In this document: positions 1 to 28,629 of the stretch, in pieces
Layout: the number at the start of each line of letters is the position of its first letter
How positions within the stretch are numbered: the stretch's first letter is position 1
Assembly (NCBI GenBank): GCA_018894075.1
Contig: JAHIEB010000039.1
Location: 1 to 28,629 of the forward strand
DNA: 28,629 bases
Source of the DNA: Patescibacteria group bacterium
GTDB lineage: Bacteria; Patescibacteriota; Minisyncoccia; Minisyncoccales; Staskawiczbacteraceae
Direction: 5' to 3'
Notes under the pieces: model-generated
What the model was told of the DNA's origin: nothing
Database searches by the model: none
Seen by the model: only the letters and a program-made list of their open reading frames with translations
Made by a program: the position numbers and the translations under genes

Positions 1-48
1 ACGGATGAGGAGCTCCAAGCTCTAAAAGAACACATAGGTCGCTCATAA
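1..48 (+). CDS. 3' end of an upstream ORF (TDEELQALKEHIGRS*), truncated by the window edge
   Basis: Open frame from base 1 to TAA at 46-48, overlapped by a terminator-like hairpin. Confidence 0.5.
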   Translation, partial: TDEELQALKEHIGRS

Positions 49-62
49 GAGTGGCCTTTTTC
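36..62 (+). terminator. Intrinsic terminator
   Basis: AGGTCGCTC-ATAA-GAGTGGCCT stem (two G-U pairs) followed by a T run. Confidence 0.7.
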
Positions 63-91
63 TTGACAAAACCCAGATATTTTTCTAAACT
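63..91 (+). promoter_or_regulatory. Sigma70-type promoter for the nusA operon
   Basis: TTGACA (63-68), 17 nt spacer, TAAACT (86-91). Confidence 0.75.
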
Positions 92-112
92 AGAATTAAA
101 CAGATATCCAAG

Positions 113-140
113 AAGTCCGCTTGATTGTCGGGCTTTTTTT
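113..140 (+). promoter_or_regulatory. Terminator-like hairpin in the nusA 5' leader (candidate attenuator)
   Basis: AAGTCCGC-TTGATT-G(T)CGGGCTT plus T tract, between the promoter and ATG 147. Confidence 0.6.
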
Positions 141-146
141 AAAAAT

Positions 147-1298
147 ATGGAAATAGACATAAAAGGCTTTCAAAGAGCTCTCAGCCAAATTGCCCAAGAA
201 AGAGGCATTCCGGCTGAGAAGATTATTGAGACCATAGAAGCAGCCATGGCTACTGCTTACAAAAAAGATTATGGCCAAAAAGGGCAGAAGATTAAGGCCA
301 AGTTCAATCCTGTTTCAGGGGCTGTGAAGTTTTGGCAGGTGAAGCTTGTCGTAGATAAAGACATGCTTTATACCGAAGAAGAGATAGAAAAACTGAAAGA
401 GGAAAAAGAATTGCCTGCCGTAGAGGCTTCAGAGCCAGAAGAAGGAAAAAAGATAGTCTTTAACCCTGAAAAGCACATAATGCTCGAGGACGTAAAGGAG
501 AAGAAGTTGAAAGCTGGAGACGAACTGGAAATCCCCTTAGAGGCAAAGACTGATTACGGAAGAATTGCAGCCCAGACCGCAAAACAGGTTATTCTGCAGA
601 AGATAAGAGAAGTCGAAAAAGAAACTATCTTTGGAGAGTATAAGGAGAGAGAGGGCGAGATTACTTCAGGCGTCGTCCAAAGAGTAGAGGGCCACACTAT
701 TTTTATAGATATCGGCAAGACATTGGGGATTTTATGCAAGGAAGAGCAAATTCCAGGAGAGTTCTACAGGCCGGGGCAAAGGCTGAAGTTCTATATCTTA
801 AAAGTTGATGAGACTCCCAAAGGCCCTGCTGTCATGCTCTCCCGCGCATATCCTAAATTAATTTCAAAGCTATTTGAATTAGAAGTTCCTGAAATCCCGT
901 CAGGTGCAGTTGTGATAAAAGCCATTGCCAGAGAGCCTGGGTTTAGGACAAAGGTTGCGGTTTTCTCAACCGAGGAAGGCATTGACCCTATCGGAAGCTG
1001 CGTTGGACAGAGAGGGACAAGGATTATGGCTGTTATAAACGAGCTGGGAGGAGAGAAAATTGACGTAGTTGAATGGCAGGAGGATCCAGCCAAATTCATT
1101 ACCAACGCGCTGGCTCCAGCTAAAATAATGAGCGTTGAAATTGATAAAAAAAATACAGCTAAAGTCACTGTTCCTTCGGATCAATTATCACTAGCCATCG
1201 GAAAAGACGGCAGAAACGTCAGGCTGGCTGCCAGTTTGACTGGATGGAAAATAGATATTGAAGGAGGAGAGGGGGCAGTCGAAGAAACTAATAATTAA
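147..1298 (+). CDS. nusA: Transcription termination/antitermination factor NusA
   Basis: [14 protein letters not shown]1 domain and KH motifs ([25 protein letters not shown]). Start moved to ATG 147 because the ORF-track start lies upstream of the promoter. Confidence 0.97.
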
Positions 1299-1303
1299 AA
1301 ACT

Positions 1304-3319
1304 ATGTCGTACATAATTTTGCCAATTGCAATTTCTGTAATAACCATAGGTTTAGTTGTTTTTTTGATAAAAAGAATTCAAAGATTGCCTTCCGGAGACC
1401 AGAAAATGATTGAAATTCAGAAAGCCATCAGAGAGGGAGCCGTTTCTTATCTCAAGAGGCAGTATAAGACTGTTTTCTGGGTGGCCGTAGTTATTGCCCT
1501 TTTATTAATCCTAGTCTACAGCTTAAATACAGGGAGCCTTGCAAGTGGGTTAATAACAGGCATCGGGTTTTTAATCGGAGCTGCCCTTTCTGCTTTTTCA
1601 GGCTTTATCGGCATGATGGTTTCCACTCAAGCAAATGCAAAAGTGGCTGAAGCTGCAAAAAAAGGATTAAAATCCGCTTTGGGCATCTCCTTTACGGGAG
1701 GGTTAGTCACAGGGCTTTTAGTGGTAAGCTTGGGGCTTTTAGCAGTGTCTGGCTTTTACTTTCTTACAAATGATTTAAAACCCTTGATTGCTTTAGGGTT
1801 TGGAGCGAGTTTAATTTCCGTCTTTGCTAGAATCGGCGGGGGGATTTATACAAAAGCAGCTGACATAGGGGCTGACTTGGTGGGCAAGGTGGAGCAGGGA
1901 ATCCCTGAAGACGATCCGAGAAATCCGGCTGTTATTGCAGACCTGGTTGGAGACAATGTCGGGGATTGTGCGGGCATGGCAGCTGACATATTTGAAACAT
2001 ACGTAGTGACGATAATCGCTACAATGATTTTGGGAGCCTTGCTCTTTCCTGCTTATCCTCAATTTGTAATGCTTCCCTTGGTATTAAGTTCAATCGCCAT
2101 TATTGCTTCTGTGGTCGGAAGTTTGTTTGTCAAGCTTTCTGAAAAGGGCAGCATAATGGGTTCTTTGTATAAAGGAATTATTGCCACGGCAGTTTTTGCT
2201 GCTATTGGCTTTTATCCTTTTGTACAAAAGATGGCTTCAATTGAAGGAGTGTCTTCATCAAGCCTGTATGTCTGCTTGTTAATTGGTTTAGCTGTCGCAG
2301 GCGGTATGTTTTTAATAACCGAGTATTATACTTCAAAAAACCACAAGCCAGTCAAGTCAATCGCTTCTGCCTCCCAGACCGGCCATGCTACGAACATAAT
2401 CGCAGGCATTGCTGTCGGATTGAGGTCTACGGGATATCCTATTATTTTAATCTCTGCTGGAATGCTTTTCAGCTTCTGGCTGTCTGGAATCTACGGCATA
2501 GCTCTGTCTGTTTTAGCTATGATATCTTTGGCTGGAATTGTTGTCGGCGTTGATGCTTACGGCCCGATAACAGATAACGCCGGAGGAATTGCCGAAATGT
2601 CAGGATTAAAAGAAGATGTAAGAAAAGTGACCGACGCTTTGGATTCTGTCGGGAATACGACCAAGGCGGTGACAAAAGGATATGCTATTGCCTCTGCCGG
2701 CCTTGCCTCCGTAGTTCTTTTTTCTGCTTATTCCCAAGAATTGATTGATCTTGGAGTTAGGGCCCAGTTCATGCTGAATAATCCAAAGGTAATTGCCGGT
2801 CTGTTTATCGGCGGCCTTCTCCCTTATCTTTTTGCATCTTTGGCAATGAGCTCTGTTGGAAGAGCGGCTTCAGGGGTCGTGGACGAGGTAAGAAGGCAGT
2901 TTAGGGAAATAAAGGGACTAATGGAAGGAACTGCAAAAGCTGAATATGGAAAATGCGTGGATATAGTGACAAAGTCGGCAATCAAAGAAATGATTCTGCC
3001 AGCCCTAATACCTGTTTTAGCTCCTGTTTTAGTAGGATCTATCTTGGGGGTAGAGGCTCTGGGAGGGTTATTGATCGGTTGTATAGTCACTGGACTATTT
3101 GTCGGAATATCTATGACAACAGGCGGAGCCGCCTGGGATAATTCAAAAAAATATATAGAAGACGGCAATTTCGGGGGAAAGGGTTCTCCTGCCCATCAGG
3201 CTGCAGTCACTGGAGATACTGTGGGAGATCCGTATAAAGATACAGCAGGGCCTGCCATAAACCCTATGATTAAAGTAATAAACATAGTCGCTCTTCTTAT
3301 AGTCGCGTTTTTAGTCTAA
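1304..3319 (+). CDS. hppA: Membrane-bound ion-translocating pyrophosphatase, K+-independent signature
   Basis: [62 protein letters not shown]; many hydrophobic helices. Confidence 0.97.
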
Positions 3320-4581
3320 TGGAATTAAAAAAACTGCCTGATTCTCAAATTGAGCTGGAAATTGAGGTTTCAGCAGAAGAATTAGACCATCACTACAAAC
3401 ATGCCCTAGAGCATGCCAGAGAGCATGTCCAGGCCGATGGTTTCAGAAAAGGAAACGCCCCTAATTCTATTGTGGAAAGTAAAATTGGATCCGAACATCT
3501 TTTAGCAGATGCTGCTGATTTTGCGGTGAAAGACGCTTATTCTAAAGCAATAAAAGAGCATGGTTTAGAGCCCATTGGCCATCCTGAAATACAGATTTTG
3601 AAATTAGCCAAAGGAAACCCATTTCTGTTCAAGCTCAAAGTATCTGTCTTGCCGGATGTCAAATTGCCAGACTATAAAAAGATAGCTGAAAAAGCAGAAA
3701 GGCAAAAGGTTTCTGTTTCAGAGGACGAGATAGAAAATACTTTAAATTACGTCAGAAAATCCAGAGCCAAATTCACTGCATCGAATAAGCCGGCTGAATT
3801 AAAGGATTTTATTGAAATAGAGTATGAGAGCCCTCAAATCATATCTTCGGGCAGGACCAAAGATCAATTCGCCCTCGGGGAAGGGGGGTTTGTAAAGGGT
3901 TTCGAGGAAAATATTATCGGAATGAATAATGGGGAAGAAAAAGAATTCAAGGTTCCTTTTCCAAAAGATTATATAAAAAAGGACTTGGCTGGCAAAGATG
4001 TCCAGTTCAAGCTAAAGGTTTTAAGCATTCAAAATGTGGAACTGCCCGAGCTAACTGATGAATTTGCCAAATCTTTGGGTAAATTCGATAACTTAGATGC
4101 CGTTAGGAAGAACATCAAAGATGGCTTAACACTGGAGAAAGAAGCTGAAAGCAGACAAAAGACCAGACTATATATCCTAGATAGCATTGCCAAAGACTCC
4201 AAGGTTCAGATTCCGCAGCCTTTGGTTGATTTTGAAAAGAATAATTTGTTTAACGCATTCAAAGACAAGATTACCCACGATCACAACGTTTTATGGGAGA
4301 AATACTTAGAATCTGTGAAGCAAAACGACCAATCCCTGAAAGAAACTTTTAATAAAGAGGCGGAAAGGAAAGTTAAAAGCTTTCTTATTCTCCGAGAGAT
4401 AGGGAAGAAAGAAAACATCTTTGTTGCAGACGAGGAATTGGAAAAGGAGGTAAACCAGACCCTAAGGCGTTATCCGAAAGAAGCAGCAGAGAAGATTGAC
4501 ATTCAAGAGCTCAAAGAGTATACTAAGGGAGTAATATACAACGAAAAGGTCTTTTTGAAATTAGAGAGTTTTATTAAGTAA
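3319..4581 (+). CDS. tig: Trigger factor
   Basis: DGFRKGNAP ribosome-binding loop, FKBP-like [16 protein letters not shown] segment, upstream of clpP. Confidence 0.95.
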
Positions 4582-5165
4582 TGCCAATAGTTCCAACTAT
4601 TGTCGAAAAATCGCAACGCGGAGAGCGTGTGTACGATATATTTTCCAGACTCCTTGAAGAGAGGATAATTTTTCTTGCAGGACAGGTAAATGATGCTAAC
4701 GCCAATGTGGTGATAGCTCAAATTTTGTATCTGGCCTCAAGAGACGCGAAAAGAGACATCAAACTCTACGTTAATAGCCCAGGAGGATCTGTGACTGCAG
4801 GGCTGGCAATTTACGATACAATGCAGTACGTAAAGTGCCCGGTATCCACTATTTGCGTAGGTTTGGCTGGCTCTATGGGAGCCATACTTTTGGGCGCAGG
4901 AAGAAAAGGAAAGAGGTTTGCCCTGCCCAATGCCGAGATTATGCTCCACCAGGTGGCAGGAGGAGTATCTGGGCAGGCATCAGAGATAGAAATTACAGCA
5001 AAGCAGATATTAAAGCTTAAAGGAAATCTTAATAAGATTTTGGTTAAGCATACAGGACAGCCATTAGATAAAATCGAGAGAGATACAGACCGAGATTTCT
5101 ATCTATCTGCCCAGGAAGCGAAAGAGTACGGCTTAATTGATGATGTAATCGGAGTTAAAGAGTAG
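4581..5165 (+). CDS. clpP: ATP-dependent Clp protease proteolytic subunit
   Basis: [26 protein letters not shown], catalytic GSMG, MLHQ and DRD motifs. Confidence 0.98.
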
Positions 5166-5193
5166 TCTTCGGAAAAATATCTTTATACACATA

Positions 5194-5218
5194 ACTCACT
5201 GCGCTGGGTGAGTGTTTT
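5194..5218 (+). terminator. Hairpin plus T run between clpP and rny
   Basis: ACTCACT-GCGCTG-GGTGAGT-GTTTT. Confidence 0.5.
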
Positions 5219-5232
5219 ATTGGAAAAAATAT

Positions 5233-6762
5233 ATGAATTTATTAATCTCATTGGCAGTTCTTATATCCTCCCTTATTTTGGGAACGGTTGGAGGATATTT
5301 GGCTCGCCAATCATTAGTTAAAAAAAGAGCCGGTACAATCGAAGCCAGGTTAGATAAAAAGATGGAGCAGGTAAAGCACGAAAGCGCTATCCTGCTCAGG
5401 AATGCCCAAGACAAAGCAGCTTTGGTTATAAAACAGGCAGAGAAAGAGATAGATGACAGAAGAAGGGATTTTCTCAAGTCCCAGCAGATTCTTTTAGACA
5501 GAGAGCATCTTTTGGATAAAAAGATATCTACTTTTGAGGAAAATGAAGAGGATTTCAAGCAAAGGGTTGAAAAGCTTAGGGTGATGAAAGACGATTTAGA
5601 CCAATTAAGAAAAGAGGCAGAAGAAAAGCTAGAAAAAGTGTCTAAAATATCAAGAGAGGAAGCAAAAAAAGAATTATTGGGCCTTGTTGAAATAGAGGCT
5701 CAAAGAGAGCTGATGGAAAGGGAAAGAAAGATAAAAGAAACAGGAATGGAAAAGCTGGAAAAAAAGGCTAAAGAGATTTTGGCCTTAGCTATTCAAAAAT
5801 GCGCGGTCTCGCAGGTTCAGGAATTAACCACAACCAGTTTAATAATCCAGAATGAAGATGTTAAGGGGAAGATTATAGGAAAAGAGGGAAGGAATATAAG
5901 GGCCTTTGAGAGATTGACCGGTGTGGAGCTTATAGTTGACGAGACTCCGGATTCAGTGGTCATCTCAAGCTTTAATCCCATAAGAAGGCAGATAGCAAAA
6001 ATCGCCCTAGATAAGCTTATCCAGGACGGAAGAATCCAGCCCGCTAAAATAGAGGAGAAGGTGGAGGAAGCAAAAGCAGAGGTTGCTTCAAAAGTAAGAG
6101 AATCCGGAGAGAAAGCTATTTACGACGCAGGAATTGTCGGAGCTGACGACAAAATGGTCCAGCTTTTAGGAAGGCTACACTACAGGACAAGCTATGGACA
6201 AAATGTGCTGACGCATTCAATTGAAGTGGCATTTTTAGCTGAAGCAATTGCTGATGAAATAGGGGCCAATAGCCAGCTGGCAAAGAGAGCGGGATTATTC
6301 CATGACATTGGAAAAGCAGTTGACCATCAAATACAAGGATCCCACGTTGATATTGGAATTAAGATTCTCCAGAAGTTCGGAGAGTCAGAAGAAGTGATTA
6401 AAGCGATGAAAGCGCATCACGAAGAATATCCTGCAGAGATATTGGAAGCTGTAATAGTTAGGACAGCAGATGCAATATCTGGAGCAAGGCCGGGAGCCAG
6501 GAAAGACAGTCTGGAAAACTATCTCCAAAGATTAAGGGAGCTGGAAGACATTGCCAACAAATTCAACGGTGTAGACAGGTCTTATGCTATTCAGGCAGGC
6601 AGAGAGATAAGGGTATTTGTCAAAGCTGACAAAGTGGACGATCTTGGAACCCAGAGACTGGCCAAACAAATTGCAGAAAAGATTGAGGAAGACTTAAAAT
6701 ATCCGGGAGAGATAAAAGTAGTGGCAATAAGAGAAAACAGGATAGTAGAATACGCACGATAA
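5233..6762 (+). CDS. rny: Ribonuclease Y
   Basis: N-terminal TM helix, coiled coil, KH (KGKIIGKEGRNIRAFE), HD domain (FHDIGKA), C-terminal AIQAGREIRV; ATG 5233 preferred. Confidence 0.97.
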   Translation: MNLLISLAVLISSLILGTVGGYLARQSLVKKRAGTIEARLDKKMEQVKHESAILLRNAQDKAALVIKQAEKEIDDRRRDFLKSQQILLDREHLLDKKISTFEENEEDFKQRVEKLRVMKDDLDQLRKEAEEKLEKVSKISREEAKKELLGLVEIEAQRELMERERKIKETGMEKLEKKAKEILALAIQKCAVSQVQELTTTSLIIQNEDVKGKIIGKEGRNIRAFERLTGVELIVDETPDSVVISSFNPIRRQIAKIALDKLIQDGRIQPAKIEEKVEEAKAEVASKVRESGEKAIYDAGIVGADDKMVQLLGRLHYRTSYGQNVLTHSIEVAFLAEAIADEIGANSQLAKRAGLFHDIGKAVDHQIQGSHVDIGIKILQKFGESEEVIKAMKAHHEEYPAEILEAVIVRTADAISGARPGARKDSLENYLQRLRELEDIANKFNGVDRSYAIQAGREIRVFVKADKVDDLGTQRLAKQIAEKIEEDLKYPGEIKVVAIRENRIVEYAR

Positions 6763-6763
6763 T

Positions 6764-7174
6764 CTAGTTTATCTCAATCACATCGCCCTCTGTCAAACTA
6801 ATTGTGCCTGCTTTGAACTCAAGCGCATATTTAGCTTTTATGCCTGGATTGATTAGCTGTTCATTTTTCGGCTCTGTATTTCTGGAAACAAAGACAACCT
6901 CTTTTTGTTCATTAATCCAAAAGATATCTAAAGAGACATAAGTATTCTTCATCCAGAAAGGATAAACGCCTTCTTTGGGAAAGATAAAAAGCATTCCTTC
7001 ATTCACCTCTTTCCTAAACATCAATCCCAGCTGTATTTTGACAGCATTGTCGGCAATTTCTACCCGAAAACAACTGTCGTTAAAACAGACTTCAGCAGTT
7101 TGTTTTTTAAAAAACAAAAATACAGCTAAAACTGCGGTAGCTGTTAGAAGAATGATAAGAATAGTTTTTCTCAT
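6764..7174 (-). CDS. DUF192 family protein with N-terminal anchor
   Basis: GLMFR, GMLFIF and FWMKNT motifs; MRKTILIILL start at 7174. Confidence 0.85.
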   Translation of the reverse strand: MRKTILIILLTATAVLAVFLFFKKQTAEVCFNDSCFRVEIADNAVKIQLGLMFRKEVNEGMLFIFPKEGVYPFWMKNTYVSLDIFWINEQKEVVFVSRNTEPKNEQLINPGIKAKYALEFKAGTISLTEGDVIEIN

Positions 7175-7301
7175 TGGAGCGGGATAGTGGATGACATTAG
7201 AACCTATTGGCAAACAACTACCGAGCGTTTCTTTATTCCAAGTTTAACATTGGAGAAGGCTAAAATCAATTAGATTGCTTGTCATAATATTGTTTTGGAA
7301 T

Positions 7302-7335
7302 AAAAAAAGCTCTCGCACAGTTGCGCGAAAGCTTT
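7302..7335 (-). terminator. Intrinsic terminator downstream of the RNase III-like gene
   Basis: Minus strand AAAGCTTTCGCGCA-ACTG-TGCGAGAGCTTT (2-nt bulge) then T run. Confidence 0.6.
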
Positions 7336-7365
7336 GGAAATCGGTCTCTACCGATCTTTGATTGT

Positions 7366-8025
7366 CTATTTTGTAAGCTCTTGGACAGCTTTTTGTGCCG
7401 CGACCTTCTCCGCTTCTTTCTTTGTCGGTCCCTCTCCCTGTGCCAATAGCTGGTTGCTAGAGTATACGCCGACAGTAAAAACCAAATTGTTCATGGGACC
7501 AGTTGTCCCTATCAGCTCATATCTCGGAGTTATGCCCATCTTTGCCTGCATTATTTCCTGTAATTGGCTTTTTGGATCTTTTACAACCTCTCCGCTGATC
7601 CTGGCAAACAGGAATTTCTTGGCGAACTCTTCAAAGGCGAAGTATCCGCCGTCCAAAAGGATGGCCCCCATTAACGCTTGTACGGCAGTCTCAAGCGCCG
7701 TTTGGAATCCTGCGTTATAAACACCTTCCGATCGTAAGCCATCTGGAACGGAAATGTGCCTCTTAATGTTCAGAGACGAAGCTATTTCCGCTAAAGCGGA
7801 TTTGGTGCACACGCCATCTCTCATCTTACTCATCTTGCCGGGTGTATCAAGATGGTGTGTGAACAACTCCTTGGCCAAAACAAACTGCGCGGCCGCTGAA
7901 CCCAGAAATGCAAGCGCCCCATTGCTTTTCCTTCCCTCATTGGCGTGGGTAAGCGCTTCTATCAGCAAATCCCTGTTTGTAAAAGTATATCCAATTGCAT
8001 CTTGCAGAGCCGAAAGATTAGCCAT
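7366..8025 (-). CDS. rnc: RNase III family protein (RIIID plus dsRBD) with degenerate catalytic residues
   Basis: LQDAIGYTF..DLLIEALTH, NGALAFLGS (vs NERLEFLGD), LETAVQALMGAILLD (vs LADTVEALIGGVFLD), dsRBD DPKSQLQE..GEGPTKKEAEKVAA; AGGAG SD 7 nt before ATG 8025. Confidence 0.88.
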   Translation of the reverse strand: MANLSALQDAIGYTFTNRDLLIEALTHANEGRKSNGALAFLGSAAAQFVLAKELFTHHLDTPGKMSKMRDGVCTKSALAEIASSLNIKRHISVPDGLRSEGVYNAGFQTALETAVQALMGAILLDGGYFAFEEFAKKFLFARISGEVVKDPKSQLQEIMQAKMGITPRYELIGTTGPMNNLVFTVGVYSSNQLLAQGEGPTKKEAEKVAAQKAVQELTK

Positions 8026-8091
8026 CGCCAGTCTCCTAAAATAGACTTTTTTATTTTCAAATGGTGGAAAACGATTCTCCACCCTGCATAT

Positions 8092-8119
8092 AGTGTATCA
8101 TATTTTTATAATATGTCAA
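8092..8119 (-). promoter_or_regulatory. Sigma70-type promoter for the RNase III-like gene
   Basis: Minus strand TTGACA, 16 nt, TACACT with TGn extension. Confidence 0.65.
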
Positions 8120-8120
8120 C

Positions 8121-8141
8121 CAAAATCGCCCCTTAGGGCGA
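8121..8141 (-). terminator. Terminator after tRNA-Pro/tRNA-Gly
   Basis: Minus strand TCGCCC-TAAG-GGGCGA-TTTTG. Confidence 0.6.
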
Positions 8142-8196
8142 CAGAGGTTCTAACTACACTTACCTGTATGCTAAATTTACGACTATTTTTACGATG

Positions 8197-8267
8197 AGCG
8201 GGTAAGGGGAGTCGAACCCCTCTCATTAGCTTGGAAAGCTAAGGTAATACCGATATACGATACCCGC
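8197..8267 (-). tRNA. tRNA-Gly(TCC)
   Basis: GCGGGTA/TACCCGC acceptor stem, TTCCAA loop, GGTTCGACTCC T arm, U73; CCA not encoded. Confidence 0.95.
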
Positions 8268-8271
8268 GCAT

Positions 8272-8343
8272 TCGGGGTGCTGGGATTCGAACCCAGACTA
8301 AACGCTCCCAAAGCGTTCGTGCTAGCCGTTACACAACACCCCG
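8272..8343 (-). tRNA. tRNA-Pro(TGG)
   Basis: CGGGGTG/CACCCCG acceptor stem, AACGC-TTTGGGA-GCGTT anticodon arm, GGTTCGAATCC. Confidence 0.95.
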
Positions 8344-8353
8344 ACATAAGGAT

Positions 8354-8421
8354 TTTATATCATTTTTATCTGTCTAAGTCAAAAGGAGCACATTGTCTTT
8401 ATCTCGGTTTTATGTTAAAAT
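8354..8421. promoter_or_regulatory. Divergent promoters for the two tRNA pairs
   Basis: Minus: TTGACT (8382-8377), N17, TATAAA. Plus: TTGTCT (8393-8398), N17, TAAAAT (8416-8421). Both have TGn. Confidence 0.65.
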
Positions 8422-8435
8422 CCATAACATGTTCT

Positions 8436-8510
8436 GCCCCCGTAGCTCAATGGACAGAGCAATACCCTTCTAAGGTAAAGATGGGGGTTCGATTCCTCCC
8501 GGGGGCACCA
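8436..8510 (+). tRNA. tRNA-Arg(TCT)
   Basis: GCCCCCG/CGGGGGC acceptor stem, CTTCTAA loop, GGTTCGATTCC, encoded CCA. Confidence 0.95.
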
Positions 8511-8511
8511 T

Positions 8512-8583
8512 GGAGGCCATGGTGTAGTAGTAGCACAAGACTCTGTGGAAGTCTAAGCACGGGTGCAAATCCCGTTGGTCTCC
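8512..8583 (+). tRNA. tRNA-His(GTG)
   Basis: Encoded G-1 and C73, AGACT-CTGTGGA-AGTCT anticodon arm, variant T-loop TGCAAAT. Confidence 0.93.
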
Positions 8584-8604
8584 CAAGCGTGGTATAATTA
8601 GGAT

Positions 8605-8751
8605 ATGGATATAAATTATAGGCTATCAGTTAAATTTTCTTTGGCTGCCGTTATAATAATAGGAGTGCTTTTTATAGCTATTGTGCAGGGATTTCTGCTC
8701 TACTATCAAAAAGACTTAGTTGTTGCAGCAAAGATTTTGCAATCAAACTAA
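8605..8751 (+). CDS. Putative 48-aa single-pass membrane protein (not in the ORF track)
   Basis: MDINYRLSVKFSLAAVIIIGVLFIAIVQGFLLYYQKDLVVAAKILQSN*; TG-G-TATAAT (8590-8598) ends 6 nt before the ATG. Confidence 0.55.
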   Translation: MDINYRLSVKFSLAAVIIIGVLFIAIVQGFLLYYQKDLVVAAKILQSN

Positions 8752-9773
8752 ATCTTTTCTCCCAGCACTGCCTCCAGCGCAATTTCTTGATTTTCTCTCA
8801 ATACTTTTAAGGGGACTTTTTCTCCCACTTTTTTCTTGCTTAAGATATTGACTAAAGGATTCTCGGTCGTTATTTTTTGTCCATGGCACTCCAATATGAT
8901 GTCAAACTCTTTTATCCCTGCTTTATGAGCCGGCGCATTTATAATAACAGGAGGTTCTCCTAATGTTTCTCTTATGACTAATGCCCCGTATTCAACCGGA
9001 AGCTTGTTGGCTTGAGCCATTTCCTTTGAAATAAGAACGTATTTTACTCCCAAGAAAGGAATGATAATCCTGCCGTACTTTTTTACTTCAACTAGATCTT
9101 TCTTTGCATAATTAATGGGAATGGCAAACCCTATATTCTGTGCTCCAGCGACTACGGCTGTATTTATGCCTATCACCTTGCCCTGCATATTTACTAAAGG
9201 TCCTCCTGAATTGCCCGGGTTTATGGCTGCATCGGTCTGAATCAAGCCCCTTAAGTTTTCAGCCTGCTGGCTCAAGCCATTGACGGCTGTTATGTATCTA
9301 GACAACCCTGAAATAATTCCAGATGATAATGTGTCGTGGAACTCTCCCAAAGCATTTCCTATTGCCACCACCCCCTCTCCTATTTGAAGGTTTTTTGAAT
9401 CTCCCAAATCCAAGAAACCAAGATTTTTAGCCTCTACCTTCAAAATGGCGACATCGTTTATCGGGTCTCTGGCCAACACTTTGGCTGGGTATTTTTCTTT
9501 CGGGCCCATAATTACCGTATATTCAGCTGTTGTGTCTGAAACCACATGGTTTGAGGTTAGAACATATCCGTCTTTTGAAACAACAAAGCCAGAGCCTCCG
9601 CCTATCTGCGTTTTTTCATTTAAGGCCGTGTGGTCAAACTTGGGCATCATATAGTCTCTGCCTCCGAATGGATACATATAGTAGCCCTCAATCTTCGGAA
9701 GATCTTTTGATACCACAATAGTAATTACCGCCGGGCAAGATTTCTTTGCTATTTGAACAATTGTTTTAGCCAT
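8748..9773 (-). CDS. htrA: HtrA/DegP-family trypsin-like serine protease with one PDZ domain
   Basis: GGGSGF, LTSNHVV (His), NDVAILK (Asp), DAAINPGNSGGPL (Ser), C-terminal PDZ. Start placed at ATG 9773 below TG-G-TATAAT (9792-9784). Confidence 0.93.
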   Translation of the reverse strand: MAKTIVQIAKKSCPAVITIVVSKDLPKIEGYYMYPFGGRDYMMPKFDHTALNEKTQIGGGSGFVVSKDGYVLTSNHVVSDTTAEYTVIMGPKEKYPAKVLARDPINDVAILKVEAKNLGFLDLGDSKNLQIGEGVVAIGNALGEFHDTLSSGIISGLSRYITAVNGLSQQAENLRGLIQTDAAINPGNSGGPLVNMQGKVIGINTAVVAGAQNIGFAIPINYAKKDLVEVKKYGRIIIPFLGVKYVLISKEMAQANKLPVEYGALVIRETLGEPPVIINAPAHKAGIKEFDIILECHGQKITTENPLVNILSKKKVGEKVPLKVLRENQEIALEAVLGEKI

Positions 9774-9860
9774 ATTTTTCATTATTATACCAGATATATT
9801 GAAAAGAATGAAATAATCTGATAGGCTCAAATTAGCACATAATAGAAAGGAGAGTGCTGA

Positions 9861-10745
9861 ATGATCAGAGTGATTGATGGAGGCGGAAATGGATTCCGCC
9901 GGGCAGACGTGGACGGAATCAGCGTTTACGATATAAAGAAAACAGAAAAAGGAGAAATCAACAACCCCGAAGAGCTGGTGGCTTTTGCGACTGCATCTCT
10001 CCCGCGAGGATATGAAGGCATCTGCTATGTCGTGGCAGGCGAGGTATCGCACGGGGTAGTGGTCAGGTCCCCGCAGATTCCCTGGCTGAACGGCGTTGAT
10101 CTAGCCGAAAGAACCGGCATTATGAGGACAGTGGTTGCCAATGATATGGACGGGGCAGCTATGGGCATGTGGATGCTCGAGCACCCCGTGTATTTTTTGG
10201 CTATGACCTGGAGTTCTGGCATCGGCCTTAGGGTTGTCAAGGGCGGCCAGATCCTGGCTAGCTCTGAAGCAGGCCACATTCCTCTGGATCTCTCTCCCTT
10301 TGCTCCTCTGTGCGGATGTGGACAAAGGGGGTGCGCTGAATCCATCCTGGGAGGAGAGGCGGTCATGCGGCGCGTCATTGCCGAGGTGGCTGTTCGGGGA
10401 GAGGTCATCCCTGATAATCTCCACCCCTGTGCATTTTTGGACCAGGAGTTTGACAAGGACAATCCTTGGGCTACTGATCTGTATGACCGAATCGCGCTTG
10501 GCATGGCCATTGTTTTGGCAAGCTATGTGAGCATTCTCCGGCCGGGTTTGATCATCTGGAAGGGGAGTTTTGCCAAGGCTGCGTTGCCTCGGATTGCGGA
10601 CTCAATCCGCAACCATCTGCGATCAAAGCTCATGAACCCTGTTTGGGCTGACGATCTGGCATTCTGGTTTTCTCCCGAACCGGATAGAGATTCCTTAATC
10701 GGGGGAGCGGTCCTTTTTGAGCAGCGGAAGGGACTAATTATCTAA
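9861..10745 (+). CDS. ROK family protein (putative sugar kinase), divergent and GC-rich
   Basis: IDGGG, VANDMDGAAMG, EAGH and CGCGQRGCAE Zn motif; AGGAG SD upstream. Confidence 0.88.
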   Translation: MIRVIDGGGNGFRRADVDGISVYDIKKTEKGEINNPEELVAFATASLPRGYEGICYVVAGEVSHGVVVRSPQIPWLNGVDLAERTGIMRTVVANDMDGAAMGMWMLEHPVYFLAMTWSSGIGLRVVKGGQILASSEAGHIPLDLSPFAPLCGCGQRGCAESILGGEAVMRRVIAEVAVRGEVIPDNLHPCAFLDQEFDKDNPWATDLYDRIALGMAIVLASYVSILRPGLIIWKGSFAKAALPRIADSIRNHLRSKLMNPVWADDLAFWFSPEPDRDSLIGGAVLFEQRKGLII

Positions 10746-10750
10746 AGAAC

Positions 10751-10778
10751 AAGCGAGTGGACGACCACTCGCTTTTTT
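10751..10778 (+). terminator. Intrinsic terminator of the ROK gene
   Basis: AAGCGAGTGG-ACGA-CCACTCGCTT then T run. Confidence 0.85.
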
Positions 10779-10812
10779 ATTTTTTTGTGCTATCATTACA
10801 TAATGGTCTCTT

Positions 10813-10884
10813 GCCCCCGTAGTTCAATGGATAGAACGAGAGACTCCTAAGCTCTAGATCGAGGTTCGATTCCTCGCGGGGGCA
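10813..10884 (+). tRNA. tRNA-Arg(CCT)
   Basis: GCCCCCG/CGGGGGC acceptor stem, CTCCTAA loop, GGTTCGATTCC. Confidence 0.93.
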
Positions 10885-10908
10885 CTTTAAAGCCCCTTAA
10901 TTAAAAAC

Positions 10909-11271
10909 ATGGATTCGCCCCAGAAAAGAACAAAGATAAAGAAGTTTTTTTCAGTAGCTGTCCTGGCTGGTTCAATCTACGCCTCTTTTTTGTTCGCCGG
11001 CGGTTTAATCCTAGGCTATTGGGTCACAAGGCGGTTCTATAAGAAATTCATTGAAAGAGGGCCCTTAAAGCACATATACGTTGAAATTAAGGGATGGAAA
11101 ATACACCTCCACCACTGGATTTCAGGGACCATTCTTCTGCTAGCTCTTTTAATAGCAGGAGTTGAATTCGGAGACCATAGGCTTTTCTTGGGATTATTGT
11201 GCGGAGTGATAGCTCATGATATTTACGATTTTAACGATTGGCCGCATATAATTGAGAAAAAAGCCCAATAG
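10909..11271 (+). CDS. Hypothetical membrane protein (about 3 TM segments, LHHW motif)
   Basis: 120-aa ORF with hydrophobic segments between two tRNAs. Confidence 0.75.
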   Translation: MDSPQKRTKIKKFFSVAVLAGSIYASFLFAGGLILGYWVTRRFYKKFIERGPLKHIYVEIKGWKIHLHHWISGTILLLALLIAGVEFGDHRLFLGLLCGVIAHDIYDFNDWPHIIEKKAQ

Positions 11272-11278
11272 TGCGGCT

Positions 11279-11365
11279 GGTGGGGTGCCAGAGAGGCTGA
11301 ATGGGCCGCACTCGAAATGCGGTATGCCCGTAAGGGTATCAGAGGTTCAAATCCTCTCCCCACCG
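11279..11365 (+). tRNA. tRNA-Ser(CGA)
   Basis: GGTGGGG/CCCCACC acceptor stem, CCGCA-CTCGAAA-TGCGG, long variable arm, G73. Confidence 0.95.
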
Positions 11366-11378
11366 CAGATAAAAATAT

Positions 11379-11861
11379 ATGATTACCCTTTCAGCAGAAT
11401 TTTTTTTGTTCTCTTCGGCAGTATTATTGTTTTTGCTTATTGATATCGTCTTTTTAGTTTGGTTTTGGAAGCTGAAGAAAAAAGCAAAAATGTTCTTTGA
11501 GGGGAAAAAGATAAAGGACGTTGAAGATGTTTTAACCAACCAAATGCAAAAAACAAAGAAGTTGGAGGCCGAATGTGTGAATCTGCAAAACAAGGCAAAC
11601 AGTCAGGCCAGCATTTCAGAAAAAACATTCCAGAAAATAGGGGTGGTAAGATTTAATCCTTTCAGCGATATGGGTGGAAACCAGAGTTTTGCCGTCACCC
11701 TGCTGGACCAGAAGAACAACGGCGTGATACTATCCAGCTTGTTCATTGCGGAGGGAAACAGGGTTTATGCAAAATCAATAAGGGCTGGGCAGTCAGATTA
11801 TCCTTTGTCAAAGGAGGAAAAAGAATCATTAGAAAAAGCAATAAATGGACAAAAGAAATAA
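11379..11861 (+). CDS. DUF4446 family protein
   Basis: N-terminal TM helix, coiled coil, QKIGVVRFNPFSDMGGNQSFAVTLLD. Confidence 0.85.
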   Translation: MITLSAEFFLFSSAVLLFLLIDIVFLVWFWKLKKKAKMFFEGKKIKDVEDVLTNQMQKTKKLEAECVNLQNKANSQASISEKTFQKIGVVRFNPFSDMGGNQSFAVTLLDQKNNGVILSSLFIAEGNRVYAKSIRAGQSDYPLSKEEKESLEKAINGQKK

Positions 11862-13332
11862 TAAAAAAAGAGCTCCCGTGGTAGTTGTTTTGGGCCATGT
11901 TGACCACGGCAAGTCCTCGCTTTTGGAAGCGATCAGGGATTTTGAGATTACTTCTAAAGAATCGGGGGGCATAACCCAGCATGTGGGAGCATATGAAGTG
12001 GATCATAAAGATCAAAAGATTACCTTTATTGACACCCCCGGCCACGAGGCTTTTTCTGCAATAAGGGCCAGGGGAGCCCAAGTTGCTGATATTGCCGTAC
12101 TGGTGGTGGATTCAGCCGACTCTGTCCAGCCACAAACAAAAGAGGCAATAACTGTTATCAATAAAGCCGAGATTCCTATGATTGTTGCCTTGAATAAGAT
12201 TGACAAACCAACAGCTGATCCAGAGAAGATAAAAAGAGAGCTTTCTGCCCAGAATGTTTTTGTAGAATCAATGGGAGGAAAGGTACCTAGTGTTAATATA
12301 TCAGCCAAGACCAAAGAAGGAATGAACGAACTGCTTGATTTAATACTATTAGTGGCAGATTTAGAGGCCTTAGAGGCAGATGTTGAATCTCCCGCAGAAG
12401 GAGTTGTAATAGAATCCAACACAGATAGCTTCAGGGGGCCAGCAGCAACCTTGCTTGTCCAAAAAGGCACATTGAAGATAAAAGATGTCATAGGAACAGA
12501 TACTGCCTGCGCGAAGATTAAAGGACTAGAAGATTTTCAAGGAAGGGCCATAAAGAAAGCCATTCCTTCCCAGCCCACTATTGTTTTGGGTTTTGACAAA
12601 GCTCCATGGGTTGGAGAAAAGTTTCAGACCTTTGACAGCCTAGACCAGGCTGCCGGCAACATGAAGGAAGTCAAAAGAGCCGACCTCTCTTTTTCTCTTA
12701 AAGAAGGCCAGAAAGTTTTAAACATTATCTTAAAAGCAGATGTGGTAGGGTCTTTAGAGGCCCTAGTTGAGATACTAAAGGAACTGCCTCAAGAGAAGGT
12801 AGCTTTAAGAATTTTAAAGAGCGAGATAGGGGATATTGTCGAGTCTGATACAAAAGTGGCCGAAACGTCTAAAGCCCAAATAGTGGGTTTTAGAGTGAAG
12901 GTAAACCCTGGTGTTTTACAGGCAATGAGAAAAGACAAAGAAAAGAGGGTAAAGATTAAAACTTTTGATGTGATATATAATCTGGTTCAGGAGGTCAGGC
13001 AGATGATGGAAAAAAATATAGCGCCAGAGGTTGTAAGGCAGGATATAGGGAAGATGAAGACTCTGGTGGTTTTTTGGGCAGAAGGCAGAAGACAAATCGT
13101 GGGAGGAAAAGTCTTTGAAGGAGAATTTAAAAAAGGATTAAAGCTCGAGGTCCAAAGAAATTCTGAAAAAGTAGGCGAAGGAAAGATTATAAACCTGCAG
13201 AGGAATAAAAAAGACGTGGACAGGGCCATAAAGGGAGATGAATGCGGTATTTTATTTGAAGGTTCTGTTAAAATAGAAGAAGGCGACATCATAGTTGCTT
13301 TTTCTGAAGAGAGGGTGAGAGACACTTTATGA
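11845..13332 (+). CDS. infB: Translation initiation factor IF-2 (short form, no N-terminal domain)
   Basis: GHVDHGKS, GGITQHVGAY, DTPGHEAF, NKID; C-terminal ECGI motif. Confidence 0.97.
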   Translation: MDKRNNKKRAPVVVVLGHVDHGKSSLLEAIRDFEITSKESGGITQHVGAYEVDHKDQKITFIDTPGHEAFSAIRARGAQVADIAVLVVDSADSVQPQTKEAITVINKAEIPMIVALNKIDKPTADPEKIKRELSAQNVFVESMGGKVPSVNISAKTKEGMNELLDLILLVADLEALEADVESPAEGVVIESNTDSFRGPAATLLVQKGTLKIKDVIGTDTACAKIKGLEDFQGRAIKKAIPSQPTIVLGFDKAPWVGEKFQTFDSLDQAAGNMKEVKRADLSFSLKEGQKVLNIILKADVVGSLEALVEILKELPQEKVALRILKSEIGDIVESDTKVAETSKAQIVGFRVKVNPGVLQAMRKDKEKRVKIKTFDVIYNLVQEVRQMMEKNIAPEVVRQDIGKMKTLVVFWAEGRRQIVGGKVFEGEFKKGLKLEVQRNSEKVGEGKIINLQRNKKDVDRAIKGDECGILFEGSVKIEEGDIIVAFSEERVRDTL

Positions 13333-13673
13333 GCAAAAAAGTAGAAAAGGTAAATTCTCTGATTCAAAGAGAGCTTGGGAGCATACTCTTAAAGGATGTT
13401 GAGTTCCCGCAAGGGTCTTTGGTCACTATTACCAGGGTTGAGACCTCAATAGATTTAATCAATGCCAGGGTATATATTTCTGTCCTGCCCCAGGAAGGAG
13501 CAAAAAGAGTATTAGAGATTTTAGGAAAGCTCGTTTTCTTTTTACAGAAAAGAATAAATAAGAGGCTTAAAATGAGGCCTATACCGAAGATACGGTTTAT
13601 TGAGGAAAAAGAGACTGGCAAAGCCGCCAGGATAGAAAGCATTTTAGAGGATATAAGGAATCAAGAAGGTTGA
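13329..13673 (+). CDS. rbfA: 30S ribosome-binding factor RbfA
   Basis: Follows infB; VTITRVETS.DL..ARVYISV and MRPIPKIRF motifs. Confidence 0.93.
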   Translation: MSKKVEKVNSLIQRELGSILLKDVEFPQGSLVTITRVETSIDLINARVYISVLPQEGAKRVLEILGKLVFFLQKRINKRLKMRPIPKIRFIEEKETGKAARIESILEDIRNQEG

Positions 13674-13697
13674 AAAAAATAGAATTAAAAAATATTT

Positions 13698-14498
13698 ATG
13701 TTTTCTTTGGACCCTCGAGGGGGGCATAATCGATATAATTTTAAGATCGATTTCTTTGAAAAGTGGACGCCGGAGATGGCCTATGTTTTAGGCTTTTTAT
13801 ATGCAGATGGGTATATTGAAGATGCGGGAAAATCATCAAGGACTCAATATATATCTTTTGGCAGCAAAGACAAAGAGATTATCGAGTTAATAAGATCGGT
13901 ATTAGGATCTAAGCACATAATAAATTATAGAATTCCTAGCAAGGTTTTTTTCCCTGGCGGAAAAACGTATAAATGTGCCGAATTCTATAAATTAAGGATC
14001 GGCAGTAAGAAATGGTTCAGAGATCTTTTGCGGTTAGGGCTTGTCCCAAAAAAATCACTAATAATAAAATTCCCAAATAACATCCCCGATAAATATTTCG
14101 GACATTTCGTCCGAGGATACTTTGACGGAGATGGATGTGTCACTATTAAAAGAGGCAGGGGCGCAAGAGGGCAGACGATTCTAAAGGGAGTAGCCGTCAT
14201 TTTTACTAGCGGGAGCAGACTCTTTTTAGAGGGGTTAAGGAACCGGGCGCATCAAATTGTTGGTTTTAGGAAAAGGATTGTTTATTACGGTAGCCGTAGC
14301 AGGGCATGCTATTTGAAATATAATACGGCCGAAAGCGTGAGATGGTTCCAACTTTTTTATGGCGATTGCTTCAACCTATTTTTAAAAAGAAAATATAATG
14401 TCTTCCAAAAATACTTTCAATTGCGCCCAGTTAGGATTGACAAAGAGACAGCAAAGATATTGAATAAAGGATCATGGCCAGGTATCCAAGTAGTTTAA
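13698..14498 (+). CDS. Free-standing two-motif LAGLIDADG endonuclease-like protein; last 23 nt overlap tRNA-Cys
   Basis: AYVLGFLYADGYI and HFVRGYFDGDGCV motifs, LGLVPKKSL linker, FTSGS. Confidence 0.88.
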   Translation: MFSLDPRGGHNRYNFKIDFFEKWTPEMAYVLGFLYADGYIEDAGKSSRTQYISFGSKDKEIIELIRSVLGSKHIINYRIPSKVFFPGGKTYKCAEFYKLRIGSKKWFRDLLRLGLVPKKSLIIKFPNNIPDKYFGHFVRGYFDGDGCVTIKRGRGARGQTILKGVAVIFTSGSRLFLEGLRNRAHQIVGFRKRIVYYGSRSRACYLKYNTAESVRWFQLFYGDCFNLFLKRKYNVFQKYFQLRPVRIDKETAKILNKGSWPGIQVV

Positions 14499-14549
14499 GG
14501 AGACGGTCTGCAAAACCGTTATACGCGGGTGCAATTCCCGCCCTGGCCT
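14476..14549 (+). tRNA. tRNA-Cys(GCA)
   Basis: GGCCAGG/CCTGGCC acceptor stem, ACGGT-CTGCAAA-ACCGT, U73, T-loop TGCAATT. Confidence 0.93.
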
Positions 14550-14556
14550 CAAGTTT

Positions 14557-14639
14557 GCCCGGATGGCGGAATGGCATACGCACAACACTTAAAATGTTGC
14601 GAGGTTTTCCTCATGCGAGTTCGACTCTCGCTCCGGGCA
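14557..14639 (+). tRNA. tRNA-Leu(TAA)
   Basis: GCCCGGA/TCCGGGC acceptor stem, CAACA-CTTAAAA-TGTTG, long variable arm. Confidence 0.95.
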
Positions 14640-14706
14640 CACGCGTTTTTAACTATTTTTGTTCATAAATTTTCTCGATTTTGGCAAAAACAAGTCACGA
14701 GTCGAG

Positions 14707-14732
14707 CCACCTTTTGATTGAGGTGGTTTTTA
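14707..14732 (+). repeat. Copy 1 of a 26-nt hairpin repeat (terminator-like)
   Basis: CCACCTTTTGATTGAGGTGGTTTTTA; 24/26 identical to 20077-20102. Confidence 0.7.
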
Positions 14733-14853
14733 TTTACCGAAAATCCCTTGCTCTGCAATTAAAACATGAGGGGCTGTGGTGTGGGGATATTATTTCTCAA
14801 GAAAGTTTTACATAAGCGGAAATAATCTGATTAAATTTTTAACTATGCAAACG

Positions 14854-14880
14854 AAAAGCCCGAGGCACCCCGGGCTTTTT
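14854..14880. terminator. Bidirectional terminator-like hairpin
   Basis: AAAAGCCCG-AGGCACCC-CGGGCTTTTT. Confidence 0.7.
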
Positions 14881-14955
14881 GATTTTACAATGATTATCTT
14901 GGGCTGAAATTATCAAAATAATCTTTAAAATATTTAATCACCCCCCCCCTTTTCG

Positions 14956-15645
14956 TCAGCGGGTATTTTTTCGGGTTCTTTTTTCTTTTAAGTCTAACAC
15001 CCCCCTAATCCCCGCTGAATCGACTCTGTCTTTCTTATTTAATTCCGCAATTTCTTCTTTTGATAATCTACTATCCGATCCGCTTCTGTCTTTATCGGTC
15101 GATGCCCCTATGCGTCTTTGTTTTTCGGCGAACAAAGCATCCCTAACGGCTCTCTGCTCATCCCATTGATTTTTCATCTCCGGAGTCATTCTTTTCCCAA
15201 GCCTTGCTTTAGTTTGTAGTACGCCCTCAATATATTTAAGTGCATCGTCAACTCCTTCCACTTCTGGTCTGTCTGCACCTAAAACAATATTCTCTATCGC
15301 AAGAGCAGATCTTTTATCTCCCCTTTTACCCGATTCAGACAATGCTTTTGCATATCCAATAATAGCACCCTTTGCTTCTGAAAAACTTAATGGCGTAGCG
15401 CCATTTTTATCCCTTTCGGCCAGATTTGCCTCAACGACTATTTCTCTAACCGCATCGTGCCAAAAACCATTTTTCTCCAGAATACATTGTCCAGCGTCAT
15501 ATCTTTCGTTAGCAAAATCATAACCAGCTTCGCTTAATGCCTTGTGATTTTGTGGCTGCTTAACTCTGTCTAAAACACCCTGCATTTTAAGAGCAATTTC
15601 TTCGCTTTTATGTTGCTCCGAAGAGCTTGTTTCTGGTGATTGCAT
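14956..15645 (-). CDS. Hypothetical charged helical protein (229 aa)
   Basis: Long ORF with AT-rich upstream region; no recognised family. Confidence 0.75.
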   Translation of the reverse strand: MQSPETSSSEQHKSEEIALKMQGVLDRVKQPQNHKALSEAGYDFANERYDAGQCILEKNGFWHDAVREIVVEANLAERDKNGATPLSFSEAKGAIIGYAKALSESGKRGDKRSALAIENIVLGADRPEVEGVDDALKYIEGVLQTKARLGKRMTPEMKNQWDEQRAVRDALFAEKQRRIGASTDKDRSGSDSRLSKEEIAELNKKDRVDSAGIRGVLDLKEKRTRKNTR

Positions 15646-15970
15646 ATTTTTTATTTTCTTTAATAATTTATGACAACTTTTTCAACTGATTCTTCTTGCA
15701 TTAATAGCAGCTAAAGCCCTTATTAAAATAATGACCGAAGGCTGGCACATTACCGAATATTCCCAACATTGTTTTAGTAATTAAGGTGTCACTCGGATTA
15801 TTTTTTTCTCCCAACGCAACGCCCAGCAAATAAATCAATAACATTTTTCTTATTTATTTTTCCATAATAACCATTTAGTTTTTACTTGATCTTAAAATTT
15901 ATCAAGTTATTTTTTATATTTTACTCTAAAATCAAGAAAAAGCAAAGTCGTAAAAAACCTATAATCAACA

Positions 15971-15998
15971 TTGAAAAATATCAAAATCTTAATATAAT
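15971..15998 (+). promoter_or_regulatory. Sigma70-type promoter
   Basis: TTGAAA, 16 nt, TATAAT. Confidence 0.55.
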
Positions 15999-16012
15999 TT
16001 AACCAAAATTAA

Positions 16013-16234
16013 AGAAAATTTAAAAGAGAAGTAGCAAAGTTTAACGAAAGAACCCGGGAACTCATCCAGCTTATAGAAAGATCAATATCTATTACGGAAT
16101 GTTTAGAAGTAGAATGGAAAAAACGGTTGGATAGAGACGAAGATTTTTACACTGACAAGGATAAAAATTTAAGTGTTTTCAGTTGGAAAAATTGGGAGCT
16201 CTCAAGACAAGAATGGATTGTACCTACAATATAA
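16013..16234 (+). pseudogene. Start-less 73-codon open frame, probable gene remnant
   Basis: RKFKREVAKFNERTRELIQLIERS...RQEWIVPTI*; in-frame TAA immediately upstream and no 5' ATG. Confidence 0.35.
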
Positions 16235-16288
16235 CCAATTCCTTCAGTTTATTCGTAACTACTTACTTAATAGAAGGAAGCCGAGGCA
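16212..16288. repeat. Copy A of a structured non-coding repeat of about 77 nt
   Basis: First 67 nt are 57/67 identical to 18943-19009; shared CGAGGCA tail. Confidence 0.85.
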
Positions 16289-16308
16289 AAGTAACAGTAG
16301 ATTAAAAC

Positions 16309-16343
16309 AAGCAACCCCCCCCTTTAATTTTTGGTGGCTTTTT
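16309..16343 (+). terminator. Degenerate CCACC/GGTGG-family hairpin plus T run
   Basis: AAGCAACC-(C)n-TTTAATTTTT-GGTGGCTTTTT. Confidence 0.45.
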
Positions 16344-16359
16344 GATAGAGTAAATCAAT

Positions 16360-17139
16360 ATGGACAACCAAAAAATATTTAATCAACAATATAAAAATCC
16401 TTCAAATTTTGTCAAACGGAGAGTATCACACGAAAAGTTTAGCACTAATAAATACAACTGGTACAAATATGTATTTGACCATTTTAATTTTTCTGCAAGG
16501 TGCAAAATTTTGGAACTCGGCTCGGGCTTAGGGACATTATGGCTCAATAATCAAGAAAGAATCCAGAAGGATTAGGATATTACATTATCTGATTCTTTCC
16601 AAGAAATATTAGATAAAGTGAAGGAAAATCTTAAGGAAGTAAACCATCCATTTAATTTTCAGCTGATAAGTGCTGAAAATATACCATACTCAGACGCTAC
16701 TTTTGATGGGGTAATTGCAAATGGCTTGCTTTATCTTGTCTCTGATTTAGAAAAAACGATAAAAGAAATAGCGCGTGTGATTAAATTTGGGGGAATGCTG
16801 ATTGCTTCAACCAGCGGTAGTAAATATATGAAAGAAGTAGAAGATTTAATTATAAAAACTGACCTTCCTATTCATAGAAATTATACTAAGCATTCTTTTT
16901 CTTTAGATAATGGGAAAGAATCACTTTCTCAAAATTTTTCCAGGGTTGAGGTTTTCCGTAAAGGAGATTCTTTATTAGTCACCGAAGCCGAGCCGCTTGC
17001 CGAGCATATTTTATCCACCAATGAAAATTTAAGCGAAGAACAAGTAAAACAGGTGCGTGTTTTTTTTGACGAATATTTTAAGAAAAATAAGCAGTTAAAA
17101 TTTACAATAGATACGGGCTTATGTATCGGAAAAAAATAA
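16360..17139 (+). pseudogene. Class I SAM-dependent methyltransferase interrupted by one in-frame TAG (16573-16575)
   Basis: ILELGSGLG motif I; the frame continues QKD*DITLSD..IPYSDATFDGVIAN; the two ORF-track pieces share one frame. Confidence 0.85.
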
Positions 17140-17168
17140 ATAAGGAGGTAATAAAATTTAATTAAAAT

Positions 17169-18203
17169 ATGGCAGAAAATATTGAATCTCGCTTAGGCTC
17201 CGAAGAGCCAGAAACCCCGGATCAAAAGAAGTTCCGAGAAGAACTGGGAGAGATGGCCGAAAAGGCAAGGCAAGAAGCAGCCGAAAGCCCCAAGCAGGAG
17301 GGGCTGGATTTGGCTGAATTAACAAAAAAAGAAAAAAAAGACCTTAAGCGCTGGCGTTCAGAGCAACAAAAAGGCGAAGTAGAGACAACTCCAAAAGATG
17401 TCCTGCCAGAAAATCCGGATTTAAAAAAACTTATGACTGCGGTAAAAAAGGGGGTCAAGAGAGCGAGAAGAGAAATAGCAAAAAACCCAAAAAAAGGGGG
17501 CTTGGACCTAGCAGAGGGGGAAGACGCAGAAAAGAAATGGAGAGAAGCCGAGAGAGAGGTCTCCCCAGAGTTTATTGAGGCGCTAGAGAAAACGCCACTT
17601 GGTCCAGAAAACCAGGTTTGGATTTTACTTACTAAGGCTGGATTAAAACCGGCGTCCTGGCTTGATAAAGATATTAAAAGAACGGAGCATGGAAAAGTAA
17701 CAGAGTTTTTAAAGAATGAAGAAGTCCACCAACTTGTTTCTTTTTTAGAAGCCTTTTTTCCTTGCGTAGTTGAGAAAAAAACCGTTGATATAGTAAAAAA
17801 TAGACGAGGAATTTGGGTTGGTGTCCCGTCCGAAAAAGGACGCAAAATCGGCGAGGAAGAAAGGTTGGATTTTATCATAGGTAGCAACAAAGAAAATTTA
17901 GAGAAAATTGTTTCAGCACTTGAGGCGAAAGATGATAGGAAAATTGGATTAGCACTTGGTTTTGAGCCGACGGCGGTAGAAGCTTTTTGCGGGAAAGGGA
18001 AACTTGTAGATAATGAGAAATTGCCAGACGAAGCTTTGTTTAGTGAGGCATTTGTATTTAGTCCCAGCAGGCTTTCGGCCGATAATTGGCTGAAAGAACT
18101 GGCCCAACATCAAAAATGGGCAGATTACGTAAAAAAAACAAGCCCAAGTCTGTTTAACAGAATGATGGGTTTTCAAAAAGAGGTAAAAAAAGAGGCAAAA
18201 TAA
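17169..18203 (+). CDS. Hypothetical protein (344 aa): charged, repetitive N-half and globular C-half (AGLKPA...LGFEPTAVEAF)
   Basis: Long ORF with plausible composition; family not confidently named. Confidence 0.8.
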   Translation: MAENIESRLGSEEPETPDQKKFREELGEMAEKARQEAAESPKQEGLDLAELTKKEKKDLKRWRSEQQKGEVETTPKDVLPENPDLKKLMTAVKKGVKRARREIAKNPKKGGLDLAEGEDAEKKWREAEREVSPEFIEALEKTPLGPENQVWILLTKAGLKPASWLDKDIKRTEHGKVTEFLKNEEVHQLVSFLEAFFPCVVEKKTVDIVKNRRGIWVGVPSEKGRKIGEEERLDFIIGSNKENLEKIVSALEAKDDRKIGLALGFEPTAVEAFCGKGKLVDNEKLPDEALFSEAFVFSPSRLSADNWLKELAQHQKWADYVKKTSPSLFNRMMGFQKEVKKEAK

Positions 18204-18227
18204 AAATACATTAATCAATTTTTATAT

Positions 18228-18646
18228 ATGAAATCTGAAGATTATAAAAATCTATTAACCGAAGACGAAAAAATTATAAAACCCTTTGTGCCGGAGTCTC
18301 TTTTGAGACGTTTATTTTATTTCCTTAGAAAAAGAGTAGCGCTTATCATAACCAATAAAAAGATAATATATAGGGGAAACTTTGGATATTCAGATAAAAA
18401 TATTAAGATTGAAGAAATAAGTGATGTATTCTTAACAAATGAGTCTTCTGCGGCGGTTCTGGTTGCTAAATCCTTGGAAATTCTAAAAAAGGGAGCACCC
18501 CCTATTGATATTCTGTTTTAGGAGAATTAATCTCAAATGACGTTATGGCCCCTATTTATGAAGGTTCTATATCTGTAGGGTGGTTGTCGGGGTCACAAAA
18601 AGTTGAGGCCCTATCAATGATAAAAAAACTCGTAGGCCAAAAATAA
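18228..18646 (+). pseudogene. Frameshifted gene, possibly bacterial PH-domain-like
   Basis: Frame 1 stops at TAG 18519-18521; the -1 frame continues LGELISNDVMAPIYEGSISVGW...KLVGQK* to 18646; the break is in a T4 run. Confidence 0.55.
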
Positions 18647-18742
18647 TAATTAGCAACAGCGAAAGGTAGAGTTTAGCATCTTTATCTGTCCGTAATCCGC
18701 TATTATATTGATTCCAATGTTGCCTGCTACGCCGTGCCCTTT

Positions 18743-18767
18743 CCCGAGATTAATTTCTCGGGTTTTT
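18743..18767 (+). terminator. Intrinsic terminator
   Basis: CCCGAGA-TTAATT-TCTCGGG-TTTTT. Confidence 0.8.
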
Positions 18768-18784
18768 ATTGTATAATAGAAAAA

Positions 18785-18939
18785 ATGAAAAAAGTTTTCC
18801 TATTATTTATAATCCCATTATTATTCCCACTTCTGTTTTGGCTGAACAAATAGACATTAACACTGCTATATTGCCACAATTGGACGAATTAACCGGCATT
18901 GGACCAACTTACCCTCTCCCGAAGGAGAGGATGCCCTGA
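18785..18939 (+). pseudogene. ComEA-type helix-hairpin-helix DNA-binding protein remnant (frameshifted and truncated)
   Basis: Signal peptide MKKVFLLFIIPLLFP, 1-nt loss near 18827, then TSVLAEQIDINTAILPQLDELTGIGPT; similarity ends at 18909. Confidence 0.7.
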
Positions 18940-18942
18940 ATA

Positions 18943-19018
18943 AATGGATTGTATCCACAATACAACTAATTCCTTCAGTTTATTCATAACTGCCTACTTG
19001 GCAGAAGGACACGAGGCA
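18943..19018. repeat. Copy B of the structured non-coding repeat
   Basis: See copy A; compensatory changes in the CTGCC-TACTT-GGCAG stem. Confidence 0.85.
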
Positions 19019-19042
19019 GAAACGCTGAACCTATAGAGAGTA

Positions 19043-19096
19043 AAGCCACCTTTTTCCGCCTCCGCTAGTTGGCGGATTGTGGATGAAGTGGGTTTT
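19043..19096. repeat. AAGCCAC...GTGGGTTTT hairpin enclosing a TCCGCC...GGCGGA palindrome (REP-like)
   Basis: TCCGCC-TCCGCTAGTT-GGCGGA at 19055-19076. Confidence 0.45.
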
Positions 19097-19113
19097 GATT
19101 TGTAAATTTGGGC

Positions 19114-19142
19114 TTGACATAAATTTATTTAAATGATATACT
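19114..19142 (+). promoter_or_regulatory. Near-consensus sigma70 promoter
   Basis: TTGACA, 17 nt, TATACT with TGn. Confidence 0.8.
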
Positions 19143-19188
19143 TAAAAAGGTAGAAATATTATAGACCCCAACTCAAAGGAGACTTCAC

Positions 19189-19491
19189 GTGGGAACCTAC
19201 TACAATCCCGGTACAGAAGTGCAAACTGTGGGCCGCAAACTTAATGACAAGGGCCCAGACGGCTCGGACTACGAAAAGCTAATGGCCCAACTACAGGAAG
19301 GAGAAGTGCTATTCGGCGTAGTGGATGTGTTCGTGGCAGAGAGAAATCCTGTGCGCGCTATGCACATTCAGTCGCAGGATGACCTTACAGGCACTTGGCG
19401 GGCCCATTGGCAAGGTTATTACAAGATACTGGGCTTCTATGCAGTGCCGCGGACGAAGGCCGAACAAGGATGCGGGAGTAGACTGCCATAA
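19189..19491 (+). CDS. Hypothetical protein (100 aa), GC-rich, GTG start
   Basis: AAGGAG SD, own promoter and terminator. Confidence 0.75.
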   Translation: MGTYYNPGTEVQTVGRKLNDKGPDGSDYEKLMAQLQEGEVLFGVVDVFVAERNPVRAMHIQSQDDLTGTWRAHWQGYYKILGFYAVPRTKAEQGCGSRLP

Positions 19492-19527
19492 TTATCTCGC
19501 CCGGTTCGGCAACGTTTTACCTCGCAT

Positions 19528-19557
19528 AGCCCTACACAATCGTGTGGGGCTTCTTTT
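19528..19557 (+). terminator. Intrinsic terminator
   Basis: AGCCCTACAC-AATC-GTGTGGGGCT-TCTTTT. Confidence 0.75.
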
Positions 19558-19614
19558 GTACATAAATTCTGATATGATTTATAAATACTATTAAACAATC
19601 GAGTTATAAAATTT

Positions 19615-20007
19615 ATGTCAAATATTTTGAAGGCTCCTAAAAAATCAATAATATACGAAGATGAATTGTTGTATGTCTGCCTGGCAAAAGAACCGATTGT
19701 TATCGGCCACACTATCGTTGTTTTCAAGCAGGATGTTTCTGATTTGAGCAAACTGTCGGACAGAGATTATGATTATCTGATGGACACGGTTTTTGCCACC
19801 AGAAACGCTCTAATAAAAACTTTGAATGTCAAAAAGGTTTATCTACTTTATATGGACGAAACAAAACACGTGCACTGGCATTTAGTTCCGAGGTATAAAG
19901 AGAGAGGATTTGGTGTTTTTAAAAAAGAAGTTACCGTAATAAAAGATTTCTCTTTGGCTCACAAAATTCACAAGAATCTAATATTTATTCGCGACCAAAG
20001 ATTTTAA
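19615..20007 (+). CDS. HIT family protein
   Basis: GHTIVV and HVHWHLVPR histidine triad. Confidence 0.9.
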   Translation: MSNILKAPKKSIIYEDELLYVCLAKEPIVIGHTIVVFKQDVSDLSKLSDRDYDYLMDTVFATRNALIKTLNVKKVYLLYMDETKHVHWHLVPRYKERGFGVFKKEVTVIKDFSLAHKIHKNLIFIRDQRF

Positions 20008-20076
20008 ATCAGGATTTTAAGTATATCCCAACCTGGTTCCAATTAAGTCGCACCACCGGAGCTATGTTTTTAAAAC

Positions 20077-20102
20077 CCACCTTTTAATTGTGGTGGTTTT
20101 TA
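20077..20102 (+). repeat. Copy 2 of the 26-nt hairpin repeat
   Basis: CCACCTTTTAATTGTGGTGGTTTTTA. Confidence 0.7.
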
Positions 20103-20210
20103 AATTAAGCAAAACCTAACCGCTTGATCTCCTTTAGTCTTTCCTTCAATCCGGCTATATATTCCCTGTCCTCAAAAAGTATAATAAGATTTAGACTTGA
20201 GCACATAACT

Positions 20211-20236
20211 AAAAACTCCCCGCAAGGGGAGCTTTT
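20211..20236. terminator. Terminator at the end of the 3D-domain gene
   Basis: AAAAA-CTCCCC-GCAA-GGGGAG-CTTTT. Confidence 0.75.
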
Positions 20237-20723
20237 AGTCTTCTAAAACTTCAATATACACAATATCTGCGCCGAAGTTCTTGGCTTCTTTAGTGCTGTC
20301 CATCCAGATATCCAAATGATAGTCTCCCTTTCTCTTATTCATTCTATCCTGTACGGTGAACACTTTGTTTCCATACAAGCTTGGGATTCTAACTTTGGTT
20401 CCGAATGAAAGCAAGTTGTTGGCAACTATTCCGTCTCTGACAGTTTGGCCAGAGGCGGTAATAAATGGGGTAGAGTCTGTTTGCTCAACAGTGCTTGAGT
20501 AAGCAGTCACAACCATTTTAATCCGTTTTGCCACTTTGTAAGAATCAGCTGGATTTGTCTGCAAGATGGTGTTTTCCTGTGCAGTGGATATATTAGAGTT
20601 TTGAGGAGCAATCAGATCTGCTCTAGTGCCTGTAGGCAGGAAGATTTCAATGCTTCCTGTGGCTAAAACCGTCACCATTAACAAGCTTCCAAGGGCTCTC
20701 TTTAAGTGCAGTTTTATAGTCAT
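20235..20723 (-). CDS. Secreted 3D (Asp-Asp-Asp) domain protein, putative cell-wall lytic transglycosylase
   Basis: Signal-like N-terminus, VTAYSS..QTDSTPFITASG, TVQDRM, HLDIWM, FG motifs. Confidence 0.9.
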   Translation of the reverse strand: MTIKLHLKRALGSLLMVTVLATGSIEIFLPTGTRADLIAPQNSNISTAQENTILQTNPADSYKVAKRIKMVVTAYSSTVEQTDSTPFITASGQTVRDGIVANNLLSFGTKVRIPSLYGNKVFTVQDRMNKRKGDYHLDIWMDSTKEAKNFGADIVYIEVLED

Positions 20724-20757
20724 ATAATTTAAAAACCCCTTTCGGAGTTATGCAACC

Positions 20758-20786
20758 ATAATAGCATATTATATCGTCCCTGTCAA
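20758..20786 (-). promoter_or_regulatory. Promoter for the 3D-domain gene
   Basis: Minus strand TTGACA, 17 nt, TATTAT with TGn. Confidence 0.75.
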
Positions 20787-20821
20787 GGATTATACAATGC
20801 TGTCTCTCTTTTGTCAAATTT

Positions 20822-20896
20822 TGGAGCGGGAGACGGGATTCGCACCCGCGATCTTCTCGTTGGCAACGAGACATTCTACTGCTGAACTACTCCCGC
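20822..20896 (-). tRNA. tRNA-Gly(GCC)
   Basis: GCGGGAG/CTCCCGC acceptor stem, TTGCCAA loop, T-loop TGCGAAT, encoded CCA. Confidence 0.95.
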
Positions 20897-20899
20897 ATC

Positions 20900-20975
20900 T
20901 GGTGCCGTGGGCCGGATGTGCGCCGGCCACCTCTTCTTTTTCAGAGAAGCGCTCTGCTACCTGAGCTACCACGGC
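20900..20975 (-). tRNA. tRNA-Phe(GAA) with aberrant T-loop
   Basis: GCCGTGG/CCACGGC acceptor stem, CTTCT-CTGAAAA-AGAAG, T arm GCCGG-CGCACAT-CCGGC, encoded CCA. Confidence 0.88.
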
Positions 20976-20999
20976 ATATTCTTATTATACCCCATATAG

Positions 21000-21072
21000 T
21001 GGACGATGCAGGACTCGAACCTGCAACCCTACGGATGTAAACCGTATGCTCTGCCAATTGAGCTAATCGTCC
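21000..21072 (-). tRNA. tRNA-Val(TAC)
   Basis: GGACGAT/ATCGTCC acceptor stem, TACGG-TTTACAT-CCGTA. Confidence 0.95.
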
Positions 21073-21074
21073 AT

Positions 21075-21158
21075 TGGTGCGCGGGAGAGGAGTCGAACCT
21101 CCATGCCTTGCGGCGCTACCACCTCAAGGTAGTGCGTATGCCATTTCGCCACCCGCGC
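21075..21158 (-). tRNA. tRNA-Leu(GAG)
   Basis: GCGCGGG/CCCGCGC acceptor stem, CTACC-TTGAGGT-GGTAG, variable arm, encoded CCA. Confidence 0.95.
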
Positions 21159-21165
21159 ACATAAT

Positions 21166-21579
21166 CTATTGAGCCTCTTCTACTGCCGGTGGCTCTTCTG
21201 GCTGTTCCTCTGGAGCGGCAACAGCTGCCAAATCATCCCCTCTCTTCAGCTTGGCCCTTTTTCCCTTAGCCGTTCTTAAGTAGTATAATTTGGCTCTTTT
21301 CACCTTTCCTTTTCTGACCACCTCTATTTTTGCAATAGCAGGAGAGTGGAGCGGAAATATTCTTTCTACTCCCACTCCAGAAATCACCTTTCTGACAGTG
21401 ATGGTGGCAGATGCCCCTTTACCGTGCTTTCTAGCCAGAACTACTCCCTCAAAGACCTGCACTCTTTCTTTATCTCCCTCTTTGATTTTCTGGTGAACTT
21501 TAATAGTATCTCCAGGCGTTATTTCAGGAAGGTCTGTCTTTAATTGCGACTCGTTGAAGCTGTCTAAGAATTTACTCAT
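21166..21579 (-). CDS. rplS: 50S ribosomal protein L19
   Basis: [41 protein letters not shown]. Confidence 0.98.
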
Positions 21580-22264
21580 ATTTTTTTAATTCTTTTAATA
21601 CGTTTTTTAAATCTTCCGGCAACTTTGATTCAAACTCTTTTGTTTGGCCGTCCGGGAGTTGAATCTTCAAATAGCAAGCGTGTAGAAAATGATGAGTCAG
21701 GTTTTTGGGAACAGGCTGTCTTTTGAACGCATAGAGCTTGTCTCCTGCCATCGGGTACTTGATATATTCTAGGTGGCACCTTATCTGGTGCTTTCTTCCG
21801 GTCTTTGGATAAAGCTCCAGCAGGGTATATCCCTGATATCTTTCAACAACCCTGTACTCGGTAATTGCCTGCCTTTTGTTTTCAGAGCCAGGTTCTGCTA
21901 TAAAAAAAGCTCTTTGCTTTTTTCCGTCTTTAGGGGATCTGCCGATTAGAGTTTCAATCGTCCCTCCATCTTGCTTGATAACCCCTGTTGATAAGGCAAT
22001 GTACTTCTTTTCTACCCTTCTATTTTTAAACTGTTTTTGCAAAAAAATCAAGGACTCGTTGTTCTTAGCTACAATTAATAGCCCAGAGGTGTCTTTGTCT
22101 AACCTGTGGACTATGCCATATCTGGGAGCTTCTCCTGCCTGCTTTAATTCAGGATAATCCTTTAAAAGGATGTTTATCAGGCTGTTTTCGTCCCCATAGA
22201 CAGAAATGCCGGCTGGCTTGTCTATTACCAACAGATTATTGTCTTGATAGATTATTATATCCAT
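21572..22264 (-). CDS. RluA/RluD family pseudouridine synthase (no S4 domain)
   Basis: [16 protein letters not shown] catalytic motif, [17 protein letters not shown]. Confidence 0.93.
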
Positions 22265-22266
22265 TG

Positions 22267-22340
22267 TGGGCGTATCCCGACTCGAACGGGAGACCTCGTC
22301 GATGTCAACGACGCGCTCTAACCAACTGAGCTATACGCCC
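22267..22340 (-). tRNA. tRNA-Val(GAC)
   Basis: GGGCGTA/TACGCCC acceptor stem, CGTCG-TTGACAT-CGACG. Confidence 0.95.
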
Positions 22341-22343
22341 TTC

Positions 22344-22419
22344 TGGTGGGCCCGGATGGAGTCGAACCATCCACCTATTGTTTATAAGACAATTGTTCTA
22401 ACCGCTGAACTACGGGCCC
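22344..22419 (-). tRNA. tRNA-Ile(TAT)
   Basis: GGGCCCG/CGGGCCC acceptor stem, ATTGT-CTTATAA-ACAAT anticodon arm, GGTTCGACTCC, A73, encoded CCA. Confidence 0.9.
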
Positions 22420-23076
22420 ATATTTCTCCGAAATAGCTTTTATCGCCATTAGTATCTTCTCTGATAATCTAGCATTTCCTATGCCAAGCGTGCAAGTTCC
22501 ATGCCCAAAACGGCCCTTGTGGTTTATATTATACGAGAAAGTGTTTTTGATATATGGTTTGATAAATTGCGTGGTTGGCACTCCTATCACCTCTGACCAA
22601 AAAGAAATTTCTTTATTTATATCCATGTCGCTGTATAGATGGAGTTGAACATGAAATTTCTGTTTAGGAACTTTGAGAGATTTCATCAACCAAAGAGCAA
22701 AGAATTTAATTATCGAAGGATCTGTGTTTGATAGATAAAGCGACGAATTAGCAGTTTTAAGACCTTCACCCCAATAAAGAAAGACGCCCGCCATATAAAG
22801 CTCCTTATTAGTAAAAGGAAATAATTTTCTTTTCTCGTTATTTAAACAATAGTTCAGTCTGACTTCTTTCTTCTTCCGTTTTGTTTCTCTGCACCTTTCA
22901 ATTCTAATCTGGCTATTATCTCGGAGCTCCCTTATCCTCGCCTCAGGAAGGGGATAAGATTTTAGCCAGGAGCTAAGCGTGCTTTTACTGACATGAATGG
23001 CTTGTTTTATTTGGCTGTAGCTCATTCCTTGCTCGCGTAGATTTAGAGCTTTATTTTTTAGATCAAAATATGCCAT
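22375..23076 (-). CDS. HTH plus single-motif LAGLIDADG-like protein; last 45 nt overlap tRNA-Ile
   Basis: LNLREQGMSYSQIKQAIHVSKSTLSSWLK (HTH); AGVFLYWGEG motif followed by LYLSNTDPSII. Confidence 0.75.
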   Translation of the reverse strand: MAYFDLKNKALNLREQGMSYSQIKQAIHVSKSTLSSWLKSYPLPEARIRELRDNSQIRIERCRETKRKKKEVRLNYCLNNEKRKLFPFTNKELYMAGVFLYWGEGLKTANSSLYLSNTDPSIIKFFALWLMKSLKVPKQKFHVQLHLYSDMDINKEISFWSEVIGVPTTQFIKPYIKNTFSYNINHKGRFGHGTCTLGIGNARLSEKILMAIKAISEKYGPVVQRLEQLSYKQ

Positions 23077-23120
23077 ATTGAACGAATATCCTTATCGTGG
23101 TATTGAGGACTCCCAAGTTC

Positions 23121-23129
23121 AGTATAACA
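23121..23129 (-). promoter_or_regulatory. Extended -10 element upstream of the HTH-LAGLIDADG gene
   Basis: Minus strand TG-T-TATACT, 44 nt upstream of the ATG. Confidence 0.55.
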
Positions 23130-23149
23130 GGCAGTACACTAAAGAGCAA

Positions 23150-24976
23150 TTATCCCTTTTTTATAATTTTTTCAAACTCCTCTCTTTCAATCGTTTCTTT
23201 TTCCATTAAAGTTTTGGCCAGCTTGTCTAGGAGTTTTCTCTTTTTGGTTAAGATACTAGTCGCTTGTTTTTCAGCTGATCGGATGAATTTATCAACCTCA
23301 CCGTCAATTTCAGAGGCTACTTTTTCAGAATAGTTTCTCTGCTCTGAAATCTCTCTTCCCAAAAAGACCATATCGTCTTTCTCTCCGAATGAGACAGGCC
23401 CCAAGGCAGACATCCCGTATTCTTTAACCAACTTTCTGGCCAAGTCAGACGCCCTTATTAAGTCGTTTGAAGCTCCTGTCGTTATCTCCTTAAAAGCCAG
23501 CCTCTCTGCGCTGTACCCACCCAATAGCGTGGCCATTTCAGCCAAGAATTCTGTTTTTGACTTGATTCTCTTTTCTTCAGAGGGCATTTGCAGGGTGTAT
23601 CCTGCTGCCATTCCCCTGGCGATAATAGATATCTTTCTTATTGGTTCAGATCCGAAGAAGGAGGAGGAAACTAAGGCGTGGCCCGCTTCGTGGATAGCTG
23701 CAATACCCTTTTCTTTTTTAGACAAGATATGGCTTTTTCTCTCCGGCCCAAGCAGCACTTTTTCAATTGCTTCTAAAAACTCAGGCTGGTTTATCTGGGT
23801 TTTGTTTTTTCTGGCGGCCATTAAAGCGGCTTCATTGGCAATGTTGGCTAAATCAGCTCCTGAAAACCCGGGAGTCCTTTCTGCTATCTCTCTTAAATTA
23901 ACGTCAGAGCCCATGGGTTTTTGCTTTGAATGTATTTTCAATATATCTTCTCTGTCACGGACATCCGGAGGGTCTAAAACTATCTTTCGGTCAAACCTGC
24001 CGGGCCTCAATAAGGCAGGATCTAAAATATCTCCTCTGTTAGTCGCTGCCATAACAATGACATTGTTTTCTCTCTCAAACCCGTCCATTTCAACTAATAT
24101 CTGATTTAGGGTTTGTTCTCTTTCATCGTGTCCTCCTCCTATGCCTGCCCCTCTGTGCCTGCCGATAGCGTCCAGCTCATCAATAAAGATAATTGCCGGA
24201 GAATGTTTTTTAGCTGTTTGAAACAAGTCTCTTACCCTGGCAGATCCCACTCCCACGAACATCTCAACGAACTCTGACCCTGAAATAGAGAAGAAAGGGA
24301 CATTGGCTTCTCCTGCTACAGCCCTGGCCAGCAAGGTTTTCCCAATGCCGGCTGAGCCCAAAAGAAGAACTCCTCTTGGGATTTTAGCTCCCATAGCTAG
24401 ATATTTCTTTGGGGATTTTAAAAAGTCAACAATTTCTATCAGTTCTTCTTTGGCTTCCTTTAACCCGGCCACGTCTGTAAAAAAGATTTTGTCTTTTGAT
24501 TTTCCCTCTGTGCCGAATAAGCGCGCTCTTGATTTTGTGAAGTCAAAGGTCTGCATGGCTCCGCCTTTTGTCTGCTTAAATATCATCCAGAAAAAGATTC
24601 CAAAAACTAAGAGAGGGAGAATGCCGAAGATTAAAATAGGGGAAAGCCAGGACCAGACGCTTGGGCTGGGAGTTTTTACCTCTGCCTCAATCGAGCTAAG
24701 CTTTTCGGGATCTGCTCCAAGTTCAGTCAGATTCTGGACATAAGAGACGCCGGTTTCTTTTTCAGAAACAGACTTCTTGCTATCCTTGTAAACAATATCT
24801 AGAACATCGCCGCTTACTGTTATTTTTGAAACTTTATCCTGATTGATGTCTGATACAAGCTGGGTTATAGGTATGATGGGGACCTCCTCGGAAGGAAGAT
24901 AGCTTATACTGAATAGGCCACCCAGCACCAAAAAGATAACGATTATTATGACGAAATTCTTAAGGAATGGATTCAT
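23150..24976 (-). CDS. ftsH: ATP-dependent zinc metalloprotease FtsH
   Basis: Two TM helices, Walker A GSAGIGKT, Walker [24 protein letters not shown]; start MNPFLKN. Confidence 0.97.
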
Positions 24977-25029
24977 ATGTTTAATAACTAATAGAATAGC
25001 AGAAAAACAGGTCCTTTGCAACTTAGCTA

Positions 25030-25058
25030 TTGACAAAAGTTGAAACATTTGCTATTAT
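25030..25058 (+). promoter_or_regulatory. Sigma70-type promoter for the GC-rich hypothetical gene
   Basis: TTGACA, 17 nt, TATTAT with TGn. Confidence 0.75.
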
Positions 25059-25105
25059 ATTATCAGCACATAACACACACAGGTAAAACAGAAAGGAGGT
25101 GGCCC

Positions 25106-26071
25106 ATGACGGCCACCAAAAAGAAAGTGAAGCGCCCCGAAAATGGGGGCGGGCCTGAAGGCACTAGCCTTCATGTGCCAGAGGCTGTGGCGGCCAGAGT
25201 TCTGGAAGGGGTGGATCTAGATCATATTCTCCAGATTAAGCCTCCGGACCAGGAAGATATCCGGGCTGAGCGCGAGATGCTGGAGAATGTGGAGGAGTGG
25301 GTCTGCCAGACCCTGAGCCATTTGGCCAATTACAGGACCCGGCGTCTGACGCGAGCTGAGGAGGCCCATCAGTCGCAACTGGAGACAGGCATGGCGGCCG
25401 TGATCCAGAGGCCTGACACCAAGAGATCGGCGTATTTTGCCTACCTCTCCTGGCACATGATGAGTCTGAGTTTCAGCGACCACCATGAGGCAGCAGCCAT
25501 GTGGTGGAGGCTGGAAGACGAGAAACTCATTGAGGAGTGCTCGGCCAGCGACTCCCAGCTCCCAGGAGGCAGGAATGACAGAGGAGAGCCGGACTCCATA
25601 TACCACAGGTACTTTCGCCTGTGGGACTGCTTGGAGCCCTCTGATCTGCGGATCCTGCAGGAGCAGTACAAGGCTTACCGCATCCGTGTCCTAGATGCGG
25701 TGAAGCAGGACAGGCAGAGAAGGTGGGCTGAGCTTGGGGAGCAGGTCACGATCACGCTTCAGCAAGCCAAGGAGGGGCAAGACGGGCTGTTCGGCTTGGA
25801 CATCCCAGTCCGGACCATGGAAGGCAAGTCCCCGCTTCAGGGCGGACGGCTCCTGCTGCGCCGCGAGTCCGGCAGACTGACTGTGAAAGACGTGGTCAAT
25901 ATGGTCGGCCACGGCGGAATCGGATCCTTTGAGGATAGGGTCCGGGAGAAAATCATTGGCGAGCAGGTTTCTCTGCCTGCTGATGACACCATGCAGTTGA
26001 AGATCGCAAGGAACGGCCCGTCAGCCTGGCTGTTCTCCCAGATTGTAGTCTGGGGCCTGAATAACGTGTGA
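25106..26071 (+). CDS. Hypothetical protein (321 aa), strongly GC-rich
   Basis: AGGAGGT SD upstream of ATG 25106; own promoter and terminator; no recognised family. Confidence 0.8.
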   Translation: MTATKKKVKRPENGGGPEGTSLHVPEAVAARVLEGVDLDHILQIKPPDQEDIRAEREMLENVEEWVCQTLSHLANYRTRRLTRAEEAHQSQLETGMAAVIQRPDTKRSAYFAYLSWHMMSLSFSDHHEAAAMWWRLEDEKLIEECSASDSQLPGGRNDRGEPDSIYHRYFRLWDCLEPSDLRILQEQYKAYRIRVLDAVKQDRQRRWAELGEQVTITLQQAKEGQDGLFGLDIPVRTMEGKSPLQGGRLLLRRESGRLTVKDVVNMVGHGGIGSFEDRVREKIIGEQVSLPADDTMQLKIARNGPSAWLFSQIVVWGLNNV

Positions 26072-26120
26072 CTTACTGGCGTCCGAGAAGCCAGCGAACC
26101 AAACCAAACCTGTGTGTGTC

Positions 26121-26157
26121 AAAAAGGACGTTGTTCTCGGCAACGTCCTCTTTTTTT
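26121..26157. terminator. Bidirectional terminator between convergent genes
   Basis: AAAA-AGGACGTTG-TTCTCGG-CAACGTCCT-CTTTTTTT. Confidence 0.8.
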
Positions 26158-27205
26158 ACTTCAGTTTTAAACTCATCCTGTATTCTCTGGGCTCTATTGA
26201 GATTATTTGAAACTCGTACTTTTTATCTTGCTCTAAAGCCTCCTCCATTTTAGCCTGTGACCCGAACTCCGATATATGGCACAATCCCTGGATTTTATCT
26301 TCTATCTGGATAAAAGCTCCGAATGGATTAAGCTTTGTCACCTTTCCCTGGACCACGTCTTCCTTTTTATACTTTTTCTCTATATCCTCCCATGGGTTTT
26401 TCTTTAGAGACTTTAAAGAAAGGAACACCTGGTTGTTTTTGATATCAATAATTTCAGCCTGCACTATCTGCCCTATCTTTACCACATCAGTCGGGTTTTC
26501 AATCAGTTGCCAGTCAAGTTCTGAAATATGGATAAGTCCCTCTATTTGGGGGGTGCCCTCGACAAAAGCAGGGAATTTAACAAAAGCTCCGAAGTCTGCA
26601 ATGCCGGATATTTCTCCCTCCACTTTATCGCCCCTGTTATAGCTCTTAAGTATTTCTTTTATCTTTTCTTCGCTCTTTGCTTTTTCAGAAAGAATTAACT
26701 TGTTCTCTTTAGCCAGCAAATCTAGGACTTTGACTTCCAGTGTCTGACCGACGAACTTTTGTAGCTCTTTTAATATCTTCTGTTTGTCAGCGTCTGTCAC
26801 TCTGGGATAATGTTCAGGAGAGAGCTGGGAAACAGGCAGAAAGGCAGACAATCCTTCAACTGTAGTCAAGAGTCCCCCTTTATTCACGCCAGTAATCTTG
26901 ACCGGGAATAATTCTCCATTGTCTTTTATTTCCTGAAGCTTTTTCCAGCTTATCTGCTTTGCAGCTTCCTGCAGGGACAATTCAATATATCCATCCTCAT
27001 TTTCAAGATCTACAACTTTGGCATAAATCTTGTCCCCCTCTTTTAGTTTTTTTATAATATCCTTGGCAGCATAGAACTCCCTGCCGTATATGATACCGTT
27101 TCCGTATCCTTCCAAATTAATAAACAAAGACGACCTGTCTCTGCCCACAACTATGCCCTCTAAAATAGACCCCATTGATATCTGCCCTTGATTTTCTTCT
27201 TTCAT
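26156..27205 (-). CDS. rpsA: 30S ribosomal protein S1 (four S1 domains)
   Basis: Repeated S1 motifs (NKGGL..AFLPVSQL, FGAFV..EGLIHISEL, FGAFI..GLCHISE); start MKEEN. Confidence 0.9.
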   Translation of the reverse strand: MKEENQGQISMGSILEGIVVGRDRSSLFINLEGYGNGIIYGREFYAAKDIIKKLKEGDKIYAKVVDLENEDGYIELSLQEAAKQISWKKLQEIKDNGELFPVKITGVNKGGLLTTVEGLSAFLPVSQLSPEHYPRVTDADKQKILKELQKFVGQTLEVKVLDLLAKENKLILSEKAKSEEKIKEILKSYNRGDKVEGEISGIADFGAFVKFPAFVEGTPQIEGLIHISELDWQLIENPTDVVKIGQIVQAEIIDIKNNQVFLSLKSLKKNPWEDIEKKYKKEDVVQGKVTKLNPFGAFIQIEDKIQGLCHISEFGSQAKMEEALEQDKKYEFQIISIEPREYRMSLKLK

Positions 27206-27358
27206 AAAAAAATAACGGTTCTTAATTATTATTCCCAAAAAAGCTGAGCCATTAAAACAGGCTTTTTGGGTATTATAAATATACACGAAACTGTCCCTTT
27301 GTTCAAGTGCGAGGCCTTGTTTCAAGCATTAAATAATGCTATTATTAGATATAAACAT

Positions 27359-28003
27359 ATGGCAAAAATCAGCTGGTGCGGACAATCCTGCTTTCAAATC
27401 GCTGTTTCTAACTCCAAGGACCATTCTGCCCAAATAGTCATTGATCCCTATGACGAGAAGCTTGGCTTAAAGGTTCCCAATCTATCAGGAGAAATTCTGC
27501 TCATAACCCACGACCACCCAGACCACAATAATATCAAGGCAGTGAAAGGAGATCCTTTTGTTATTTCTACACCAGGAGAATACGAGGTTAAAGGGGTCTT
27601 TATTAAAGGCATTAGTGCAGACCATGGCGAAAAAAGAGGAAAGATAATAATATATACTATGGAAGCTGAAGGATTGAGATTCTGCCATCTTGGAGATTTA
27701 GGGCAAAAGGAGCTTTCTTCTGATCAATTGGATCAAATAGGGCTAATTGATGTTTTGATGATTCCTGTGGGAGGGACATATACTATTTCTGGCCAAGAGG
27801 CTCAAAAGATAATTTCCCAGATAGAGCCAAAGATGGTAATTCCTATGCATTATGATATAAAGGGGCTGGAATTAAAGCTTGACGGAGTGGATAAGTTTTT
27901 GAAAGCAATAGGAAAGCATTCTGTTATTCCGCAGGAAAAACTGCTGGTTAAGTCAAACTCCTTGCCAAAAGACGGAACAGAAGTAGTTATTCTTCTACCA
28001 TGA
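27359..28003 (+). CDS. MBL-fold metallo-hydrolase
   Basis: ITHDHPDH, CHLGDLG, IPMHY motifs; ATG 27359 below TG-C-TATTAT. Confidence 0.9.
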   Translation: MAKISWCGQSCFQIAVSNSKDHSAQIVIDPYDEKLGLKVPNLSGEILLITHDHPDHNNIKAVKGDPFVISTPGEYEVKGVFIKGISADHGEKRGKIIIYTMEAEGLRFCHLGDLGQKELSSDQLDQIGLIDVLMIPVGGTYTISGQEAQKIISQIEPKMVIPMHYDIKGLELKLDGVDKFLKAIGKHSVIPQEKLLVKSNSLPKDGTEVVILLP

Positions 28004-28308
28004 TAAAAAAGCTTCAGGACCTGCCTTTAGAAAAAAGAAAAATGATTCTCTGGGGGGCGGTCGTCTTATTGGGGCTAATCTTTTTAATCTTTTGGTTTAA
28101 AACCACAGTTTATAGATTGCAAAAAATGGGCGATTTCGGGGAGGCACTGGCTCCGGCAGGAGAGATAATAAACGAAGCTGGAGAAAATTTTAATGATGTA
28201 ATGGAAGGAGCAAACTTTTTAGAAATGACCCCCGAAGAGCTAGAGCAGTTAAAAGCTGACGCCAGCCCCGAAGAATTAGAGGAGATACAAAAAATGATGG
28301 GAGAATAG
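28000..28308 (+). CDS. Hypothetical protein with a single N-terminal TM helix
   Basis: 102-aa ORF overlapping the upstream stop (ATGA). Confidence 0.7.
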   Translation: MIKKLQDLPLEKRKMILWGAVVLLGLIFLIFWFKTTVYRLQKMGDFGEALAPAGEIINEAGENFNDVMEGANFLEMTPEELEQLKADASPEELEEIQKMMGE

Positions 28309-28311
28309 AAT

Positions 28312-28629
28312 ATGGTTAAAAAAGAAGAAAAAAATACAGATATAGGAGAAGTAAGACCCCGGGATATAGTGCAGGAAATGCAGGAGTCATACATTGACTA
28401 TGCCATGTCTGTTATAGTGGCCAGAGCTCTACCTGACGTAAGAGACGGCCTAAAACCTGTCCATAGAAGAATCTTATACGCCATGCTTGAAGAAGGATTG
28501 AGGCATAGCGCCAAATTCAGGAAGTCAGCGACAGTGGTGGGTTCTGTCTTGGGAAGATATCATCCCCACGGAGACGCGGCAGTTTATGAGTCATTGGTCA
28601 GAATGGCTCAGGATTTCTCTTTAAGATAT
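28312..28629 (+). CDS. gyrA: DNA gyrase subunit A (5' part, runs off the window)
   Basis: [47 protein letters not shown]. Confidence 0.95.

Follow-up and report, generated by a model that had tools for sequence, protein, structure and literature searches.

The 28,629-nucleotide stretch of Patescibacteria DNA that we analyzed (the window) carries at positions 7366–8025 of the minus strand a coding sequence for P0001, a protein of 219 amino acids plus stop that resembles RNase III along its entire length and appears to be a catalytically dead paralogue of this enzyme. Judged from sequence, P0001 combines an RNase III fold bearing substituted catalytic residues with purifying selection and a coexisting canonical rnc, which are the features of a pseudo-RNase III. 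We consider it a bacterial variant of the pseudo-RNase III theme that in its predicted action is most similar to engineered E117/E110 mutants and in its evolution to the dead RNase III-like proteins of organelles.

An initial annotation of the window had described the reading frame as intact and equipped with its own promoter, Shine-Dalgarno sequence and terminator. The 219-codon frame is indeed open on translation, and its start is placed at the ATG at 8025, the residue at which both homologues also begin in the alignment. A Shine-Dalgarno-like AGGAG (8033–8037) can be read 7 nt 5' of this ATG, a pattern scan detected a sigma-70-like promoter (TTGACA-16-TACACT with a TG; 10/12 matches) at 8092–8119, and an intrinsic-terminator-like hairpin of 13 pairs followed by a T run (7306–7335) lies 30 nt past the stop codon, all on the minus strand. 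Consensus-type sites are therefore present as described, but as consensus matches they are predicted signals that do not in themselves prove use in the cell. The leader segment 8015–8086 folds at −18.6 kcal/mol (z = −2.2), with a 9-bp hairpin (8063–8083, minus strand) at its predicted 5' end. A conserved leader hairpin acting as an autoregulatory site is not supported, as the hairpin is confined to the window copy and missing from the leaders of both homologues, P0002 and P0019.

The gene lies in a minus-strand block comprised of a DUF192 gene (6764–7213, identified by PF02643 and by homology to the G002 and G005 loci discussed below, with its true start probably at the ATG at 7174), the dead rnc, and tRNA-Gly(tcc) and tRNA-Pro(tgg) (8196–8344, minus strand); next come tRNA-Arg, tRNA-His and an HtrA-type protease. 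Genes for nusA, an H+-pyrophosphatase, trigger factor, clpP and RNase Y lie upstream, and Rfam returned only tRNAs near the P0001 locus. Assembly error as a source of the unusual residues can be dismissed because an independent JGI metagenome contig, Ga0180732_1043985 (1495 bp), corresponds to window positions 6852–8346 with 2 mismatches, both in the DUF192 gene, and bears an identical P0001 gene. The substitutions described below are thus real.

[quoted passage not shown] The NCBIfam equivalog TIGR02191 aligns to P0001 from end to end at 142.8 bits, under its 166.25-bit cut-off. An AF2 model built from 118 aligned sequences has a mean pLDDT of 93.7, and its best Foldseek matches are the RNase III proteins of Aquifex, Thermotoga and E. 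coli followed by mL44, Drosha and Dicer. The nuclease-like domain superimposes on the C. jejuni RNase III domain with an rmsd of 1.5–1.8 Å. Profile and structure alignment thus recovered the fold and both domains, and also confirmed the replacement of all three residues for which E. coli RNase III accepts no substitute.

These replacements fall in two places. The canonical signature NERLEFLGD reads NGALAFLGS in P0001 (7897–7923, minus strand), corresponding to E38G, E41A and D45S, and the second acidic cluster, canonically D-x-x-E, reads T-A-V-Q (7678–7689, minus strand), corresponding to D114T and E117Q with the Thr113 codon at 7687–7689 and the Gln116 codon at 7678–7680. Motif and residues lie exactly where the initial annotation had put them. 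When solved RNase III chains were aligned to P0001, the residues fell opposite the NERLEFLGD and AD..EA motifs. We also tabulated 272 sequences of 195–320 amino acids, comprising the RNase III homologues that came closest in two large protein searches, plus the canonical copy of this genome. In this alignment P0001 has G, A, S, P, L, T and Q at the positions of E. coli E38, E41, D45, E65, E100, D114 and E117, respectively. The acids lost in P0001 are thus more than those originally listed.

The replaced acids differ in how informative they are. Residues E41, D45 and E117 are all kept in each of the 269 tabulated homologues that lie outside the three-member clade of P0001, and a deep mutational scan of E. 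coli rnc found that zero substitutions are tolerated at these three positions (PMC10037077). E117 bridges both catalytic metal ions (PMC3867540), and the E. coli E117K protein binds dsRNA that it does not cleave (PMC10037077). The D114 column, by comparison, is D in most of the 272 homologues and N in about 80 of them, with G, A, S, C or R in others; the resident canonical Rnc itself has N. As the column varies naturally, and as D114 is tolerant in the E. coli scan, in which E65P is also nearly neutral (PMC10037077), D114T is not diagnostic of inactivity. The claim that four catalytic acids are lost therefore stands for E41, D45 and E117, the replacement of each of which is inactivating in E. 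coli, while D114T is uninformative. Because any one of the E41, D45 and E117 changes suffices, we predict that P0001 is inactive, and it should not cut RNA by the canonical mechanism.

Single-sequence and profile searches of 5.8 billion protein clusters, together with a full HMMER search of 1.84 billion representatives, found only two close relatives of P0001, namely P0002 (49% identical) and P0019 (50–51%), the latter encoded by identical DNA in three assemblies of different sources. Beyond these three members the profile score falls from about 400 to 169 bits, and the ESM Atlas shows ordinary RNase III clusters only. Comparing P0001, P0002 and P0019 in that order, the residues are G, T and A at E38; S, N and A at D45; P, P and I at E65; and T, S and S at D114. 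At E41 they are A, Q and a kept E, and at E117 Q is found in P0001 with E kept in both P0002 and P0019. Four acids (E38, D45, E65 and D114) are therefore lost in all three members with differing replacements, a pattern that fits an ancestral loss of function followed by later drift at disused sites.

Purifying selection on this clade is indicated by two analyses. In Nei-Gojobori comparisons of the three pairs, pS was 0.69–0.78 (saturated) and dN was 0.28–0.47, from which we estimate an omega of about 0.2 or less that is clade-wide and not assignable to single branches. In addition, we simulated neutral drift by substitution only, starting from the P0001 coding sequence and continuing to 50% amino acid identity; the 300 runs acquired a mean of 5.7 stops, and just one of them ended with an open frame. 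Neutral decay of the homologues is rejected on these grounds. The two domains are conserved to a similar degree within the clade (47–60% for the nuclease-like domain, 54–67% for the dsRBD), and both have been under long-term purifying selection.

A per-column comparison revealed which residues are retained. All 18 of the dsRBD columns that are both conserved in canonical enzymes and invariant in the clade hold the canonical residue. The residues kept include Lys152, Leu155, Gln156, Glu157 and Gln160 of RNA-binding motif RBM1 as well as Tyr169, Gly176, Phe183, Gly199, Ala205, Glu206 and Ala209/210, and in the nuclease-like domain the core and Ser66 and Arg69 of RBM3 are likewise kept. The sole exception among canonical-conserved dsRBD positions is in the window copy, in which His179 of the RBM2 loop is changed to Asn; this loop is mutation-tolerant in the E. 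coli scan (PMC10037077). The canonical columns lost in the clade are those of the signature motif, E65, Val76 and E117. Clade-specific changes are also present in the signature helix (V to A at 45, L to F at 48 and I to A at 110), and position 70 in the RBM3 helix, which contacts RNA, is Asp in every clade member; canonical enzymes carry Ala or Ser there, with Asp in 0 of 115.

The host assembly is 528,348 bp in 85 contigs with an estimated completeness of about 96%. The initial annotation suggested that a canonical Rnc might be encoded elsewhere, and we found one on contig C78 of the same genome, where a gene with NERLEFLGD that scores 242.9 bits against TIGR02191 sits between rpsP and nusB-rpmF. 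Close relatives of this gene carry the names "Patescibacteria group bacterium" or "Candidatus Nealsonbacteria". P0001 is 34% identical to the resident Rnc, and together they are the only dsRBD-containing proteins found in the genome. Each of 40 relatives, including the two other species of the genus, yielded one match of about 35% identity that corresponds to canonical rnc, and a P0001-type gene was not found in any of these 40 genomes. That it was not found in the genus's two other species implies that any function of P0001 is dispensable for close relatives.

The locus itself indicates how the gene arrived. A spacing of 74–96 bp separates the DUF192 gene from tRNA-Gly(tcc) in two relatives, G002 of the same genus and G005 of the same family. 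In the window this gap is 1079 bp and holds only the P0001 gene with its promoter- and terminator-like sites. We therefore conclude that the P0001 gene is an insertion of about 1 kb bounded downstream by the DUF192 gene and upstream by the tRNA genes. A search for flanking att-like repeats around the insertion found none that were convincing. In two maximum-likelihood trees the resident rnc groups with relatives of the same order on short branches. The three members of the dead clade group separately (support 100/99), with a stem about 1.0 substitutions per site long, and their sister group consists of the canonical P0022, P0027 and P0031 from other small genomes (support 96/91). A recent duplication of the resident rnc was rejected based on the 34% identity and on the placement of the dead clade apart on a long stem in both trees. 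Tree and locus together indicate that the gene came as a promoter-gene-terminator unit from another Patescibacteria RNase III lineage. A rare lineage-specific insertion from a different RNase III lineage had not been noted in the initial annotation.

To describe how common such genes are, we used an even sample of 401 genomes of the phylum, a tally that includes the unpublished genome G193, of which no specific detail is used. A second RNase III match occurs in about 8 of these genomes and a P0001-type gene in 1. The second copies that we read from this sample all keep E41, D45 and E117, some having a degenerate dsRBD. A widespread Patescibacteria trait was thus rejected, as second copies are few and those read are active-looking. 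Another dead full-length copy turned up as a chance find of a pattern search in G041 (Patescibacteria group bacterium FW602_bin.41). This copy reads NARLAFLGA and has Ala at the E117 position, and its genome also encodes a canonical rnc. It falls outside the dead clade on a branch of 2.06 with an unsure placement, and if this placement holds it represents a separate loss. Second copies in relatives of G041 are active-looking. Retained second copies thus seem to lose their active site occasionally but rarely. Two further candidates were discarded: low-identity cyanobacterial matches proved to be ordinary active-looking RNase III, and Alr1158 of Anabaena, considered as a dead class-1 enzyme, is a Mini-III. 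A limited, non-exhaustive search of the open-access literature found no described bacterial counterpart, meaning a free-standing, naturally inactive and retained class-1 RNase III.

We observed that the catalytic residues are lost, the fold is kept, a canonical rnc is present, and the gene is under purifying selection and originated by insertion. Building on this, we propose with modest confidence that P0001 forms a dimer of the RNase III type and binds dsRNA independently of metal ions, leaving it uncut. Such a dimer would clamp dsRNA through the dsRBD, with its intact RBM1, and through the RBM3 helix of the nuclease-like domain (Ser66, Arg69). With the six acids of the cleft now small or neutral, binding would proceed without Mg2+ and without cleavage, making P0001 a natural equivalent of the E117 mutants that bind but do not cleave. 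Particular duplexes would then be shielded or sequestered in competition with the resident Rnc. What we infer in this proposal is that P0001 dimerizes, that it binds RNA and does not cleave it, and which targets it would have in the cell. The computational checks thus uphold the core of the initial annotation, a dead and retained second copy, while the roles it put forward (dsRNA-binding protein, translational regulator or dominant-negative partner) are all still candidate functions. The members of the dead clade have a pI of 7.8–9.4; the resident Rnc, by comparison, has 5.2, and canonical enzymes have a median of 5.9. This basic character is to be expected if metal ions are no longer required to neutralize the cleft. 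A role as inhibitor of type II CRISPR RNA maturation is unsupported in this host, as no Cas9 was found in its genome. A link to defence or phage likewise has no support; there was no PADLOC match, and PHROG matched only a family whose function is unknown and whose alignment covers all of the protein. Matches to P0001 in the phage database are 28–36% identical.

As the main alternative it is possible, though on the unlikely side, that P0001 acts instead as a heterodimer partner of the resident Rnc. The product would be either a dimer whose one active site nicks a single strand of a duplex, or a poisoned (dominant-negative) dimer by which RNase III activity is reduced. The canonical Rnc is available in the same genome, with no other dsRBD protein found there, and the nuclease-like domain, which bears all RNase III dimer contacts (PMC10037077), is conserved like the dsRBD. 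There is also precedent for such pairing, in that dsRNA is nicked by artificial heterodimers of the E. coli enzyme in which one site is dead (PMC3867540) and the trypanosome proteins KREPB4/5 are thought to pair, as dead partners, with the active KREN1-3 (PMC3867540; PMC6800513). However, P0001 stems from another RNase III lineage and shares just 34% identity with the resident Rnc, the three clade genes occur in unrelated contexts so that P0001 has not co-evolved with one particular Rnc, and the clade-specific changes in the signature helix fit a private homodimer interface at least equally well. The foreign origin and the signature-helix changes mildly favor a private homodimer.

The contexts of the three clade genes raise a further idea. 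The P0002 gene lies upstream of xseA and the P0019 gene between ftsQ and a gene for a 141-amino acid hypothetical protein, so that with the window the clade occupies three unrelated genomic contexts. At the nucleotide level the P0002 and P0019 loci become homologous exactly at the −35 hexamer and cease to be so at or near the stop codon, and both loci have a promoter-like site (TTGACT-16/17-TAATAT with a TG) in the same relative place as in the window. Each of the three genes is also richer in GC than its own contig. The gene therefore resembles a self-contained unit put into different genomes, which we regard as a lead and not as demonstrated mobility. Taking the three contexts, the homology bounds, the high GC and the clean insertion of about 1 kb beside a tRNA gene as grounds, one can picture a mobile, promoter-bearing single-gene cassette that moves among Patescibacteria and encodes an RNase III decoy. 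The decoy would re-program or block the host's only dsRNA nuclease, by heterodimer nicking or duplex shielding, to the benefit of the host or of the carrying element. We regard this extended scenario as speculative and improbable.

We also evaluated whether the window copy is a horizontally acquired gene that is no longer useful, not yet broken and on its way out. The gene was found in one species only among those searched, its terminal branch is the longest of the clade (0.68–0.72 versus 0.30–0.37), and it has the most additional losses of conserved residues, as it alone is without E117, Ser29 and His179 and has also lost E41 (Q in P0002). From this long branch and the extra losses it follows that selection may be weaker in the window lineage. 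Its composition is mildly atypical, with a GC content of 47.9% versus 41.3% for the genome (93rd percentile of long ORFs) and a codon fit at the 13th percentile. Against decay in progress, the 219-codon frame is intact with a plausible promoter, Shine-Dalgarno sequence and terminator, selection has been purifying throughout the clade, and with the neutral simulation a frame left open by chance can be rejected. Moreover, the losses are at the active site with the dsRBD and domain core kept, and useless DNA is expected to vanish quickly from a 528 kb genome. We therefore think it quite improbable that the gene is on its way out.

A structural role on RNA, for example on rRNA or a ribosome-assembly intermediate in the manner of mL44, has a very low probability in our assessment. 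The P0001 model matches mL44 chains with an E value of about 1e-11 and the lowest whole-chain rmsd listed (5.6–6.0 Å), P0001 also has sequence matches to mL44, and precomputed Pfam assignments place DSRM_MRPL44 in all three clade members. Bacterial RNase III also normally docks on rRNA precursor stems. A component of the ribosome would, however, be expected to be widespread in the lineage, and the gene was found in none of the 40 relatives and in 1 of the 401 sampled genomes of the phylum. It has no linkage to ribosomal genes, and the DSRM_MRPL44 match is also found in some canonical copies.

That P0001 is still a nuclease with a rearranged or different catalytic constellation is hardly credible, for although Asp70 in the RBM3 helix is a clade-specific acid, P0019 keeps E41 and E117 and P0002 keeps E117, P0001 is without all six acids of the cleft, D45 is lost in the three members as S, N and A in what looks like drift at a disused site, and active RNase III enzymes with a site of this kind are not known (PMC10037077).

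The non-cutting dsRNA binder that we favor can be set beside several known systems. With the canonical class-1 enzymes of E. coli, Aquifex aeolicus and Thermotoga maritima, P0001 shares length, the two domains, the predicted fold and core, RBM1 and the Ser/Arg pair of RBM3. It differs from them in lacking the signature motif and the acids of the cleft, in scoring under the TIGR02191 cut-off and in being basic rather than acidic, and its gene is a rare lineage-specific second copy located outside the rpsP-nusB neighborhood. Because it fails on the defining catalytic features and on the curated cut-off, P0001 should not be annotated as ribonuclease III. Like the engineered E. coli E117K/A/Q and Aquifex E110K/Q and D44N proteins, it is without the metal-bridging Glu, and it has Gln at the bridging position as does the crystallized Aquifex E110Q protein (PDB 1yz9). 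These engineered non-cleaving mutants bind dsRNA specifically without a cut (PMC10037077). They are, however, single laboratory substitutions, whereas P0001 is natural, has lost six acids and has evolved under selection.

Among natural proteins, the trypanosome KREPB4/5 and KREPB6-8 partners have dead RNase III domains that exist beside active RNase III enzymes, as P0001 does, and this pseudo-RNase III family is a precedent for a dead subunit that gives single-strand cleavage (PMC3867540; PMC6800513). The KREPB proteins are nevertheless eukaryotic and mitochondrial, multi-domain with PUF or zinc-finger elements, and part of a large complex. Mitochondrial mL44 and other organellar RNase III-like ribosomal proteins combine an RNase III-like domain with a dsRBD-like domain and serve as structural proteins that bind RNA, and mL44 is a clear structural and weak sequence match to P0001. 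It differs in that identity is about 20% and in that mL44 is eukaryotic, universal in its lineage and ribosomal, while the P0001 gene is sporadic. Mini-III (MrnC) is likewise a second RNase III-family protein in some bacteria (PMC10989914), but it lacks a dsRBD and is active, the reverse of P0001, which has a dsRBD but no active site.

Because the clade is so small, the general importance of these observations is limited. Dead RNase III-like proteins have so far been known from eukaryotic organellar machines, namely mL44 and the trypanosome editosome partners. If the proposed role is true, bacteria too recruit the RNase III scaffold as a non-cleaving dsRNA binder, and such recruitment would be possible even in a 528 kb genome in which each gene is costly. 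Copies of this kind could also pass between lineages as single-gene units. P0001 would then be a natural reagent-like protein, a metal-independent dsRNA clamp, and with the resident Rnc it would offer a simple system of two proteins in which to test whether RNase III can be regulated by dominant-negative action or by nicking.

Asp70 of P0001, the 219-aa RNase III paralogue encoded by the window's dead rnc, is encoded at window positions 7816-7818 and lies in the RNA-contacting RBM3 helix. It is invariant in the clade formed by P0001 and its two homologues; at this position Ala or Ser occurs in 115 canonical enzymes, none of which has Asp. Further invariants specific to this clade are Ala45, Phe48, Lys52, Glu53, Ala105 and Ala110. 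As to the catalytic positions, the resident canonical rnc of the same genome (L003:1483-2172 on contig C78, minus strand) has Asn at the position equivalent to E. coli D114, a residue shared by about 80 of the 272 tabulated homologues; in nature, the 'catalytic' Asp D114 is not a conserved residue.

Patescibacteria group bacterium FW602_bin.41 (loci L091 and L124) encodes, in addition to a canonical rnc, another full-length RNase III that is dead. This copy, with the motif NARLAFLGA and Ala at the E117 position, falls outside the window's dead-rnc clade in the tree, although its long branch makes this placement unsure. The divergent second RNase III copies in two other genomes (L134 in G069 and L142 in G147) keep E41, D45, D114 and E117, but their C-terminal domain is strongly degenerate, and their scores of 87 and 50 bits, respectively, lie far under the family cut-off. 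Their pattern is a different route of divergence for a second RNase III copy. Among the best matches of the representative search were also two proteins with more than one RNase III module, namely P0020 (480 aa), in which an RNase III-dsRBD unit occurs twice in tandem, and P0021 (2391 aa), a giant with two RNase III modules.

Comparison of the two other dead-rnc loci, L035:72-812 and L039:7930-8649, showed that their homology starts exactly at the -35 hexamer and stops near the stop codon, and that their neighbouring genes are unrelated. Each of the three dead-rnc genes also has a higher GC content than its own contig. Gene and promoter may together form a movable cassette. The window's dead-rnc leader has a 9-bp hairpin at its predicted 5' end (8063-8083, minus strand; z = -2.2), which is not conserved in the leaders of the two homologues. 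A ROK-family gene of the window (9861-10745, plus strand), with a local GC of 50-59% in a genome of 41% GC, is a stronger compositional outlier than the dead rnc.

In G002, a relative of the same genus, the locus of the window's dead rnc is occupied by an ORF of 240 aa that carries a LAGLIDADG-like motif (L036:1962-2684, minus strand) and whose 3' end falls within the 5' part of tRNA-Gly(tcc) (L036:1905-1976). The tRNA flanks look like insertion hot spots in the window's lineage.

Follow-up and report, generated by a model that had tools for sequence, protein, structure and literature searches.

Two LAGLIDADG-like reading frames on one contig of a Patescibacteria group bacterium (GCA_018894075.1, JAHIEB010000039.1:1-28629; this stretch of 28,629 nt is hereafter the window) each run into a tRNA gene on the same strand. 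The question raised by this locus is whether such genes are mobile elements that exploit tRNA boundaries, regulators of the neighboring tRNAs, or ordinary genes caught in a tightly packed genome.

ORF1, ORF2, and the tRNA genes that they enter

A preliminary description of the window placed two ORFs of differing architecture, one with two LAGLIDADG motifs (ORF1) and the other with an HTH and a single motif (ORF2), directly upstream of same-strand tRNAs, and this arrangement was borne out (Table 1). Both tRNAs are full length by ARAGORN and Infernal/Rfam and are, as described, intact and without an intron. Coordinates and translations also agree that each ORF takes its last codons and stop from tRNA sequence. 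ORF1 ends in SWPGIQVV, with its TAA at positions 14496 to 14498, 23 nt into tRNA-Cys, and the first 23 nt of this tRNA are also the final codons and stop of the ORF. ORF2 ends in YGPVVQRLEQLSYKQ, with its TAG 45 nt into tRNA-Ile(UAU); this tRNA's first 45 nt also encode the 14 final residues of ORF2 and supply its stop, and the tRNA anticodon TAT is translated as a Tyr codon. The common junction that had been pointed out is present here (AT/GGCC and AT/GGGCC), but the dinucleotide varies among homologues and empty sites.

Table 1. Positions of the genes and other features discussed in the text
Feature	Position	Strand	Details
tRNA-Pro(UGG)-tRNA-Gly(UCC) pair	8196..8344	-	ARAGORN; 3-nt spacer
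rbfA	13329..13673	+	Conserved flank upstream of ORF1 (infB-rbfA synteny)
ORF1	13698..14498	+	266 aa; family A, two-motif (monomeric-type) LAGLIDADG gene, tRNA-Cys lineage
tRNA-Cys(GCA)	14476-14550	+	ARAGORN and Infernal/Rfam, 61.8 bits; full length
tRNA-Leu(UAA)	14557..14640	+	ARAGORN
Terminator-like hairpin	14704..14729	+	Consensus scan only; closes the rbfA-ORF1-tRNA-Cys-tRNA-Leu string
tRNA-Leu(GAG)-Val(UAC)-Phe-Gly(GCC) cluster	20822..21158	-	ARAGORN; short spacers
tRNA-Val(GAC)	22266..22340	-	ARAGORN
tRNA-Ile(UAU)	22344-22419	-	ARAGORN and Infernal/Rfam, 72.3 bits; full length
ORF2	22375..23076	-	233 aa; family B, HTH, long helix, and single LAGLIDADG-fold domain (predicted), tRNA-Ile(UAU) lineage
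ftsH	23150..25048	-	Conserved flank upstream of ORF2

ORF1 matched the Pfam profile PF14528 (LAGLIDADG_3) at 45.6 bits (cutoff, 22.5), and a PDB sequence search matched it to I-Tsp061I (2dch; E value, 6.8e-5). Its two motifs read YADG and FDGDG, and residues D37, G38, and D143 to G146 were invariant when 29 family A relatives were aligned. Against Pfam, ORF2 gave weak HTH models only and no LAGLIDADG match, and its LAGLIDADG fold was therefore established by structure prediction (AlphaFold; pLDDT, 94). Family B was likewise without significant similarity to LAGLIDADG profiles by sequence, with an hhalign probability of 0.5% against family A. Residues ~79 to 226 of the ORF2 model matched AFDB clusters that carry the name LAGLIDADG or DOD homing endonuclease (E value, 1.5e-13 to 1e-11; TM by hit, 0.75 to 0.88; rmsd, 2.0 to 2.4 Å), and the model has the alpha-beta-beta-alpha-beta-beta-alpha order of this fold. 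VIA-align Z scores were 7.6 for an intein endonuclease domain, 6.8 for I-DmoI, 6.4 for E-DreI, and 5.6 to 6.3 for WhiA; a Foldseek search of the model against the PDB returned no match. Across 55 family B sequences, E104 of the ORF2 motif (LYWGEG) was at least 90% conserved and G105 was invariant. Both ORFs contain a LAGLIDADG helix motif with a terminal acidic residue, and nuclease activity in family B is assumed here from one conserved Glu and the predicted fold. Homologues of both ORFs run to thousands. A weak 134-aa LAGLIDADG_1 fragment without tRNA linkage was also seen on contig C18.

Occupied and empty tRNA edges in related genomes

Among 61 related genomes, 94 of the 100 intact copies of families A and B adjoin a tRNA, and for 80 the end lies between -45 and +57 nt relative to where a tRNA on the same strand begins. 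For family A (36 intact copies), 25 end -45 to +20 nt from such a 5' end, 8 begin 0 to 13 nt 3' of a tRNA, and 3 are without a nearby tRNA. For family B (64 intact copies), 55 are flush with a tRNA, 6 follow one, and 3 are exceptions, 2 of which adjoin group I introns. An even sample of the phylum, covering other families, added 29 genomes with 40 copies between them, of which 36 are flush with a tRNA and 4 lie after one. When all copies are combined, 116 of 140 lie on the tRNA 5' side and 134 of 140 have some tRNA contact, although these counts overstate the statistics because they include copies from related genomes, which are not independent. Within the present genome, a tRNA on the same strand directly adjoins ORF1, ORF2, and an ORF2 paralogue located on contig C78, and the same holds for 17 of the 543 remaining genes in a crude set of calls (~3%). 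The preliminary description had allowed that adjacency might be no more frequent than for other genes; it was far more common, so the proposal stood on this point. Docking on tRNA genes, not overlap with them, is the real signal. Of four random metagenomic contigs from the wider family, three were without the canonical arrangement, two of these being very short.

Insertions share the orientation of the tRNA. Matches to family A were found in 30 and to family B in 36 of the 61 related genomes, with family B in 29 of 150 genomes across the phylum. Each genome holds 0 to 5 copies, each beside a different tRNA, and across the phylum at least 25 site-specific lineages use dozens of different tRNA genes. 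Polymorphism for presence or absence between conserved flanks was identified at eight tRNA-tRNA sites as well as between rbfA and tRNA-Cys and between ftsH and tRNA-Ile. The interval from the end of rbfA to tRNA-Cys is 802 to 824 nt here and in 4 others and 16 to 92 nt in 10 relatives; in 4 further genomes, orthologues of ORF1 occupy the identical site. Between the ftsH stop and tRNA-Ile(UAU), relatives have 16 or 87 nt when the site is empty, 730 to 762 nt when it is occupied, and 661 nt when the copy is decayed. The spacers at the eight tRNA-tRNA sites in relatives measure either 1 to 40 nt or 650 to 980 nt, with intermediate remnants. Several sites that are empty in the window are occupied in relatives: the 6-nt Cys-Leu spacer (14551-14556), where a family A gene lies there or directly 3' of tRNA-Leu; the 3-nt Ile-Val spacer, which holds a family B gene in 4 relatives; all four positions in the Leu(GAG)-Val(UAC)-Phe-Gly(GCC) cluster (family A or B); and the Pro(UGG)-Gly(UCC) spacer (family B). 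Most relatives keep the same tRNA without an adjoining endonuclease-like gene. Approximately 93% of copies are intact, and decayed copies were identified as well (L011, L038, L044, L067, L068, L098, and L099).

In the protein trees, each site corresponds to one supported clade. Site labels change 11 times in the family A tree, the minimum possible, and 20 times in the family B tree (minimum, 16; shuffled mean, 50). Isoacceptor sites cluster, with Leu(GAG/CAG/UAG/CAA) together and Ile(UAU) and Ile(GAU) as sisters, which suggests that tRNA sequence is what is recognized; the target itself is not readable from sequence, because the 5' parts of the tRNAs differ considerably among occupied alleles. 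ORF1 shares 69% identity with a copy from another genus, 61% with one from another family, and 55% with one from the same genus, an order opposite to that of infB and rbfA (by comparison of identities). Between two genomes (G025 and G046), tRNA-Cys is 100% identical and the adjacent tRNA-Leu 67% identical, with the common block ending at the 3' end of tRNA-Cys. These patterns may reflect horizontal spread and co-conversion of flanking markers.

The near-universal tRNA adjacency, the polymorphism of empty and occupied sites, the site-specific clades, the conserved catalytic residues, and the decayed copies favor the reading that ORF1 and ORF2 are free-standing homing endonuclease genes for which tRNA boundaries serve as landing sites, insertion being made harmless by tRNA processing; from these comparative data we put its probability at roughly two in three. 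The two ORFs are independent elements of one kind and not a cooperating system. Of the two alternatives offered in the preliminary description, homing endonucleases on tRNA 5' boundaries fit all the comparative evidence and WhiA-like regulators are disfavored.

Stop codons within tRNAs and other readings of the association

Termination inside the tRNA had been proposed as part of the system, and homologues that normally stopped earlier would have spoken against it; with adjacency upheld and the stops divided, the two refuting conditions of the preliminary description gave a mixed outcome. Of the 116 copies abutting a tRNA 5' end, 62 stop inside the tRNA and 54 before it, and the stop offset varies among close orthologues within site clades (Cys, -23, +4, -18, and +1; Ile(UAU), -45, -10, +5, and +13). 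Four ordinary genes of this genome stop 1 to 21 nt inside tRNAs, so a stop there is not, on its own, special. Because about half of the copies stop earlier, the position varies, and ordinary genes do likewise, termination inside the tRNA is a common by-product of tight packing and no defining trait.

An unlikely addition to the homing model is that the overlap is selected as a control, in which the RNase P cut would leave a nonstop mRNA and tie endonuclease output to tRNA maturation, with the excess tagged by tmRNA. Such coupling is physically possible because the genome carries genes for RNase P RNA (113 bits) and tmRNA (149 bits), and together with stops that lie 23 nt into tRNA-Cys and 45 nt into tRNA-Ile these constitute prerequisites only. 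Of the 50 family B copies reading into a tRNA, 31 have their stop precisely at positions 8 to 10, compared with a random-frame expectation of 1 in 3, and most close ORF2 orthologues in public data are 224 aa, as in the relatives that stop at these positions (L027, L028, L030, and L032). However, this excess would also arise if long junk tails were selected against, and the relatedness of the copies means that they are not independent. Compared with its orthologues, ORF2 has lost 8 nt ahead of its 15-codon tail, and the shifting stops within single site clades, the half of flush copies that stop before the tRNA, and the overlaps of ordinary genes likewise speak against selected control.

It is improbable, to a somewhat greater degree, that the genes encode domesticated DNA- or RNA-binding proteins acting as local regulators or helpers (WhiA-like or maturase-like) of the adjacent tRNA operon, their adjacency reflecting coregulation and no mobility. 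Strict co-orientation with the tRNA would fit this reading, as would the HTH and long helix of family B, which recall DNA-binding regulators, the public annotation of this family as HTH or transcriptional regulator, the presence of WhiA among the structural matches of ORF2, and the few copies that adjoin group I introns. Copies are also mostly intact, with dN/dS of 0.08 to 0.24 at saturated dS. Such purifying selection counts for the homing reading too, but a host-beneficial role would explain it, and the intactness, as well as continual reinvasion does, a point against homing. Against domestication, distribution is patchy, in most relatives the tRNA functions with no such gene beside it, and gene identities are incongruent with those of the flanking host genes. 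WhiA has lost its catalytic acidic residues, whereas these are kept here (invariant in family A and, for E104, at least 90% conserved in family B). WhiA and ORF2 both combine a LAGLIDADG fold with an HTH; however, in WhiA the HTH is C-terminal to two degenerate LAGLIDADG domains and the gene is conserved in single copy, whereas in ORF2 the HTH is N-terminal, the one domain retains its acidic residue, and the distribution is patchy and multicopy. The retained acidic residues, the 0 to 5 copies per genome, the occurrence in about half of the related genomes, and the pseudogenes therefore set these genes apart from WhiA-like regulators.

A chance or annotation artifact, in which long ORFs extend by accident into the tRNAs of a genome that is AT rich and gene dense and in which other ORFs also overlap tRNA 5' ends, has a negligible probability given the frequency of tRNA contact (116/140 and 134/140), the thousands of homologues (11,005 representative clusters in family B), the conserved domains, and purifying selection.

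A proposed homing model and its relation to known systems

Under the homing model, the two families have radiated in this phylum of ultrasmall bacteria, for which the proteome hits give names of Parcubacteria-type lineages, and have split into many site-specific lineages. Each lineage is wedged in a spacer of a few bases bordering a single tRNA gene, as a rule on its 5' side but sometimes between two tRNAs or directly after one. The enzyme would cleave the empty allele close to the tRNA boundary or at it, and repair off the occupied allele would copy the gene in, at times with the neighboring tRNA. As conserved sequences, tRNA genes would be good targets, and insertion into a spacer would be costless to the host, because RNase P and 3' processing enzymes excise the tRNA from any precursor; therefore, no self-splicing intron or intein would be required. 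Extreme compaction may then bring the end of the ORF to the tRNA or carry it inside, where it would use the first in-frame stop, very often the conserved U8-A9-G10 read as TAG. A bolder version, possible but doubtful, is that tRNA processing is the equivalent of splicing: a phylum-wide LAGLIDADG radiation in tRNA operon spacers, its mRNA freed and its insertion silenced by RNase P and 3' processing and perhaps throttled by nonstop transcripts, would carry the neighboring tRNA allele along as it moves and so help to spread and homogenize tRNA genes among ultrasmall bacteria, that for tRNA-Ile(UAU), an unusual AUA reader, among them.

The usual view is that homing endonucleases depend on an intron or intein for hiding in a conserved gene. 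The tRNA gene edge would be a third hiding place, one that seems to be exploited extensively in bacterial chromosomes, with the cost of insertion removed by tRNA-cutting enzymes; no description of such docking in bacteria was found in the literature. If the predicted activity is true, it would account for the large length differences among tRNA clusters of reduced genomes, open a way for tRNA alleles to be exchanged horizontally, lead to the reannotation of >10,000 protein clusters now named HTH domain protein or hypothetical, and offer many compact, naturally diversified DNA recognition scaffolds with approximate targets known. The overlap of ORF and tRNA is also a simple natural test case for translation and RNase P competing on one transcript.

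Free-standing LAGLIDADG ORFs of fungal mitochondria and algal chloroplasts are similarly intergenic in compact genomes, and transcripts in these organelles are punctuated by tRNAs. Those ORFs are organellar, whereas ORF1 and ORF2 are bacterial, and we know of no systematic, lineage-by-lineage docking on specific tRNA 5' edges with shared stop codons in organelles.

In CPR bacteria, LAGLIDADG homing endonucleases are encoded in rRNA insertion sequences and introns, in a report that nowhere mentions tRNA (PMC11270868). These enzymes belong to the same superfamily and host phylum and also target highly conserved structural RNA genes. Archaeal enzymes are similar as well, ORF1 resembling I-Tsp061I by sequence and the C-terminal domain of ORF2 resembling I-DmoI by predicted fold. 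However, the rRNA insertion and archaeal enzymes lie inside an RNA gene and need removal from the RNA, whereas the genes described here lie outside mature, uninterrupted tRNAs.

In behavior, ORF1 and ORF2 resemble free-standing phage homing endonucleases such as SegB of phage T4, a free-standing endonuclease gene within a tRNA gene cluster that reportedly undergoes "intronless homing," has a recognition site taking in a conserved tRNA motif, spreads with neighboring tRNA genes, and is missing there from related genomes (PMC2330249). SegB and ORF1/ORF2 share a free-standing, tRNA gene-associated state and presence or absence at the same place among relatives, but SegB is a GIY-YIG enzyme of a phage that recognizes the T-psi-C arm. 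ORF1 and ORF2 have LAGLIDADG folds, that of ORF2 by prediction, and not the GIY-YIG or HNH domain of Seg/Mob-type enzymes; they are located on bacterial chromosomes and are SegB-like in behavior only. They also differ from SegB in being known from sequence, as members of at least 25 site-specific lineages that lie within a few bases of a tRNA 5' end and often overlap it.

Gene context and protein families

ARAGORN called 14 tRNA genes in the window, all of which were full-length by Infernal, and the preliminary description of ORF1 and ORF2 as genes docked on intact tRNAs and ending inside them was accurate. ORF1 belongs to the gene order infB-rbfA-ORF1-tRNA-Cys-tRNA-Leu(UAA)-hairpin and ORF2 to ftsH-ORF2-tRNA-Ile(UAU)-tRNA-Val(GAC)-pseudouridine synthase-rplS-four tRNAs, with the ORF2 frame taking the tRNA-Ile(UAU) anticodon as a Tyr codon. 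For this contig, the public protein collection holds ORF2 only as a 139-aa version (P0004; covering 60% of the query at 100% identity); thus, the deposited gene call seems to begin at an internal Met.

Locations of ORF1, ORF2, their tRNA genes and other genes adjoining or overlapping tRNAs in the source genome (G000; C, contig)
Feature	Location	Strand	Remarks
ORF1	window 13698-14498	+	266 aa; start 24 nt past rbfA stop; TAA formed by tRNA-Cys positions 21-23
tRNA-Cys(GCA)	window 14476-14550	+	uninterrupted
ORF2	window 22375-23076	-	233 aa; start 73 nt past ftsH; TAG formed by tRNA-Ile positions 43-45
tRNA-Ile(UAU)	window 22344-22419	-	uninterrupted; CCA encoded
Third gene, L003	C78 470-1240	-	ORF2 paralogue (33% identical); extra N-terminal HTH region
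Ordinary gene	C47 4553-4858	+	stop 10 nt inside tRNA-Thr(UGU)
Ordinary gene	C62 12794-13216	-	stop 10 nt inside tRNA-Thr(CGU)
Ordinary gene	C62 13277-13666	-	stop 21 nt inside tRNA-Gly(CCC)
Ordinary gene	C6 980-1432	-	stop 1 nt inside tRNA-Ala(CGC)

ORF1, the representative of family A, is a canonical two-domain LAGLIDADG protein (Pfam LAGLIDADG_3, 45.6 bits) with a sequence match to the archaeal enzyme I-Tsp061I, and both acidic positions and lysine K119 are invariant across the family. ORF2, of family B, matched only weak HTH models in Pfam. Its AlphaFold model, made with 55 relatives, is confident (pLDDT 94) and consists of a three-helix HTH (residues 1-42), a single helix of 40 residues and a C-terminal alpha/beta domain. 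Foldseek comparison of this model with the PDB gave unrelated weak matches only. In an exhaustive VIA-align comparison of residues 88-223, LAGLIDADG domains ranked at the top, with Z scores of 7.6 for an intein endonuclease domain, 6.8 for I-DmoI, 6.4 for E-DreI and 6.3 for WhiA, and matches to AlphaFold-DB clusters bearing the name "Homing endonuclease LAGLIDADG domain-containing protein" had E values of 1e-13 to 1e-11 (TM by hit, 0.75-0.88). The ORF2 acidic residue lies within an LYWGEG motif, in which E104 is at least 90% conserved in family B and G105 is invariant. As a profile-profile comparison of the two families yielded no significant match, homology between them at the sequence level is not claimed.

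Family B comprises 11,005 representative clusters (E <=0.001). Its members carry public annotations such as "helix-turn-helix domain-containing protein," "predicted transcriptional regulator" or "hypothetical." No phage copies of family B were found by tblastn of ORF2 against 50,697 phage records at an E value of 1e-5. The family-B profile is repeated in full two or three times within one frame in the proteins P0123-P0125, P0127 and P0128 (504-576 aa) and at locus L116 (1497-3227), where the 3' end of the gene overlaps an opposite-strand tRNA-Gln, unlike the usual arrangement. The lineage of family B tied to tRNA-Ile(UAU) was present in 7 of 61 genomes (G000 and six relatives). Judging from gene content, the AUA codon is probably read without lysidine in G000, since tRNA-Ile(UAU) is present, there are only two CAU tRNAs (both on contig C13), and no TilS-family (PF01171) match reached the cut-off, the best being one of 21 bits to a 335-aa ORF on contig C61.

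Docking on tRNA genes and the position of stop codons

G000, at 528 kb and with 41 tRNAs, carries a third gene of this kind, L003, which exactly fills the spacer between tRNA-Tyr and tRNA-Thr(GGU): its ATG directly follows the tRNA-Tyr discriminator base and its stop falls 8 nt before tRNA-Thr. The L003-tRNA-Thr(GGU) unit is located upstream of rpmG. A survey of 60 relatives belonging to the same genus, family or order, in which the flanks of every match were inspected, recovered both what the preliminary description had suggested looking for, LAGLIDADG ORFs at tRNA 5' ends, and ORF-less alleles, the sites being empty or occupied in conserved synteny. Among 36 intact family-A copies, 25 end between -45 and +20 nt from the 5' end of a same-strand tRNA (negative values lie inside the tRNA), eight start 0-13 nt past a tRNA 3' end and three have no tRNA nearby. 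The corresponding figure for family B is 55 of 64 intact copies (-45 to +57 nt), with six following a tRNA and three exceptions. Adjacency is therefore commoner than for other genes, as no more than 17 of the remaining 543 crude gene calls in G000 are placed likewise. More than 25 distinct tRNA sites are used.

Two of the three family-B exceptions are neighbours of group I introns, which presumably interrupt tRNAs beyond the reach of ARAGORN. Such introns (Rfam RF00028, 58-99 bits) adjoin family-B genes at L049 (2108-2424), L094 (630-880) and L120 (193-438), where ARAGORN calls no tRNA; these probably mark intron-containing tRNA genes, so that some family-B lineages would neighbour introns they do not inhabit.

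Across the phylum, 150 evenly sampled genomes, all but a few of them from other orders, yielded 47 family-B matches, distributed over 29 genomes. Forty of these were fetched; 36 end between -51 and +35 nt from a same-strand tRNA and four follow a tRNA. This systematic sample is a better test than four metagenomic contigs from the wider family, two of them very short, of which one was canonical, another ran convergently to a tRNA, a third adjoined a group I intron and the last was uninformative. It is this docking on tRNAs, and not the overlap, that carries the signal. Separately, a 134-aa fragment with a weak match (25 bits) to the C-terminal half of LAGLIDADG_1 lies directly 3' of a XerC/D-like integrase gene in G000 (contig C18, approximately 14941-15345, minus strand; L007 1381-1785) and adjoins no tRNA or Rfam RNA.

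Termination inside the tRNA was found for 62 of the 116 copies abutting a tRNA 5' end, and where it occurs differs within site clades: stops fall at -23, +4, -18 and +1 in the Cys-site clade and at -45, -10 (four times), +5 and +13 in the Ile(UAU)-site clade. ORF2 orthologues have eight more bases before the tRNA, use tRNA U8-A9-G10 as TAG and are 224 residues long, the commonest length among close public ORF2 homologues. The ORF2 tail is peculiar to G000, where an 8-nt deletion shifted the frame, so that the gene continues to the next stop. Four ordinary genes in G000, namely, a small ORF after tsf and genes for a coiled-coil protein, a small membrane-anchored coiled-coil protein and a membrane protein, also stop inside tRNAs, and most other gene-tRNA gaps in this genome are 0-9 nt; the overlap is thus a general trait of a compact genome. 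Of the 50 family-B copies reading into a tRNA, 31 have their stop at precisely positions 8-10, compared with one third expected; selection for the shortest tail, a selected link to RNase P or common ancestry could each account for this excess. As genes for RNase P RNA and tmRNA are present in G000, coupling through a non-stop mRNA generated by RNase P is possible.

The AT|GG(G)CC junctions that had been noted are both present in the window; they are not conserved in homologues or empty sites and thus reflect the transition from AT-rich spacer to G-rich acceptor stem. In promoter and terminator scans, promoter-like counts were not above those of shuffled sequences. A TTGACA-17 nt-TTGAAT string inside the last ORF1 codons (window 14431-14465, plus strand) fails the scan criteria; its distance to tRNA-Cys is that of TTGAAA/TAAAAT promoter-like strings in unoccupied relatives, and it may represent a tRNA promoter, retained or relict, that now lies within coding sequence. 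In many family-A genes the start comes 0-6 nt past the tRNA before them, too close to accommodate a Shine-Dalgarno sequence or ribosome-binding site, and tRNA 3' processing could yield an almost leaderless mRNA for such genes. Start codons at this distance were recorded at loci L013, L017, L018, L020, L021 and L003.

Occupied and empty sites

The distance from the rbfA stop to tRNA-Cys is 16-92 nt in ten genomes versus 802-824 nt in five, and that from the ftsH stop to tRNA-Ile(UAU) is 16 or 87 nt in two genomes and 730-762 nt in six, with a value of 661 nt in another, whose copy is decayed. Eight tRNA-tRNA spacers are likewise bimodal (1-40 nt or 650-980 nt), and some spacers of intermediate length (70-520 nt) hold recognisable gene fragments. 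In the window, at least six sites are empty that relatives have occupied. In trees of both families, each tRNA site forms one supported clade; the number of site-label changes is the minimum possible for family A, and for family B it is 20, where 16 is the minimum and shuffling gives a mean of 50. Isoacceptor sites are adjacent in the trees, with Leu GAG, CAG, UAG and CAA clustering and Ile UAU and GAU as sisters, as expected if the recognised target includes tRNA gene sequence and new sites are gained through small shifts in specificity.

ORF1 shares 69% identity with a copy from another genus, 61% with one from another family and 55% with an interrupted copy from its own genus, an order opposite to that of the flanking infB and rbfA and suggestive of mobility. 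Between loci L008 (genome G025) and L009 (genome G046), from different families, tRNA-Cys is 100% identical and the adjoining endonuclease genes share 77% DNA identity, whereas identity falls to 67% in tRNA-Leu(UAA), which lies 17-18 nt downstream; the shared block, stopping at the tRNA-Cys 3' end, hints that tRNA-Cys may travel together with the endonuclease gene. Seven copies are interrupted or truncated, and intact pairs have dN/dS values of 0.08-0.24, with dS close to saturation.

Two further candidate marks of insertion were rejected. No tRNA-sequence repeat was found upstream of ORF1 or ORF2 that would represent a duplicated tRNA 5' stub, as in a cassette with a replacement tRNA end. Occupied tRNA-Cys alleles have a non-G at position 10, yet two unoccupied alleles do likewise, and the base is therefore not diagnostic.

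Interpretation and relation to known systems

The best-supported reading, to which we assign a probability of about two in three, is that ORF1 and ORF2 are free-standing homing-endonuclease genes landing at tRNA gene boundaries, based on their docking, polymorphism, site-specific lineages, the conservation of their active sites and the selection acting on the proteins. This was one of two interpretations first offered, so that the initial proposal is supported in part. The other, a regulator, belongs with the main rival, that the proteins are kept by the host for a DNA- or RNA-binding role; the intactness of the copies agrees with it, but it is unlikely given their patchy multi-copy distribution and retained catalytic residues. 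As homing endonucleases, the enzymes would cleave empty alleles, and repair would copy the gene into the cut allele. The gene would be co-transcribed with the tRNAs, which RNase P and 3' processing would free, making the insertion harmless with no intron needed. On this reading, ORF1 and ORF2 are independent selfish elements, not one system.

LAGLIDADG genes of this phylum have been described inside rRNA insertions (PMC11270868, PMC11809585), the former report making no mention of tRNA. A full-text literature search, with most subscription journals outside its coverage, returned no account of endonuclease genes docked on tRNAs in this group. Free-standing homing endonucleases are a known kind of element; new here would be those of LAGLIDADG type in bacterial chromosomes that are systematically docked on tRNAs. 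Their nearest functional analogue is SegB, a GIY-YIG endonuclease in the tRNA cluster of phage T4 whose site includes a tRNA motif and which spreads its own gene together with neighbouring tRNA genes (PMC2330249).

Follow-up and report, generated by a model that had tools for sequence, protein, structure and literature searches.

The open reading frame that lies between rbfA and tRNA-Cys in a contig of a Patescibacteria group bacterium is probably an intact, free-standing homing endonuclease gene, with the tRNA-Cys locus as its putative target and with a mode of spread that may resemble that of phage T4 SegB. Most known homing endonucleases come from introns, inteins or phage genomes. As a free-standing homing endonuclease the gene belongs to a known kind; its new features are the LAGLIDADG fold, the bacterial chromosome and the docking on a tRNA gene. 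No description of tRNA-docked LAGLIDADG genes was found in the literature searched. The gene is a member of a large family in cellular chromosomes, which lies flush against essential single-copy tRNA genes and appears to exchange them between lineages.

A LAGLIDADG gene whose end overlaps tRNA-Cys

The window (the whole stretch of DNA analysed, 28,629 nt) is contig JAHIEB010000039.1 of assembly GCA_018894075.1. The initial annotation had described a two-motif LAGLIDADG gene between rbfA and tRNA-Cys, overlapping the tRNA by 23 nt and ending with a stop codon in the D-arm region. These points agreed with our own annotation of the locus, in which the following features were located:

11845-13332, infB, upstream of rbfA (Pfam-based annotation)
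13329-13673, + strand, rbfA (Pfam RBFA, E 3e-22), the upstream flank and, in this lineage, the left homology arm
13680-13685, + strand, -10-like hexamer TAGAAT, 12 nt 5' of the ATG, read from the sequence
13698-14498, + strand, free-standing two-domain LAGLIDADG homing endonuclease gene, 266 aa
13788-13811, + strand, LAGLIDADG motif 1, LGFLYADG, residues 31-38, catalytic D37
14112-14135, + strand, LAGLIDADG motif 2, RGYFDGDG, residues 139-146, catalytic D145
14476-14498, + strand, overlap of the endonuclease ORF with tRNA-Cys, 23 nt; the last seven codons (WPGIQVV) and the TAA are nucleotides 1-23 of the tRNA
14476-14550, + strand, tRNA-Cys(GCA), ARAGORN and Rfam, 61.8 bits
14557-14640, + strand, tRNA-Leu(UAA), ARAGORN and Rfam, the second gene of a conserved tRNA pair
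14704-14729, + strand, terminator-like hairpin with a T tract, 3' of tRNA-Leu, closing the unit

The overlap is exactly 23 nt, since the ORF ends at 14498 and tRNA-Cys starts at 14476. The TAA (14496-14498) corresponds to nucleotides 21-23 of the tRNA and falls in the 3' part of the D-loop in the cloverleaf fold. The tRNA itself folds into a normal, uninterrupted cloverleaf (z -4.0) and is present as a single copy among the 41 tRNAs of the genome (528 kb in 85 contigs), in which the ORF at 13698-14498 is also the only LAGLIDADG_3 gene. We consider tRNA-Cys to be the docking partner of the endonuclease gene and its probable target or co-converted marker, and rbfA lies outside the mobile unit. 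The GC content of the endonuclease gene (38.4%) is the same as that of the neighbouring genes, suggesting long residence.

Two further open reading frames of 50-64 aa listed at the locus, 14474-14668 (+) and 14431-14583 (-), are spurious read-through of tRNA-Cys and tRNA-Leu, and their frame also yields the 'SAKPLY..GA.P' tails carried by some database homologues. Elsewhere in the window, a second tRNA-docked ORF (22378-23076, - strand) overlaps tRNA-Ile(UAU) at 22344-22419. Pfam finds only an N-terminal HTH in this ORF, which has no PF14528 match and no detectable similarity to the tRNA-Cys endonuclease.

The product resembles monomeric LAGLIDADG enzymes

Pfam LAGLIDADG_3 (PF14528) matched the 266-aa product in two stretches (E 8.8e-12, 45.6 bits for a cut-off of 22.5). 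It had been noted from the sequence that both motifs keep an acidic residue before the glycine; alignment of 44 homologues bore this out, D37-G38 and D143-G144-D145-G146 being invariant. All 33 of the 33 family-invariant residues are present in the full-length ORF of the window. The N-terminus MFSLDPRGGHNRY is conserved in the same alignment, and much of the N-terminal segment DPRGGHNRY...FF.KW is invariant. The ATG at 13698 is therefore taken as the true start, and the 240-aa database form (P0001), which starts at M27, as too short.

The AF2 model (pLDDT 89.5, pTM 0.87) is composed of two alpha-beta-beta-alpha-beta-beta-alpha halves. Residues 261-266, all of which lie inside the seven-codon tail encoded by the tRNA, have a pLDDT below 50, and this tail is predicted to be disordered. 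The best Foldseek matches of the model were I-Tsp061I, I-AniI, the bI3 maturase, I-OnuI and I-SceI, the values against monomeric LAGLIDADG enzymes being a probability of 1.0, an E value of 1.8e-10 and TM scores of 0.5-0.7. By sequence, the closest solved relative is I-Tsp061I, an archaeal intron enzyme (PDB 2DCH; phmmer E 6.8e-5). By sequence and predicted fold, the protein thus belongs with the monomeric LAGLIDADG enzymes of the I-Tsp061I/I-DmoI type. Across the family, dN/dS ranged from 0.04 to 0.17; purifying selection of this strength could just as well reflect a function useful to the host.

The nearest database homologue of the window's copy is only about 70% identical, so that there is no sign of recent movement of this copy, and no same-species empty allele was found for it. 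These observations fit a stranded relic, that is, a gene that is still open, cuts no available DNA, and is kept by slow loss or because its deletion would disturb tRNA-Cys expression. The ameliorated composition, the decaying copies seen in relatives (see below) and the position of the stop codon beyond the RNase P cleavage site in the window's allele point in the same direction. We nevertheless regard a relic as unlikely, since the ORF is full length and carries every family-invariant residue, including both catalytic Asp-Gly pairs, its fold is predicted with confidence, and the whole family is under purifying selection. An intact homing endonuclease gene accounts better for these features.

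Empty and occupied alleles in related genomes

The gene order infB-rbfA-tRNA-Cys-tRNA-Leu(UAA) is conserved through the order, in about 28 relatives. The initial annotation had proposed a search for relatives in which rbfA is directly followed by tRNA-Cys, and 17 were found, with an AT-rich spacer of 5-51 nt between the two genes; these are empty alleles. The rbfA|tRNA-Cys site holds a LAGLIDADG gene in four of the approximately 28 relatives (G000, G002, G016 and G034). In other genomes a LAGLIDADG gene is found in the spacer between tRNA-Cys and tRNA-Leu (G009, G010, G017 and G030) or just 3' of tRNA-Leu (G003, G006, G020 and G036), and 9-10 relatives carry no endonuclease at any of the three sites. 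An HNH endonuclease ORF occupies the Cys|Leu spacer instead in two genomes:

L029:542-1057, - strand, HNH ORF of about 171 aa in G029 (Pfam HNH_3/HNH)
L033:2003-2515, + strand, HNH ORF of about 171 aa in G011 (Pfam HNH_3/HNH)

Other genes were also encountered at this locus. In five relatives (L027, L043, L044, L048 and L050) the interval between rbfA and tRNA-Cys contains a DHH/DHHA1-family gene of about 330-347 aa, and a long rbfA-tRNA-Cys gap is therefore not always due to an endonuclease. In G013, a large serine recombinase gene with Resolvase, Recombinase and zinc-ribbon domains (L023:3-1406, + strand) abuts tRNA-Cys, with no tRNA-Leu(UAA) 3' of it, an arrangement suggestive of an integrative element at this tRNA locus. 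When G001 and four further relatives were searched at the DNA level for the tRNA-Cys/tRNA-Leu pair, no match was obtained.

Joint exchange of the endonuclease gene and tRNA-Cys

We compared the occupied allele of G016 with the empty allele of G024, which belongs to the same genus. The two sequences are about 80% identical up to the -10-like TAAAAT box and a few AT-rich bases beyond it, and a clean insertion of about 0.8 kb is present in G016 right after that stretch. On the other side of the insertion, the tRNA-Cys genes are only 69% identical, against 98% for the adjacent tRNA-Leu genes, and similarity is normal in the genes farther downstream. This pattern indicates that the endonuclease gene and tRNA-Cys were exchanged as one unit.

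The structure of this insertion also bears on the readings in which the ORF would be encoded in an intron or intein, or carried as cargo by a larger integrative element with tRNA-Cys as its attachment site. Such readings have some precedent: rRNA insertions house the majority of the LAGLIDADG genes described from CPR bacteria (PMC11270868), integration commonly takes place at tRNA genes, and the serine recombinase gene of G013 adjoins tRNA-Cys. However, relative to the empty allele the insertion consists only of the ORF and the swapped tRNA, accompanied by neither an integrase nor repeats, and a larger integrative element was rejected on this ground. Rfam revealed no intron at the gathering threshold, where only the two tRNAs matched, or at E values up to 1 in the region 13300-14800; together with the uninterrupted tRNA-Cys, this led us to reject an intron-encoded endonuclease or maturase. 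An intein-associated endonuclease was likewise rejected, as Pfam detected no Hint domain, LAGLIDADG_3 being the sole domain of the 266-aa ORF, and the ORF has its own conserved start. The lack of intron or intein context that had been remarked upon in the initial annotation was thus confirmed, and we hold all these readings to be very improbable. The data instead favour a free-standing homing endonuclease gene.

A second comparison involved G002 and G016, which belong to different genera. Their endonucleases share 78% amino acid identity, against 44% for rbfA. At the DNA level, identity rises from about 55% to 80-90% between the rbfA stop codon and the end of tRNA-Leu, and then falls to about 40%, so that the tract of high identity is made up of the endonuclease gene, tRNA-Cys and tRNA-Leu only. 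Within this tract, a segment of about 100 bp (2041-2131 of the oriented G002 locus, endonuclease residues ~57-90) drops to 46-60% identity with G016. The segment encodes the first beta-sheet region and may be either a mosaic or a fast-evolving DNA-contact region. Co-conversion of flanking markers was found, on a comparative basis, in both the G016/G024 and the G002/G016 pairs.

The window's own copy gave a further indication. Its endonuclease is closer to that of G034, from a different family (61%), than to that of the same-genus G002 (55%), whereas rbfA gives the reverse order, the window's gene being closer to that of G002 than to that of G034. Taken together, these sequence comparisons indicate that the endonuclease gene moves horizontally. 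In G002 (L004/L022), a TGA codon is present at the position of the conserved W23, while the adjacent infB and rbfA genes are open under table 11; this copy is either decaying or restarting at Met27. Movement, purifying selection and the existence of nonsense and split copies form the pattern of invasion, maintenance and decay expected of a homing endonuclease gene.

We also considered that the protein may have been domesticated, having lost its mobility and acquired a host function tied to the tRNA operon, such as a maturase-like RNA chaperone, a regulator of pre-tRNA processing or a defence of the locus against other invaders. The low dN/dS values, the occurrence of the gene at the same tRNA-Cys position in many Patescibacteria lineages, its neighbour-like composition and the structural matches to bI3 and I-AniI, which are maturases, would all be consistent with this proposal. 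Yet the gene is patchy, the rbfA|tRNA-Cys site being occupied in a small minority of relatives and all three sites being empty in others, and the same-genus copy of G002 carries a nonsense codon. In addition, the gene tree disagrees with the relationships of the hosts, the tRNA gene is transferred along with the endonuclease gene, neither catalytic Asp varies among the homologues, and there is no intron present to splice. Domestication therefore appears quite improbable, and the properties of the locus are better explained by a mobile homing endonuclease gene.

A family of LAGLIDADG genes docked on tRNA genes

Homologues of the protein form more than 2,100 clusters in a set of 5.8 billion proteins, and at least 482 family loci were found in species-representative genomes, nearly all of them labelled Patescibacteria. 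We fetched 118 loci, which contained 100 family ORFs; 93 of these lie within 130 nt of a tRNA and 41 are directly 5' of tRNA-Cys. Most members of the latter group end between -23 and +12 nt from tRNA-Cys, the commonest value being -18.

A quick maximum-likelihood tree (IQ-TREE, with SH-aLRT support) was built. The Cys clade has a support of 91 and contains a sub-clade (98) whose members lie 3' of tRNA-Cys. The tree also holds a Met|Asp clade, together with Cys|Leu, 3'-of-Leu and 5'-of-Leu(gag)/Phe clades, the last three with a support of 100 each. When tRNA-position labels were mapped on the tree, 11 changes were counted against 47 expected by shuffling, and none of 200 shuffles gave a value as low. 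As judged from the tree and the gene positions, each family clade is docked on one particular tRNA gene, and the clade of the window lies immediately 5' of tRNA-Cys.

Upstream of the members that lie 5' of tRNA-Cys, the neighbouring gene is more variable. It is rbfA in 22 of the 41 cases (single-sequence phmmer), while in at least four other loci Pfam identified a 3D-domain protein, a flavoprotein, an M23/LysM peptidase or a decarboxylase. Because the upstream gene varies across the 41 loci, tRNA-Cys, and not rbfA, is the constant partner. This result modifies the suggestion of the initial annotation that the gene may be a free-standing element homing into the rbfA-tRNA-Cys junction: its free-standing nature and, on comparative grounds, its horizontal movement were upheld, while specificity for the junction was not. 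The C-terminal tails of homologues are similarly variable. Some are produced by translation of the 5' end of tRNA-Cys, in all three frames, or by read-through of the whole tRNA, and other homologues stop just before tRNA-Cys. Since three frames are used or the tRNA is avoided altogether, we consider the 23-nt overlap to be a by-product of the flush junction rather than a conserved coding feature.

We then examined the linked tRNA-Cys alleles for a polymorphism that might confer immunity to cutting. No difference in the D-arm cleanly separates occupied from empty alleles. In the subclade of the window, seven of eight linked alleles combine a longer D-loop with a pyrimidine at tRNA position 10, an association that is confounded by phylogeny; in the larger subclade, the D-arm is the same as in empty alleles.

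Some of the retrieved loci call for separate mention. Split or truncated family copies are present at L092:2414-3244 (122+154 aa), L098:2609-3139 (177 aa) and L126:2078-2575 (166 aa), and are probably pseudogenes. Seven contigs (L059, L063, L064, L066, L076, L095 and L099) contain a Patescibacteria-type cassette in records titled Bdellovibrionales, Pseudomonadales, Spirochaetia or Pacearchaeota, and mis-binning or mislabelling of these contigs is likely. Phage records yielded distant homologues only, none above 32% identity and most of them associated with introns or inteins.

Transcription context and proposed mechanism

TAGAAT or TAAAAT boxes were found by alignment 22-23 nt 5' of the ATG in G034, G016 and G002, and G024, whose allele is empty, has the same TAAAAT box just 5' of tRNA-Cys. 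A consensus promoter scan called no promoter before the ORF, the -10-like box included. No + strand terminator-like site was called at the rbfA/endonuclease or endonuclease/tRNA-Cys junctions, and a weak one was detected inside the ORF at 13778-13794. We infer that the -10-like box is a candidate promoter, from which the endonuclease gene and the tRNAs would be transcribed together. Genes for RNase P RNA and tmRNA are present in the genome.

The gene is a cassette of about 0.8 kb, with no evident promoter of its own, that sits between the -10-like box, found before tRNA-Cys in empty alleles, and the tRNA +1 position. Given this location, the pre-tRNA-Cys/tRNA-Leu transcript would carry the endonuclease mRNA as its 5' leader. 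In the model that we propose, the enzyme would cut tRNA-Cys loci devoid of the endonuclease gene, either within the tRNA-Cys gene or at its 5' edge. Such a position is suggested by the fact that co-conversion reaches the tRNA side and not rbfA, and by the fact that the tRNA is all that the relatives docked on its 5' side and those docked on its 3' side have in common. Repair templated by an occupied copy would then import the endonuclease gene together with the linked tRNA-Cys allele, and sometimes tRNA-Leu as well. The overall route would correspond to 'intronless homing' as in phage T4 SegB. Since cleavage by RNase P is expected 5' of the stop codon, the processed transcript would be a non-stop mRNA, and one may speculate that this loss of the stop codon limits the dose of the enzyme.

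More generally, and tentatively, Patescibacteria might harbour a guild of free-standing homing endonucleases, made up of several LAGLIDADG clades and the HNH genes, in which each member would have evolved to recognise a single tRNA gene. Members of this guild would reside without promoters in pre-tRNA leaders or spacers, RNase P would make their insertion harmless, and co-conversion would lead to the horizontal replacement of single-copy essential tRNA genes. If this is true, the guild would be a major force in the evolution of tRNA genes in reduced genomes, unusual D-arms included, and a source of many new long-target nucleases. For the family itself, confirmation of the model would mean that a selfish nuclease gene can be harmless without an intron, as 5' processing of the tRNA removes it from the precursor. 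It would also provide a mechanism for horizontal tRNA gene replacement in ultra-small bacteria, and meganuclease engineering could draw on a natural set of monomeric LAGLIDADG enzymes that are specific for tRNA genes.

Comparison with known systems

The protein shares its sequence, Pfam family, fold and two catalytic-Asp motifs with monomeric two-domain enzymes (I-Tsp061I (2DCH), the I-DmoI type, I-AniI, I-OnuI and I-SceI). The genes of these enzymes reside in group I or archaeal introns, within genes for rRNA or proteins; the gene described here lies in neither an intron nor an intein, and its product carries about 26 additional, conserved residues at the N-terminus (DPRGGHNRY...FF.KW). A tRNA gene as homing target, putative in our case, is known from I-Ssp6803I, whose target is the tRNA-fMet gene of Synechocystis. 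In contrast to the endonuclease of the window, I-Ssp6803I has a PD-(D/E)XK fold, and its gene belongs to an intron inserted in the anticodon loop.

A survey of CPR bacteria described LAGLIDADG genes inside 16S and 23S rRNA insertions (PMC11270868). These genes have in common with the present family the host phylum, the superfamily and a target-specific spread into highly conserved RNA genes, but the gene studied here lies beside a tRNA gene and not within it; the word tRNA does not occur in that survey (PMC11270868).

The closest functional analogue of the system, which is known here from comparative data, is SegB of phage T4. According to the abstract of its report (PMC2330249), SegB, a free-standing GIY-YIG homing endonuclease of the T4 tRNA gene cluster, recognises a site with a conserved tRNA motif in it, and the surrounding tRNA genes spread along with the segB gene itself. 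Both systems consist of a free-standing nuclease gene located among tRNA genes, and in the present one comparative evidence points to joint exchange of the endonuclease gene and tRNA-Cys. They differ in that the enzyme is here of the LAGLIDADG and not of the GIY-YIG type, and in that the gene resides in a cellular Patescibacteria chromosome and not in a phage. Furthermore, the gene directly abuts the 5' end of an essential tRNA gene that is present in a single copy, and the clades of its family are specific for different tRNA genes.

Follow-up and report, generated by a model that had tools for sequence, protein, structure and literature searches.

A short repeat in a Patescibacteria genome read as orphan attachment-site arms of a large serine recombinase element

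The locus raises the question of what a short, untranslated-looking repeat is doing twice, beside broken genes, in a 28,629-nucleotide stretch of Patescibacteria DNA (the window). The earlier note, made from the letters of this stretch, had proposed a novel structured noncoding RNA or cis-regulator and, as a fallback, a recombination site. Based on comparison with related loci in other genomes, each copy very probably represents the P' arm of an attachment site used by an integrative element whose mobility depends on a large serine recombinase (LSR). Such an arm would consist of a core, a 14-bp inverted repeat, codons of the recombinase C-terminal tail and a terminator.

The two copies and their surroundings

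As described in the earlier note, two direct copies are present, A (16212-16278) and B (18943-19009), which are identical at 57 of 67 positions (85%), and all 10 of the differences over this span are transitions. The similarity extends further, to about 16288 and 19018, with a 1-nt indel included, and A and B are the only copies in the whole 528-kb assembly (G000). Inspection of the sequence also bore out the inverted repeats that had been listed, namely ATTGT-N4-ACAAT in both copies, the TCCTTC/GAAGGA complement, the TACT..AATA and TGCC..GGCA hairpins and, 3' of each copy, an AAGC(A/C)ACC...GGTGG-type hairpin with a T run. A terminator scan called neither of these 3' hairpins because their loops are too long; that of copy A, at 16 nt, is missed by the consensus used, and that of copy B holds extra sequence including an inner CCGCC/GGCGG hairpin. 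Equivalent hairpins and T runs are found 3' of the repeat's coding tail in G001, a genome of the same genus, and at loci L042, L050 and L080.

As had also been stated, each copy adjoins a decayed gene where that gene is broken off: B follows a comEA remnant and A a start-less ORF (Table 1). The remnant at B retains a signal peptide and the start of the helix-hairpin-helix, after which a deletion and a frameshift are followed by the lamin-tail-domain (LTD) motif L-P-S-P-E-G-E-D-A-L-N-K-W-I. It was recovered by tblastn with the intact protein from G000 contig C55 and with the G001 protein (E 3e-7 and 1e-4), and by tblastx to many attL loci. For the left flank of A, phmmer against 1.84 billion representatives gave a single match (P0016, E 2e-5), in which residues 2-61 align to residues 2-61. 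The remainder of this gene for a 300-aa hypothetical protein is absent from G000, where only the N-terminal piece was found, and significant similarity of the flank to comEA-LTD was not found. A decayed recombinase C-terminus was considered for the same flank and rejected, as tblastn alignments were collinear but weak (E 0.005-0.56), a profile built from 14 recombinase C-termini gave a non-significant score of -0.9 bits, and the unrelated hypothetical N-terminus fits significantly.

Table 1. Features on both sides of and between the two repeat copies (window coordinates)
Feature	Position	Strand	Basis
Left flank of copy A: start-less fragment resembling a 300-aa hypothetical protein over ~60 N-terminal residues	16013..16210	+	phmmer
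Copy A, core	16211..16218	.	core common to G001 attL and attR; start of homology
Copy A, 14-bp inverted repeat ATTGT-ACCT-ACAAT, putative half-site motif of the P' arm ("hairpin 1" of the earlier note)	16217..16230	.	stem columns invariant in 13 homologues
Copy A, putative 30-codon remnant of recombinase C-terminal tail	16213..16305	+	frame continuous with full recombinase ORFs L077, P0004, P0005, P0007
Copy A, terminator-like hairpin and T run, putative remnant of recombinase gene terminator	16309..16344	+	sequence; equivalents in relatives
SAM-methyltransferase gene, in-frame TAG interruption at 16573-16575	16360..17139	+	
344-aa and 97-aa ORFs between the copies, function not assigned	17169..18521	+	
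Left flank of copy B: decayed 5' part of comEA-LTD gene	18785..18941	+	tblastn, tblastx
Copy B, core AAATGGAT, first base changed from G (now A)	18942..18949	.	
Copy B, 14-bp inverted repeat ATTGT-ATCC-ACAAT	18948..18961	.	
Copy B, putative 30-codon remnant of recombinase C-terminal tail	18944..19036	+	
Copy B, terminator-like hairpin (AAAGCCACC ... GTGGGTTTT)	19042..19100	+	sequence; compare G001

Comparison with the other loci gave a sharp left limit for copy A, whose homology to all of them begins at 16210-16213, exactly at the core; for copy B, the homologous part is made up of the comEA remnant and the P' arm. The 344-aa and 97-aa ORFs between the copies do not resemble cargo of the fetched intact elements and had no PHROGs match, and no cargo in common emerged when window positions 14650-20800 were compared by tblastx with every fetched locus. 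In a separate attempt to delimit an island by same-genus synteny, rbfA and HIT fell on separate contigs in G002, and a search of G001 recovered neither.

Structure and coding signature among homologues

The choice between an RNA and an attachment site was settled by adding homologues, about 21 distinct ones from relatives and metagenomes (13 homologues for covariation, 23 sequences for coding analysis). A structured noncoding or cis-regulatory RNA, with a 5' hairpin and a three-way stem structure kept by compensatory changes, would account for the two double changes between A and B that preserve a 4-bp hairpin, for the folding of B, which beats shuffled sequences (z -2.4), and for a TATAAT-like box about 20 nt upstream in some loci (L034, L036 and L072). 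The compensatory changes, however, held for the A/B pair only and were absent across the 13 homologues. There, helices 2-4 paired in only 40-56% of cells, the covariation score equalled that of shuffles (224/500), all covariation measures matched shuffled controls, and a +3 slide outscored the proposed structure. Contrary to the claim that both copies fold the same way, their minimum-energy folds differ, and copy A (z -0.11), like four homologues, folds no better than shuffles. The RNAalifold consensus kept just the invariant core hairpin (-2.1 kcal/mol, zero covarying pairs). Among 4227 Rfam models, none matched at gathering thresholds, nor at E up to 10 over 15800-19300; with no Rfam match and covariation at shuffle level, the repeat does not fall in the class of structured noncoding RNAs. 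The variation is instead codon-patterned, with indels in multiples of three, and the repeat maps to a protein-coding fragment, namely the 3' end portion of an LSR ORF. Lack of covariation and a protein-coding match were the two outcomes that the earlier note had itself named as telling against a novel RNA, and we consider this proposal extremely improbable. Two diverged short copies can show compensatory-looking changes by chance, and a half-site palindrome can mimic an RNA hairpin.

The statement that a synonymous pattern is missing from every reading frame holds roughly when only A and B, two decaying relics, are compared, and is false once homologues are added. The coding frame is that of the ATG inside GAATGG (M-D-C-x-H-N-T-T...F-S-x-F-V-T-T), and it behaves as an open, protein-coding recombinase tail: column entropy summed over the 23 sequences is biased by codon position (14.6, 9.4 and 21.2 at positions 1, 2 and 3), all indels across homologues are multiples of 3, serine codons alternate between TCN and AGY, pN/pS is below 1 (0.34), and stops number 0 in this frame versus 12 and 16 in the other two. 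Codons 1-7 show no variation, third positions included, as might be expected if protein binding also constrained the DNA itself.

Purifying selection on the ORF in the family and an invariant ATG could also be read as marks of an independent gene, expressed from attL, for a small protein of 30-40 aa that begins M-D-C-x-H-N-T-T, for example an accessory or directionality factor, with the window copies as functional paralogues; a terminator follows the ORF, and a promoter-like box precedes it in some loci. In attP forms, however, the ORF is a mere continuation of the recombinase, and a consistent Shine-Dalgarno sequence was not found before the ATG. Copy B reads M-D-C-I-H-N-T-T-N-S-F-S-L-F-I-T-A-Y-L-A-E-G..., whereas copy A reads M-D-C-T-Y-N-I-T-N-S-F-S-L-F-V-T-T-Y-L-I-E-G... 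and is thereby altered at two otherwise invariant or near-invariant core positions (H to Y, T to I); after codon 22 the two tails diverge by a 1-nt indel. Such residue changes and the tail indel are unlike two maintained paralogues, and a small-protein gene is accordingly judged unlikely, with little probability assigned to it.

Intact elements and attachment sites in relatives

The LSR assignment is based on loci in which the partners of the repeat are preserved. On contig C1 of G001, the same sequence forms the attL where a 13.5-kb insertion interrupts a comEA-LTD gene exactly at E-W-I. The 5' half of the gene ends ...N-E-W-I at the element boundary; a 557-aa LSR (PHROG integrase, E 6e-100; Pfam Recombinase) lies about 13.5 kb downstream of attL, and 3' of it E-W-I-E-I-Y-N... 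opens the LTD 3' part, followed by yebC and ruvC. Aligned to the intact ComEA-LTD protein from G000 contig C55, the two halves cover its residues 3-127 and 124-210. As attL and attR of G001 have in common only GAATGGAT, an 8-bp core, the crossover must fall inside it, and the crossover dinucleotide is probably the GA at the core start. If so, the A that now begins the core of copy B must be a later mutation. The order LSR, LTD, yebC was also observed on the P0006 contig and at L111 (a Nealsonbacteria MAG), where the last residues of the recombinase are ...R-R-M-D-stop and E-E-W-I-E-I-F-N is read in the LTD frame.

In the attP form at L077, the ATG frame of the repeat is open for 500 codons upstream and matches Pfam Recombinase and Zn_ribbon_recom. 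Read-through of R-R-M-D-C into the tail was likewise seen in P0004 (715 aa), P0005 (711 aa) and P0007 (591 aa), and element genes flank the recombinase on both sides in P0005/L102; these attP-form contigs are metagenome assemblies. In nine other relatives, the recombinase stops at R-R-M-D or no more than 10 codons after. Because the ORF runs straight through the core in non-integrated copies, placement of attP within the recombinase ORF is well supported.

Two RTTGT-N4-ACAAY 14-mers, one in the P and one in the P' arm, are spaced 24 bp centre to centre in three attP/attR sequences, and their midpoint is the GA of GAATGG; this arrangement fits the short core and imperfect inverted half-sites, ~40-50 bp in all, expected of an LSR att site. 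When the P arm of attR and the P' arm of attL from G001 are joined, the predicted attP is laid out like the contiguous L077 and L102 sequences, and recombination of attL and attR in silico gave both an intact target (attB) and an independently observed attP. An LSR with Resolvase, Recombinase and Zn-ribbon domains adjoins the site in G001, L077, L102/P0005, P0006 and L111, and not in the window. The repeat was present in 2 of 36 other family genomes sampled and in none of 400 phylum genomes sampled. At four loci where it occurs without an upstream LTD gene (L034, L036, L072 and L047), tRNA and tmRNA scans found none.

These relations suggest the following mechanism. The attP would lie within the 3' part of the recombinase ORF, with ...R-R-M-D-C-x-H-N-T-T...F-S-x-F-V-T-T... 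spanning the core GAATGGAT, and past the core the ORF would have 30-160 more codons before its stop, with an intrinsic terminator after it. The integration target would be GAATGGAT(T/A), encoding E-W-I of the LTD motif E-W-I-E-L-Y-N in the comEA-LTD gene. Integration would then leave two junctions. At attL, the 5' half of the comEA-LTD gene would be followed by the core and by the P' arm, which brings the severed tail codons, and then by the terminator; at attR, a recombinase that now stops after ...R-M-D would be followed by the core and by the 3' half of the target gene. Copy B would be a decayed attL in comEA-LTD, and in copy A the same kind of arm would have become fused, by either secondary-site insertion or later rearrangement, to a 5' fragment comprising the first 60 codons of an unrelated gene. 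The position at broken genes and the terminator-like hairpins are what an att-site model predicts.

Two other explanations of the split comEA-LTD gene were rejected. A programmed frameshift had been considered since the tail H-N-T-T after E-W-I resembles E-L-H-N, but the true LTD 3' half sits 13.5 kb away in G001; an intron or trans-splicing was rejected for the same distance and for the lack of a ribozyme match.

The fallback proposal of a recombination site was right in direction and wrong in mechanism, the site being read here as a double-stranded LSR att arm. The conserved subterminal hairpin ATTGT-N4-ACAAT, the sharp left boundary and the broken gene ends would be in keeping with an element of the MITE or IS200/IS605 kind, or with a single-stranded hairpin recognized by an HUH or tyrosine recombinase. 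Only that left boundary is conserved, however, and the right side is coding and differs in length among loci (30-160 codons). Terminal inverted repeats and target-site duplications are absent, copy number is low (1-2 per genome), no HUH or tyrosine enzyme was seen beside any copy, and the enzyme linked to the repeat in intact loci is an LSR, which acts on double-stranded att sites. With a single conserved boundary and a linked serine recombinase, the repeat does not resemble a member of the MITE or IS200/IS605 classes, and we give such an element hardly any weight.

Searches of G000 (85 contigs, ~96% complete) found neither an LSR of this family nor an attR nor an orphan 3' half of the LTD gene, and neither window copy is linked to a recombinase, an attR or recognizable cargo. 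Given the fragmented state of the assembly, a cognate recombinase on unassembled DNA retains a small probability. The sole LSR of the assembly, on contig C42, is of a different type and abuts tRNA-Asn. The window copies are called relics because the cognate recombinase is missing from G000, and scars because the rest of the element (cargo, recombinase and attR) is gone; with these partners missing, their assignment to an LSR rests on homology to loci in other genomes. The fragmented assembly and the nearly intact core and 14-mer of copy B could be taken to mean that an element with its attL at B (or A) is still present and active, its other end lying on a different contig. Against this, the window runs on without interruption for 9.6 kb beyond the right side of B and takes in tRNA, ribosomal protein L19, FtsH and S1 genes, the target-gene half at B is itself broken, and G000 is without the partners named above, so that a resident active element is most improbable. 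Returning to the reading of both copies as relic P' arms, we infer that neither is active at present and that elements targeting the comEA-LTD DNA-uptake gene entered this small CPR genome on at least one occasion, and probably on two. Relatives keep an intact element in this gene.

Relation to known integrases

The family offers a defined ~50-bp attP/attB pair for a serine integrase from an uncultivated lineage, and it may be a natural case of integration altering an integrase's own C-terminus. Conceivably, though with less than even probability, it represents a serine-integrase variant with attP in its own ORF, in which the excised form carries a conserved 30-160-aa tail, the integrated form is clipped to ...R-M-D-stop, and the tail swap switches recombination direction or recombinase activity; a regulatory role of the swap is speculation. 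The long, 160-aa version of the tail contains a weakly DUF5655/DUF1801-like domain: its structure model is of only moderate confidence, with a mean pLDDT of 58 (~70-80 for residues 68-155), and the fold matches are weak, with TM 0.51 or less. After integration, the detached tail ORF with its invariant ATG is, in this reading, downstream of the host comEA promoter, which, if true, would tie the element to the DNA-uptake gene it splits.

Whereas Rfam RNA families bear no likeness to the repeat, the LSR sites of phiC31, Bxb1, A118 (in comK) and SPbeta do. Common to both are Resolvase, Recombinase and Zn-ribbon domains, short att sites with imperfect inverted half-sites and a small core, a split host gene, and hybrid attL and attR that rejoin in silico to intact attB and attP (general properties of large serine integrase att sites are summarized in PMC3783163 and PMC3556126). 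Unlike in systems of the phiC31/Bxb1 type, attP here would lie inside the recombinase ORF with a coding P' arm, the target is the E-W-I-E-L-Y-N motif of comEA-LTD in CPR bacteria, the block of identity between attP and attB is 8-10 bp rather than the central dinucleotide alone, and the window holds orphan P' arms only.

In a literature search that was not exhaustive, attP inside an integrase gene was encountered only for tyrosine recombinases (Mx8 and the SSV1 type) and not for a serine integrase. Myxophage Mx8 carries attP inside the coding sequence of intP, which acquires a new 3' end upon integration (PMC6070905); Mx8 Int belongs to the tyrosine recombinases, whereas the enzyme here is an LSR, and its integrated form is just cut at ...R-M-D without another functional tail. 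The "suicidal" archaeal integrases of the SSV1 type also have the site within their own gene, which is split on integration (PMC8371274). These are tyrosine recombinases whose catalytic gene is truly broken, whereas in the present family only a 30-160-aa tail after the zinc-ribbon/coiled-coil would be detached, leaving the catalytic and DNA-binding domains intact.

Coding signature of the repeated element

On sequence comparison, the feature is very probably a decayed pair of attachment-site arms from a serine-recombinase element, with a detached recombinase 3′ end and terminator. The two copies, A and B, were recovered by repeat search as a two-copy family (16212-16278 against 18943-19009; 57/67 identical, 85%), and a whole-genome search showed them to be the sole copies in the 528-kb, 85-contig host assembly. 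As the earlier note described, all 10 differences in this 67-nt span are transitions. The sequence also shows an ATTGT-N4-ACAAT inverted repeat, a TCCTTC/GAAGGA complement, small hairpins inside it and, further downstream, an AAGC(A/C)ACC...GGTGG hairpin with a T run. The common fold described for both copies fails even for this pair: their minimum-energy folds differ, and relative to dinucleotide shuffles copy A gained no stability (z -0.11) and copy B gave z -2.4.

Among 60 relatives searched at the DNA level, two had a clear match: a same-genus genome (G001) and a same-family genome (G006). Exact-pattern scans identified 5 true loci in the species collection and about 27 in metagenomes, leaving 21 distinct sequences after removal of duplicates, the window's two not counted. 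The motif is rare, being present in 0 of 400 genomes sampled across the phylum. Every homologue reads M-D-C-x-H-N-T-T-(N-S)-F-S-(L/I/V)-F-V-T-T... from the ATG of GAATGG. Summed column entropies at codon positions 1, 2 and 3 were 14.6, 9.4 and 21.2, all indels were multiples of three, and serine codons alternated between TCN and AGY, including the TCC of the TCCTTC "stem". Among 11 sequences from outside the window, compared over 15 codons, pN/pS was 0.34 with 0 stops, and the remaining two frames contained 12 and 16. The entropy, indels and pN/pS among homologues contradict the previous claim that no frame shows a synonymous-change pattern. Tail codons 1-7 are invariant, synonymous positions included, consistent with a double constraint of coding and protein binding.

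The proposed helices were placed on a gap-free alignment of 13 sequences. Helix 1, the ATTGT-N4-ACAAT repeat, is invariant there and therefore uninformative on RNA structure. Helices 2-4 were paired in only 55, 56 and 40% of cells. No measure of covariation differed from its shuffled control (covariation score 224/500), and a +3 slide of the helices scored better than their actual position. RNAalifold retained the invariant hairpin alone (-2.1 kcal/mol, 0 covarying pairs). Rfam gave no match to the repeats at E up to 10. The low pairing of helices 2-4, shuffle-level covariation and codon-patterned variation rule out a structured RNA; the proposal of a novel ncRNA or cis-regulator was wrong, the repeat being part of a recombinase coding sequence. 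The compensatory A/B pairs are a coincidence of two sequences, seen in coding terms as Thr/Ala and Ile/Ala codon changes in decaying copies.

The recombinase gene and its attachment site

The frame of the repeat is open for 500 codons further upstream in metagenome contig L077, where the ORF encodes a large serine recombinase (Pfam Recombinase, 1.6e-12; Zn_ribbon_recom, 5.4e-6). A homologue search found full-length relatives in two states. In P0004 (715 aa), P0005 (711 aa) and P0007 (591 aa) the frame passes through the core as ...R-R-M-D-C-x-x-N..., with a 160-aa or 35-aa tail beyond it; nine further recombinases (541-562 aa) stop at ...R-R-M-D or a few residues past. Four sequences share the long, 160-aa tail at 59-71% identity. 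The first ~64 residues of this tail, equivalent to the window's short tail, are predicted to be disordered, and the last ~90 were modelled as helix plus beta-sheet, which with modest confidence suggests an alpha/beta domain weakly resembling DUF5655/DUF1801 (TM <=0.51).

On the 20.9-kb contig of P0005 (L102), which is in the non-integrated, attP configuration, element genes flank the recombinase on both sides and encode a TraG/TrwB-like coupling protein, helicases and an HTH_17 (excisionase-like) protein. Given the TraG/TrwB-like and HTH_17 genes, at least some family elements may be conjugative or mobilisable rather than phages.

At most loci a gene lies in frame 0 on the 5′ side of the repeat, encoding a ComEA helix-hairpin-helix region and, after it, the first part of a lamin-tail domain (LTD). 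The cut point is always identical (...I-N-E-I-L-P-S-P-E-G-x-D-x-x-x-E-W-I), and a normal LTD goes on E-L-Y-N. Host contig C55 encodes an intact ComEA-LTD protein, from a gene with the same yebC-ruvC neighbours; the two halves in G001 match its residues 3-127 and 124-210. The sole sequence common to attL and attR of G001 is GAATGGAT. In silico, attL-left plus attR-right restores E-W-I-E-I-Y-N, and attR-left plus attL-right gives the attP layout, contiguous in L077 and L102. The recombinase-LTD-yebC order recurs in two more integrated cases, the P0006 contig and a Nealsonbacteria MAG (L111); in the latter the target's ATT-GAG brings a TGA into the recombinase frame, which therefore ends R-R-M-D-stop.

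A second 14-mer, RTTGT-N4-ACAAY, was present in the P arms of G001 attR, L077, L102 and also L111, 24 bp centre to centre from the P′ 14-mer (helix 1). The midpoint between the two is the GA of GAATGG, which we infer to be the crossover position.

In the region about 40 nt upstream of the core, a P′-arm subclass (L034, L036/L040/L081/L087 and L072) has just ~9 LTD-like codons (F-N-G-N-D-S-E-W-I), together with a TATAAT-like box and an upstream terminator, an arrangement seen again in several samples. It may represent a variant target, or else a scar that is older and has become fixed.

Coordinates of features in the window, the host genome and related loci
Feature	Location	Coordinates	Remarks
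LAGLIDADG_3-domain ORF	window	13698-14498	between rbfA and tRNA-Cys, overlapping tRNA start
Copy A	window	16212-16288
SAM-dependent methyltransferase gene (Methyltransf_31/11/25)	window	16360-17139	in-frame TAG 16573-16575; probably a pseudogene
Copy B	window	18943-19018
Large serine recombinase of a different type	host contig C42, 2 kb (L091)	547-621 and 580-2001	last 42 nt of ORF antisense into tRNA-Asn(GTT) gene
comEA-LTD 5′ half	G001 contig C1	73.7 kb	ends ...N-E-W-I
557-aa recombinase	G001 contig C1	ends 13.5 kb downstream of 5′ half	PHROG integrase, 6e-100
LTD remainder	G001 contig C1	directly after recombinase	E-W-I-E-I-Y-N-Q-N-P-T-A-V-D-L-S-G-W...; then yebC, ruvC
LOOT RNA (RF03000, 75.9 bits)	G001 contig C1 (L037)	3384-3498	inside integrated 13.5-kb element, ~1.7 kb from attL
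TraG/TrwB-like and HTH_17 genes	L102	938-3076 and 13938-14114	attP-form element
Long tail	P0004; L077	556-715; 1021-1503	also in P0005 and P0003

The window copies as probable scars

Upstream of copy B lies a broken comEA-LTD 5′ part. Its signal peptide and first helix-hairpin-helix survive (tblastn E 3e-7), ahead of an internal deletion and frameshift and then L-P-S-P-E-G-E-D-A-L-N-K-W-I (tblastn E 1e-4). This stretch is matched by many attL loci; copy B is therefore a decayed attL, and its earlier placement at the broken end of a comEA remnant holds. Homology of copy A with all other loci starts exactly at the core. Two core positions that are otherwise (near-)invariant have changed in this copy. 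The left flank of copy A is, as first observed, a start-less fragment. It matches a hypothetical protein of 300 aa, unrelated to the recombinase, over the first ~60 residues alone (E 2e-5); the rest of that gene was not found elsewhere in the host genome. A resemblance of this flank to a recombinase C-terminus was tested and was not significant. Each copy is most similar to the other (82% over the variable part; all else <=77%), and both belong with L042, L050, L065 and L080 to a Y-L-A-E-G tail subclass.

Besides the methyltransferase gene, two ORFs with no assigned function lie between the copies, and none of these genes is like the cargo of the intact elements among the fetched loci; PHROGs gave no match to the ORFs. 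The sequence to the right of copy B carries genes for tRNA, L19, pseudouridine synthase, FtsH and S1. The host genome contains neither a recombinase of the copies' family nor an orphan LTD 3′ half, which leaves each copy as an orphan P′ arm, a scar. The pair, and the junction of copy A to another gene, may have come from two insertions, from insertion at a secondary site or from local rearrangement. The sole large serine recombinase in the host genome, on contig C42, hints at a further element in which the att site likewise overlaps the end of the recombinase gene.

Comparison with known systems

The mechanism proposed for this family is that of large serine integrases, for which splitting of a host gene is familiar, e.g. 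A118 in comK. The window feature itself is ordinary; the family is a modestly interesting variant, with attP within the recombinase ORF, a comEA-LTD target and a CPR host. A non-exhaustive literature search found no case of an att site inside a serine-integrase gene. The att site does lie inside the integrase gene in Mx8 (PMC6070905) and SSV1-type (PMC8371274) systems, as here, but those enzymes are tyrosine integrases, whereas the present one is a serine recombinase. Serine-integrase sites usually have a central dinucleotide flanked by two inverted half-sites that are imperfect (PMC3783163), a layout matched by the attP 14-mer pair around GA in this family.

Follow-up and report, generated by a model that had tools for sequence, protein, structure and literature searches.

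The window, i.e. the whole stretch of 28,629 nucleotides that we analysed (contig JAHIEB010000039.1 of a Patescibacteria group bacterium, assembly GCA_018894075.1), contains an open reading frame (ORF) that lies between ftsH and tRNA-Ile(UAU) and runs into the tRNA gene. The features of the locus are, in the direction of reading of the minus strand:

23150..25048, minus strand: ftsH, the conserved upstream flank, outside the element.
22420..23149, minus strand: optional insert of 730 bp, GC 37% as against 41% for the genome.
23121..23149, minus strand: putative promoter of the element, conserved as TTGtTC...TATAAT/TAAAAT in most of 81 loci.
23079..23121, strand-neutral: inverted repeat TGAAC...GTTCA, a putative operator identified through motif enrichment against shuffles.
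22375..23076, minus strand: LAGLIDADG ORF of 233 aa (ORF listing, Pfam and models) with a helix-turn-helix (HTH, residues 1-42), a long arm helix (56-85), a LAGLIDADG domain (88-220) carrying E104, K107, N117 and a predicted specificity loop (180-193, with H186), and a tRNA-encoded tail (220-233).
22344..22419, minus strand: tRNA-Ile(UAU), host gene and putative target (tRNA scan and Rfam, 72.3 bits), with the anticodon at 22386-22384, the T-loop GGTTCGA at 22368-22362 and the predicted dyad TTA/TAA between 22385 and 22384.
22266..22340, minus strand: tRNA-Val(GAC), the conserved downstream flank.
22264-21572, minus strand: RluA-type pseudouridine synthase, following tRNA-Val(GAC).

A 343-aa ORF with no Pfam match (25040-26071, plus strand) diverges from ftsH. 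In the same-genus genomes G201 and G202 the ftsH stop codon and the tRNA are 11-12 bp apart, as compared with 730 bp here. Both insert junctions are found in identical form in public contigs, probably from the source sample, which supports the assembly. A lake contig matches ftsH at 99% and departs from the window at the ftsH stop, leaving the insert uncovered and the joint out of sight. Since the tRNA is uninterrupted, ftsH is complete and the ORF has a putative promoter of its own, the ORF is neither intron- nor intein-borne; Rfam finds tRNAs alone in the window. Features of IS or integrative elements were not detected either: IS matches are limited to the HTH and fall far below the cut-off, and neither a tRNA 3' duplication nor a terminal repeat was seen at this site.

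An earlier note on this DNA had reported that the ORF overlaps tRNA-Ile by 45 nt including the anticodon, and that its terminal 15 codons, stop included, are tRNA sequence. Both statements are correct: nucleotides 1-45 of tRNA-Ile(UAU), located at 22419-22344, are the last 45 nt of the ORF and encode 14 amino acids followed by TAG (tRNA nt 43-45). The further suggestion that translation and tRNA folding exclude each other, if read as a built-in switch, did not withstand comparison with relatives. Among 81 GTDB loci, this one included, the 45-nt overlap occurs at this locus alone, while 29 loci overlap by 10-11 nt and 43 not at all. The ORF of relatives usually ends either without overlap or at a TAG at tRNA nt 8-10 (a 10-nt overlap); because this TAG is out of frame here, the ORF reads on to tRNA nt 43-45. 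The 14-residue tRNA-encoded tail is unconserved and is modelled at a pLDDT of about 60, and in several 'empty' alleles, i.e. those that lack the insert, it is ftsH that extends into this tRNA. A conserved switch is thereby ruled out, and the 45-nt overlap is an accident of frame and incidental. A likelier effect of any overlap, by analogy with T4 segB (PMC2330249), would be an mRNA deprived of its stop codon by tRNA 5' processing; this genome contains both RNase P RNA and tmRNA.

The description of the protein in the earlier note, an HTH fused to a single LAGLIDADG-like motif, agrees with Pfam, structural alignment and the family profile: the basic linker corresponds to helix 56-85, and the motif AGVFLYWGEG lies at residues 96-105. 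The AlphaFold model (pLDDT 89) comprises the HTH (1-42), a helix of 30 residues and, at 88-220, an alpha/beta domain. Residues 5-42 match Pfam HTH_23 with E=8e-5, just under the cut-off. The second domain is more elusive: Pfam gave no LAGLIDADG match, Foldseek against the PDB returned nothing at E<=0.001, and single-sequence searches of PDB and Pfam detected the HTH alone. A family profile of 76 diverse members did match I-DmoI (E=3e-5), and structural alignment of residues 88-220 with VIA-align placed an intein HEN (Z 7.8), I-DmoI (Z 6.6), E-DreI (Z 6.5) and WhiA (Z 6.1) at the top. The best six rows are all of the LAGLIDADG fold, with modest Z-scores of 5.7-7.8 (below 8), rmsd of 2.8-3.6 Å and 81-89 aligned residues. 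Taken together, model, profile and structural alignment support the LAGLIDADG fold, albeit at modest Z.

LAGLIDADG homing endonucleases make site-specific double-strand breaks with 4-nt 3' overhangs. In the profile alignment E104, K107 and N117 of the ORF product align with E117, K120 and N129 of I-DmoI; of 110 family members, 108 retain the E, 95 the K and 102 the N. In I-DmoI, E117 and K120 have been named as catalytic, and WhiA lacks these residues (PMC3384342). A two-copy model scored 0.83 as compared with 0.00 for the best control (pLDDT 85, interface on helix 94-104, at least 96% of contacts shared between runs). Among 30 solved homodimers, 20 reach the mark of 0.83, as does one among 23 monomers; the score may in part be due to resemblance to LAGLIDADG dimers of known structure. 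The fold and the acid followed by Lys and Asn/Gln are thus joined by a dimer on the motif helix that is seen in the model; an I-CreI-like homodimer is probable, and the expectation in the earlier note that a single-motif protein would dimerise holds at the level of modelling. Values of dN/dS among close pairs, mostly 0.05-0.2, indicate purifying selection on the ORF.

Purifying selection and the structural likeness to WhiA (Z 6.1), together with the operator-like repeat, would also be expected of a domesticated WhiA-like regulator that sits on its own promoter and on the tRNA gene, adjusting transcription of the tRNA but not cutting. Such a protein would fit its own tRNA and would have no need of immunity. 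We nevertheless regard this explanation as quite unlikely. The E/K/N residues are kept in about 90% of the family, and their loss is found mainly in a clade that also has no tRNA link; furthermore, the distribution described below lacks host-phylogeny signal, and scars are found at the site.

We next turn to that distribution. Of 201 class genomes, 165 (82%) have the tRNA-Ile(UAU) pattern; TilS was found in 15, 14 of them without the pattern. It seems that members of this class as a rule decode AUA with a UAU tRNA. The literature searched, whose coverage leaves out many journals, contained no paper on UAU decoding in CPR. In the genome studied here tRNA-Ile(UAU) is the only AUA-reading tRNA gene and, since no TilS was found in this genome, it is probably essential. 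The Ile(UAU) clade of the ORF, in contrast, is found in 11 of the 201 genomes and in about 20 of 401 (about 5%) in a larger set, and the gene is absent from about 95% of genomes having the tRNA. This rules out that the protein is needed for modification or maturation of the UAU tRNA, and it sits poorly with a host regulator.

The gene moves independently of the host genes that flank it. Its distance correlation with ftsH is 0.14-0.25, as compared with 0.85 between rluA and ftsH, and on the family tree the host family changes 79 times, as in shuffles (mean 78.9), whereas the tRNA label changes only 19 times (minimum 18; at least 63 in shuffles). A weak signal of co-travel with the gene is seen for the tRNA 5' half (partial rho 0.21, p=0.024; 3' half 0.09, p=0.16). 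What we find is an optional gene at a fixed site with empty cognate alleles in relatives, as in free-standing homing endonucleases, and we consider it likely that the gene is a mobile nuclease-like element. The suspicion in the earlier note of a new DNA-binding regulator or nuclease family acting at tRNA loci is therefore upheld as to the tRNA loci, while the WhiA-like regulator is disfavoured by the retention of E104/K107/N117 and by the patchy, lateral occurrence of the gene.

The association with tRNA genes, which the earlier note proposed for homologues, extends across the family. tRNA-Ile(UAU) lies directly downstream on the same strand in 75 of 80 GTDB loci (of the other five, two show a tRNA truncated at a contig end or gap, one is convergent and two are uninformative) and is found in 74 of 80 loci of a metagenome set; the two sets overlap in part and together comprise about 150 Ile(UAU) loci. 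At L078 an Ile-clade gene is convergent with tRNA-Ile(UAU), the tRNA 3' end being 2 nt from the stop codon. Among 100 distant members, 81 immediately precede a tRNA gene, and these tRNAs are of 18 kinds other than Ile(UAU). Every clade is tied to one tRNA isoacceptor, and sister clades are often one anticodon base apart (Ile UAU/GAU, Arg UCU/UCG, Ala GGC/Val GAC). The loop 180-193, which precedes the last beta strand, is conserved inside clades and differs between them; the recognition helix of the HTH is near-invariant.

The family comprises 5,395 clusters at 50% identity and is present in 86 of the 201 class genomes, with up to nine members per genome. Annotated phage records gave no match; a single distant member was found in IMG/VR, where it precedes a short-arm tRNA-Leu(CAG). 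The family appears to be new, as the earlier note had supposed: it has no Pfam model, and no description of it was found in the literature searched, many journals lying outside the coverage.

Several relatives depart from the common arrangement. A small clade without a downstream tRNA has also lost catalytic residues: L186, L190, L193 and L201, nested among Gln(UUG) members, have lost K107/N117 or E104 and are a candidate domesticated or decaying branch. At L150 and L177 two family genes with overlapping stop and start codons stand in tandem before tRNA-Lys(CUU); the partners form their own sister clades, and a heterodimer is possible. The same genome carries a distant paralogue (L220; G000:C78:470-1111, minus strand) between tRNA-Tyr(GUA) and tRNA-Thr(GGU), with its stop 9 nt before the Thr tRNA and an N-terminal HTH of another type. 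Within the window, a two-motif LAGLIDADG_3 gene (13698-14498, plus strand; PF14528, 45.6 bits) ends 23 nt inside tRNA-Cys(GCA) and is unrelated to the family beyond the motif (hhalign probability 0.3%). In the ESM Atlas, structurally similar clusters of 280-310 aa (TM 0.65-0.74) are common in Actinomycetota.

The insert starts with a promoter-like site, the first base of which is the first base past the ftsH stop: TTGCTC (23149-23144), 17 bp and TATACT (23126-23121). A scanner for consensus promoters did not list it. The halves of the inverted repeat lie at 23121-23117, where the left one overlaps the -10 box, and at 23083-23079. Half-sites read (T/C)GAACC and GGTTC(A/G), which is the T-loop motif of tRNA, and are enriched five to eight times over shuffles in both sets examined (91 copies versus 10.8 in 81 Ile-clade loci; 88 versus 17.7 in 98 loci of other clades).

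The spacing of the half-sites matches the geometry of the tRNA gene. The spacer from GAAC to GTTC is most often 34 bp in the Ile clade (33 bp here), and with 34 bp each half-site begins 17 bp from the dyad. As for the Ile tRNAs, 143 of 162 have the T-loop GTTC (starting at G53) 17 bp 3' of the 35/36 step. Given this match, an HTH bound to the T-loop would centre the nuclease on TTA/TAA, i.e. on the anticodon. In the Gln and Gly clades the tRNA distance is mostly 16, one base shorter, and the spacers are mostly 32-33 bp; the agreement between spacer and tRNA length is loose and rests on three to four clades, with 33 bp in this genome. For long-arm tRNAs (Tyr, Ser) the 17-bp rule cannot hold. 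The prediction that such tRNAs are never targeted seemed true of the first 91 labelled loci but failed once weaker matches were included (five Tyr members and one Ser member). In the Tyr and Thr clades the HTH is of another type and the GAACC operator is missing, which, post hoc, partly rescues these exceptions.

Anticodon-centred cutting with anchoring on the T-loop, which we rate as somewhat better than an even bet, has to accommodate the state of the donor allele. The anticodon arm is identical between filled and empty alleles in three of seven close pairs (G000/G202, G007/G162 and G216/G211), a comparison of 89 filled with 73 empty loci yields no tRNA position that tells the two cleanly apart, and residue 186 fits the protein's own tRNA; no immunity is therefore visible. 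Anticodon-stem polymorphism was considered as a source of immunity and rejected, since no discriminating base survives taxonomic confounding. Ile anticodon stems are very variable (3.5 of 5 bases differ), yet those of other tRNAs are too (about 3), and covariation between beta-strand residues and stem bases is not above background.

Identical tRNAs in filled and empty alleles would fit a homing site that spans the ftsH-tRNA junction and is destroyed by the insertion, which would confer immunity directly. The HTH would in that case rest on the D-arm (AGCTCA/AGTTCA), and the dyad would lie upstream of the tRNA by about 8 bp. The right operator half, often TAGTTCAAT, does resemble tRNA nt 8-16, and the evidence for mobility and catalysis serves this geometry equally. 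However, the 0-40 bp upstream of empty tRNAs are unconserved in both sequence and length and offer no basis for clade specificity, and the family-wide half-sites GAACC/GGTTC have the T-loop form. Covariation at base 38 rather than in the acceptor stem, and scars that end near the anticodon, likewise point away from the junction (see below), and we think a junction site unlikely.

When all variable residues were compared with tRNA bases in 111 non-redundant loci, residue 186 and base 38 formed the sole outlier (z=19; next best 8). Histidine 186 is accompanied by C38 in none of 72 cases, and all 17 tRNAs with C38, scattered over about seven places of the tree, face a residue other than histidine. 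Held-out loci (less than 80% identical; a small set of 16) contain no exception (H with C38, 0/5; C38 with non-H, 5/5). An independent-pairs test was not significant, with low power, as it drew on two to four pairs on strongly supported branches. Base 38 is at position +3 from the predicted dyad and would lie among the bases just outside the central four, which we take to be those read by the I-CreI sub-domain made up of Q44, R68 and R70. These residues have been described as one binding sub-domain (PMC1702487).

Remnants of tRNA genes point to the same region. Orphan 5'-half tRNA scars end mostly at positions 31-39, four of them at 35. Five scars immediately precede a family gene, with ends at about 21, 31, 33, 35 and 36 and none beyond 36. 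Scars with ends at 33-36 might alternatively derive from group I intron alleles that have decayed. At L262 and L123, both empty alleles, intact tRNA-Ile/Val genes are preceded by short tRNA 5' fragments that end in the D-loop, each with a palindromic element after it. In other clades, about a dozen members lie next to tRNAs that contain group I introns after position 33, 35 or 36, a raw count with no background frequency (L154, L164, L187, L189, L215, L354, L360, L364, L373, L375, L378 and L381). The introns interrupt the anticodon loops of Asn, Phe, Thr and Tyr tRNA genes, several of whose anticodons ARAGORN mislabels. With an intron at 33/34 to 36/37 of the docked tRNA, the predicted site would be broken.

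The same introns could be taken to favour action on RNA. Some LAGLIDADG proteins are maturases, and a factor that binds or cleaves the anticodon loop of mature or precursor tRNA, as an addiction or processing module, would equally account for isoacceptor-specific clades and for covariation in the anticodon loop. Against this, not one of about 150 Ile(UAU) neighbours contains an intron, and most genomes have a working tRNA in the absence of the gene. The left operator half overlaps the -10 box and would not be transcribed, so that the repeat is a DNA element, and the two-fold active site of the modelled dimer would suit duplex DNA. We consider action on RNA very improbable.

The reading we favour, with a degree of confidence that is fair rather than high, combines sequence comparison, models and analogy: a self-repressing, free-standing homing endonuclease predicted to cut the tRNA gene at the anticodon. 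The near-invariant HTH would read GGTTC, and at the promoter both HTHs of the dimer would bind the two inverted copies, resulting in autorepression. In the tRNA gene one HTH would anchor on the T-loop, 17 bp 3' of 35/36, and place the LAGLIDADG dyad on the anticodon, with loop 180-193 reading the anticodon loop (H186 with base 38) and conferring isoacceptor specificity. The break in an empty allele would be repaired from a filled allele through homology in ftsH and the tRNA 3' half; repair would copy the gene together with the donor tRNA 5' half, and imperfect events would leave 5'-half scars. Autorepression would limit toxicity to the element's own tRNA gene, and removal by RNase P of a stop codon located inside the tRNA would limit it further.

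More tentatively, and at somewhat short of an even chance, the family as a whole could constitute a natural library of thousands of two-part nucleases, each with a constant HTH for the T-loop and a variable loop for the anticodon loop, and one isoacceptor per clade. Essential chromosomal tRNA genes would then be under attack across Patescibacteria by elements that spread without a sequence-immune donor allele, and this may explain both the anticodon-loop group I introns and the half-tRNA scars. It would also make testable how a selfish nuclease can persist beside a target that is essential and seems cleavable. Provided that the geometry is right, it yields an exact prediction, namely a cut centred on 35/36 with H186 paired with A38, and a readable code on bacterial chromosomes that leads from a protein loop to an anticodon loop, in a compact 220-aa scaffold with many natural specificities. 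New here are the T-loop-like inverted repeat at the promoter, with its spacing geometry, and the link between residue 186 and base 38.

The closest precedent in strategy is T4 SegB, which recognises GGTTCRANTCC and has cleavable sites in its own genome; cleavage there is restrained by low expression and by the removal of the stop codon in tRNA processing (PMC2330249). Like the present gene, segB is free-standing among tRNA genes, missing in close relatives and associated with the T-loop motif GGTTCRA. SegB, however, is a phage-borne GIY-YIG enzyme with relaxed specificity across many tRNAs that cuts near tRNA 3' ends, whereas the present family is mostly chromosomal, with one clade per isoacceptor, a modelled LAGLIDADG homodimer with an HTH, a dyad predicted on the anticodon and a putative operator derived from the same T-loop motif. 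With I-DmoI, I-CreI and I-MsoI it shares the LAGLIDADG helix with its acid, the subsequent Lys and Asn/Gln and, in the model, the dimer interface on the helix; it differs in its location outside introns and inteins, its short beta1-beta2 region, the insertion at 150-190, the N-terminal HTH on a 30-residue arm and the lack of a Pfam LAGLIDADG match. WhiA/DUF199 likewise joins a LAGLIDADG fold to an HTH and is autoregulated, as we propose here. It is a two-domain monomer with an N-terminal double LAGLIDADG and a C-terminal HTH, the order being opposite to that of the present single-motif protein, as the earlier note had recognised. In WhiA the catalytic acid and lysine have been lost, and the gene is universal among its hosts and vertically inherited (PMC3384342); the present family shows neither this catalytic loss nor the behaviour of a conserved single-copy gene. 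F-CphI and T4 SegF/G, known from collaborative or intronless homing (PMC3984707), are also free-standing enzymes beside a conserved target, but have different nuclease folds, and the Ile(UAU) clade has no intron partner. An intron-encoded enzyme with specificity towards the anticodon region in tRNA-fMet is mentioned in the same source (Bonocora and Shub 2001, as cited in PMC3984707). If the predicted geometry is right, the family would represent a second, independent solution to tRNA-gene targeting through the T-loop motif: by analogy, it would work like SegB in its free-standing strategy, while being built as a LAGLIDADG homodimer with an HTH.
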